Of a DNA stretch of 35,199 nt, positions 1-35,199 are shown piece by piece. The translations under genes and the position numbers were made by a program. How positions within the stretch are numbered: position 1 is the stretch's first letter; the number at the start of each line of letters is the position of its first letter. The DNA is from Synergistaceae bacterium (GTDB lineage Bacteria > Synergistota > Synergistia > Synergistales > Aminobacteriaceae). The DNA lies in the NCBI GenBank assembly GCA_031289165.1, contig JAITPZ010000183.1, positions 1 to 35,199 on the forward strand. Reading direction: 5' to 3'. The notes under the pieces were generated by a model that worked only from the letters and a program-made list of their open reading frames with translations, did not search any database and was not told the origin of the DNA.

Positions 1-353
1 CGCGCTACATCCTCGCCGGACCGGGGCGCTGGGGCAGCAGAAACCCCGCCATCGGCGTCCCCATCCAGTACGCCGACATCTACAACTGCGGCTGTCTGGT
101 GGAACTCAGCGCGCCGCAGTACAACTTCAACCCCGAGCTTTCCTACGGCTCCCACTTCTTCCTGGACATGGACTCCGACAACATCCTCTACCTCCCGGTG
201 TTCGCGGGGCAGAGCAACAACGTCTACGCCGCGGACTGGCTGGACAAACGGGAGTACGAGGTTGGCGAACATCCGGCGGTCCGCATCTACAAGGGAAACT
301 TCTTCGTCTTTCTGGACGGCGAAAGCGAACAGGGCCTGGTCTGCGAGGAGTAA
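1..353 (+). CDS. 3' end of a larger gene cut by the window edge. The C-terminus resembles PEP/pyruvate-binding (PEP synthase/PPDK-like) domain proteins, but the product is uncertain.
   Basis: Frame 3 is open from nt 3 (RYILAGPGRWGSRNPAIGVPIQYADIYNCG...) and joins the listed 99..353 ORF. The composition looks protein-like. The family assignment is from memory of GPGRWG-type C-termini only. Confidence 0.5.
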   Translation, partial: RYILAGPGRWGSRNPAIGVPIQYADIYNCGCLVELSAPQYNFNPELSYGSHFFLDMDSDNILYLPVFAGQSNNVYAADWLDKREYEVGEHPAVRIYKGNFFVFLDGESEQGLVCEE

Positions 354-367
354 GATCGGTCACACTG

Positions 368-400
368 ACGGCTCGATGTGTTCGAGGCCCCGGTGGTCGG
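368..400. repeat. 33-bp copy (2 mismatches) of the 3' end of the Ldh2-family gene at 1668..1700
   Basis: acggctcgatgtgttcgaggcccc(g/a)g(t/a)ggtcgg is present at 368-400 and at 1668-1700, exactly 1300 bp apart in direct orientation. The second copy encodes ...WGLEHIEP plus the stop. Confidence 0.8.
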
Positions 401-533
401 GATGAGAGCTTTTAATAAAGGGGTGCAGAGGTCCGGGCCCCCTGCCGGAGCCTCAGGGTCTTTAAACGGCAGGGCTCGGTATGGTCTCGATTCGGGGTTG
501 GGTTCGGAGTTGACGTCCTGCGGCTCGCGGGTT

Positions 534-1574
534 TCAGGAATGAAGCTGCGGCCCTTTGGTCAGTTTTTCCGCGAGAGCCCTTACGCGCTCGTCGGAGTCC
601 TCGCGGGCGGTCCTTAACGCCGCCTCGTAATGATCGTCCCGGCGGTTCCGCAGGGCGAAGAGCGCGTTGCGTTTCCACCTCCAGACGTCCTCGGGCTCGA
701 TGTACCAGAACTTTGGGGCTACCACGTCGCGGAGATAATCGTAGTCCATAGCCACGATCTTTTCCAGGGAGAGGGCGTCGGCCAGTTCCGTGAGGCCGGA
801 GAACTTCTCGTCCCCGGACAACTGGCCCCTGTTGAAGGGACAAACGTCCTGGCAGACGTCGCAGCCATAGACCCACTCGCCGATTTGGGCGCTGTGTTTT
901 TCAAACAGGGCTTCGTTGCGAGCCTTATTGGTCAGGAAGGATACGCAGGCGGTTCCACAGGTGGCGTAGGGCTCGGCCAGAGCGGATGTGGGGCAGTTCT
1001 TCACGCAGAGGTTGCAGCCGTCGGAACATGGCTTTTGTGTCGGGACGTGGATATATTCCATCTCCTCATCCGTCAGGAACACGACAAGCGAATACCAGGA
1101 GCCATGGTCTCCGTAAAAAAAATTGTTTCTGCGGATCGTGCCGATTCCGGCGGCCATCGCGGCCCAACGGCAGGAGGTTATTCCGTAATCGTGGCTCGAC
1201 GCGACCCGCAGGCCGAGTTCGTCCGTCATGTACCGCTCCAGCGTCGTTCGCGCGCGATAGCCATCGGATTGCGGGTTCCGTCTTTCGTCAAAGAGGTACG
1301 CCTTGCCTATCCGACCATCGAGGCCTTCGGGGACGCGATAGACGCCGTAGCGCCACGAACACACCACGACGGATCGCGCCCAAGGAAATTGCTGCCTGGG
1401 GTCGGCGAAGGCCATGAACCTTCCATACATTCCCTCGGACTCCGGGAACCGCCGGATGCGGGCGGCGACCTTTTCGCCATAGCCCTTCATCCTGTCCACG
1501 GCGATGATCCCGCACCTCTCGAAATTCAACGCGACAGCCCGTTCCGTAATTTTTAAAGCCAGCGTCCGTTCCAT
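534..1574 (-). CDS. queG: epoxyqueuosine reductase (QueG-like, 4Fe-4S)
   Basis: 346-aa ORF with two Cys-rich 4Fe-4S motifs (CSDGCNLCVKNCP and CDVCQDVCPFN) and a C-terminal helical tail typical of QueG. The ATG is preceded by AGAAGG. Confidence 0.75.
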   Translation of the reverse strand: MERTLALKITERAVALNFERCGIIAVDRMKGYGEKVAARIRRFPESEGMYGRFMAFADPRQQFPWARSVVVCSWRYGVYRVPEGLDGRIGKAYLFDERRNPQSDGYRARTTLERYMTDELGLRVASSHDYGITSCRWAAMAAGIGTIRRNNFFYGDHGSWYSLVVFLTDEEMEYIHVPTQKPCSDGCNLCVKNCPTSALAEPYATCGTACVSFLTNKARNEALFEKHSAQIGEWVYGCDVCQDVCPFNRGQLSGDEKFSGLTELADALSLEKIVAMDYDYLRDVVAPKFWYIEPEDVWRWKRNALFALRNRRDDHYEAALRTAREDSDERVRALAEKLTKGPQLHS

Positions 1575-1667
1575 GTCGCACGACCTTCTCTGCTTTTTAT
1601 AAACTGCTCAAAAGTGGCGTACGCGAGCGATGGGCGTGGATCCGTCCTCCCAAAAAGACCGTCGCGC

Positions 1668-2768
1668 TTACGGCTCGATGTGTTCGAGGCCCCAGAGGTC
1701 GGCGTAGTCGTCGAGGCGCTTCCATGTCGCGGGGTCCAGCCAGATGCCCTCCTTCAGGGATTTTTCGCGACGCTCGTACTCCTTTTCCCCATGAGTGTAG
1801 ATGCGGTCGTGACCTGCTGCCAGCTGGCTGTTTTTCACGCGGTCGAGGATCCCGGCCACATGGGACTGAATCCGAGCCGGGTCTCCGAAGAGGTCCAGGC
1901 GCGTCGCCTGGAAGTAATGGCAGATTCCGCAGCCCTCCTGGTAGGTATCGTACGTGGCCGTTCCCATCGAGAGGCCGGCGGTCAGAAGCTCGACCAGCAT
2001 TCCGAGGCCGTAGCCCTTGTGCCCGCCGAGCGTCTCCGTCGCCCCGCCGAGGAAGAGCTGTCCGCCGAACGGGCTTTTGTCGAAACGATTGACCTCCGCC
2101 ACGCGAACCGCATCCGTCGTGTCTGCCCCCTGCTCGTCGACGGCCCAGCCCACAGGCATGACGCCGCCGCGCCGCGCCGCGACCTCGATCTTGCCGAGCG
2201 GCACGGTCGTGGTCGCCATGTCCACCGTGAAATGGGGTTTGCGCCCCGCGGGAATCGCCACGCATATGGGATTCGTGCCCAGAAGGCGCTCACGCCCGAA
2301 CGTTGGGATCGACGCGCGCAGGGTGTTGGTAAACGCCCACCCGATCATGCCCGCCTCGGCGGCCATCTCCGCCCAGTACGCGGCAATCCCGAAATGGCAG
2401 GAGTCGCGCACGACGGTCATGCAGGTTCCGCTCGTCCCCGCCTTTTCGATCGTTTTCTCCATCGCCGTTTTGGAGGTGGGAAACCCCGGCGCCCTGTTTC
2501 CCCGCACGACCAGAGAGATGGGCGTCTCATGAACGACCGTCGCCGTCGCCTTCGGGTCGTTTTTACCGTCCCGGACCTCTTCATGGTATATTTTGATGCG
2601 GGCCACGCCGTGCGACGCGTGTCCCCGCGCGTCCGCCTCCACGAGGACACTGGCCGTGACGTCGGCGCCTTCCCGCGGATAGCCCAGCCCCCGCTCCAGC
2701 ATGTTCGTCATGCCGGCGCAGAGCTTTTCGTAACTTATCGTGGTCCTTTCACCGGTCGCCTCCGCCAT
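1668..2768 (-). CDS. Ldh2-family (malate/L-lactate/ureidoglycolate-type) NAD(P)H-dependent 2-oxoacid dehydrogenase
   Basis: 366-aa ORF with ARGHASHGV, GTNPI and GGHKGYGL motifs characteristic of the Ldh_2 family. AAAGGAGG lies upstream of the ATG. Confidence 0.85.
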   Translation of the reverse strand: MAEATGERTTISYEKLCAGMTNMLERGLGYPREGADVTASVLVEADARGHASHGVARIKIYHEEVRDGKNDPKATATVVHETPISLVVRGNRAPGFPTSKTAMEKTIEKAGTSGTCMTVVRDSCHFGIAAYWAEMAAEAGMIGWAFTNTLRASIPTFGRERLLGTNPICVAIPAGRKPHFTVDMATTTVPLGKIEVAARRGGVMPVGWAVDEQGADTTDAVRVAEVNRFDKSPFGGQLFLGGATETLGGHKGYGLGMLVELLTAGLSMGTATYDTYQEGCGICHYFQATRLDLFGDPARIQSHVAGILDRVKNSQLAAGHDRIYTHGEKEYERREKSLKEGIWLDPATWKRLDDYADLWGLEHIEP

Positions 2769-2810
2769 ATTGGCAAAGCCTCCTTTAGATCTTCCTGAAA
2801 TCCGAAAGAC

Positions 2811-2854
2811 TTGGGGCTCTGCCCCAAACCTCGCAAAGGGTCCGTAGACCCTTT
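2811..2854 (-). terminator. two tandem short GC hairpins between the buk stop/repeat copy A and the ldh2 start. They may terminate buk or be a 5' UTR structure of ldh2.
   Basis: Read on the minus strand: AAAGGGTC-tacg-GACCCTTT (2854-2835) and TTGGGGC-aga-GCCCCAA (2827-2811). The U-tracts are only short. Confidence 0.3.
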
Positions 2855-2884
2855 GATCCCGTCAATAAAGCAAAAGACAGAGAT

Positions 2885-2987
2885 ATAGTGGTTTAAATTA
2901 AGTTTACTATAAGAGGCTAAAAGTTTTCCTCGACAGTGAGCCGTTTTCAGCTATTCTAACTTCAGGCTTTTTAATTGAATTCACTAT
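2885..2987 (+). repeat. MITE-like AT-rich hairpin repeat, copy A (103 bp)
   Basis: ATAGTGGTTTAAATTAA...TTAATTGAATTCACTAT forms a terminal inverted repeat matching at 13 of the first 17 positions. It contains the invariant core GACAGTGAGCCGTTTT (2932-2947). G+C is 33/103, against more than 60% in the flanks. It abuts the buk stop codon. Confidence 0.85.
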
Positions 2988-2988
2988 G

Positions 2989-4050
2989 TTACGCGCCGTA
3001 TTTTTTAGGTGTTTCGCGGTTCGTCAGGACGCGCCAGGCGCCCTCGGCCAGGGCCTGCATCTCGTCCTCGCCGGGATAGCGCAGGATGGGCGCGATGAAG
3101 CTCGTCCGGGATGTTATGCGTTCGCAAAGTTTGTCGCTGTAAGCCAGGCCGCCGGTCAGGACGATCGCGTCGAGCTCTCCCTTCAGGACGGCCGCGCAGC
3201 CCCCGATCTCCTTCGAAATTTGCAGGACCATGGCCTCGAACACGAGAACGGCTTTCGCGTCGCCGTTCGCGATGAGCTTCTCGACCTCGCGCATGTCGTT
3301 GGTCCCCAGATGCGCGACCAGTCCGCCCCGGCCGTTGATCATCTTCCCGATTTCCTGGCGGGTGTATCTGCCGCCGAAGCACAGATCGGCCACTCCGCCC
3401 ACCGGCAGGCTGCCCGCCCGCTCGGGCGACATCGGGCCCTCGCCGTCCAGGGCGTTGTTAACGTCGATGACGCGCCCTTTCGCGTGCGCCCCGACGGAAA
3501 CCCCGCCGCCCATGTGCGCGACGACGAGGTTGCACTCCTCGTAGTTCTTTTTCAGGTCGGCGGCCGCGCGGCGCGCCACGGCCTTCTGGTTGAGCGCGTG
3601 GAAGATGGAGAGGCGCGGAAGCTCCGGCAGGCCCGAGATTCGCGCCTCGTCCACCAGCTCGTCCACGACGACGGGATCGACGATGAAGGCCGGAATGTTC
3701 CCCGCGGCCGCCGCGAACCGGACGGCCAGCGGCGCTCCGAGGTTGCTGGCGTGAGCGGCATTTTTCAGGTCCTCCAGCATTTGGCCGCTGACGGTATACG
3801 TTCCGCTCTCTATGGGCTTCAGCAGTCCGCCGCGCCCCACGACGGCGGCGAAGTCCACGGGCTTCACCCCTTTGGCGTCGAGCGTCTTCGAGATTTCATC
3901 GAAGCGGAACTGCTCCTGGTCCATGACGTTGGCGTATCGAGCGAGGTCGGATGCTTCGTAACGCTGAGTTTCGGTCCACAGGCATTTCGTGTCCTCGAAA
4001 AGCGCGATCTTCGTACTCGTCGAGCCGGGGTTGATGGCAAAAATGTTCAT
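2989..4050 (-). CDS. buk: butyrate (branched-chain fatty acid) kinase, paralog 1
   Basis: 353-aa ORF with an N-terminal INPGSTSTK motif, plus VVGRGG, HMGGGVSVGAH and YPGEDEM motifs typical of butyrate kinase. AAAGGAGAG lies upstream of the ATG. Confidence 0.9.
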   Translation of the reverse strand: MNIFAINPGSTSTKIALFEDTKCLWTETQRYEASDLARYANVMDQEQFRFDEISKTLDAKGVKPVDFAAVVGRGGLLKPIESGTYTVSGQMLEDLKNAAHASNLGAPLAVRFAAAAGNIPAFIVDPVVVDELVDEARISGLPELPRLSIFHALNQKAVARRAAADLKKNYEECNLVVAHMGGGVSVGAHAKGRVIDVNNALDGEGPMSPERAGSLPVGGVADLCFGGRYTRQEIGKMINGRGGLVAHLGTNDMREVEKLIANGDAKAVLVFEAMVLQISKEIGGCAAVLKGELDAIVLTGGLAYSDKLCERITSRTSFIAPILRYPGEDEMQALAEGAWRVLTNRETPKKYGA

Positions 4051-4103
4051 CCCTCAAACTCTCCTTTCGTGTAAAAATTTCAGCATGAAAAGTCAGTATT
4101 GAT

Positions 4104-4131
4104 ACAAAAAGGGGAGATAACCGCTCTCCCC
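4104..4131 (-). terminator. rho-independent terminator after ptb
   Basis: Minus strand: GGGGAGA-gcggtta-TCTCCCC followed by TTTTTG, about 17 nt after the ptb stop. Confidence 0.55.
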
Positions 4132-4147
4132 GGGTTTTGCGCTGCCG

Positions 4148-5077
4148 TTACGCGTGATGGGCGATCATGACGCCCGCCGCGATGGAAAGCATCTTCGCGC
4201 GCGGGGAGTCCGCGCGGCTGGTCAGGATGACGGGCGCCGCGGCGCCAATGATGATTCCCGCAGTGTCGTTCTTCGAGAAGTAGACGATGGCCTTCGCGAG
4301 CATGTTCCCCGCGTCGATATGGGGAACGAGCAGAATATCCGCCTTTCCGGCGACGGGAGAGTCGATCTTCTTGATTTTGGCGGCCTCTTCATTTACGGCG
4401 TTATCGAGGGCCAGAGGGCCGTCCACGACGCAGTTTTTGATCTGCCCGCGCTGGCCCATCTGCACGAGCGCCGCGGCGTCGAGCGTACAGGGCATGTCCG
4501 GGTTGACGAGTTCCACGGCCGCGAGGCACGCGACCCTGGGGCACTCCACACCGAGCGCGCGGGCGAAGTTGACGGTGTTCTGAATGATATCGGCCTTCTG
4601 CTTCAGGTCGGGGTAGGTATTGAACGCCGCGTCGGCGACAAAAAGAATGCGGTCGTAGCCCTCGATCCCATGAAAGTAGCAGTGCGAGATGACCTTGCCG
4701 CTGCGGAGCCCGACCTCTTTGTTCAACATGCCGCGCAGGAAGTGGTCGGTGTGAAGCTGTCCCTTCATGTAGATGTCGGCGCGCTTCGAGGAAACCTCCG
4801 CCACGGCGACGAGGCCGCACTTCGCCTCGCTCTTCTCGTCGATGATCGTGTAATCGCCCTCTTTGGCCCCGGCCTCGGCGATGCAGGCTTTGACCCTTGT
4901 CGCGTCACCGACCAGCGTGGCCTCGACGAGTCCGGCTCTGCGCGCCTCCTCGACCGCCGAAATCAGGCCGACATCCTCCGCCATCGCGACGGAAACACGC
5001 TTTTTCCCCCTGGCCGCGCAAAGCTTTTTGGCCTCCTCGATCATCTGCGAAAGCGAACGAATCTGTTCCATATCCAA
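4148..5077 (-). CDS. ptb: phosphate butyryltransferase
   Basis: 309-aa ORF of the PTA/PTB family (GQLHTDHFLR, VADAAFN, ILTSRADS). Confidence 0.9.
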   Translation of the reverse strand: MDMEQIRSLSQMIEEAKKLCAARGKKRVSVAMAEDVGLISAVEEARRAGLVEATLVGDATRVKACIAEAGAKEGDYTIIDEKSEAKCGLVAVAEVSSKRADIYMKGQLHTDHFLRGMLNKEVGLRSGKVISHCYFHGIEGYDRILFVADAAFNTYPDLKQKADIIQNTVNFARALGVECPRVACLAAVELVNPDMPCTLDAAALVQMGQRGQIKNCVVDGPLALDNAVNEEAAKIKKIDSPVAGKADILLVPHIDAGNMLAKAIVYFSKNDTAGIIIGAAAPVILTSRADSPRAKMLSIAAGVMIAHHA

Positions 5078-5121
5078 AGACCTCCAAATATATTATTGTG
5101 TAGTTTATTTTTATTATTGCT

Positions 5122-6213
5122 TCAATTCTTCGGGGCGTAGTCCCCGTAGCTTTTGGGCTTTTCATCCTCGGCCAGGACGCGGAGAGCTCCCTCGGCCAGG
5201 GCCAGCATCTCGTCCTCGCCTGCGTAGACGAGGCAGGGGGCGATCCACTGCACGCGTTCCTGCACGAGGCGGACAAACTCGGAATCGTAGGAAATTCCGC
5301 CCGTGAAGAGGATCGCGTCGACCTTTTCCCCCACTGAAACGGCCTGAGCGCCGATCTCCTTCGCGACCTGCCAGGCCAGAGCACGGTAGACCAAGGCCGC
5401 CTTTTCGTCCCCCTTTTCGATCATGCCGCGGGCCTCGCGCATGTCGCTGGTTCCAAGATAAGCCAGAAGTCCCCCCCTGGCCACGATCTTTTGTCTGAAA
5501 CTCTCCTCGGTATACTGCCCGCCGAAACACAGATCCACCACCCCGCCGACGGGGAGGCCGCCGGTGCGCGAGGGGGAAAACGGTCCGAAGTCGGTGCCGT
5601 TGCTCGTGTCCGCGATGCGCCCTCTGCGGTGCGCCACGACGCTGATTCCCCCGCCCAGGTGGGCGACGACGACGCAGAGCTCGTCCCAGGGAACATTCAG
5701 GTCGCGAGCCGCGCGACGCACGGTGGCCTTGATGTTGAGCGCGTGCGAGAAGGACGCTTTCGGGAGATCGGGCAGTCCCGAAAGCCTGGCCTCCGGCATC
5801 ATTTCATCGACGCAGACGGGGTCCACGATAAAGGCAGGGACGCCCCACCGGGCGGCCAGCGCCTTCGCCAGCATTCCGCCGAGGTTCGAGGCGTGTTCCC
5901 AGGGTCTGCCGACCTTCAGGCGCTCGACGAGAAGGTCGTCCACCCGAAACGTTCCTCCGGGAAGGGGGTCGATGATGCCCCCTCGCCCGACGACGGCATC
6001 CGTGACCTCGGGGCACTCCTCGCAGGCGTGTTTGTCGACGACGTCCCGGATCGTGTTCAGCCTGAAATCGAACTGCTCCGTGACGGAACCGAAGGGCGCA
6101 AGCTCCTCGCCCGTATGCCGGATGGTCTCGTTCCAGATTATCGTCGTTCCGGAAAACTTCGCGACCTTCGTGCTTGTGGACCCCGGATTGACGGTTAAAA
6201 CCGAAAATGGCAT
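5122..6213 (-). CDS. buk: butyrate (branched-chain fatty acid) kinase, paralog 2
   Basis: 363-aa ORF with VNPGSTSTK, VVGRGG, HLGGGISVVAH and YAGEDEM motifs. It is clearly diverged from paralog 1. Confidence 0.9.
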   Translation of the reverse strand: MPFSVLTVNPGSTSTKVAKFSGTTIIWNETIRHTGEELAPFGSVTEQFDFRLNTIRDVVDKHACEECPEVTDAVVGRGGIIDPLPGGTFRVDDLLVERLKVGRPWEHASNLGGMLAKALAARWGVPAFIVDPVCVDEMMPEARLSGLPDLPKASFSHALNIKATVRRAARDLNVPWDELCVVVAHLGGGISVVAHRRGRIADTSNGTDFGPFSPSRTGGLPVGGVVDLCFGGQYTEESFRQKIVARGGLLAYLGTSDMREARGMIEKGDEKAALVYRALAWQVAKEIGAQAVSVGEKVDAILFTGGISYDSEFVRLVQERVQWIAPCLVYAGEDEMLALAEGALRVLAEDEKPKSYGDYAPKN

Positions 6214-6272
6214 ATCCCCGTTACCTCCTGAACTCCTGAATTTTCTGCTTTTTATACTGTCTCGTTCGGGCC

Positions 6273-7097
6273 CTATTCAAGCCACTCCTCGATATGTTCG
6301 AGGTAAAGATCGAAAAGGCGCTTTGTCCACGGGCCCGGATGTCCATCGCCGATTATCTGGGAGCCGACGCGGACGACGGGAAGAATTTTTTTGACGCTGC
6401 CCGTGATGAACGCCTCGGTCGCCTGCGGCAGCTCGGTCAGCAGGGGGCAGCGCTCCTCGACGTTCAGCTCGACGCGGCGCGCCAGGTCGATAATGGCCTG
6501 TCGCGTGGTGCCCTTCAGAACGCGGGGGAGTGGGGCCGTCGCCAGCGTATTCCCGACGCAGAGGAAAAAGGAGCTGTGCCCGCTCTCCGTGATTTCGCCG
6601 CCGGGGCAGTAGAGAATTTCCGCGTGCTCGTCGTGGGGCGACAGGGTGTAGGCCCTGCGGTAGTCGATGCTCTTGGTCGCCGGGTCTTCCCGTTCGTCGT
6701 CGACGGGCTCGAGGCGGATGCCGTTCTCGTAAAACGACGCGGGAGGCAGTTCCAGTTCCTCGAAGGTGACGAAAAAACGTGGATCGGTGAAGCCGCGCAC
6801 ACGGTCGAACACGTCCCCTCCGGAGAGGTAGACCTTGATCAAAAGCTCCCCGTCCAGCCGCGCGACGCCCTCCCGGACGATTTCCCGCATCTCGCCGATC
6901 CCGAGCGGCGGATGGATATACGAGTTCTTCGCGCCCGTCAAAAGGCGCTCCAGATGGGGTGTCAGCATGAGAGCCCGCCTTCGGTGCGTGCTTATGGACT
7001 CGAAAACGCCGATGCCCCGCTGAATGATGAGGTCCGTCACGGGAAGCAGCGCCTCCGACGGACTGACGAACCTGCCGTTGACATAACACAGTCTCAT
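6273..7097 (-). CDS. class IV (fold-type IV) aminotransferase, branched-chain or D-amino-acid type
   Basis: 274-aa ORF beginning YVNGRFV...A, with RGIGVFE and TKSIDYRR (candidate PLP lysine) and a GTTR motif. It is first in the minus-strand cluster with buk and ptb. Confidence 0.8.
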   Translation of the reverse strand: MRLCYVNGRFVSPSEALLPVTDLIIQRGIGVFESISTHRRRALMLTPHLERLLTGAKNSYIHPPLGIGEMREIVREGVARLDGELLIKVYLSGGDVFDRVRGFTDPRFFVTFEELELPPASFYENGIRLEPVDDEREDPATKSIDYRRAYTLSPHDEHAEILYCPGGEITESGHSSFFLCVGNTLATAPLPRVLKGTTRQAIIDLARRVELNVEERCPLLTELPQATEAFITGSVKKILPVVRVGSQIIGDGHPGPWTKRLFDLYLEHIEEWLE

Positions 7098-7159
7098 AAT
7101 CCTCGAACCCTCCGGGCGAATCCGCCGGAAGTCCGGCGGAACTTATGAAAGACACAGCA

Positions 7160-7188
7160 ATAGTGTTACGATTCGCGCCCTCTGTCAA
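7160..7188 (-). promoter_or_regulatory. candidate sigma70-type promoter for the aminotransferase-buk-ptb cluster
   Basis: Minus strand: TTGACA (7188-7183), a 17-nt spacer, then CACTAT (7165-7160). A CCGCCGG-actt-CCGGCGG hairpin at 7122-7139 follows in the 5' UTR. Confidence 0.3.
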
Positions 7189-7214
7189 GCGGGAAGTTCG
7201 AAAAAACATTTATG

Positions 7215-8168
7215 TCAGAAGCGGCTCTGCCTTTCTCCCCGCTCCGGCCTCTGTCTTTTCGCCCCCGCCCTGAGAAGGCGGCGGGCGACGTTCCCGCAGT
7301 TTCGGGCCAGGGCGCAGTCGAGGGCGGAGTTCCCCTCGTCGTCCACGGTGTTGACGTCGGCCCCCGCTTCCAGAAGCGCGTGGGCGTAGCCCGGCGTATC
7401 CCCGATGACGGCGGCAAAAAGCAGAGGCGTCCATCCGCCGCCCACGGCGACATTGGCGTCGGCCCCGTTTTTCAGCAGTTCTTCGACGATCGGCAGGCTT
7501 TTGCGGGGACCGCACAGGGCGTAGAGAAGAGGCGTCCAGCCCTCGCGTCCCTCCTGTTTGCCCGCGGCGTTGACGTCGGCCCCGGCGCGAATCAGCCCGT
7601 GGACGACGTCCGACGAAGATCCGAGGGCCGCCGCGAAGAACAGGGGCGTGAGGTCGTCCGTCGTCCGGGCGTTTACGCCGGCCCCGGCCGCGATCAGCGC
7701 GGAGATGAGCGCCGCGTTTCGGTCGGGCTCCATCACGGCGAAAAAGAGGGGCGTCCACTTCATTCGCCGCGAAGAATAACAGACGGCGCTGACGCTGGCG
7801 CCGCTTTCGACGATCAGCGCCGCCGTCTCCACGCGCCGCCGTTCCCGCTCGAGGAAGCTCCTGAGGTCGCCCCCGGGGTCGTGGGTCTCGGCCTCGAGCG
7901 CCCACATCAGGGCGGTCATTCCGTCGTGAGTCTCCGCGTCGACGTCGGCCCCCGCATCGAGCAGGGCGCGAACGATCTCCGGATCGTCGTTCAGAAGAGC
8001 GGCGAACATCAGAGGGGTGAAGCCGTTCGCTCCCCTCTCGCTGACGTCGGCTCCGTTCCGAATCGCCGACAGGACCGTCGCCTTCCATTCGGACGCGTTC
8101 TGTCCGGAAATATTTTGTTCAGGAACGGACAGCAACTCCAAAAGAGATTTTTTTCCGACGTCGCCCAA
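7215..8168 (-). CDS. ankyrin-repeat protein (about 7 ANK repeats)
   Basis: 317-aa ORF with reiterated G(F/W)TPLxxAAxxG...vv..Ll.aGAdvN units. No signal peptide is evident. Confidence 0.85.
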   Translation of the reverse strand: MGDVGKKSLLELLSVPEQNISGQNASEWKATVLSAIRNGADVSERGANGFTPLMFAALLNDDPEIVRALLDAGADVDAETHDGMTALMWALEAETHDPGGDLRSFLERERRRVETAALIVESGASVSAVCYSSRRMKWTPLFFAVMEPDRNAALISALIAAGAGVNARTTDDLTPLFFAAALGSSSDVVHGLIRAGADVNAAGKQEGREGWTPLLYALCGPRKSLPIVEELLKNGADANVAVGGGWTPLLFAAVIGDTPGYAHALLEAGADVNTVDDEGNSALDCALARNCGNVARRLLRAGAKRQRPERGERQSRF

Positions 8169-8295
8169 AGCGCCCTCCTCCCTGTTCGAGAACTCGTATC
8201 CATCCTTTCTCTTATGGTATCATGGGCCATCGGTTCGTTTGGGTGTTTTGTTTTTTACTTTTTACTTCGGGTTCGATTATATGAAAGGAGATTCA

Positions 8296-8862
8296 ATGTT
8301 CATGTTCAGAATGGCAGTCGTTGTTTTTGTTCCGGTGTTTCTTGCGCTGTGTTTCACGTTCCTTCCGGGGACGGCCCTCGCGGGCGAGCGCCCGGTCGCC
8401 GTGTTCGAGACGTCCGCGGGGACGTTCCGGGTGACGCTTTTCCTCGATCTCGCCCCGAATACGGCGCAGAACTTTATCGACCTGGCGCGGAAGAACTTCT
8501 ACGACGGGGTGATTTTTCATCGCGTGATCGATGGATTCATGATTCAGGGCGGCGACCCCACCGGAACGGGCCGGGGCGGCCCCGGCCACCAGATCCCCGA
8601 CGAGTTCGGCCCCGGCCTGAAGCACGACAAACCCGGCATTCTGTCCATGGCGAACGCGGGACCGAACACCGGCGGATCCCAGTTCTTCATCACCCTGGTT
8701 CCCACGCCGCACCTGGACGGAAAACACGCGATCTTCGGCGAGGTCGCGGAGGGCATGGACGTGGTCCGGGCCATCGGCAAAACGAAGACCGATCCCGGCG
8801 ACAGGCCCGAGGTCGACGTCGTCATGAAATCGGTCACGATCGAGGACGCGAAACAGGATTGA
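8296..8862 (+). CDS. ppiB: cyclophilin-type peptidyl-prolyl cis-trans isomerase with an N-terminal signal peptide
   Basis: FHRVIDGFMIQGGDP, SMANAGPNTGGSQFFIT and HAIFG motifs. I chose the ATG at 8296 because AAGGAG lies 6 nt upstream. The hydrophobic leader is MFMFRMAVVVFVPVFLALCF. The ORF-track start at 8017 overlaps the ankyrin gene and is rejected. Confidence 0.9.
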   Translation: MFMFRMAVVVFVPVFLALCFTFLPGTALAGERPVAVFETSAGTFRVTLFLDLAPNTAQNFIDLARKNFYDGVIFHRVIDGFMIQGGDPTGTGRGGPGHQIPDEFGPGLKHDKPGILSMANAGPNTGGSQFFITLVPTPHLDGKHAIFGEVAEGMDVVRAIGKTKTDPGDRPEVDVVMKSVTIEDAKQD

Positions 8863-8896
8863 GACTGCAGGCTGCCCGAAATTTTACGGAACGACG

Positions 8897-8945
8897 AGGC
8901 TTGAAACTCCAATATACGGGGTTTCAGGCCTTTGATTTCGATTTT
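8897..8945 (+). terminator. rho-independent terminator after the cyclophilin gene
   Basis: AGGCTTGAAAC (8897-8907) pairs with GTTTCAGGCCT (8921-8931) in 11 bp including one G.U. A T-rich tail TTTGATTTCGATTTTGTATT follows. Confidence 0.55.
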
Positions 8946-9101
8946 GTATTCCCGCCAGCGAAATGACTTCTTTACAGTTCCGTATATCCTCTCTAAAATA
9001 GTAAGTATTATAAGCAAATTTATTCGGATATCGTACCGGTTTTTAAAAAAAGACTGTATTTAACGCATCGATATCAGAAAATCCTTGAGGAGGGAATCGC
9101 G

Positions 9102-10304
9102 ATGAAAATTACCAGTGTGGAGATTTTTGACTGCGAGGTGAACCGGAAGGATCCGACGATGGCCGCGTTCAACCCGGTGCTGATTCGCGTCAACACGGAC
9201 GAGGGCATCAGCGGAATCGGCGAGGTGGGGCTTGCCTACGGAAACGCGTCGAAGGCGGCCGTGGGCATCGTCCGTGATCTGGGCAGGCTGATCGTCGGCA
9301 GAGACCCGATGAAGGTCGAGGCGCTGTGGGAGTACCTTTTTCGGGGAACCTTCTGGGGCATGGGCGGGGGGCCCGTCATCTACGGCGGCATGAGCGCCAT
9401 CGACATCGCCTGCTGGGATATCCGCGGCAAGGCCCTCAACGCTCCAATCTGGCAGCTTTTGGGCGGACGAACGAAGGAGGACCTGCGCACCTACGCGAGC
9501 CAGCTCCAGTTCGACTGGGGGCTGCAGTACAAGCGCCTGACGGAGCCCGCGCAGTATGCCGAGGCGGCGCGCAGGGCACTGGCGGAGGGGTACGACGCCA
9601 TCAAGGTCGATCCCCTTATGATCGACCGCAATGCCAACCGCCCCAACGAGTCCGACGAATCCTGGAACTTCTACGGCATCCTCAAAGCCGATCAGGTCAA
9701 AATGGCGGTGGACAGGGTTCGGGCCATGAGGAAGGAAGTGGGGCCCGACGTCGACATCATCATTGAGATTCATTCCTACCTGGGCGTCAACTCCGCAAAA
9801 CAGCTTGGCAGGGCGCTGGAGGAGTTCAATATTTTCTATTACGAAGAACCCCTGTACCCGATGCACGCGGAGAATATGGCGGAGGTGGCGGATAAGGTTC
9901 GGATACCGATCGCCTCGGGCGAGCGAATTTACACCCGCTGGGGCTACCGCCCCTTCATGGAAAAGGGCGCGCTCGCAGTCATACAGCCCGACCTGTGCCT
10001 GGTGGGAGGGATCACCGAGGGGAAGAAAATCTGCGACTTTGCCAACGTCTACGATGCCACGGTGCAGGTTCACGTGTGCGGCGGCCCCGTCTCCACCGCG
10101 GCGGCGCTGCAGGTCGAGTCGACGATTCCAAACTTCATCATTCATGAACACCACACTTACGCGCTCAAGTCGGCCATCCGGGAGCTCTGCAAATACGACT
10201 ACCAGCCCGAAAAGGGAATGTACCGGGCCCCGAACCTTCCGGGACTGGGGCAGGAACTGAACGACGGGGTCGTAAAGGACTATCTGGTCTGTACAATACA
10301 ATAA
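9102..10304 (+). CDS. enolase-superfamily (mandelate racemase/muconate lactonizing) sugar-acid dehydratase, galactonate/mannonate dehydratase-like
   Basis: 400-aa ORF with an N-terminal capping domain (GISGIGEV) and barrel metal-ligand contexts (AIKVDP, YYEEP, ASGER). GAGGAGGG lies upstream of the ATG. Confidence 0.85.
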   Translation: MKITSVEIFDCEVNRKDPTMAAFNPVLIRVNTDEGISGIGEVGLAYGNASKAAVGIVRDLGRLIVGRDPMKVEALWEYLFRGTFWGMGGGPVIYGGMSAIDIACWDIRGKALNAPIWQLLGGRTKEDLRTYASQLQFDWGLQYKRLTEPAQYAEAARRALAEGYDAIKVDPLMIDRNANRPNESDESWNFYGILKADQVKMAVDRVRAMRKEVGPDVDIIIEIHSYLGVNSAKQLGRALEEFNIFYYEEPLYPMHAENMAEVADKVRIPIASGERIYTRWGYRPFMEKGALAVIQPDLCLVGGITEGKKICDFANVYDATVQVHVCGGPVSTAAALQVESTIPNFIIHEHHTYALKSAIRELCKYDYQPEKGMYRAPNLPGLGQELNDGVVKDYLVCTIQ

Positions 10305-10321
10305 AGGAGGATAATTTTATT

Positions 10322-11368
10322 ATGAAGAAGGTACGCCTTACCGCTGTTCGCGCTCTCCTGTGTCTGTTGGCGCTCTGCGTCGTCGCCGGCCCCGCGGCCG
10401 CGAAAACGGCCATTCGCATCAACGCGGCCTCCAACCCCAAGGCTTCGCCGGATACGCCGACGATCCACTGGTATCAGAAATTCGCGGAACTCATGAAGGA
10501 GAAGGCGGGGGACGACGCGGACGTCAAAATTTACTGGGACAACCAGCTCGCCAAGACCTACCCCGACGGGATCAACGGGACTCAGAACCAGACCCTGCAG
10601 ATGTGCAACATCCCCGCGGCGTCTCTGGCCGAGTTTTCGAAGGCGATGATCCCCCTCAACGGGCTTTACGTCGTCCCCTTTCCCCACAATCAGATCGCCC
10701 GCAACGCCTTCGCCGGAGAGCTGGGCGAGAAGATTCGCGCGCAGGTCATTCAGGACACGGGACTCAGGATCGTTTCTTTCTGGGACTACGGTTTTCGGTA
10801 CATCCTGACGGCCAAAAAGCCCGTCACGAAGGTGGAGGATCTGAAGGGCATGAAATTTCGATGCCAGCCGAACCCCGTGCAGCTGGAGGCCTTCAGGGCC
10901 TACGGCGCCAATCCGACTCCCATCACCTACGCCGAGCTTTTCACGTCGCTTCAGCAGGGCGTCATCGACGGAACGGAAAACCCGCTGGTCAACGTTTACA
11001 TGTCGCGCCTGTACGAGGTCACCAGATACTTTACGAAAACGGGACATATCCTCGAGTTCAACGTCTGCCTCGTCAACGAGGACTGGTATCGGAAGCTCCC
11101 CGAAAACATCCGTAAGGCGTTTGACGAGTCCGTCGCCGAAGCGGACGTCGCGTTCAACGAGCAATTCGACAGGGCGGAGAGCAATTTCATGAAGGTCGTC
11201 GAGGAAAAGAAGATGGAAATTTTCGACGTCGCTCCGGAGGACGCCGCAAAGTTCGTCGAGATCGGCCGGGCGGCCTCCAGAGGGGAAATCATCAAACAGG
11301 TGGGCGAAGAGTACTACAACTACTTCATGGGCGAGCTGGAAAAAGCCGAAAAGGCCCTGCTGAAATAG
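10322..11368 (+). CDS. dctP: TRAP transporter substrate-binding protein (DctP family)
   Basis: 348-aa ORF with a signal peptide (LLALCVVAGPAAA) and a DctP-like body (KFRCQPNPV, GVIDGTENP). AAGGAGG lies upstream. Confidence 0.9.
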   Translation: MKKVRLTAVRALLCLLALCVVAGPAAAKTAIRINAASNPKASPDTPTIHWYQKFAELMKEKAGDDADVKIYWDNQLAKTYPDGINGTQNQTLQMCNIPAASLAEFSKAMIPLNGLYVVPFPHNQIARNAFAGELGEKIRAQVIQDTGLRIVSFWDYGFRYILTAKKPVTKVEDLKGMKFRCQPNPVQLEAFRAYGANPTPITYAELFTSLQQGVIDGTENPLVNVYMSRLYEVTRYFTKTGHILEFNVCLVNEDWYRKLPENIRKAFDESVAEADVAFNEQFDRAESNFMKVVEEKKMEIFDVAPEDAAKFVEIGRAASRGEIIKQVGEEYYNYFMGELEKAEKALLK

Positions 11369-11393
11369 ATTTCCCGCGTCGTCTCGATTTTCG

Positions 11394-11427
11394 AAAAAGG
11401 GGTTCGGAACTCCGGCCCCTTTTTTTA
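11394..11427 (+). terminator. intra-operon hairpin with a T-tract between dctP and dctQ (partial terminator or attenuator)
   Basis: AAAAAGGGGTT-cggaactcc-GGCCCCTTTTTTT. The stem has four G-C pairs and two G.U pairs, flanked by an A-tract and a T-tract. Confidence 0.4.
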
Positions 11428-11456
11428 TCTGGAAATCGGATTTGGGAGGCAAAATC

Positions 11457-11981
11457 ATGGTGTTTTTGAAATGGCTGGATAAAAATTTTGAAAGGGTCGT
11501 CGTTATCGCCGCGACGTTCATTCTGCTTTCGGCCTCTTTTCTCGGGGTGATGACGCGGTACGTATTCAACATGTCCCTGACCTGGACGGAGGAAATTTCT
11601 CTTTTCGCGCTGATCTGGCTCGCGTATTTCGGCGCGGCCATCTCCGTGACGCGCCGGCGCCATCTGCGCATCGAGCTGCTGCCCATGCTGCTGCTCGGCA
11701 AACGGGGGCAGAAGCTGGTCAATATCGTGGCCAACCTGGCCTTCCTGGGGTTCGCGCTTTTCATCGTCAGCGGGACGCTCGACATGACGCTTCTGGCCTG
11801 GAGGACGAATCAGGTATTCGCGGCCACGGGGATACGACGCTGGACCTCCATTGCGGCCGTTCCCTGCGCCTTTCTGGTGATCGCCCTGCGCGTCTTTCAG
11901 GACACGCTGCGCCACTGGAGCGAGTACAGGGCAATGGGTTTGGGCGGGGACGGGGACGATCCGGCTTCCGTCTCCGGATAG
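11457..11981 (+). CDS. dctQ: TRAP transporter small permease (DctQ family)
   Basis: About 174 aa with four hydrophobic segments. The ATG at 11457 has GGGAGG 7 nt upstream. The ORF-track TTG at 11442 overlaps that RBS. Confidence 0.85.
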   Translation: MVFLKWLDKNFERVVVIAATFILLSASFLGVMTRYVFNMSLTWTEEISLFALIWLAYFGAAISVTRRRHLRIELLPMLLLGKRGQKLVNIVANLAFLGFALFIVSGTLDMTLLAWRTNQVFAATGIRRWTSIAAVPCAFLVIALRVFQDTLRHWSEYRAMGLGGDGDDPASVSG

Positions 11982-12011
11982 ACGAACGAAAAACGGGAGG
12001 GGCGTACAAAT

Positions 12012-13289
12012 ATGGAACCTCTGATTTTGATGGGGCTTTTTTTCCTTTTTCTGGCGTCGAGCCTGCATATCGCGGTGGCGATTGGGCTGGCCGTCATTGG
12101 CTTCACGTTCTTCTACCCCGTCGGGAATCTCTCGTTCGTCGCGCTGAACATGTACACGGGGCTTTATTCTTTCCCGCTCCTGGCCATCCCCTTCTTCTGC
12201 CTGGTCGGCTCGATCATGGAGGGGGGTGGACTCTCCAAACGGCTCGTGGACGTGGCGGGCAAGGCGGTGGGAAACAAAACCTCCGGCCTGGCGATCGTCA
12301 CCATTCTCGCCTGCCTGTTCTTCGGGGCGATTTCGGGTTCGGCCCCCGCAACGGTGGCCGCAATCGGCGGCATCATGTTTCCCGAGATGAAAAAACACGG
12401 TTATCACAGGGAATTTGCGGCGGGCCTCATCGCTACGGCGGGGGGGCTGGGCATCATCATCCCGCCGAGCGTACCCATGGTCGTCTACGGCGTGGGAACT
12501 CAAACGTCCATCGGGGACCTTTTCCTGTGCGGCATCGTTCCCGGAATTACCTGCGGCGTTTTTCTGATGATCGTTTCGGTGCTGATCGGTAAAAAGCGCG
12601 GCTACCGCGGCGGGGAGAAAACGTCCCGCGGAGAGATGGGACGGGCCGTATGGGATGCGAAATGGGCTCTGGCCCTGCCGGTCATCATCCTGGGCGGCAT
12701 TTACAACGGAATTTTCACCCCCACGGAGGCGGGCGTCGTGGGGTGCGTCTACGCCCTTTTCGTCGCCTGTTTCATCTACCGGGAACTGACGTGGCGAAAA
12801 ATCCCGGACATTTTTGTCGACAACGCGTCGGTGGTGGGGATCATTTTTCTGACGTTCGGCGTGGCGAACTCCCTTTCCTTCCTGGTCTCGTTCACGCAGC
12901 TTCCGGACGCGCTGGCGACCGCGGTGGCCTCCATCTCCCAAAATAAATACGTGGTGCTGGCGATTATCAACGTTTTCCTCCTGATCGTCGGCATGCTCAT
13001 GGACACCATGTCCGCAAACCTGATTTTTTCCCCGCTGCTCCTTTCCATCGTCGCGCCCCTCGGGGTGGACCCGCTCCACTTCGGCATCATCGTCACGATC
13101 AACCTGGCGCTGGGGTTCGTCACTCCGCCCATGGCGACGAATCTCTACCTCACCTCCGCTCTGACGAAGGTGCCCGTCCCCGACGTCGTCAGGGAATCGC
13201 TGCCTTTTGTCGCCGCGATGATCGCGGCGCTGTTTCTCGTGACCTACGTACCCGAATTGAGCACGGGCATTTTAAAGCTGGTCCGTTAG
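12012..13289 (+). CDS. dctM: TRAP transporter large permease (DctM family)
   Basis: 425-aa polytopic ORF (about 12 TM) with typical DctM segments (GGLSKRL, FGAISGS, PPS.P.V.YG). GGGAGGGG lies upstream. Confidence 0.9.
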   Translation: MEPLILMGLFFLFLASSLHIAVAIGLAVIGFTFFYPVGNLSFVALNMYTGLYSFPLLAIPFFCLVGSIMEGGGLSKRLVDVAGKAVGNKTSGLAIVTILACLFFGAISGSAPATVAAIGGIMFPEMKKHGYHREFAAGLIATAGGLGIIIPPSVPMVVYGVGTQTSIGDLFLCGIVPGITCGVFLMIVSVLIGKKRGYRGGEKTSRGEMGRAVWDAKWALALPVIILGGIYNGIFTPTEAGVVGCVYALFVACFIYRELTWRKIPDIFVDNASVVGIIFLTFGVANSLSFLVSFTQLPDALATAVASISQNKYVVLAIINVFLLIVGMLMDTMSANLIFSPLLLSIVAPLGVDPLHFGIIVTINLALGFVTPPMATNLYLTSALTKVPVPDVVRESLPFVAAMIAALFLVTYVPELSTGILKLVR

Positions 13290-13454
13290 GTTCGGAAGCG
13301 AGCATCTCCGAGAGGCGATAAAAAGACTTCGCATGGGGATCGTCACCGCCCGACGGACCGAGTCGATGTATCGCCGGAAGGTCAAAACGCTCTTCGAACT
13401 CAGGCGGACGCAGAAATTCAGGATTTCATTCAGGCGCGCATCATTCGCGCTCCC

Positions 13455-13498
13455 AAAGGGATATCCTCGCCGGAAAGGCCCTCGGGATATCCCTTTTT
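13455..13498 (+). terminator. rho-independent terminator-like hairpin downstream of the TRAP operon
   Basis: AAAGGGATATCC (13455-13466) and GGATATCCCTTT (13485-13496) form a perfect 12-bp stem followed by TT. It lies about 165 nt after the dctM stop. Confidence 0.45.
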
Positions 13499-13524
13499 CG
13501 CTGTCGTTTCTCCATTCATCACGA

Positions 13525-14296
13525 TTACCTCCAGTTGGAGAGAAGTTGTTCAATCAGTTTTTTTCCCTTATCGGAAATGGCCTCGTCGTCGCACTCGTGT
13601 ACGGCCTTGGGTCAGATCTCTGAACACGTCCGCGCAGGGGGTATTCGAGAAGAGAGGCTCCATTTTCCCGACCTCGTCCTGCGCCTTCATCAAATCCTCC
13701 CGGATCAGGTTCGGCAGAGATTCTATGGTGCGTCTCGCCTCCTCCCGATCCAATGCCCCGAGGAAGATCGCACCTTCTCCCGAAGTGAGAGAACCCTCGC
13801 GGGAGCCTCCGGAAAAGGCCATCCGCAGCGATACGCTCATCTGGTCCAGCCGGGCCTCGAATTCCCGCAGAAACATACCGGGGTTCGCGTTTTTTTTCAA
13901 AAATCGTTTCTTCTCCGCGCCCGCTCTCTCTTCGATGCTTTCTTTCGGCCCCTTTTTGACGCATTGCTTCAACGCTTTTTCAAGACGGGACGCGCTTTCG
14001 GCTGTACTGGTCCCGTAAATCCTGGCATCCGGCCAGAAGAACCCGACGCTGATTGATGTGAACGCGGATCAGGACGGTTTTGCAGGGAATCAGGTTTCCG
14101 CGCCGATCCCTGTGCGTCCATTCAAAGGAGAGAAATCCCTTTTTCCCCGCCTCCGCGACGAGCTGCCGGTACTTTTCGGCGGAGGGCGCTCCGTCCGGCT
14201 GGCAGTACGGGGAAAAGCGCAGAACGTTTTCGACATGAACGGCCTTATTGCCGAAACCTCCGCGGCGGTATGTGTTTCGGGGGCCGATGCCCCGGG
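13525..14296 (-). pseudogene. frameshifted, start-less remnant of a conserved hypothetical gene (three reading-frame pieces)
   Basis: Protein-like translation is split over three minus-strand frames. Piece 1 is ...NKAVHVENVLRFSPYCQPDGAPSAEKYRQLVAEAGKKGFLSFEWTHRDRRGNLIPCKTVLIRVHINQRRV. Piece 2 is FFWPDARIYGTSTAESASRLEKALKQ...NTPCADVFRDLT. Piece 3 is KAVHECDDEAISDKGKKLIEQLLSNWR then stop. The frame switches fall at GGG and CCC runs, and the first piece has no start codon. Confidence 0.4.
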
Positions 14297-14300
14297 TCGT

Positions 14301-14356
14301 AAAAAGAAGAAGAGAGTTTGGGAGGGGACTCGCAAACTCTCTTCTTCTTTATTTGG
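14301..14356. terminator. strong hairpin, bidirectional terminator-like
   Basis: AAGAAGAAGAGAGTTTG (14304-14320) pairs perfectly with CAAACTCTCTTCTTCTT (14333-14349), a 17-18 bp stem with a 12-nt loop. There are U-rich tails on both strands (TTTATTT on plus, TTTTTAC on minus). Confidence 0.55.
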
Positions 14357-14364
14357 GGGGTGTT

Positions 14365-14390
14365 AAAAACGCCTGAACAGAAGGGGCGTT
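14365..14390 (-). terminator. first of two tandem minus-strand intrinsic terminators
   Basis: Minus strand: AACGCC-ccttctgttca-GGCGTT followed by TTTAAC. Confidence 0.4.
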
Positions 14391-14459
14391 ATCCGTAACG
14401 GCGAAATTCACCGTTAATTGCTGTTTTTATGATTCTCCTGTTTGTTTGTTCATGCGAAC

Positions 14460-14487
14460 ATTCTACATCAAAAATACATATTGTCAA
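14460..14487 (-). promoter_or_regulatory. near-consensus sigma70-type promoter, minus strand
   Basis: Minus strand: TTGACA (14487-14482), a 16-nt spacer, then TAGAAT (14465-14460). Confidence 0.5.
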
Positions 14488-14580
14488 CAGGGTAATCGAA
14501 AATATAAAAACCTTCTTACGGTGAGTTATTGAAAATCGAATCGCCCCCACGATTTCGGATGGTCGCCTTCAAAGTTGGAC

Positions 14581-14608
14581 TTGACACAAACTCACAATGC
14601 TATATTAT
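14581..14608 (+). promoter_or_regulatory. sigma70-type promoter for the DUF3793 gene (and possibly flavodoxin)
   Basis: TTGACA (14581-14586), a 16-nt spacer, then TATTAT (14603-14608), about 80 nt upstream of the ATG at 14689. It is divergent from the minus-strand promoter. Confidence 0.5.
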
Positions 14609-14688
14609 GTTCGCATTATCAAACTTAAACGAACTTCTTCGAAATTGTATTTGGAGGGTAAATCTGTGACGACGGTGGAGAAAATGCC

Positions 14689-15306
14689 ATGCACATCATG
14701 CAGACGTTCATGACCCTGATCAGGGACAGGGATACCGATGAGTACATCGAGTCGCTGCTTGCGTGTTTTGCCGCTCCGACAATCAGGGGCCTGAAGCCGG
14801 GGAGCCTGATCAACCTCTGCCGTCACGGGGACGACAATATCACCCTCGCCTGGCATTCCGAAAAGGAGGAGCTGCTCCGTAAATTTCGCCTGGAGGCGTT
14901 CACGTTTCCCCCTCGCCCGTCGTGCGACGCGTGGGAGCGAAACGCCGTGCTCGTTCTGCTGTACAGGAAGGAGCTTCTGGCCCGCGCGCTCTTCACGGAG
15001 GAGGCCGCCTCCATCCTGCGGCCTCTGGGATACGACCATCGCGCTTCCCGCGTGGAATCCTGCCTCGAACGCCTGGGGGAGCGTTTCAGGGAGAATTTTC
15101 CGCACGAGATCGGACTTTTTCTCGGCTATCCCCCGGAGGACGTGCGGGAGTTCATTCGCAATCGGGGCAGGGGCTGTCTTGCGACCGGATACTGGAAGGT
15201 TTACGGTGACGTGAGGGAAGCCAAACGCGCCTTTCAGCGGTTCAGGCGCGCGGAATACGACGCCGCGCGTTCCCTGATTCATGCCAAACTGAAATCAAAG
15301 TCATGA
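14689..15306 (+). CDS. DUF3793-family protein (function unknown)
   Basis: 205-aa ORF with KPGSLINL and HEIGLFLGYPPEDVREFI motifs that I recall as DUF3793. This family is commonly found next to flavodoxin in anaerobes. Confidence 0.7.
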   Translation: MHIMQTFMTLIRDRDTDEYIESLLACFAAPTIRGLKPGSLINLCRHGDDNITLAWHSEKEELLRKFRLEAFTFPPRPSCDAWERNAVLVLLYRKELLARALFTEEAASILRPLGYDHRASRVESCLERLGERFRENFPHEIGLFLGYPPEDVREFIRNRGRGCLATGYWKVYGDVREAKRAFQRFRRAEYDAARSLIHAKLKSKS

Positions 15307-15307
15307 T

Positions 15308-15411
15308 ATAGCGCTTTAACTTGAGTTTACTAATAGGAGGCTAAAAGTTTTCCTCGACAGTGAGCCGTTTTCAGCTGTTCTAACTTTAGACTTTTTACTT
15401 GAATTCACTAT
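15308..15411 (+). repeat. MITE-like AT-rich hairpin repeat, copy B (104 bp)
   Basis: ATAGCGCTTTAACTTGAG...ACTTGAATTCACTAT with the same invariant core GACAGTGAGCCGTTTT. It lies between the DUF3793 stop and the flavodoxin RBS. Confidence 0.85.
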
Positions 15412-15460
15412 ATCTCGTTCCGGCGGGTCCGGAAGAAAATTACACAGGGGAGGATTTTAC

Positions 15461-15889
15461 ATGTCCAAAATAATCGTTGTTTACTGGTCGGGCACGGGCA
15501 ACACCGAAAGGATGGCGGAACTGATCGCGCAGGGCGCGTCGGGCAGGGGGGCCGCCGTGACGCGCAAAAACGTCGGCGACACGAAGGTTTCGGAACTCGT
15601 CGAATACGACGTCGTCGCGCTTGGCTCCCCTTCCATGGGCGTCGAGACCATCGAAGAGGCCGAAATGGAGCCGTTCTTCGGGGAGGCCGCGTCTTCGCTG
15701 AAGGGGAAGAAAGTCGCCCTCTTCGGCTCCTATGGCTGGGGTAACGGAGAATGGCTGCGAACCTGGGCGGATCGCATGCGGGACGGCGGAGGGCAGCTCA
15801 TGGACGACGGGCTGGCCGTTCACGAAACGCCCGACGGCGACAGCGCCGCCCAATGTATCGCCTGGGGCGAAAAACTGGCCGCGTTTTAA
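15461..15889 (+). CDS. fldA: short-chain flavodoxin
   Basis: 142-aa ORF with the YWSGTGNTE FMN-phosphate loop and a FGSYGWG motif. AGGGGAGG lies upstream. Confidence 0.9.
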   Translation: MSKIIVVYWSGTGNTERMAELIAQGASGRGAAVTRKNVGDTKVSELVEYDVVALGSPSMGVETIEEAEMEPFFGEAASSLKGKKVALFGSYGWGNGEWLRTWADRMRDGGGQLMDDGLAVHETPDGDSAAQCIAWGEKLAAF

Positions 15890-15918
15890 GGAAGCACGAA
15901 AAGTATCTCAGGGAAGAA

Positions 15919-15948
15919 GAAGGGGCTTTCTATGCAGAAAGCCCCTTC
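15919..15948 (-). terminator. hairpin terminator overlapping the Hpt stop, placed between convergent genes
   Basis: GAAGGGGCTTTC-tatgca-GAAAGCCCCTTC forms a 12-bp stem. On the minus strand it is followed by TTCTTCTTCC. Confidence 0.5.
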
Positions 15949-16283
15949 ATTACGATGTCGATAGCCTTCACCGTCTCTTCGTAGGCCGTTTTGAAGGTCT
16001 CGAGAGACTCCTCGACTCCGGAGTTCGCCTTCAGACATGCCTCCAGGGACTGGCTGAGTTCATAAACCCGCATCAGGGAAAGGTTGGCTGCCACGCCTTT
16101 TACGGCATGGGCCGATTTTGCGGCGGCCTCGTTATCGCCCGCCTCGATTTCCTTCTTCAGCTGCTCGAAATACGGACTCTGAAGAAAAGTCGTCAGCAGC
16201 ATTTTAAAGAGCTTCGTATTTCCCCGTATTCGGCCCAGCGCTTTCTCGGTGTCGATGTATTGCTTCAGTTCTTCCTCGTTCAT
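15930..16283 (-). CDS. stand-alone histidine phosphotransfer (Hpt) domain protein
   Basis: 117-aa four-helix-type ORF with the phospho-His context SAHAVKGVAANL. Confidence 0.8.
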   Translation of the reverse strand: MNEEELKQYIDTEKALGRIRGNTKLFKMLLTTFLQSPYFEQLKKEIEAGDNEAAAKSAHAVKGVAANLSLMRVYELSQSLEACLKANSGVEESLETFKTAYEETVKAIDIVMKGLSA

Positions 16284-16475
16284 TGATCTTCACCTCCGGT
16301 GTATGTATCTCTCAATCTTCCGCAGGTATTTTCGTGCCCCGCGTGACAGATGTCAAGCCCAATTCCATAATAGTCCCACAAACATTCAGGCCCATGAGGG
16401 CAGAGCCCCTTCGGCGTCGCGCATCCTCACCGGCCCCTCTGGAACCTCTGACGATTAAATTCAGCAGAGGGAACG

Positions 16476-17225
16476 TTATCGAGACCTCGCCTGCAGCGCC
16501 CAGCCGGGAACCATCGACCACGCCCGCTTCAGCTCCTGCGCGTGACGTTTCGCCTCGGGGTCGAGGTGTTCGAGAAGCGCGTGAAAGGCCCTCGAGTGGT
16601 TCATTTCCCTCAAATGACAGAGCTCGTGCAGCAGAACGTGACTCACGAGGCGGGGAGGCAGAAACAGCAGGCGGCTGTTCAGGCTGATGTTGCCTTTGGA
16701 GGAACAGCTGCCCCAGCGGCTCTTCTGCTCCCGGACGGCGACGTTTGCAACCTGAAAGGAATGGTGTTGCGCGGCGCTGTGCAGAAGCGGAGGCAGGCGA
16801 AGGCGTCCCCTGAAAAGCAGCCAATGCCTGAGCGCGGACAGGGCCTCGCTTTCCCTGAAGTCCGACGTCAGCACGATCCTGCCCTCCTCCATGACGAGAC
16901 GATCTCTCGCGAGCGGCGCCACGACCACGCTCCACTTTTCGCCGAGGGCGGGGAGGTCGATCGTCGCGGGCAGCCCCTTCGTCTCCTCGATCTGTCGGAC
17001 GCGCGCTCCGACTTTCGCCACGGCCTTTTCGATCCAGTCCCTTCTGGACTCCAGAATGGGCTCCAGTTCCCGTCCCACGCAAAATTTCCGAGGAACGACG
17101 ACCGTCAGGCCCTCCGCGGAGACGATCAGCCGTACGTTGCGCGCGCGGGGGCTGCGTCTGACGCTGAAGGGCCAGGGAAATTTTGGATGCCTCAAAAACG
17201 TGTCGCCGTTCCTGGAATTTTCCAT
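16476..17225 (-). CDS. YgjP-like (DUF45/M48-related) zinc metallopeptidase
   Basis: HELCHLREMNHS (an HExxH motif) lies near the C-terminus, preceded by a WGSCS motif. I chose the start MENSRNG at 17225, directly after the ROK stop. The longer ORF-track start at 17354 overlaps the ROK gene. Confidence 0.75.
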   Translation of the reverse strand: MENSRNGDTFLRHPKFPWPFSVRRSPRARNVRLIVSAEGLTVVVPRKFCVGRELEPILESRRDWIEKAVAKVGARVRQIEETKGLPATIDLPALGEKWSVVVAPLARDRLVMEEGRIVLTSDFRESEALSALRHWLLFRGRLRLPPLLHSAAQHHSFQVANVAVREQKSRWGSCSSKGNISLNSRLLFLPPRLVSHVLLHELCHLREMNHSRAFHALLEHLDPEAKRHAQELKRAWSMVPGWALQARSR

Positions 17226-17226
17226 T

Positions 17227-18126
17227 TTATTTAAAATTCTCCATTCGCGCCCGGGCCAGCCCCGCCGCGCCGAAAATCGGGGCGTCCGTGTCCAGCAGGG
17301 ACAAGCGGATGGACAGAGTTTTTCGGAAGGCTCCGCCGAGGTAACGCGGAACACGCGCCTCGAGAAGTTCCATGAAGTCCGCCCCCCGGCTCAGTCCTCC
17401 GCCAATGACGACGAGTTCCGGGTCAAAGACGTGAATCAGCGAGGCGATGCCCCGCGCGATCGCTGAGAGCGCAAAATCCCAGAGTGGAGCGACAGCGGGA
17501 TCTTCCCGTCGCGTCCAGAGGTCCCTGAGGTCGGGGCGACTGCCGAGCCCCATCGCCCCGGCCCTGCGCTCGAGGGCATCCGCGCCGCACAGGGCCTCGA
17601 AGTGCCCGAGCCCGCCGCAGCCCGGACCGCAGGGTTCTTCCTGCCCCAGCACGATGTGCCCCAGTTCGCCCCCCATGCCGTGGGCCCCGGTCAGAAGGCG
17701 TCCGCCCGAGACGACTCCGCCCCCGATTCCCGTGCCCAGGGTGAGGACGACGTAATCATCGACCCCTTTGGCCGCTCCGGCGAGCCCCTCGCCCAGCGCG
17801 TAGGCGTTGGCGTCGTTCTCGATGACGGTGCAGCCGCCGATGGCCTCCGCGAGCATTCGGCGTACAGGCAGGCCATTCCAGCCCATGAAATTCGTGATCA
17901 TCAGCGCGTTCTCGCGCGCTGCGTCGATACCTCCGGGAACGCAGACCCCCGTCGGAACCTCCGGCCCCGCCCCCAGCGCACGCACCATCCGCGCGATCTG
18001 GGCGATCACCGGCCCCGGTTTTCTCGAACCCTCCGTACTTTCCTCGAGCCGATCCCGGATGACGTCCCCATCAACGAGCCCCGCCACCACCTTGTGCCCC
18101 CCCAGGTCCACACCAATCGCGTTCAT
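17227..18126 (-). CDS. ROK-family sugar kinase (glucokinase-like)
   Basis: 299-aa ORF with IGVDLGG, ENDANAYALGE, LTLGTGIGGG and GELGH...CGPGCGGLGHFE motifs. Confidence 0.8.
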   Translation of the reverse strand: MNAIGVDLGGHKVVAGLVDGDVIRDRLEESTEGSRKPGPVIAQIARMVRALGAGPEVPTGVCVPGGIDAARENALMITNFMGWNGLPVRRMLAEAIGGCTVIENDANAYALGEGLAGAAKGVDDYVVLTLGTGIGGGVVSGGRLLTGAHGMGGELGHIVLGQEEPCGPGCGGLGHFEALCGADALERRAGAMGLGSRPDLRDLWTRREDPAVAPLWDFALSAIARGIASLIHVFDPELVVIGGGLSRGADFMELLEARVPRYLGGAFRKTLSIRLSLLDTDAPIFGAAGLARARMENFK

Positions 18127-18481
18127 GAAAACCCCGTCCTCCGTCGATTTTTACCCCTGATGCCTGATGTACATTTTAATGGAAATCGGGCGGAAAACAA
18201 TCGAACCCGACGATGCGAGGGAGCCAGGCGTACAGGCGATCGAACACCTCATGCGCTTTCCGTTCACGTATTCACGCGTTGCCTGGGGAGGTTCTAAAGT
18301 CGAATTATTTTTTCACAAAATTTTGTAATATAATAATATTAGATTTTTTTAATGAGGCATTAAAGGTCCGACATGCTGACATTTGGTTCGAAGACAGGAG
18401 CGGTATTTTTACTGGCGGGTACTGTCGTCGAGAAGTGTTGTTATGTATCCATCTGGATATTTCAGCAGGTGGGAGGAGTTT

Positions 18482-21292
18482 ATGATGTCTGTTCGCGTAA
18501 AAGTCGTTCTCATTATGCTTTCCATCGTCGCCGCGATCACCGTATCCAGCACGGTCATAGGGGTATTCTTCACAGAGAGCCGCATTCTGGAGATGACGGG
18601 GGAAGATATGACCGTCGTCAGCGAAATTGCGGACAAGTTGGTTTCCAGCGAAATCCGTCTGCTGAAGGAGGGGCTGAGGACGATCGTCACCCTCGTGACC
18701 CACATCGACGAGGTAAGGATACCATCCGTGCTGAAGGCCCAGGCCGAACTCGACGATCGTTATCTCGCCCTGACGTATTTTCGGTTCGATGGCGCGTATG
18801 AATCCTGGGGCGAGGACGCTCCGCCTCCCGCGTTCATCGACAGAAAATACGCGCAGCTGGCTTTGTGGGGAGGCAGCAGCATCTCCACAACGGAAAAAAC
18901 TCCGACGGGCAGGCTCGTCTTTCGAGTCTCCGTCTCCGCGGGAAACGACGGCATTCTGGTCGCCACCGTGCCGGGAATGCTGTTCACCGACCTCATATCG
19001 CAGTTCAAAATCTGGGAGACCGGAAGCATCTTCATTCTCGACGAAAGCGGCACGCTCATCGCCCACAACAATCTGACCTTCGTCGACGAGCGTTATAACT
19101 TCATCGAACTGGGCGAAACCGACCCCGCCTGGCGGTCGACCGCCGATTTTCACAAAAAGATGATTCAGCGGGGCGAGGGCACAGGGACCTATACATTCCT
19201 TGGCGTCGAGCGGGTTTGCGCCTACAGACCGGTCAGCGGTTCGGAGGTGGGCTGGTCGCTCGGAGTGTCCTCGCCGATGTCGGAGAGTCCCATCGTACGG
19301 GTGCGGCAGGGACAGTTGCTTTCCGCCGTGATATTTCTGGGGCTGGGCCTGCTGGCCGCGTTTCTCGCGGCGGGCAGCATCGTGCGCCCCTTCGAGCTGA
19401 TACGGGAGCAGAACGTCCAGCTCGCGGAACTCCGAGAAATGGCGGAAAGCGCGTCGAACGCCAAAAGCAGCTTCCTCGCCAATATGAGTCACGAAATGCG
19501 CACACCTCTCAACGCGATTATCGGTCTGAGCGAGCTGGCGCTCGATTTCGAAGATCTGAAGGACGAAACCGCCGAATATCTGGGAAAAATCTATAACTCC
19601 GGCATGACGCTCCTCGGGATCATCAACGACATTCTGGACATCTCGAAAATCGAGTCGGGGAAGTTCGAGCTGATACCGGTCACGTACGACACTCCCAGTC
19701 TGGTCAACGACACCCTGACGCTGAACATGATGCGCATCGGCGACAAGCCCATCCGGTTTCGCCTGCAGGTCGACGAGACTCTGCCGAACAGGCTGCTGGG
19801 CGACGAGCTGAGGGTCAAACAGGTTTTCAACAACCTTCTGAGCAACGCCTTCAAGTACACGAAGGAGGGCGTCGTGGACTGGAGCCTCGCCTGGGAGCGG
19901 GACGGAGACGACGTCTGGCTGATTTCCAGCGTGCGGGACTCCGGCATCGGCATTCGCGAGGAGGATATCGGCAGGCTGTTTTCCGAATACAACCAGGTGG
20001 ACGTGAAAACCAACCGGAAGATAGAGGGGACCGGCCTGGGGCTCTCCATCACAAAAAAAATGGCGGAGATGATGGACGGTTCCATCACGGTGGAGAGCGA
20101 GTACGGAAAGGGGAGCACGTTCACGGTGCGCCTTCGTCAGAAACTCGTCTCGGACGTGCCCATCGGCAGGGGGATCACGGAAAACCTGAAAAAATTTTGT
20201 TACTCCGACGACCGGCGCACCCAAAACTCGAAACTGGTGAGAATCCGCCTCCCCTACGCAAAGGTGCTGGTCGTGGACGACGTTCCGACAAATCTGGACG
20301 TCGCGAAGGGGATGCTGAAACCCTACGGTATGCAGGTGGACTGCGTCGCCAGCGGTCCGCAGGCCATAGACCTGATCCGCGGAGCGGAAGACCGGTACAA
20401 CGCGATTTTTATGGACCACATGATGCCGGGCATGGACGGTATCGAGGCCACGCGTATCATTCGCGGCGAGATCGGGAGCGAATACGCGGAAACCGTGCCC
20501 ATCATCGCCCTGACCGCCGACGCGATTATCGGGAGCGAGGAAAAATTTCTCTCGAGCGGCTTTCAGGCCTTTCTTTCAAAACCCATCGACGTGATGCGGC
20601 TGGACCAGGTCATTCGGCAGTGGGTGCGGAACAGGGAACTGGAAAGAGAACCGAGCGGCGCCGAAGATGAACCGCTCCCGGACGCTCCGGAGGAGACGGC
20701 GGCCGTTTCCGCGCCCTGGTCGATCGAGGGATGGCGGATCGATGGGGTCGATCTCGAGGGGGCTCTGAAGCGGTTCGGCGACGACAGGGAGTCGTTGCTG
20801 CAGATACTTCGCTCCTACGCCGAGACTACGCGGCCCCTGCTCGATCGGATACGCCTTTGCGCGGAAGAGGGCTTGCCCGACTACGCGATCGTCGTACACG
20901 GCATCAGGGGCAGCAGTTACAGCATATGCGCCGACGCGGCGGGGAAAAAGGCGGAGGAACTGGAATACGCGGCGAAAGATGGCGATTTTACGTTCGTCCG
21001 ATCGAACAATGACGCTTTCATCGCTCTTATGGAGAATTTGCTCAGGGATCTGTCCGCGTTCCTCGAAAAAGCGACCCCCGCGAATCAAAAACCAAAAAAA
21101 ACCGAGCCGGACGCGGCGTTGCTGACCCGTCTGAGCGACGCCTGCGCGGATTTCAGCATGGACACGGTGGACGAGGTCATGGCCGAGCTGGAGAGCTGCG
21201 AATACGAATCGCGGGGAGAACTGGTCGAGTGGATCAGAGAACAGGTAAATCTGATGGAGCTCGACCGAATACGGGAAAAGCTGTCGAGCTGA
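18482..21292 (+). CDS. hybrid sensor histidine kinase with TM, a dCache-like periplasmic domain, TM, HisKA, HATPase, REC and Hpt
   Basis: The H-box is [15 protein letters not shown] and the G-box is [12 protein letters not shown]. The REC domain reads [10 protein letters not shown]...[12 protein letters not shown], and the C-terminal Hpt reads VHGIRGSS. The ATG at 18482 has GGGAGGAG upstream and is followed by a TM segment. Confidence 0.9.
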
Positions 21293-21312
21293 AGGAAGGC
21301 AGGGGCATTCGT

Positions 21313-22443
21313 ATGGAAAACGGAGAATACGGAACGGAAAAGAGAACGGGAAACACTCGTCGTAAAATCATGCTGGTGGACGACAACATGGCAAATCTCA
21401 CGATGGGCAAGAACATGTTGAAAACATTTTACGAGGTATTTCCGCTTCCATCCGGGGCAAAGCTCTTCGAGCTTCTGGAAAAAGTCATTCCGGATCTGAT
21501 CCTTCTGGATATCGAAATGCCCGAGATGAATGGTTACGAAGCGATCCGGAAGCTGAAGGACAACCCCCGCCTGGCCGACATTCCGGTCATCTTCCTGACG
21601 GCGAGGAGCGACGAGAACAGCGAGCTGGAGGGACTCAGCCTGGGAGCGATCGACTACATTTCAAAACCCTTCTCCGCCCCGCTTTTGCTGAAGCGAATCG
21701 AAAACCACCTTCTCATCACGTCGCAGAAACGGGAACTGAAAAACTACAGCGACAACCTGGTGGAGATGGTGCAGCGGAAAACCCGGCAGGTGATCGATCT
21801 GCAAAACGCGATCCTGAGCACCGTGGCCGAAATGGTGGAATTCCGGGACGATGTTACCGGTGGGCACGTCGAGCGCACGCAGAAATACCTCAAACTTCTG
21901 GTGGACAGGCTGATTGAGGAAAAAATCTACGAAGAGGAGACCCTGACGTGGAACCTGGAGTTTCTGATCCCGTCCGCGCAGCTTCACGACGTGGGCAAGA
22001 TCGCGATCAGCGACACCATCCTGAACAAGCCGGGCAAACTGACGCCGGAGGAGTTCGAGGAGATGAAAAAGCACGTTACGGTCGGAGTGGACGCGATCGC
22101 AAGAATCGAAAACAACACGGCCGAGCACGCGTTTTTGGACCACGCCAGAATTATCGCCGGCACACACCACGAAAAATGGGACGGCACGGGATACCCTCTG
22201 GGCTTGCGGGGAAAGGAGATTCCGCTGGAGGGACGTCTGATGGCGATCGCCGACGTGTACGACGCCCTGATCTCGACGCGTCCCTACAAAAAACCCTTCA
22301 GCACGAGGGATGCCGAGCGAATCATCGAGGAGGGCAGGGGCACGCATTTCGATCCGCTGCTGGTCGATGTGTTTCACAGGGAGAGCGACCGGTTCGCCCG
22401 GATCGCGGACAGCCACAGCGACGCCCTCCTCGTCGAAAGGTGA
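21313..22443 (+). CDS. response regulator with an HD-GYP domain (RpfG-type c-di-GMP phosphodiesterase)
   Basis: REC domain (IMLVDDN...LILLDIEMPEMNG...FLTA) followed by HDVGKIAI and HHEKWDGTGYP motifs. The start is 20 nt after the kinase stop. Confidence 0.9.
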   Translation: MENGEYGTEKRTGNTRRKIMLVDDNMANLTMGKNMLKTFYEVFPLPSGAKLFELLEKVIPDLILLDIEMPEMNGYEAIRKLKDNPRLADIPVIFLTARSDENSELEGLSLGAIDYISKPFSAPLLLKRIENHLLITSQKRELKNYSDNLVEMVQRKTRQVIDLQNAILSTVAEMVEFRDDVTGGHVERTQKYLKLLVDRLIEEKIYEEETLTWNLEFLIPSAQLHDVGKIAISDTILNKPGKLTPEEFEEMKKHVTVGVDAIARIENNTAEHAFLDHARIIAGTHHEKWDGTGYPLGLRGKEIPLEGRLMAIADVYDALISTRPYKKPFSTRDAERIIEEGRGTHFDPLLVDVFHRESDRFARIADSHSDALLVER

Positions 22444-22449
22444 CGGGCA

Positions 22450-22800
22450 ATGTCGATTCGTTTGAAGAGCATTCTGACCATCAATTTGATCGCGTTGATT
22501 ATCATAGTGCTGGTTTTGGGCTCGGTCCCGATTTTCACCCAGCGGAGCCTCGCCAATTCATAGACGACGCGGACTGATTCGTAATTGCCAACATACGTCC
22601 CGAATGGGTGTTGAACCGTTACAACTTCATCGAGATGGCGAAAACTGACAGCCAATATCGGAGCGTCGCGACGACGACCTTCGGGAATGTATGGGCATGG
22701 TGGCGGATTGTGTGGATGTGGATCGAGTGCGCATCTGGAAAAATCATGTAAAGGGGGAACCTTCCGAACGTAAGGAAAGCATCCCCGTATTCCCCCTGTG
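22450..22800 (+). pseudogene. remnant of a membrane sensor gene (N-terminal TM stub plus out-of-frame sensory-domain fragment)
   Basis: A 37-codon ORF, MSIRLKSILTINLIALIIIVLVLGSVPIFTQRSLANS, ends at 22563. Protein-like text follows in other frames (EWVLNRYNFIEMAKTDSQYRSVATTT, then MGMVADCVDVDRVRIWKNHVKGE). No continuation exists before the convergent ferredoxin gene. Confidence 0.3.
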
Positions 22801-22833
22801 GCGGGGCTGTTCTCGGCGTCTGAAGCCGAGGCG

Positions 22834-23490
22834 TTACAGGTCGTCCAGAATTTCGCCGCTGATGGAGAGGGTAACAACCCGCCACGGCAGGGTTTTACCG
22901 GAATTCTTGAGGGCTGTGGCAACGGCCTTTTCGATGCCGCCGCAGCAGGGAACCTCCATACGGATCACCGTTACGGATCGGATGGCGTTGCCGGCGATGA
23001 TGGCGGTCAGCTTTTTGCCGTAGTCCACGTCGTCGAGTTTCGGACAACCGATCAGCGTAACTCTGTTCCGAATGAACTCCTCGTGAAGGGACGCGCGGGC
23101 GTAGGCGGCGCAATCGGCGGACACGAGCAGGTTCGCGTTCTCGAAGCAGGGCGCGTCAACGGGTATGAGCCGGATCTGCATCGGCCACTGCCTGAGCTGA
23201 CTCCGGGGGAGTTCCGCACCGGAGCGGCCGCATGAGGTTTGTTTATCCGACATCTGTGCCACGTTCGCCCTCGCCATTTTCTCGTCATACCCGGCCGCTT
23301 CGCGTTCCTCGAAGGAAATGGCTCCCATGGGGCAGACAGGCAAACAGTTACCAAGTCCGTCGCAATAATCGTCCCGCAGGAGTGTTGCCTTTCCCTCTAC
23401 AATGCCGATCGCTCCTTCGCGGCAGGCGTCGGCGCAGAGGCCGCATCCGTTGCACTTTTCCTCGTCGATTTTGATGATTTTGCGTATCAT
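22834..23490 (-). CDS. ferredoxin-like protein: N-terminal 2x[4Fe-4S] domain plus a Cys-containing C-terminal domain
   Basis: 218-aa ORF with CNGCGLCADAC and CDGLGNCLPVCP, then C-terminal IGCPKLDD and EVPCCGG motifs. Confidence 0.75.
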   Translation of the reverse strand: MIRKIIKIDEEKCNGCGLCADACREGAIGIVEGKATLLRDDYCDGLGNCLPVCPMGAISFEEREAAGYDEKMARANVAQMSDKQTSCGRSGAELPRSQLRQWPMQIRLIPVDAPCFENANLLVSADCAAYARASLHEEFIRNRVTLIGCPKLDDVDYGKKLTAIIAGNAIRSVTVIRMEVPCCGGIEKAVATALKNSGKTLPWRVVTLSISGEILDDL

Positions 23491-23570
23491 TCACGTCGCC
23501 TCCCGGCTTTATGGTCTTGATTTTATGTGCCCATCATAATACAGTGAATATGGTGCGTCTGTTGTTTTTA

Positions 23571-23590
23571 CGACAAAATTATTTTTGTCG
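23571..23590 (+). promoter_or_regulatory. perfect 8-4-8 palindrome immediately upstream of the crp/fnr RBS (operator or 5' UTR hairpin)
   Basis: CGACAAAA-TTAT-TTTTGTCG, directly followed by GGAGGAGGG and the ATG at 23602. Confidence 0.25.
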
Positions 23591-23601
23591 GAGGAGGGAT
23601 T

Positions 23602-24330
23602 ATGAAGAAATTTTTGCCCGCCATGCTGCCCGCGATAAAAAAATGTGCGCTCTTTGCCACTGTCGACGAATCCGATCTGGAGGCGCTGCTGAATTGTCTC
23701 GGGGCGACGACGGATGTGTTCGAAAAGAACGACTTCATTTTCAGGGTGGATGACGCGGCCGTCTCGGTCGGGCTCGTCCTTTCGGGCGGCGTCCACGTTC
23801 TGCAGGAGGACTTCTGGGGGAACCGCGCGATCGTGGCGCGCGTCGAGTCCGGAGATTCGTTCGGCGAGGCGTTTTCCTGCGCGGGGGTGGAAAAACTGCC
23901 GGTCGCCGTCGTCGCCGCCGAAAGGTCCGAGGTGCTGTTCCTCGACTACGGAAGGACGGCCGGCGTCTGTTCTTCGGTCTGCCCGTTCCACGTCGGGCTG
24001 ATCGAAAACATGATGCGGATACTGGCGGAGAAGAACATCGCGCTTACACAGAAGATGGAGCATCTCACGCGGCGCACCACGCGGGAAAAGCTGCTCTCCT
24101 GGCTCTCGGAGCAGGCGCGGCGGGCGGGAAGCAATTCGTTCGAGATCCCGTTCAACCGGCAGGAACTGGCCGAATATCTTTCGGTCGACAGAAGCGCCAT
24201 GTCGGCGGAACTCTCAAAAATGAGAAAAGAAAATCTTCTGCGGTGCGAACGCAGCCGTTTCGAGCTTCTGCGGGGCTGCTATACTGAGAAGCTGTCGGGT
24301 TCAACGGAGCGTCAACAATGTTCCTTATAG
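23602..24330 (+). CDS. Crp/Fnr-family transcriptional regulator
   Basis: 242-aa ORF with an N-terminal cNMP-binding-like beta-roll (GDSFGE) and a C-terminal HTH (RQELAEYLSVDRSAMSAELSKM). Confidence 0.85.
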   Translation: MKKFLPAMLPAIKKCALFATVDESDLEALLNCLGATTDVFEKNDFIFRVDDAAVSVGLVLSGGVHVLQEDFWGNRAIVARVESGDSFGEAFSCAGVEKLPVAVVAAERSEVLFLDYGRTAGVCSSVCPFHVGLIENMMRILAEKNIALTQKMEHLTRRTTREKLLSWLSEQARRAGSNSFEIPFNRQELAEYLSVDRSAMSAELSKMRKENLLRCERSRFELLRGCYTEKLSGSTERQQCSL

Positions 24331-24376
24331 CAGCATATCGCTGATGAAGAAGCGATTCATACGGTTCATTGCTTAT

Positions 24377-24420
24377 GGCTTTCAGCTATTCTGACTTTAA
24401 GCCTCTGAATTTTAAATTAT
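24377..24420 (+). repeat. degenerate partial copy (right half) of the MITE-like repeat
   Basis: TTTCAGCTATTCTGACTT matches the repeat core-to-right-arm region (compare copy D, TAGCTATTCTGACTTCAGG). The following CTTTAAGCCTCT is near-complementary to the left-arm AGAGGCTAAAAG. Confidence 0.45.
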
Positions 24421-24449
24421 CAGTTCAACAGGGGAGGTTTACCGCAGTT

Positions 24450-26309
24450 TTGAAACGGCCGGTCGATATTCTGAAAGAGGTATTCGGTTTCGATTCCTTT
24501 CGCAGGGGACAGGACGACATTATAGGGCGGATTCTGGAGGGGCGGGATGTGCTGGGCGTCATGCCGACGGGCGCGGGAAAATCGCTCTGTTATCAAATTC
24601 CGGCGCTCTCGCTCGGCGGGGTGTCGGTCGTCGTGTCGCCGCTGATCTCCCTGATGAAGGATCAGGTCGACGCTCTGCTCCAGAACGGGGTTCAGGCGGC
24701 GGCGCTCCACAGCGCGATGGAGTGGGAAGATGTGCGGAGCGTCCTGAGCGCCGTCCGCCGTGGCCGCACGACTTTGCTTTACGTCGCGCCGGAGCGGTTC
24801 GGAAACGCCGCGTTTCGGGAGTTCTTCGCGACGCTGGACCTGCGGCTTTTCGTCATCGACGAGGCGCACTGCGTCTCCCAGTGGGGGCACGACTTCCGCC
24901 CCTCCTACCTGAAGCTCGCGGAGGCCGTCGCCCTGTTGCCCCAACGTCCGACCGTCGCGGCCTTCACCGCCACAGCGACGCCCGAGGTTCGCCTCGACAT
25001 CGTCGCCAGGCTGGAGCTGAAAAAGCCCTTTGTCCTGACCACCGGGTTCGACCGGGAAAACCTGTTTTTTCAGGTCGAGCGCCCCGCCGACAAGACGGCC
25101 TTCCTTCTCGATTACGTCGGGAAGTTCTCCGGCTCCCCGGGGATCGTCTACTGCTCGACGCGACGCGCGGTCGAGGAGGTCTGCGAGGCCCTGAACAAAA
25201 AGGACATCTCCGCCGTTCGCTACCACGCGGGGCTGGCGGAGGAGGAGCGCCGCGAGAACCAGGAGGCGTTCATCTACGACCGCCGGCCGGTCATGGTCGC
25301 GACCAACGCCTTCGGCATGGGGATCGACAAGTCCAACGTGCGTTACGTCGTGCACTACAACATGCCGGGCAGCGTCGACAGCTACTATCAGGAGGCGGGC
25401 CGCGCCGGACGTGACGGAGCCTCCTCCGAATGCGTGCTGCTGTTCGCCAAGAAGGACATCACGACGGCGCGCTTTCTGATCGACCAGAGCGAGAACGCCG
25501 AAAGCAAACAGACCGCGTACCGGAAACTCCAGTCCATGATCGACTACTGCAACACGGAACGCTGCCTGCGCGCCCACATCCTGAGCTACTTCGGCGAGGC
25601 GAACGTCAGAGACGGCTGCGACGCCTGCGGCAACTGCGTCTCCGTGGCGGAGCGCGTGGACGTCACCACGGAGGCGAAGATGATCCTTTCCTGCGTCTAC
25701 CGCATGGAGGAACGCTCGGGCCGGCTGTTCGGAAGCACGATGCTGGCCGACGTGCTGACGGGTTCGCTGAGGCTGAAGGTCACAGACCTGGGCTTCGAGA
25801 CGCTTTCGACCTGGGGCCTCCTGAAGGACCGCCACAGAAGAGAGGTCAAAGATATCATCGACTTCCTGACGGCTGAGGGCTACCTGAAGGCATCGGAGGA
25901 GTACTCCGTGCTTTCGTTCACCGACCGGACCCGCCCCTTTCTGCGCGGGCAGGAAAAGCTCCTGATGCGCAAACGTGCGCCGCAACGCCGGCAAAAAATC
26001 GACGAAACGAGGAAAATCGGCAGAAAAATCGAGGAGGACGTATTCACTAAAATCTATGGAAAAGCCGGCGCGACAAACGACGGGGATCTGTTCGAACGCC
26101 TGCGCGCCCTGCGGAGGGAACTGGCCGACGAGCAGAAGGTGCCGCCCTACGTCGTGTTCGCGGACACCGTTCTGCGCGCCATGTGCGAGGCGATGCCGAC
26201 GGACGCCGAAGAACTGCTGGCCATCTCCGGCGTGGGGCAGGTCAAGCTGGAAAAGTACGGCGACCGATTTTTGACCGTCCTGCGCGGCTGGCGCGCCTCT
26301 GAGCTTTAA
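24450..26309 (+). CDS. recQ: ATP-dependent DNA helicase RecQ
   Basis: [25 protein letters not shown], a Zn-binding Cys cluster (CLRAH...CDACGNC) and a C-terminal HRDC domain. I prefer the TTG at 24450, which has GGGGAGG 12 nt upstream. The longest ORF starts at 24369, but its first 27 codons lie in repeat-derived AT-rich DNA. Confidence 0.9.
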
Positions 26310-26319
26310 CCGGCCTTTC

Positions 26320-27492
26320 TCACTTTCGGGCCACTCCGGTGCGGCGGGCGGCGTCGGCCACGGCGGAGGAGACCGCGTCGCGGACGCGTGGGTCGAACGC
26401 CATCGGCATGATGCAGTCTCTGCCGAGTTCCGATGCGGAGACCAGGTTCGCCAGAGCGCGGGCGGCCGCAATTTTCATCTCGTCGTTGATGTCGCTGGCG
26501 CGGACGTCGAACGCCCCCCTGAACACGCCGGGGAAGGCCAGCACATTGTTGATCTGATTGGGGAAGTCGCTGCGGCCCGTGCCGACGACGGCGGCGCCCG
26601 CGGCATGCGCCTCGTCCGGCATGATCTCGGGCAGCGGGTTCGCCATGGGGAAGAGGATCGGGTCCTTCGCCATGCTCCTCACCATCTCGGAGGTGACGGT
26701 ACCCGGCGCGGAGACGCCGATGAATACGTCGGCGCCCCGGATCACGTCCGCAAGGCTTCCCTTTTTCTTCGACCTGTTCGATATGGCCGCCATCTCGGCC
26801 TTTTCCGCATTCAGTCCCTCGCGTCCCTCGTATATCGCGCCCGTGCGGTCGCACATCACCACGTCCCTGAGCCCCATCGCCATGAGCAGCCTGATGACAG
26901 CGACGCCAGCGGCCCCGGCCCCGCTGGTGACGACGCTGACTTTGTCGATGTCCCGGCCGGCGACCTTCAGAGCGTTGAGCAGCGCCGCCAGAACGACGAT
27001 CGCCGTTCCGTGCTGGTCGTCGTGGAATATCGGGATGTCGCAGCGTTCCTTCAGTCTGCGCTCGATCTCAAAGCAGCGGGGCGCGGCGATGTCCTCGAGG
27101 TTGACGCCGCCGAAGCTGCCGGCAAGAAGGGCTACCGTGTTGACGATATCATCCGCGTTTTTGGAACGAATGCAGAGAGGCACAGCATTGACGCCCCCAA
27201 ATGCCCTGAAAAGCACGCACTTGCCCTCCATGACCGGCATACCCGCCTCCGGGCCGATGTCCCCCAACCCCAGAACGGCCGTCCCGTCCGTCACTACGGC
27301 CACCGTGTTCCAGCGTCCCGTCAGGTCGTAGCTTTTGGAGACGTCCTTCTGTATTTCGAGGCAGGGCTGAGCGACGCCCGGCGTGTAGGCCAGAGACAGC
27401 TCTTCCCTGTTCGTGACGGCCATTTTGGGAACGATGTCGAACTTTCCCTTCCACTGGTAGTGCAGTTTGAGCGATTCCTGAGCGTAATCCAT
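26320..27492 (-). CDS. maeB: NAD(P)-dependent malic enzyme (short, about 390-aa form)
   Basis: AYTPGVA, DGTAVLGLGDIG, FHDDQHGTA and NNVLAFPG motifs. The ATG at 27492 has GGGAGGA upstream. The ORF-track start at 27582 adds 30 implausible residues. Confidence 0.85.
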   Translation of the reverse strand: MDYAQESLKLHYQWKGKFDIVPKMAVTNREELSLAYTPGVAQPCLEIQKDVSKSYDLTGRWNTVAVVTDGTAVLGLGDIGPEAGMPVMEGKCVLFRAFGGVNAVPLCIRSKNADDIVNTVALLAGSFGGVNLEDIAAPRCFEIERRLKERCDIPIFHDDQHGTAIVVLAALLNALKVAGRDIDKVSVVTSGAGAAGVAVIRLLMAMGLRDVVMCDRTGAIYEGREGLNAEKAEMAAISNRSKKKGSLADVIRGADVFIGVSAPGTVTSEMVRSMAKDPILFPMANPLPEIMPDEAHAAGAAVVGTGRSDFPNQINNVLAFPGVFRGAFDVRASDINDEMKIAAARALANLVSASELGRDCIMPMAFDPRVRDAVSSAVADAARRTGVARK

Positions 27493-27594
27493 TTTTTCCT
27501 CCCGATTATGAAGCTCAGGGGGGCAGAGTTTATCTGGCCCTTCGGAGCCTCGCCGGTCCCCCTGAAAGCTCTGTGATTTCAATAATATTACATT

Positions 27595-28176
27595 TCAGCG
27601 CATGGGGTATTCCCTCAGCGTCGTGTAGATCGGCCCCGTCGAGGTCAGCCGGCTTTGAACCAGAAAAAGGCGTTCACAGCGCCACGAAAAGGACGGCGCG
27701 TCCGCAAGAGCTCTCGAAAGCGCGCCCGCCGGGGTCTCCGCGTTCCGCAGGCGCGCCAGGGTGAGGTGAGGGCTGAAACGCTTCGGCTCCGGGGGAAAGC
27801 CCGTCTCGACCGCGATATGTTCCACGCGCTCCGCGAGAGCCGCCAGTTCCTTCGCCCCCAGGTCCGCCCCAAGCCACAAAACACGGGGACGGGTGAGGTT
27901 CGGAAATCCCCCCGCCCGGTTCAGCCGGATATCGAACGCGCCCGCGCCGCTCCCCTCCAGGGCGTCCGCGATGCGCTCGACCCGCGACGCCGGGGCCTCG
28001 CCCAGAAAGCGCAGGGTCAGGTGCAGCTGCGCGCGTCCCACCCATTTGTAAGGCGCCAGAGAACGCAGACGCGCGACGAACGAGGCCATGCGGTCCAGAA
28101 CGTCGTTCGGCGGCGCCACGGCCACGAAGGAACGAACCGGTCCCCCGTCCGATCGAAAGTCATTTTCCGCGCACAT
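27595..28176 (-). CDS. thpR: RNA 2',3'-cyclic phosphodiesterase (2H family, ThpR/LigT)
   Basis: Two HxTx motifs (HLTLRF and HLTLAR) with the spacing of the 2H fold. The start is uncertain: Met at 28176, 28197 or 28266. Confidence 0.75.
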   Translation of the reverse strand: MCAENDFRSDGGPVRSFVAVAPPNDVLDRMASFVARLRSLAPYKWVGRAQLHLTLRFLGEAPASRVERIADALEGSGAGAFDIRLNRAGGFPNLTRPRVLWLGADLGAKELAALAERVEHIAVETGFPPEPKRFSPHLTLARLRNAETPAGALSRALADAPSFSWRCERLFLVQSRLTSTGPIYTTLREYPMR

Positions 28177-28376
28177 TCCCGACACCCCCGTTCCCATCCC
28201 GTCGGCAACATTATAGCGGCTCACGCCGTCTGAATCGAGGCTCGAAAATAAAAAAACGGCGCGCACGCGGCGGACGTGGCATTTTGAGGCCCCGGCTTCT
28301 TCTTTTTACGGCAATTTTGTAGTAAAATTTATGATAATTGGATTTAAGATCAGCACGTACGAAGGGAGTGCCCGAA

Positions 28377-29366
28377 ATGAACGTCGCATCGATGCTGTCC
28401 AGTGGATATCTGCAACCGGCGACCCCTGTGAAGCCCGCCGAAGTCGTGAACGCGCAACCCTCTTCTTCGCTGGCCCGGCAGGAGCAGCAGATTCTGGCGC
28501 AGGAGCGGGCGCTCGCGGCGGGCGGGGGGAGCGTATCCACCACCTATCGCTACACGGTCGGTCCCGACGGACGACGGTACATTACGGGCGCGGAGGTGAC
28601 GATCACCGGCGACGAGGGAATCATTGACGGAATCTCCGGCGGCGTGAAGCACGAGGAGCTGAGGCCGGTTGTAAAGGCCGTTTCGGAGGGCGCCGGACGG
28701 GGTGAAAGCACCACCCAAAGCGTGGGCGCCGGAAAGTCTGAGGCCGCTGACGCTCAAATCGCGGCTGCTCAAAGCGCCAACAGCCAGGTCGTCAATAAAC
28801 TGGAACAGACGGAGCGGGAGGTCGTCGCCCACGAGGCGGCGCACAAGGCCGCGGGCGGGCGTTTCGCCGGCGCGGCAAGTTACACGTACACCCAGGGCCC
28901 CGACGGCAGAAGCTACATCACGGGCGGCGAGGTGCCGATCAATGTTCCCGCGAGCGACGATCCTGAGGAAACGCTGCGCAACATGGAGCAGGTGGTTCGG
29001 GCGGCTCTGGCGCCGGGCAGCCCATCCGGGCAGGATCTGAGCGTTGCGGCGTCGGCGGCTGCCGCGGCCGCACAGGCGCGTCAGCAGATCGCCCGGCAAA
29101 ACGGACAGGACGCCGCCGACAGCAGGGACGCGAGCTCTGAGGACGCACTGAAAACAGGCGCCGCCTCCATACAGGCAGACATCCGCTTCGAGCGGATCCG
29201 CTCCGGCGACGAGGCGGACACGGAGAACACGAACCCGGTCGAGCCGGAGGAAATCCGGGACGCCTACGCCCGCACCGCATCGAAACACGGCATGTGGGCG
29301 CTTGGACGGGGCTTCGAGCCGGAGACGGCCGACGACGAAACGAACCGCCTGGACGTCGCCGCCTGA
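28377..29366 (+). CDS. SprA-related family protein (putative HExxH metalloprotein) with an internal duplication
   Basis: VVAHEAAHKAAGG followed by YTYTQGPDGRSYITGGEVPI matches my recollection of the SprA-related family. The ATG at 28377 has GAAGGGA upstream. The tail is low-complexity and acidic or Ala-rich. Confidence 0.6.
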   Translation: MNVASMLSSGYLQPATPVKPAEVVNAQPSSSLARQEQQILAQERALAAGGGSVSTTYRYTVGPDGRRYITGAEVTITGDEGIIDGISGGVKHEELRPVVKAVSEGAGRGESTTQSVGAGKSEAADAQIAAAQSANSQVVNKLEQTEREVVAHEAAHKAAGGRFAGAASYTYTQGPDGRSYITGGEVPINVPASDDPEETLRNMEQVVRAALAPGSPSGQDLSVAASAAAAAAQARQQIARQNGQDAADSRDASSEDALKTGAASIQADIRFERIRSGDEADTENTNPVEPEEIRDAYARTASKHGMWALGRGFEPETADDETNRLDVAA

Positions 29367-29393
29367 CGAGGTACATGATTTCTACCGGCTTTT

Positions 29394-29496
29394 ATAGGAA
29401 TTCGAGTAAAAAGCCTAAAGTTTAGAATAACTAAAAACGGCTCACTGTCAGGGAAAACTCTTAGCCTCTTACAGTAAACTTAAGTTAAACCACTTT
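29394..29496 (-). repeat. MITE-like AT-rich hairpin repeat, copy C (103 bp, inverted orientation)
   Basis: The reverse complement reads AAAGTGGTTTAACTTAAG...GACAGTGAGCCGTTTT...ACTCGAATTCCTAT. It lies between the convergent SprA-related and MATE genes. Confidence 0.85.
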
Positions 29497-29567
29497 AACT
29501 GTTCCAGCTTCATAATCACACAGGACACCCGGATTCTTTACGCCATCTGCATTGATGATGGAACCGT

Positions 29568-30941
29568 TCACTCTTTTTTTATTTCCCTCTGTATTTTTTT
29601 CATCATGTATACGAAGCACACCCAGGCGACGCCGGCCCCGAGCGCCCAGGAGACGGGCTGGAACCACCATATGCCCCGTTCGCCCAGCCGCCAGGCGAAA
29701 AAATGCACCGCCGGGATGCGTCCCAGAACCGAGCGCATGAGCTGCGCGGCCGTCCCGAAAGCGGAGCGGCCCGTCGCGACGAACGCCGAGCTCAGCACGA
29801 CCTGCGTGATCACCATCGGGTAGGCGATCATGCTGATGCGGATGGACCGCACCGCGAGGTCCATCACCCGCTCCGAAGGTCGAAAAAGCCCCAGCGGCGC
29901 GTGGGGAAAGACGAAGATGAAAAAGCCGATGACCGTCATCATGACGCCCGAAATCCACGCGGCGGCCTTTATCCCCTCCATCATGCGCGCCAGGTCACGC
30001 CGCCCGTAGTTGAACGCCAGAAACGGCATCAGGGCCGAACCCACCCCCATCGAGACGGTGAAGTAAAAATCCTCCACGCGAATGGCCAGCATCCAAGCCG
30101 CGACCGCGTGGTGCCCGAAAGACGCGAGGACACGATTCACGGCCCCGAAGCCGAGCGCGATGCTGCCGACCGAGAGCGTGACGGGAAGACCGATGACGGT
30201 TATCGGCCTCCAGTGCCGGAACAGGGCCGGACGGGGAAACGGCAGGAGGGGCAGGGAGAAGCCGGCGTTGGACTTCATCCTGCGATGGATCCAGACCACC
30301 GCGAAAACGCGCCCGACGAAGGTCGCCGCGGCCGCCCCGCCCACGCCCCACCCGAAGACGAAGATGAAGATCGGATCGAGGACGCCGTTCACCAGGTTGG
30401 CGATTCCCATGCAGATCAGGGGCGTCACCGTATCGCCCTGACAGCGGAAAATGCTGTTCGCAACGTAGGTGTAGACGATCAGCGGCGCCGTCAGGGGCAG
30501 CCACATGTTGTAGCCGTAGCTCATTTTCAGAATTTCCGCGTTCCCCGACGCGCCCAGCCGGTCGAACACGGCGGCCGAGACGGAGGGAGAGAGCATGGGA
30601 AGCATCATGAGGGAAAGGAGATAGCCCAGCAGCAGGCTCGAAAGCGCCACCCCGCGGGCCGTCGCCGCGTCGCCGCGCCCCAGATTCTGCCCGATCAGAG
30701 CGGTGGCCCCCCCCGCGACGCCCTCAATCAGGGCGAACAGCGTGATGTTCACCGGAAAGGTCAGCGAAACGGCGGCCGTGGGGAGCTCCCCCAGCCACGA
30801 TATGAATACCGTATCCACCATAAAAAACAGCGTGTTCAGAAGCATCATGCCGATGGCGGGCAGCGACATCTGCAAAAGGATCAGGCCGACCGATCCCTCG
30901 CCGAGGTTCCCGGGCTTCGACAGGTAATTTTTAAGGCGCAT
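29568..30941 (-). CDS. MATE-family efflux transporter
   Basis: About 457-aa polytopic ORF (12 TM) with an N-terminus typical of MATE (LLQMSLPAIGMMLLNTLFFMVDTVFISWLG). The ATG at 30941 has AAGGAGAG upstream. The longer ORF-track start at 31061 is rejected. Confidence 0.85.
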   Translation of the reverse strand: MRLKNYLSKPGNLGEGSVGLILLQMSLPAIGMMLLNTLFFMVDTVFISWLGELPTAAVSLTFPVNITLFALIEGVAGGATALIGQNLGRGDAATARGVALSSLLLGYLLSLMMLPMLSPSVSAAVFDRLGASGNAEILKMSYGYNMWLPLTAPLIVYTYVANSIFRCQGDTVTPLICMGIANLVNGVLDPIFIFVFGWGVGGAAAATFVGRVFAVVWIHRRMKSNAGFSLPLLPFPRPALFRHWRPITVIGLPVTLSVGSIALGFGAVNRVLASFGHHAVAAWMLAIRVEDFYFTVSMGVGSALMPFLAFNYGRRDLARMMEGIKAAAWISGVMMTVIGFFIFVFPHAPLGLFRPSERVMDLAVRSIRISMIAYPMVITQVVLSSAFVATGRSAFGTAAQLMRSVLGRIPAVHFFAWRLGERGIWWFQPVSWALGAGVAWVCFVYMMKKIQREIKKE

Positions 30942-31076
30942 ATGAAAATACTCTCCTTCAGAATTCGGGCCGACGAGCGGTTTTCGACCGGCGCACGGTA
31001 CAGGCATTATCTCATATGTGATGAAAACGCCCACCCGCCATCCTGTCCCGTTAAAAATCATGTCGTTGTAATTTTC

Positions 31077-31105
31077 TTGACAGACAGCGTCCCGCAGATT
31101 AGGAT
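31077..31105 (+). promoter_or_regulatory. candidate sigma70-type promoter upstream of repeat copy D and the DtxR-family gene
   Basis: TTGACA (31077-31082), a 17-nt spacer, then TAGGAT (31100-31105). Confidence 0.35.
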
Positions 31106-31138
31106 TTGAACAGGTCCAGGATTCGATATCGGAATGTT

Positions 31139-31241
31139 ATGGCGGTTTAACTTAAGTTTACTATATGAGGTTAAAAGTTTTTCTTGACAGTGAGCCGTTT
31201 TTAGCTATTCTGACTTCAGGCTTTTTACTTGAATTCACTAT
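31139..31241 (+). repeat. MITE-like AT-rich hairpin repeat, copy D (103 bp)
   Basis: ATGGCGGTTTAACTTAAG...TTGACAGTGAGCCGTTTTTAGCTATTCT...ACTTGAATTCACTAT. It lies between the divergent MATE and DtxR-family genes and carries an internal TTGACA-16-TATTCT (31184-31211). Confidence 0.85.
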
Positions 31242-31331
31242 AACGGCAATTTCAGTTTGGAAAATAAAGATTCAAAAAATCTGCCATGGTGGACGCGGGC
31301 TGGCCCGGATGGGCCGACAGGAGAATTGTTG

Positions 31332-31994
31332 ATGATAACAGCGCGCATTGAGGACTATCTTGAAGAAATTTTCCTTCTGGAATGTACCGGGCACGAAATC
31401 ACCGTCACCGACCTCGCCGAGCGGCTGGGCATAACCAAGGGCACGGTCACGGCCACCGTGCAGAAGCTGGTCGACGCGGAGATGCTGACGCACGAGCGCT
31501 ACGGCGCCCTTCATCTCACCAGGGAGGGAAGGCGCAAGGGGCTCATGGTGTATCGCCGTCACGAGGGGTTGCGCGCCTTTTTTCACGAACTGCTGGGCGT
31601 GGACAGAGACCGCTCGTCCGAAATGGCCTGCAGCATGGAACACTACATGGACCCCGTCACGGACGACCGTCTCTTCGCCATGCTCGAGTTTTTCCGGCGC
31701 GCCCGCGCCGAGCGAGCGCCTTGGGTGGATGAAATGTTCGCCGCCATGGAGACTCGCGTGGACCTCTCCAGCCCCCTTTCCGTTCTGGAAACCGGCGAGA
31801 AGGGGACGGTCGTGCGCCTTTCCGCTGACGAGGGACTCCGCAAAAAACTCCAAAACCAGGGCTTCACCACGGGCGTGTGCGTGACGTGCCTCGACGCGTC
31901 GGTCGAGGACTCCGTGACGGTTTCGCTCGACGGACGCTCCTTCGCGATGCCGCGCGACGAGACCGCGACCGTCTGGCTTCGCCCCGTATTTTAA
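31332..31994 (+). CDS. DtxR/MntR-family metal-dependent regulator with a C-terminal FeoA/SH3-like domain
   Basis: Begins MITARIEDYLEEI, with the HTH TVTDLAERLGITKGTVTATVQKL, a dimerisation region and a C-terminal GEKGTVVRL...G FeoA-like segment. The ATG at 31332 has AGGAGA upstream. Confidence 0.85.
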   Translation: MITARIEDYLEEIFLLECTGHEITVTDLAERLGITKGTVTATVQKLVDAEMLTHERYGALHLTREGRRKGLMVYRRHEGLRAFFHELLGVDRDRSSEMACSMEHYMDPVTDDRLFAMLEFFRRARAERAPWVDEMFAAMETRVDLSSPLSVLETGEKGTVVRLSADEGLRKKLQNQGFTTGVCVTCLDASVEDSVTVSLDGRSFAMPRDETATVWLRPVF

Positions 31995-32024
31995 GCCCGC
32001 CGTCAACCACTTCTAAAATAAATG

Positions 32025-32047
32025 GACTTTAAGCCTTCGATTTAGTC
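32025..32047 (+). repeat. possible sixth, highly degenerate fragment of the MITE-like repeat
   Basis: GACTTTAAGCCT (32025-32036) is identical to 24393-24404 in the partial copy. The flanks are only loosely similar to the right arm. Confidence 0.25.
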
Positions 32048-32302
32048 TCAGAGTTTCAGCATGGCCGAGGCAAAATCCGTGAAGTCGCTCAAATGATCTC
32101 TGATTATGGCCTTCACTATCGGAAGCTGTATTCGCTGGTAATCGTACAGGGCGATATTTCGAAAACCGATCATTCGGACCAACTTTCGGGCCAGATCCTC
32201 GTCTATCAGCTTCTCTCCGGCCAGCATGACGAATACGTCCGAAGCGCTCCGGGGGATGCCCGGGCACAGCCCGCGAACGACGTGGAAAAGTTGCGGTCGT
32301 CG
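32048..32302 (-). pseudogene. hepT: 5'-truncated relic of a HepT (DUF86) type VII toxin, with the catalytic His replaced
   Basis: Minus-strand frame: ...QLFHVVRGLCPGIPRSASDVFVMLAGEKLIDEDLARKLVRMIGFRNIALYDYQRIQLPIVKAIIRDHLSDFTDFASAMLKL then stop (32048). It matches HepT C-terminal halves, but the Rx4HxY motif reads RNIALYDY. There is no usable start and no mntA partner. Confidence 0.55.
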
Positions 32303-32343
32303 TTTCAGCGGCCATAAGGAATGGAAATCTGAGGAAGGTTGGA

Positions 32344-32649
32344 ATGCGGATCATGCCGACGGGAGAGACCAGAGAAAAGATGCTGAACGGGACGAAGACC
32401 CTGCGGGAGTTTGCCCTGGGCGAGGCGGGGAAGGTCGTGTCCATTTCCGCAACGGGGCCCGTGAGGAGACGGCTCTTCGACATGGGCATCACTCCGGGGG
32501 CCGATATCGTTTTGCGCAGAGTGGCGCCGCTCGGGGATCCCATCGAAATCACCATCAGGGGATACCAGCTTTCGATCCGCGGGGCGGAGGCCGGGATGAT
32601 CGCCATGCGGCCCGACTCCGGGACCGACGGGGAGGGCGATCGAGCATGA
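32344..32649 (+). CDS. feoA: ferrous iron transport protein A
   Basis: 101-aa ORF with the FeoA SH3-like core (LGEAGKVVSI...RRRLFDMGITPGADIV...PLGDPIEITIRGYQLSIR). GAGGAAGG lies upstream, and the stop overlaps the feoB ATG (ATGA). Confidence 0.85.
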   Translation: MRIMPTGETREKMLNGTKTLREFALGEAGKVVSISATGPVRRRLFDMGITPGADIVLRRVAPLGDPIEITIRGYQLSIRGAEAGMIAMRPDSGTDGEGDRA

Positions 32650-34712
32650 AGTTCGCTCTGGCGGGAAACCCCAACTCCGGGAAGACGACTCTTTTCAACA
32701 ACCTCACGGGAAGCTCCGCGCACGTGGGCAACTGGCCCGGAGTCACGGTGGACCGGAAGGAGGGGACGTACAGAAGCCCGTCGGGCCCCATCGTCATCGT
32801 CGATCTGCCCGGCATCTACTCACTGTCGCCCTACTCCCCGGAGGAGATCGTCTCCCGCGACCACATCGTCGAGGAGAACCCCGACCTCATCATCAACATC
32901 GTCGACGCTACGAACCTCGAACGCAACCTGTACCTGACGACCCAGCTGATGGAGACCGACTGTCCCGTCATCGTCGCCCTCAACATGATGGACGTCGTCC
33001 GAAAGGAAGGGCTCGTCATCGACGTGGACATTCTGGAAAGGGAACTGGGCCTTCCGGTCGTTCCGATCAGCGCATTGGACGCCAGCGGCCTGAAAGACCT
33101 GATGGAACGGGCTCTGGCGGCCGTCAGGCCCCGGCGGGGGCATTCGGTGCTCGACGCCTCTCCGATGGCCCCGCAGCTGCGCCGGGCGGTGGAGATGCTC
33201 GACGAGCGGCGGATCCCGCACCCCGTTTTTCACGCCGTCAAACTTCTGGAGGGCGACGCGCTGGAAAAAAAGGAGTTTCGGGACCGTTACGCCGCCGACC
33301 TGGTGGAGCGCTTCGACGAGATGAAGGAACACATCGCCCTCTCCGATGACATGGAGGGAGACTTCGAAGCCGCCATCGCCGACCTGCGCTACCGCCACAT
33401 CACGGATCGCTGCCGCAGGGCACTGGTGCGTCCCCGCAGAGCTGGCGAACGGACCCTCTCGGATAAAATCGACAGCGTCCTGACGAACAGGTACCTGGGC
33501 ATCCCGATCTTTCTGATCGTCATGTTCTGCGTCTTTCACCTGATATTCAGCGACAACCTCCTGGGAAGCGGCGTTCCCTCCCCGGGCGTGTGGCTTCAGG
33601 ACCTGATGAGCACGCTGATGGACCAGGTCATCGGCCTCGTCGACGCCGGCGTCGCGGGCCTCAGGGCCTCGGACTGGGCGCGGAGCATGGTCGTCGACGG
33701 CATCTTCGCCGGCGTGGGGGCCGTCCTGAGCTTCCTGCCCCAGATCATGATGCTGTTTCTCTTTCTGTCGATTCTGGAGGACTCGGGCTACATGGCGCGC
33801 GCAGCTTTTCTGATGGACCGCATTTTACGCTGCTTCGGGCTCTCCGGCAAGTCCTTCCTGCCCATGCTGATGGGGTTCGGCTGCTCGGTTCCGGCCATGA
33901 TGGCGACGCGCACGCTGGAGGACGAGCGGGACCGCCGCATCACCATCATGCTGATGCCCTGCTTCTCGTGCGGGGCCAAGGCGCCGATATGGGCCATGTT
34001 CGCCGCCGCCCTCTTCCCGCAGCACGGGGACGTCATGATCTTCGGCGTCTACCTCGTCGGCATTCTCACGGCCATCGGTGCGGGGATTCTGCTCAGAACC
34101 CTGGTGTTCCGGAAGGACTCCGTCCCCTTTATCATGGAGCTTCCCGCTTACCACATGCCGCGCGCGAAAAACGTCGCGCGCGAGCTTTGGGAAAAGCTGA
34201 GAAGTTTCCTCGTTCGCGCCTCGACGATCATCGCCGGGGCGACCGTCGTCATCTGGTTTCTGTCGAACTTCAATCCGTCGCTGACCATGGTCGAACCCCA
34301 CGGCGCCGAAAGCATCCTGGGCGTTCTGGGAACCTTCCTCCAGCCCCTCTTCGTCCCCCTGGGTTTCGCCTCGGGTCCGGACGGCTGGAAGGCGGTCGTG
34401 GCGATACTGACCGGCCTTATCGCGAAGGAGATGGTCGTCTCGACGCTGGGCGTGCTCTACACGGGCGCCGATGTGTCGGACGGCGCCCTCTCCGCCGCGC
34501 TCGCGGCGACGCTGGCCGCGACCTTTTCCCCCGTCGCCGCCCTGTCGTTCATGACGTTCAACCTGCTCTCCGTCCCCTGCATGGCGGCCGTCGCCACAGC
34601 GCGCGGAGAGATGAAGAGCGCTCGCTGGACCTGGTTTACGATCGCCTTCTGGATCTCGACCGCCTGGGTCGTCTCCTTCCTCATCTTCCACGTCGGCAGC
34701 CTGCTGACGTAG
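32646..34712 (+). CDS. feoB: ferrous iron transporter FeoB
   Basis: N-terminal G-domain (GNPNSGKTTLFN, DLPG, NMMD) followed by a polytopic permease. I chose the ATG at 32646. The ORF-track start at 32226 runs through feoA out of frame. Confidence 0.95.
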   Translation: MKFALAGNPNSGKTTLFNNLTGSSAHVGNWPGVTVDRKEGTYRSPSGPIVIVDLPGIYSLSPYSPEEIVSRDHIVEENPDLIINIVDATNLERNLYLTTQLMETDCPVIVALNMMDVVRKEGLVIDVDILERELGLPVVPISALDASGLKDLMERALAAVRPRRGHSVLDASPMAPQLRRAVEMLDERRIPHPVFHAVKLLEGDALEKKEFRDRYAADLVERFDEMKEHIALSDDMEGDFEAAIADLRYRHITDRCRRALVRPRRAGERTLSDKIDSVLTNRYLGIPIFLIVMFCVFHLIFSDNLLGSGVPSPGVWLQDLMSTLMDQVIGLVDAGVAGLRASDWARSMVVDGIFAGVGAVLSFLPQIMMLFLFLSILEDSGYMARAAFLMDRILRCFGLSGKSFLPMLMGFGCSVPAMMATRTLEDERDRRITIMLMPCFSCGAKAPIWAMFAAALFPQHGDVMIFGVYLVGILTAIGAGILLRTLVFRKDSVPFIMELPAYHMPRAKNVARELWEKLRSFLVRASTIIAGATVVIWFLSNFNPSLTMVEPHGAESILGVLGTFLQPLFVPLGFASGPDGWKAVVAILTGLIAKEMVVSTLGVLYTGADVSDGALSAALAATLAATFSPVAALSFMTFNLLSVPCMAAVATARGEMKSARWTWFTIAFWISTAWVVSFLIFHVGSLLT

Positions 34713-34717
34713 ACAAC

Positions 34718-34755
34718 GCGGCCCGTATTCGGGCCTCTGCGGGTTTGTTTTGTCT
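34718..34755 (+). terminator. short GC hairpin with a T-rich tail after feoB
   Basis: GGCCCG-tatt-CGGGCC (34720-34735), then GGGTTTGTTTTGTCTG. A second AT-rich hairpin, CCCAAAA-gca-TTTTGGG followed by TTTTTTT, lies at 34818-34843. Confidence 0.4.
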
Positions 34756-34914
34756 GTGATTCTGTTTGGAATCTGTTATCTGATCCGGGAGGGTTGTGTG
34801 TTCTTTTTCGAAGAAGGCCCAAAAGCATTTTGGGAATTTTTTTCATTTCCTTTATATGACTATTTAGTTGCTTCCGTGAGTTTTGGCCCGACGGGTTGAG
34901 CACAGGTTATGGTT

Positions 34915-35042
34915 CAGGGCAAACGCATGAACATAATAGTAATATCTTGCAAAAACTAATTTTGCGTATTTTACCTAGGTATTTTTACGTAAAAGATAAA
35001 TTTAGTCATATCAATGCCTTACGCCTTGATGCGTTTGCCCTG
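34915..35042 (+). ncRNA. structured AT-rich 5' non-coding region of an IS110-family element (candidate bridge/guide RNA locus)
   Basis: CAGGGCAAACGCAT (34915-34928) is perfectly complementary to ATGCGTTTGCCCTG (35029-35042). The pair encloses about 100 nt of AT-rich sequence with further local hairpins (TGCAAAA-actaa-TTTTGCG and TATTTTT-acgta-AAAGATA), immediately upstream of the transposase fragment. Confidence 0.3.
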
Positions 35043-35044
35043 CC

Positions 35045-35199
35045 TTGAACGGTTACGAAGAATCAAAGAAGGGCGTTGATATATGGGCAGGAGTCGATGT
35101 CCACAAGACGAGTTACGCTGTGAGCGTGTTGAGCGGCAACGGGATTCGTCATAGTTTCACTACCTCCACGGATTGAGGCCCAATACGGAGAAATGATCG
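35045..35199 (+). mobile_element. IS110-family (DEDD) transposase N-terminal fragment. It is disrupted and runs off the window.
   Basis: The translation ...WAGVDVHKTSYAVSVLSGNGIRHSFTTSTD then stop (35174-35176) carries the G(I/V)DVHK signature of IS110 DEDD transposases. A GAAGGG-9 nt-ATG at 35083 is one base out of frame at a GGG run. Confidence 0.6.

Follow-up and report, generated by a model that had tools for sequence, protein, structure and literature searches.

The question raised by this locus is what kind of sequence an AT-rich segment of little more than 100 bp represents, and how it came to occupy four separate intergenic spacers of a Synergistaceae contig of much higher G+C content. 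The window, by which we mean the whole 35,199-nucleotide stretch of DNA that was analysed and which makes up a complete contig of an uncultured member of the Synergistaceae, had been read earlier as carrying an undescribed MITE-like element. In our assessment the four copies are most probably insertions of a non-autonomous element with terminal inverted repeats (TIRs), a MITE, which would have been mobilised in trans and directed to TA dinucleotides. The family is new at the sequence level and lineage-restricted; the kind of element, a MITE, is well known.

Alignment, HMM and BLAST comparisons of the window yielded four full-length copies of 105-106 bp distributed over 28 kb, with nhmmer E-values of 2e-30 to 3e-33 and pairwise identities of 83-90%, and the positions given in the original prediction proved right to within 1 nt. 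Copy A (2884-2988, + strand, 105 bp) is the best preserved, with 3 differences from the consensus and ends TATAGTGG...CACTATG, and it separates the stop codon of an acetate/butyrate-kinase-like gene (2989-4050, - strand) from an Ldh_2 gene (1668-2768, - strand). Copy B (15307-15412, + strand, 106 bp, 8 differences) follows directly after the TGA stop codon of a DUF3793 gene (14689-15306, + strand) and ends 48 nt upstream of a flavodoxin start codon at 15461 (+ strand). The most diverged, copy C (29393-29497, - strand, 105 bp, 12 differences), carries a 1-nt deletion in its right terminus and occupies the convergent spacer between a SprA-related gene (28338-29366, + strand) and MatE (29568-30941, - strand). 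Copy D (31138-31242, + strand, 105 bp, 8 differences) is located in the divergent spacer between MatE (- strand) and a DtxR-family/FeoA gene (31257-31994, + strand), which is followed by FeoB.

All four copies are intergenic, both strands are used and their orientation relative to the neighbouring genes is mixed, in line with what had been predicted. Their G+C content of 32-35% is low compared with the 59.7% of the whole contig; here the earlier description held for the element, and the window itself falls marginally below, rather than above, 60%. At all eight junctions the flanking sequences are mutually unrelated and homology ends abruptly at TA...TA. The 16-mer GACAGTGAGCCGTTTT, which had been singled out as invariant, does occur four times exactly in the window, but with 82 of the 108 alignment columns invariant a run of at least 16 such columns carries P=0.22 and is not significant. 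The element contains no ORF, and an unsupported long ORF (29485-29958) overlaps copy C by 13 nt.

The ends of the element are well defined. It consists of about 103 bp with a flanking TA on each side and has imperfect short TIRs, TATAGTGGTTTAAC... and ...TTGAATTCACTATA. In the consensus the termini TATAGTG...CACTATA form a perfect run of 7 nt, and the TIR matches at 13 of 18 positions (P of about 1e-4 relative to shuffled sequences); the inverted repeat of copy A, previously counted as 13 of 17 matches, gives 14 of 17 by the present count and is real. TA is present at seven of the eight ends, the remaining one, in copy A, being CA/TG. The TIRs of copies B, C and D are degraded, and the mutated termini among the copies include TATAGCGC, TATGGCGG and TAAAGTGG in addition to the deletion in copy C. 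The terminal TA followed by YAGTG resembles the ends of Tc1-type elements (TA|CAGTG). An alignment of the ends revealed no conserved tetra- or pentanucleotide target fixed on one side only.

A further suggestion, that the arms continue into a long imperfect palindrome, was not borne out. Complementarity of the arms falls to chance level beyond about 18 nt, and the DNA and RNA folding energies of both strands are no better than those of shuffled sequences (z -2.0 to +1.3); a long palindrome or hairpin was accordingly rejected.

Evidence for insertion came from the orthologous spacers of related Synergistaceae, the closest available relatives. The nearest of them, on short metagenomic contigs, have proteins 81-90% identical to those of the window, and over all relatives with empty sites the range is 77-90%. 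This comparison covers copies A, B and C; in the neighbourhood of copy D, locus L009 shares only the native promoter and locus L013 stops 40 bp short. At the site of copy A, locus L029 (Ldh_2 90% identical, third-codon identity 75%) aligns with the window on both flanks and the element is precisely missing. One flank comprises the kinase C-terminus with its stop codon; the other consists of T-rich sequence and, beyond it, a G+C-rich double-hairpin repeat. In-silico excision of copy A raised the global alignment score against L029 from 11.5 to about 44. The L029 junction reads TAAGGTATTTCGC, with a single TA, and the corresponding sequence of the window is TAA-CA[element]TA-TCTCTG. In locus L030 the genes kinase-PTA-kinase-Ldh_2 are contiguous, with a spacer of only 14 bp between the last kinase gene and Ldh_2, and copy A therefore constitutes an intercistronic insertion in an operon.

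For copy B, the gene order DUF3793-flavodoxin-Hpt-YgjP-ROK is retained in loci L026 and L027. The DUF3793/flavodoxin spacer, 154 bp long in the window, measures 100 and 65 bp in these two loci, respectively. The right flank of copy B, TCTCGTTCCGGCGGGTCCGGAAGAAAAT, aligns with L027 up to the boundary of the element, and excision with one TA retained produced a gap-free junction, while removal of both TAs left a gap of 2 nt. The spacer that holds copy C in the window lacks it in L013 (MatE 89% identical) and contains a G+C-rich hairpin repeat instead. Over the approximately 105 kb of related Synergistaceae loci compared, no copy was detected, apart from one partial, diverged relative that precedes MatE in L013.

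The spacers orthologous to those of copies A, B and C are thus empty, a TA sits at the A and B junctions and the alignments for these two copies break at the TIR ends, all of which lends support to the earlier view that this is a small non-autonomous mobile element. Together, the TA found at seven of eight ends and the empty sites favour insertion into a TA with duplication of that dinucleotide, judging from the sequence comparisons. A TA-type duplication had been raised as one possibility, and it agrees with the terminal TAs and with the single TA in L029, although three models of the duplication at copy A scored almost equally against L029 (43.5, 44.0 and 44.5), the relatives being too distant, and small indels too close to the junctions, for it to be defined to the nucleotide.

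A mechanism can be proposed in which a transposase supplied in trans, and encoded elsewhere than on this contig, would bind the approximately 16-nt termini and move the element by cut-and-paste into TA dinucleotides of the AT-richer intergenic DNA, with duplication of the TA. Such chemistry would correspond to that of the IS630/Tc1-mariner-type transposases and to that described for the Correia elements of Neisseria. The copies, which carry 3 to 12 changes from the consensus, are of staggered age, and each insertion would, as a by-product, introduce AT-rich DNA bearing a sigma-70-like promoter directed rightward, the best example being that of copy D.

The putative promoter lies centrally in the element. 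A site of the form (T/C)(T/C)GACA-N16-TATTCT, which matches the sigma-70 consensus, is predicted in copies A, C and D and is missing from copy B, in which the -10 hexamer is degraded to TGTTCT. In copy A it extends over 2930-2957 (+ strand) as TCGACA-N16-TATTCT, a consensus match directed towards the right end of the element; the equivalent site of copy C is at 29451-29424 (- strand), and that of copy D, TTGACA-N16-TATTCT at 31184-31211 (+ strand), is the best of the copies. Promoter-like hexamers had been noted on both strands. The forward ones are present in these three copies; the reverse TAGAAT is merely the complement of ATTCTA and the scan called no reverse promoter. The rightward direction faces flavodoxin in copy B and DtxR/FeoA-FeoB in copy D, and runs antisense into a neighbouring gene in copies A and C. 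No terminator was found within the element in the promoter and terminator scan.

The DtxR-family/FeoA gene has a native promoter at 31077-31105 (TTGACA-17-TAGGAT) that is conserved in L009, and copy D lies in the interval between the two; in L009 a tandem GATTGAAGCAGATTGGAATTGAAG repeat is found in the leader instead. Insertions that interrupt an operon, or that separate an iron-regulator/FeoB operon from a native promoter, may alter expression of the genes concerned.

These locations raise an alternative in which the repeat is a regulatory module of the host, a promoter or operator cassette of a regulon, for example an iron-responsive one, that is kept by selection. Copy B immediately precedes the flavodoxin gene and copy D the DtxR-family/FeoA-FeoB operon, each facing the gene or operon in question, and two of four copies upstream of iron-related genes leave some room for a selected role; three copies share the TTGACA-like -35 and TATTCT -10 hexamers at a 16-nt spacing, and the partial relative at 24349-24425 is positioned upstream of RecQ in the same sense. 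Nevertheless, we regard this explanation as improbable. Copy C occupies a convergent spacer, copy A is placed antisense between two co-transcribed genes, the flavodoxin copy B is the very one with the degraded -10, and relatives with the same gene order are entirely without the element. Moreover, homology continues for about 50 nt beyond the promoter on each side, as far as the TA-flanked inverted-repeat ends, and this is unneeded for a promoter. Inspection of the element by eye gave no convincing match to a DtxR/IdeR or Fur operator.

As a small intergenic sequence that encodes no transposase, the element would also fit a hairpin-dependent derivative of a single-strand transposon, either a PATE of the IS200/IS605 type or a REPIN mobilised by RAYT, and such elements are common in bacteria (10.1101/2021.07.10.451892). 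They require stable subterminal hairpins, however, and neither strand of the element folds better than its shuffled controls; in addition the element has true TIRs with TA at both ends and lacks the conserved one-sided tetra- or pentanucleotide target, and we consider such an origin very unlikely.

A multi-copy small-RNA gene, some other structured RNA or a recombination site is a highly improbable explanation. The internal promoter-like site is compatible with a small-RNA gene, and Correia copies of Neisseria do yield small transcripts (PMC3184786). However, the element showed no Rfam match at E<=1, it has no internal terminator and no significant fold on either strand, and a transcript starting at the predicted promoter would extend for only about 25 nt before passing out of the element into unrelated flanks.

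Finally, segmental duplication or mis-assembly of the metagenomic contig might be invoked in that every known copy is on this one contig and none was found elsewhere, but it is scarcely credible in the face of unrelated flanks at all eight junctions, differences of 10-17% between the copies, flanking genes that keep the synteny of the relatives and an independent assembly, the Logan contig L001 (SRR14710897), which reproduces the right two-thirds of copy B together with its flank.

The L001 contig, which covers the flavodoxin locus, starts inside copy B. This break was considered as a possible sign of additional copies and was rejected as such, given that the copies of the window share exact stretches of more than 31 nt, which alone are enough to break a de Bruijn assembly within copy B. 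A second candidate that we rejected was a composite transposon with MatE as cargo and, as its ends, copies C and D (29393-31242), which are inverted relative to one another and 1.64 kb apart: MatE keeps its SprA-related neighbour in locus L014 and therefore appears to be resident. The proteins of the window have their closest matches in MAGs annotated as Synergistaceae, with MatE 72-74% identical to that of the Kf353 bins.

The insertion of a MITE into TA sites thus remains the preferred explanation, and the divergence of the copies gives some indication of when it may have occurred. Since the copies differ from the consensus at 3 to 12 positions and third-codon positions are 75-83% identical with those of the nearest relative, the insertions do not appear to be very recent, and they are compatible with events that took place at different times after the split from that relative. 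Several termini are mutated, and most copies are therefore probably no longer mobile. The original prediction of a recently active family finds no support in these values or in the degraded terminal repeats.

The closest parallel that we found for the termini is provided by the Correia elements (CREE, also NEMIS), which are reported only from Neisseria, carry sigma-70 promoters and are moved by an enzyme that is not known (PMC2649163). Most CREEs are 153-157 or 104-108 bp in length and they are inserted at TA, or sometimes CA, sites (PMC2649163); published variants of their repeat begin with TATAGTGGATTAAC... and TATAGTGGATTAAATTTAAA... (PMC9778887, PMC5039591). For comparison we employed genuine CREEs from a gonococcal chromosome and from Neisseria prophage contigs, among them copies of 154-156 bp and four of 106-107 bp. 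The chromosomal examples came from PLSDB entries NZ_CP119142.1 and NZ_CP119140.1 (L028), which are labelled plasmids and are in fact 2.17-Mb Neisseria gonorrhoeae chromosomes.

The left end of the element consensus, TATAGTGGTTTAACTT, equals the gonococcal CREE end TATAGTGGATTAACTT at 15 of 16 positions, and both ends of the element match published repeat variants at 16 of 20; the chance of at least 12 matches in 13 is about 1.5e-6 at this composition. The likeness extends to size, with 105-106 bp for the element and 104-108 bp for the shorter CREE class, to terminal TAs that are occasionally replaced by CA, and to the degraded terminal variants TATGGCGG, TATAGCGG and CATAG..., which are common to both families. 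The two families alike occupy intergenic or intercistronic positions and contain sigma-70-like promoter sequences, and neither has a known transposase partner.

In contrast, the interiors are unrelated: relative to interior-shuffled controls, local alignments gave P=0.77-0.85 and global alignments 0.05-0.89. The 26-bp Correia repeat (TATAGTGGATTAAC/AAAT...) is matched only over its first 13-16 nt, and positions 17-26 differ in the element. Whereas genuine CREEs have TIRs with 19-25 matches in 30 and the four of 106-107 bp show RNA folding z-scores of -4.7 to -9.9, the corresponding values are 16 of 30 for the element and -0.8 for its consensus, and with such weak folding no hairpin substrate for RNase III is expected. 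The CREEs have about 41-42% G+C and the element 32-35% in a host of 60%; the CREE promoters are at the ends and that predicted for the element is central; and, while CREEs are reported only from Neisseria (PMC2649163), the element resides in a member of the Synergistota. Differing in core, TIR length and folding, it falls outside the Correia sequence family.

It is possible, if doubtful at present, that the shared termini, length class and TA target are not coincidental and that homologous transposases recognise both the Synergistota element and the Correia elements. Were this the case, Correia-type MITEs would constitute a class that crosses phyla, and the complete genomes of this Synergistaceae lineage, or of its neighbours in the gut, could hold the autonomous partner. 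Given that the mover of the Correia elements has not been known since the 1980s (PMC2649163), the element would provide an independent handle on the transposase if a full-length partner were found.

Other families of small repeats show some of the same properties. RUP elements duplicate a TA target. RUP of Streptococcus pneumoniae is 107 bp in length and ERIC of the Enterobacteriaceae about 127 bp, and ERIC-type elements have TA at both termini (PMC3184786). Both resemble the element in length, TIRs, intergenic location and dependence on a transposase acting in trans, but they fold into long hairpins, which it does not. For MITEs of the IS630/Tc1-mariner group as a model, neither an IS630-family transposase nor a full-length IS with the element's ends was found. 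The REP and REPIN sequences mobilised by RAYT are likewise short, abundant, intergenic and non-coding; REPINs are G+C-rich paired hairpins without any logic of TA or TIR (10.1101/2021.07.10.451892), in contrast to the AT-rich and unstructured element. MITEs are common, and one more family restricted to a single lineage, here that of an uncultured bacterium of the gut, alters little by itself.

Searches for further members support the description of the sequence family as undescribed, with the reservation that its termini are nearly those of Correia elements. No Rfam family matched the element, whether the cut-off was the gathering threshold or E<=1, and BLAST of the consensus against plasmid and phage collections produced no match. 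A 26-nt core pattern was absent from the GTDB-representative genomes and JGI metagenomes scanned. A degenerate pattern accommodating all copies and the L013 variant had 8 matches in metagenomes, all of them chance matches confined to the pattern, and six matches to the 16-mer in viral contigs were also due to chance. The known copies are only the four described here, all on one metagenome-derived contig.

Neither an autonomous element nor a transposase bearing these ends was detected in the window, as had been predicted, or in the relative loci fetched and the viral contigs, and the terminal motif occurs nowhere else in the window or loci. A viral scan with the terminal 16-mer shared with the Correia elements returned more than 120 single matches, approximately the chance level, and where two matches formed an inverted pair, this was a genuine Neisseria CREE or a product of chance, as with one pair inside a 2021-aa ORF in L088. 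An IS110 reported at the right edge of the window was not confirmed. The end of the contig (34800-35199) consists of an AT-rich non-coding stretch (35% G+C) followed by a short ORF, GVDVHKTSYAVSVLSGNGIRHSFTTSTD*, at 35090-35176, which encodes 28 aa without a Pfam match; by eye it is similar to the N-terminus of IS110-family proteins and it is unlike the repeat.

Two observations concern the genes around copies A and B. The acetate/butyrate-kinase-like gene next to copy A has a paralogue (5122-6213), the two being about 73% identical over a 101-nt stretch; the pair (2989-6213) flanks a PTA_PTB gene and precedes Ldh_2, and L030 has this operon of four genes as well. Close upstream of the ribosome-binding site of the flavodoxin gene there is a hairpin, TTCCGG-N5-CCGGAA, at about 15419-15435 in the window and about 6150-6170 in L027, of which the stem is kept while the loop differs, and it could represent a conserved regulatory or terminator structure.

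In addition to the full copies, two fragments had been predicted. The HMM and BLAST searches of the window gave instead a single weak partial match at 24378-24411 (81% over 32 nt, E=0.013), which, from its sequence, seems more like a diverged relative than a piece of this subfamily. It belongs to a segment at 24349-24425 (+ strand, nhmmer E=0.013) that is related to the right half of the element, lies directly upstream of RecQ and is designated type 2. A second type 2 sequence is the partial copy upstream of MatE in L013 (positions 1-95), which differs in place and orientation from copy D. The two share TTTCAGCTATTCTGACTTTAAG, ATTCATACGG and TTTYAGCTRTTCTGA as well as the variant CTCTG..TTTTAAATT, which is missing from the four full copies. 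Type 2 sequences may have been left by an older subfamily or may reflect a shared promoter module.

The window also carries a second small repeat, a G+C-rich double-hairpin unit of about 57 nt with the arrangement GGGATC-hairpin-GCGrGGTTT-GGGGCnnnGCCCC-AAG..TCTTT. It is located at 2812-2870 in the window, 13 nt from copy A, where it is orthologous in L029 (about 150-205), and also at about 1596-1650 in L013 and 2263-2325 in L026. The unit, which looks like a REP-like sequence or a bidirectional terminator, is more REP-like than the AT-rich element. In a relative, its paralogues fill the MatE/SprA and DUF3793/flavodoxin spacers that hold the AT-rich element in the window, and small repeats thus turn over in the Synergistaceae such that the same spacers carry, depending on the species, either the AT-rich element or the G+C-rich hairpin repeat.

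What the first reader, a model, noticed from the sequence alone, without database searches (positions are those of the whole stretch)
34860..35199. IS110-family element at the window edge: decayed transposase preceded by a long-stem structured non-coding region where a bridge RNA would be encoded
The fragment ...AGVDVHKTSYAVSVLSGNG... is a typical IS110 DEDD N-terminus, but it looks decayed in two ways.
- The ATG with a reasonable SD (35068-35073, ATG at 35083) is one base out of frame at a GGG run.
- The reading frame hits TGA after 43 codons.

Immediately upstream, a perfect 14-bp long-range stem (34915-34928 with 35029-35042) encloses about 100 nt of very AT-rich sequence with nested hairpins. 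IS110-group elements encode their roughly 150-200 nt bridge (guide) RNA in this 5' non-coding end, and it specifies the target and donor sequences. The element therefore probably still carries the RNA even though the protein is broken. The left boundary is undefined, somewhere between the feoB terminator at about 34755 and about 34910. The rest of the element lies outside the window.
Basis: partly seen in the sequence, partly recalled or inferred. Interest (0 to 1): 0.6.

Follow-up and report, generated by a model that had tools for sequence, protein, structure and literature searches.

The report
MITE beside a dead IS110 fragment
The "long stem" is the pair of inverted ends of a 128-bp miniature transposon (an ISAs1-type MITE with at least 11 other copies or fragments in this genome), and the gene piece next to it is a headless, stop-bearing remnant of an IS110-family transposase, so no bridge RNA is encoded here and the locus is ordinary mobile-element debris.

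Summary
The sequence features are real, but the main interpretation fails.

**The stem is a MITE.** The 14-bp stem (17 nt at 94%: 34915-34931 / 35026-35042) is the terminal inverted repeat pair of a 128-bp repeat.
- The genome holds 7 full copies, 3 cut by contig ends and 2 fragments. All have unrelated flanks and none adjoins IS110 sequence.
- Perfect 10-bp target duplications flank 3 own-genome copies and 4 copies in related genomes.
- The same 16-bp ends bound a 784-bp element on contig C152 whose ORF matches the ISAs1 transposase model (NF033564, 246 bits).

**The IS110 call is right, but the piece is a relic.**
- It is 82-87% identical to 361-aa transposases carrying PF01548 and PF02371.
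- Those relatives start 13 codons further upstream. The "out-of-frame ATG at a GGG run" is the conserved in-frame Ile-Trp, not a frameshift.
- Homology starts abruptly at 35057 (residue 14), so the start codon and the whole left end are missing.
- TGA at 35174 is premature, and the contig ends 23 nt later.

**Where the left end survives it differs.** It is a 70-90-nt hairpin, which suggests an IS1111-like layout with the RNA 3' of the gene.

Verdict: ordinary, low interest.

The parts
34713..34914 (+). Non-coding stretch between the feoB stop and the MITE. It holds two terminator-like hairpins (34730-34747 and 34818-34834, each followed by a T run). It has no similarity to any IS110 left end.
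   Evidence: BLAST of the L013 and C7 left ends against 34700-35199 matches only from 35057 onward. A self-genome BLAST finds only a 40-bp hit to C19.
34854..34893 (.). 40-bp segment repeated once elsewhere in the genome (C19:7075-7114, 90% identity). Meaning unknown.
34915..35042 (.). 128-bp ISAs1-type MITE, the 'long-stem structured region' of the finding. This copy has no target-site duplication: left flank GGTTATGGTT, right flank CCTTGAACGG.
   Evidence: An nhmmer family profile gives 7 full copies, 3 cut by contig ends and 2 fragments. The alignment shows unrelated flanks. Copies of the same 128-bp length occur in other genera of the family.
34915..34931 (+). Left terminal inverted repeat of the MITE. 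It begins CAGGGCAAACGCATGA.
   Evidence: repeat I1. A near-identical 16-mer (15 of 16 bases; it is the MITE's right-end form exactly) bounds the ISAs1-transposase-bearing element C152:627-1410.
35026..35042 (-). Right terminal inverted repeat of the MITE.
35043..35056. 14 nt of unassigned sequence between the MITE end and the start of IS110 homology. It contains the in-frame TTG (35045) that the ORF listing takes as a start.
   Evidence: Homology to C7, L013 and P0001 starts at 35057.
35057..35173 (+). IS110-family (DEDD) transposase relic covering residues 14-52 of a 361-aa protein, including the GVDVHK motif. It lacks the start codon, residues 1-13 and the whole left end.
   Evidence: tblastn and blastp against P0001, P0003 and P0004 give 87%, 82% and 69% identity.
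35174..35199 (+). In-frame TGA (35174-35176) where relatives continue (...D-P/N-Q-G-L-I-K-Q-F...), then 23 nt to the contig end. These are too few to show whether homology continues.

Best explanation
Region 34860-35199 is a patch of mobile-element debris downstream of feoB. It is not an IS110 left end with a bridge RNA.

**The MITE (34915-35042).** This is one copy of a 128-bp non-autonomous transposon. Insertion duplicates 10 bp of target. Across the family, insertions cluster 17-19 bp upstream of -35-like hexamers.

**The IS110 relic (35057 to the contig end).** This is the remnant of an IS110-family RNA-guided recombinase gene. It lost its first 13 codons and its entire left non-coding end at a sharp breakpoint, and it carries a premature TGA. 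It cannot make a recombinase, and no guide RNA is encoded upstream of it.

**Shown:** the repeat family, the inverted ends, the target duplications, the shared ends with an ISAs1 gene-bearing element, the homology and truncation of the IS110 piece, and the different left end in the relatives.

**Inferred:** mobilisation in trans by an ISAs1 enzyme. No intact gene for one is in this 82%-complete assembly. Also inferred: the missing duplication around the window copy reflects a later rearrangement (deletion or recombination between copies) that may also have beheaded the IS110 gene.
For: **MITE**
- The 128 bp recur at C15 (98%), C23, C64 and C30 (89-90%), C245 (86%) and C242. Copies cut by contig ends are at C266, C198 and C87, and fragments at C295 and C99. 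All have unrelated flanks and none has IS110 sequence beside it.
- Perfect 10-bp direct duplications abut the ends at C15, C23 and C30, and in four copies from related genomes (L039, L041, L050, L053).
- C152:627-1410 carries the same ends. It encodes residues 107-314 of the ISAs1 transposase model NF033564 (246 bits, cut-off 70) and matches PF01609.
- Full-length 128-bp copies at 70-82% identity occur in four other genera of the family.
- Among 55 outward flanks, a hexamer within one mismatch of TTGACA lies 17-19 nt from the end in 9, against about 0.8 expected.

**IS110 relic**
- The best relatives are 361-375-aa proteins with PF01548 + PF02371 / NF033542.
- Alignment covers residues 14-52 only.
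- C7 keeps residues 1 to about 38 plus the left end, and is 97% identical to the window over 35057-35120 but unrelated upstream.
- C183 keeps residues 223-295 with two frameshifts and a stop.
- No PF01548 hit was found anywhere in the assembly.
Against: - The window's MITE copy has no target duplication and no -35 box 18 nt from either end. Its present flanks are therefore not the original insertion site, or the contig is mis-joined through the repeat.
- No intact ISAs1 transposase gene is in the assembly, so current mobility is unproven.
- No published bridge-RNA covariance model was available. Rfam 15 gave no match, but I did not establish that Rfam holds such a model.
- Read-level checks were impossible.
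- The contig ends 23 nt after the TGA, so how much of the transposase gene follows is unknown.
Confidence: 0.9

Rival explanations
1. The stem-enclosed AT-rich region is the 5' non-coding end of the IS110 element and encodes its bridge RNA, which survives although the protein is broken.
For: - IS110-group elements do encode the bridge RNA in a long left end (PMC11208160).
- The stem is perfect and lies directly upstream of the transposase homology.
Against: - The 128 bp is an independent repeat with its own inverted ends and 10-bp duplications. None of the other 11 copies or fragments adjoins IS110 sequence.
- The IS110 piece starts at residue 14 and has no left end.
- The left ends of C7, L013 and the Tritonibacter relative are a different 70-90-nt hairpin.
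- There is no Rfam match and the fold z-score is only -1.72.
Confidence: 0.02
2. Assembly chimera. The contig was joined through the MITE repeat, so the feoB side and the 157-nt IS110 tail come from different places in the genome, and the adjacency of MITE and relic (or of feoB and MITE) is artefactual.
For: - This copy has no target duplication, although it is among the youngest (98-99% identical to C15, C266 and C198).
- The contig ends only 157 nt beyond the MITE.
- Three other copies sit at contig ends.
- This is a fragmented metagenome-assembled genome of 297 contigs.
Against: - The window copy carries a private base (T at 34960 where all close copies have C). It is therefore a distinct copy, not a collapse of two assembled ones.
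- Several older copies also lack duplications.
- The question could not be tested with reads.
Confidence: 0.15
3. The 128-bp element is a host-recruited structured RNA or regulatory cassette (small RNA, terminator or promoter module), not merely selfish DNA.
For: - Length is kept at 126-129 bp, and internal blocks and small hairpins are conserved at 70-80% identity across genera.
- Insertions cluster next to promoters.
Against: - Pairing in the outer stem is what inverted transposase-binding ends give anyway. The one pair that changes on both sides (A-T to G-C in three copies of one genome) fits co-evolution of ends with the enzyme.
- No promoter or terminator consensus lies inside the window copy.
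- Copies occur in both orientations relative to the neighbouring promoter.
- No expression data were available.
Confidence: 0.05

Closest known systems
ISAs1-family insertion sequences and their miniature derivatives (MITEs)
   Same: - The ends begin CAGGG and are 16-17-bp terminal inverted repeats.
- 10-bp target duplications are present.
- An element with the same ends encodes an NF033564 ISAs1 transposase fragment.
- The element is multi-copy, non-coding and 128 bp long.
- The family traits 'CAGGG ends, 8-10-bp duplications' are from my memory of ISfinder. I could not find them in a held paper.
   Different: - No intact autonomous partner is present in this assembly.
- This particular copy lacks its duplication.
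- I know of no description of this 128-bp family of gut Synergistaceae.
IS621 / IS110-group bridge RNA (Durrant et al. 2024, PMC11208160)
   Same: The neighbouring gene remnant belongs to the same protein family of DEDD + Tnp recombinases. Relatives match the IS621 and ISCro4 chains 8wt6 and 9t56 in the C-terminal domain.
   Different: - The bridge RNA of that group lies in a long left end between the element boundary and the start codon. Here the left end and the start codon are absent.
- The candidate 'RNA' is a DDE-transposon MITE.
- Relatives of this element have only a 70-90-nt left end.
IS1111-group elements (e.g. IS4321/IS5075, ISPpu9)
   Same: The left end is short: 70-90 nt in C7, L013 and L048. 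This matches the 'short LE, long RE' layout that Durrant et al. give for IS1111, where the RNA is 3' of the gene.
   Different: - Right ends of close relatives could not be fetched, so a long right end, subterminal inverted repeats and a 3' RNA were not shown.
- One candidate 12-nt subterminal repeat pair in the Tritonibacter element is at chance level.
The other MITE family in this window
   Same: It is also a small AT-rich non-autonomous repeat in the same contig.
   Different: The two share no sequence similarity. The ends and the length also differ.

Membership tests
IS110-group bridge RNA | Encoded in the left non-coding end, between the element boundary (core) and the recombinase start codon of the same element | tested here: not met
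   IS110 homology starts at residue 14 (35057). The start codon and left end are absent. The 128 bp has its own transposon ends and duplications.
IS110-group bridge RNA | Conserved, with covariation, upstream of orthologous recombinase genes | tested here: not met
   C7, L013 and L048 carry a different 70-90-nt hairpin upstream of the start codon. None of the other 11 copies or fragments of the 128-bp repeat adjoins IS110 sequence.
IS110-group bridge RNA | Match to a bridge-RNA covariance model | tested here: inconclusive
   No Rfam 15 family matches at E <= 10 in 34000-35199, nor in the related loci. I did not verify that Rfam holds such a model, and the published models were not available.
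IS110-group bridge RNA | Two internal loops complementary to the donor (element ends) and to the target | not testable with these tools
   The ends and target of this IS are unknown. No full-length copy could be fetched.
IS110-family transposase (DEDD recombinase) | Homology to proteins carrying PF01548 (DEDD_Tnp_IS110) and PF02371 (Transposase_20) | tested here: met
   Identity is 82-87% over residues 14-52 of P0001 and P0003, which match PF01548, PF02371 and NF033542. The fragment alone is too short for Pfam.
IS110-family transposase (DEDD recombinase) | Intact open reading frame with its own start | tested here: not met
   Residues 1-13 are missing, TGA is at 35174 and the contig ends at 35199.
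IS1111 subgroup of the IS110 family | Short left end and long right end with a 3' RNA, plus subterminal inverted repeats of 7-17 bp (PMC11208160) | tested here: inconclusive
   The left end is 70-90 nt in three loci. Right ends were not obtainable. The only candidate subterminal repeat is at chance level.
ISAs1-family MITE | Terminal inverted repeats shared with an element that encodes an ISAs1 transposase | tested here: met
   The 16-nt ends of C152:627-1410 match the MITE ends. Its ORF scores 246 bits on NF033564.
ISAs1-family MITE | Target-site duplication of fixed length (10 bp here) directly abutting the ends | tested here: met
   The duplication is perfect in C15, C23 and C30 and in L039, L041, L050 and L053. 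It is not met for the window copy itself.
ISAs1-family MITE | Multi-copy, unrelated flanks, no coding capacity | tested here: met
   12 loci in the own genome and further copies in five related genomes. The element is 128 bp long.

The most novel reading that the evidence does not exclude
This 128-bp ISAs1-type MITE family of gut Synergistaceae homes to promoters. About a third of the elements sampled have one end 17-19 bp upstream of a -35-like hexamer. This would extend to another phylum a habit that this scan noted for ISAs1 elements in Akkermansia and others. It would imply that the ISAs1 transposase reads a promoter-associated feature of the DNA, or the RNA polymerase itself. The window's copy, which has neither a duplication nor a promoter, would then be a rearranged copy whose rearrangement beheaded the neighbouring IS110 gene.
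Probability: 0.45. Interest if true: 0.4.

Novelty: new member of a known kind. Interest (0 to 1): 0.15.

Why it matters
**It removes a false lead.** A perfect long stem upstream of an IS110 gene fragment looks like a bridge RNA. Here it is the inverted ends of an unrelated miniature transposon, so this locus offers no new RNA-guided recombinase system.

**A practical lesson for scans.** Check genome-wide copy number and target duplications before calling a stem next to a transposase a guide RNA. Align the fragment to full-length relatives before inferring frameshifts.

**Minor positive yield.**
- A MITE family shared by several genera of Synergistaceae, with a measurable preference for sites just upstream of promoters.
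- A short, conserved left-end hairpin that contains the start codon, in a clade of IS110-family elements that probably carry their guide RNA 3' of the gene.

Tried and rejected
**Searches that gave nothing**
- Pfam on the 43-aa fragment and on a read-through of the TGA: no hit, too short.
- PF01548 across the own genome: no hit.
- Rfam at a permissive threshold on the window end and on four related loci: only chance-level microRNA and snoRNA matches, plus the tRNAs of C7.
- Fold of 34860-35090: z = -1.72, not distinctive.
- BLAST extension of the read-through past the TGA: none, only 7 residues remain.

**Attempts to fetch full-length copies of the IS**
- The metagenome scan returned one locus (L013) that is cut at residue 52.
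- The genome-contig scan returned only a 22%-identical Muribaculaceae gene.
- Search of 107 genomes of the same family gave only two hits, both about 30% identical.
- The best plasmid relative (Tritonibacter, 41% identity) is single-copy, so its boundaries could not be set by comparing copies.

**Other dead ends**
- Looked for a reciprocal recombination product, that is the window's flanking 10-mers beside other MITE copies: none seen.
- Considered that the 14 nt at 35043-35056 are diverged IS110 sequence. Rejected, because the next 64 nt are 97% identical to C7 and the boundary is therefore sharp.
- Literature search for a held paper giving ISAs1 end and duplication traits or ISAs1 MITEs: none useful.

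Full report
**1. What is in the sequence**

The window is the whole of contig C118 of a fragmented metagenome-assembled genome: 297 contigs, 2.42 Mb, 82% complete.

- feoB ends at 34712 and is followed by two terminator-like hairpins.
It extends to 17 nt at 94% (34915-34931 / 35026-35042).
- The frame 35045-35173 reads ...EESKKGVDIWAGVDVHKTSYAVSVLSGNGIRHSFTTSTD. It is followed by TGA at 35174, and the contig ends at 35199.

**2. The 'structured region' is a MITE**

*Copies.* A search of the organism's own genome with 34700-35199 showed that the stem-bounded block 34915-35042 is repeated on eleven other contigs, while its flanks are not. A profile built from the full copies finds:
- 7 full-length copies: C118, C15, C23, C64, C30, C245 and C242;
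- 3 copies cut by contig ends: C266, C198 and C87;
- a 45-bp piece interrupted by another repeat: C295;
- a 62-bp internal-deletion form: C99.

*Duplications.* Flanks are unrelated and none contains IS110 sequence. Perfect 10-bp direct duplications abut the ends at C15 (ATGAGGGTAT), C23 (CGCGGTCTCC) and C30 (AACGGACCTG). The same holds for four copies from related genomes.

*Parent family.* The ends begin CAGGGCAAACGCATGA. The same 16-mer in inverted orientation bounds a 784-bp element at C152:627-1410. Its minus-strand ORF, which has one TAG, matches residues 107-314 of the NCBIfam ISAs1 transposase model (NF033564, 246 bits against a cut-off of 70) and Pfam PF01609. The 128-bp element is therefore a miniature, non-coding derivative that uses ISAs1-type ends.

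*Distribution.* Copies of the same length, 70-82% identical, occur in five genomes of four other genera of the family, with eight or more hits each in two genomes of one genus. None was found in the two other species of the own genus that were searched.

*Structure.* An alignment of 23 full copies shows that the outer stem is simply the two ends. One position changes on both arms together (A-T to G-C) in the three copies of one genome, as expected if the ends co-evolve with their enzyme.

**3. The window's MITE copy is atypical**

- It has no duplication: left flank GGTTATGGTT, right flank CCTTGAACGG.
- Yet it is 98-99% identical to C15, C266 and C198, so it is young.
- It carries one private base, T at 34960.

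Either a later rearrangement replaced one flank (a deletion next to the element, or recombination between copies), or the contig is mis-joined through the repeat.

**4. The transposase piece**

*Identity.* The fragment alone is too short for Pfam. A search for longer proteins found 361-375-aa transposases at 69-87% identity. These carry PF01548 and PF02371 and match NF033542, 'IS110 family RNA-guided transposase'. The family call is right.

*No frameshift.* The N-termini of these relatives read M-A-K-K-S-V-S-R-W-D-E-I-V-E-E-S-K-K-G-V-D-I-W-V-G-V-D-V-H-K. The alleged 'SD' (35068-73) and 'out-of-frame ATG' (35083) are therefore the in-frame codons for K-K-G and I-W. There is no frameshift at the GGG run. 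The same TATGGG is present in the C7 relic and in metagenome locus L013.

*The real damage.*
- Homology at both protein and DNA level starts abruptly at 35057, which is residue 14.
- The first 13 codons and everything upstream of them are missing.
- Nothing in 34713-35056 resembles them.
- The TGA at 35174 falls where relatives continue. The 23 nt after it are too few to judge.

*Other relics.* Two further relics of the same element lie elsewhere, and no intact IS110-family gene is in the assembly.
- C7:3514-3400 keeps the left end plus residues 1 to about 38. It is 97% identical to the window over 35057-35120.
- C183:10450-10666 keeps residues 223-295 with two frameshifts and a stop.

**5. 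What the true left end looks like**

C7 and L013 (contig Ga0123353_10256330) share sequence from about 86-90 nt upstream of the start codon and diverge beyond that, which marks the element's left boundary. A 41%-identical transposase on a Tritonibacter scottomollicae plasmid (NZ_CP136707.1) has the same architecture about 70 nt upstream.

All three form a hairpin. The outer stem is CCATG(A/C)TGG paired with CCA(T/G)CATGG, and its 3' arm contains the ATG start. Four pairs change on both sides.

Durrant et al. (PMC11208160) describe IS110-group elements as having long left ends that hold the bridge RNA. IS1111-group elements have short left ends and long right ends that hold it. A left end of 70-90 nt therefore points to the IS1111-type layout for this clade. 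I could not obtain right ends, so this remains a lean and not a result.

Either way, the window contains neither end of the element.

**6. How the MITE behaves**

I followed a lead from earlier notes of this scan, that ISAs1 elements land about 18 bp upstream of -35 boxes, and examined 55 outward flanks of copies from this and related genomes.

- A hexamer within one mismatch of TTGACA lies at offset 17, 18 or 19 in 9 flanks, against about 0.8 expected. Other offsets have 0-2 each.
- In C23, C64, C30 and one copy in a related genome, the spacing is exactly 18 nt and a plausible -10 box follows.
- The preference is real but partial, and the window copy does not show it.

**7. Verdict**

The locus is an ISAs1-type MITE next to a beheaded, stop-bearing IS110-family relic at a contig end. 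That makes it a new member of a known kind, with low interest.

Noticed in passing
G000 contig C7 (locus L017) 3509-3598, minus strand; L013:2452-2546; L048:1431-1505: A conserved 70-90-nt left-end hairpin sits in a clade of IS110-family elements. The outer stem CCATG(A/C)TGG / CCA(T/G)CATGG encloses the start codon, and four pairs change on both sides across Synergistaceae, a metagenome contig and a Tritonibacter plasmid. It may block translation until the RNA is unfolded or the element circularises. The short left end suggests an IS1111-like layout.
   Followed up: partly
Flanks of MITE copies: C23:4635-4658, C64:7468-7491, C30:4029-4052; L044, L035, L037, L038, L042: Ends of the 128-bp ISAs1-type MITE lie 17-19 nt from a TTGACA-like hexamer in 9 of 55 flanks (about 0.8 expected). 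Several are followed by a -10 box, one of them upstream of a tRNA gene (C64). This agrees with the promoter-homing behaviour that this scan noted for ISAs1 elements in other phyla.
   Followed up: partly
G000 contig C183 (locus L015): C183:10450-10666 and C183:10870-10929: A third relic of the same IS110-type gene covers residues 223-295 and has two frameshifts and a stop. The contig then ends in about nine tandem copies of the heptamer CTTCGGG.
   Followed up: partly
window 34854-34893: A 40-bp segment is 90% identical to C19:7075-7114, where it also lies just after a gene's stop codon. It is too short to assign and may be the edge of another small repeat.
   Followed up: partly
window 34811-34841: A second terminator-like hairpin with a T run lies about 100 nt downstream of the feoB terminator, with no gene between them.
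   Followed up: no
L039 (G009:C30:6709-7236), right flank of the MITE: Directly after the 10-bp duplication (AGGTTTACGA), a second element with a CAGGGTAAAC end begins. It looks like two ISAs1-type elements inserted one after the other at the same target.
   Followed up: no
G000 contig C295 (locus L016) 2949-3085: A MITE copy is interrupted after 45 bp by a different repeat that recurs at C115:8255-8326 (97%) and C219:8548-8603 (92%). This is a nested insertion of yet another small repeat family.
   Followed up: partly
L013:2280-2440: Upstream of the IS110-type left end in the metagenome contig lies a roughly 150-nt palindromic element with several long inverted arms. It may be a REP- or MITE-like target of the IS.
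   Followed up: no
G000 contig C269:5615-5725 (locus L019): A second ISAs1 transposase fragment (model positions 255-291) lies at a contig end. It may be the edge of an unassembled full-length ISAs1 copy that could be the autonomous partner of the MITEs.
   Followed up: no
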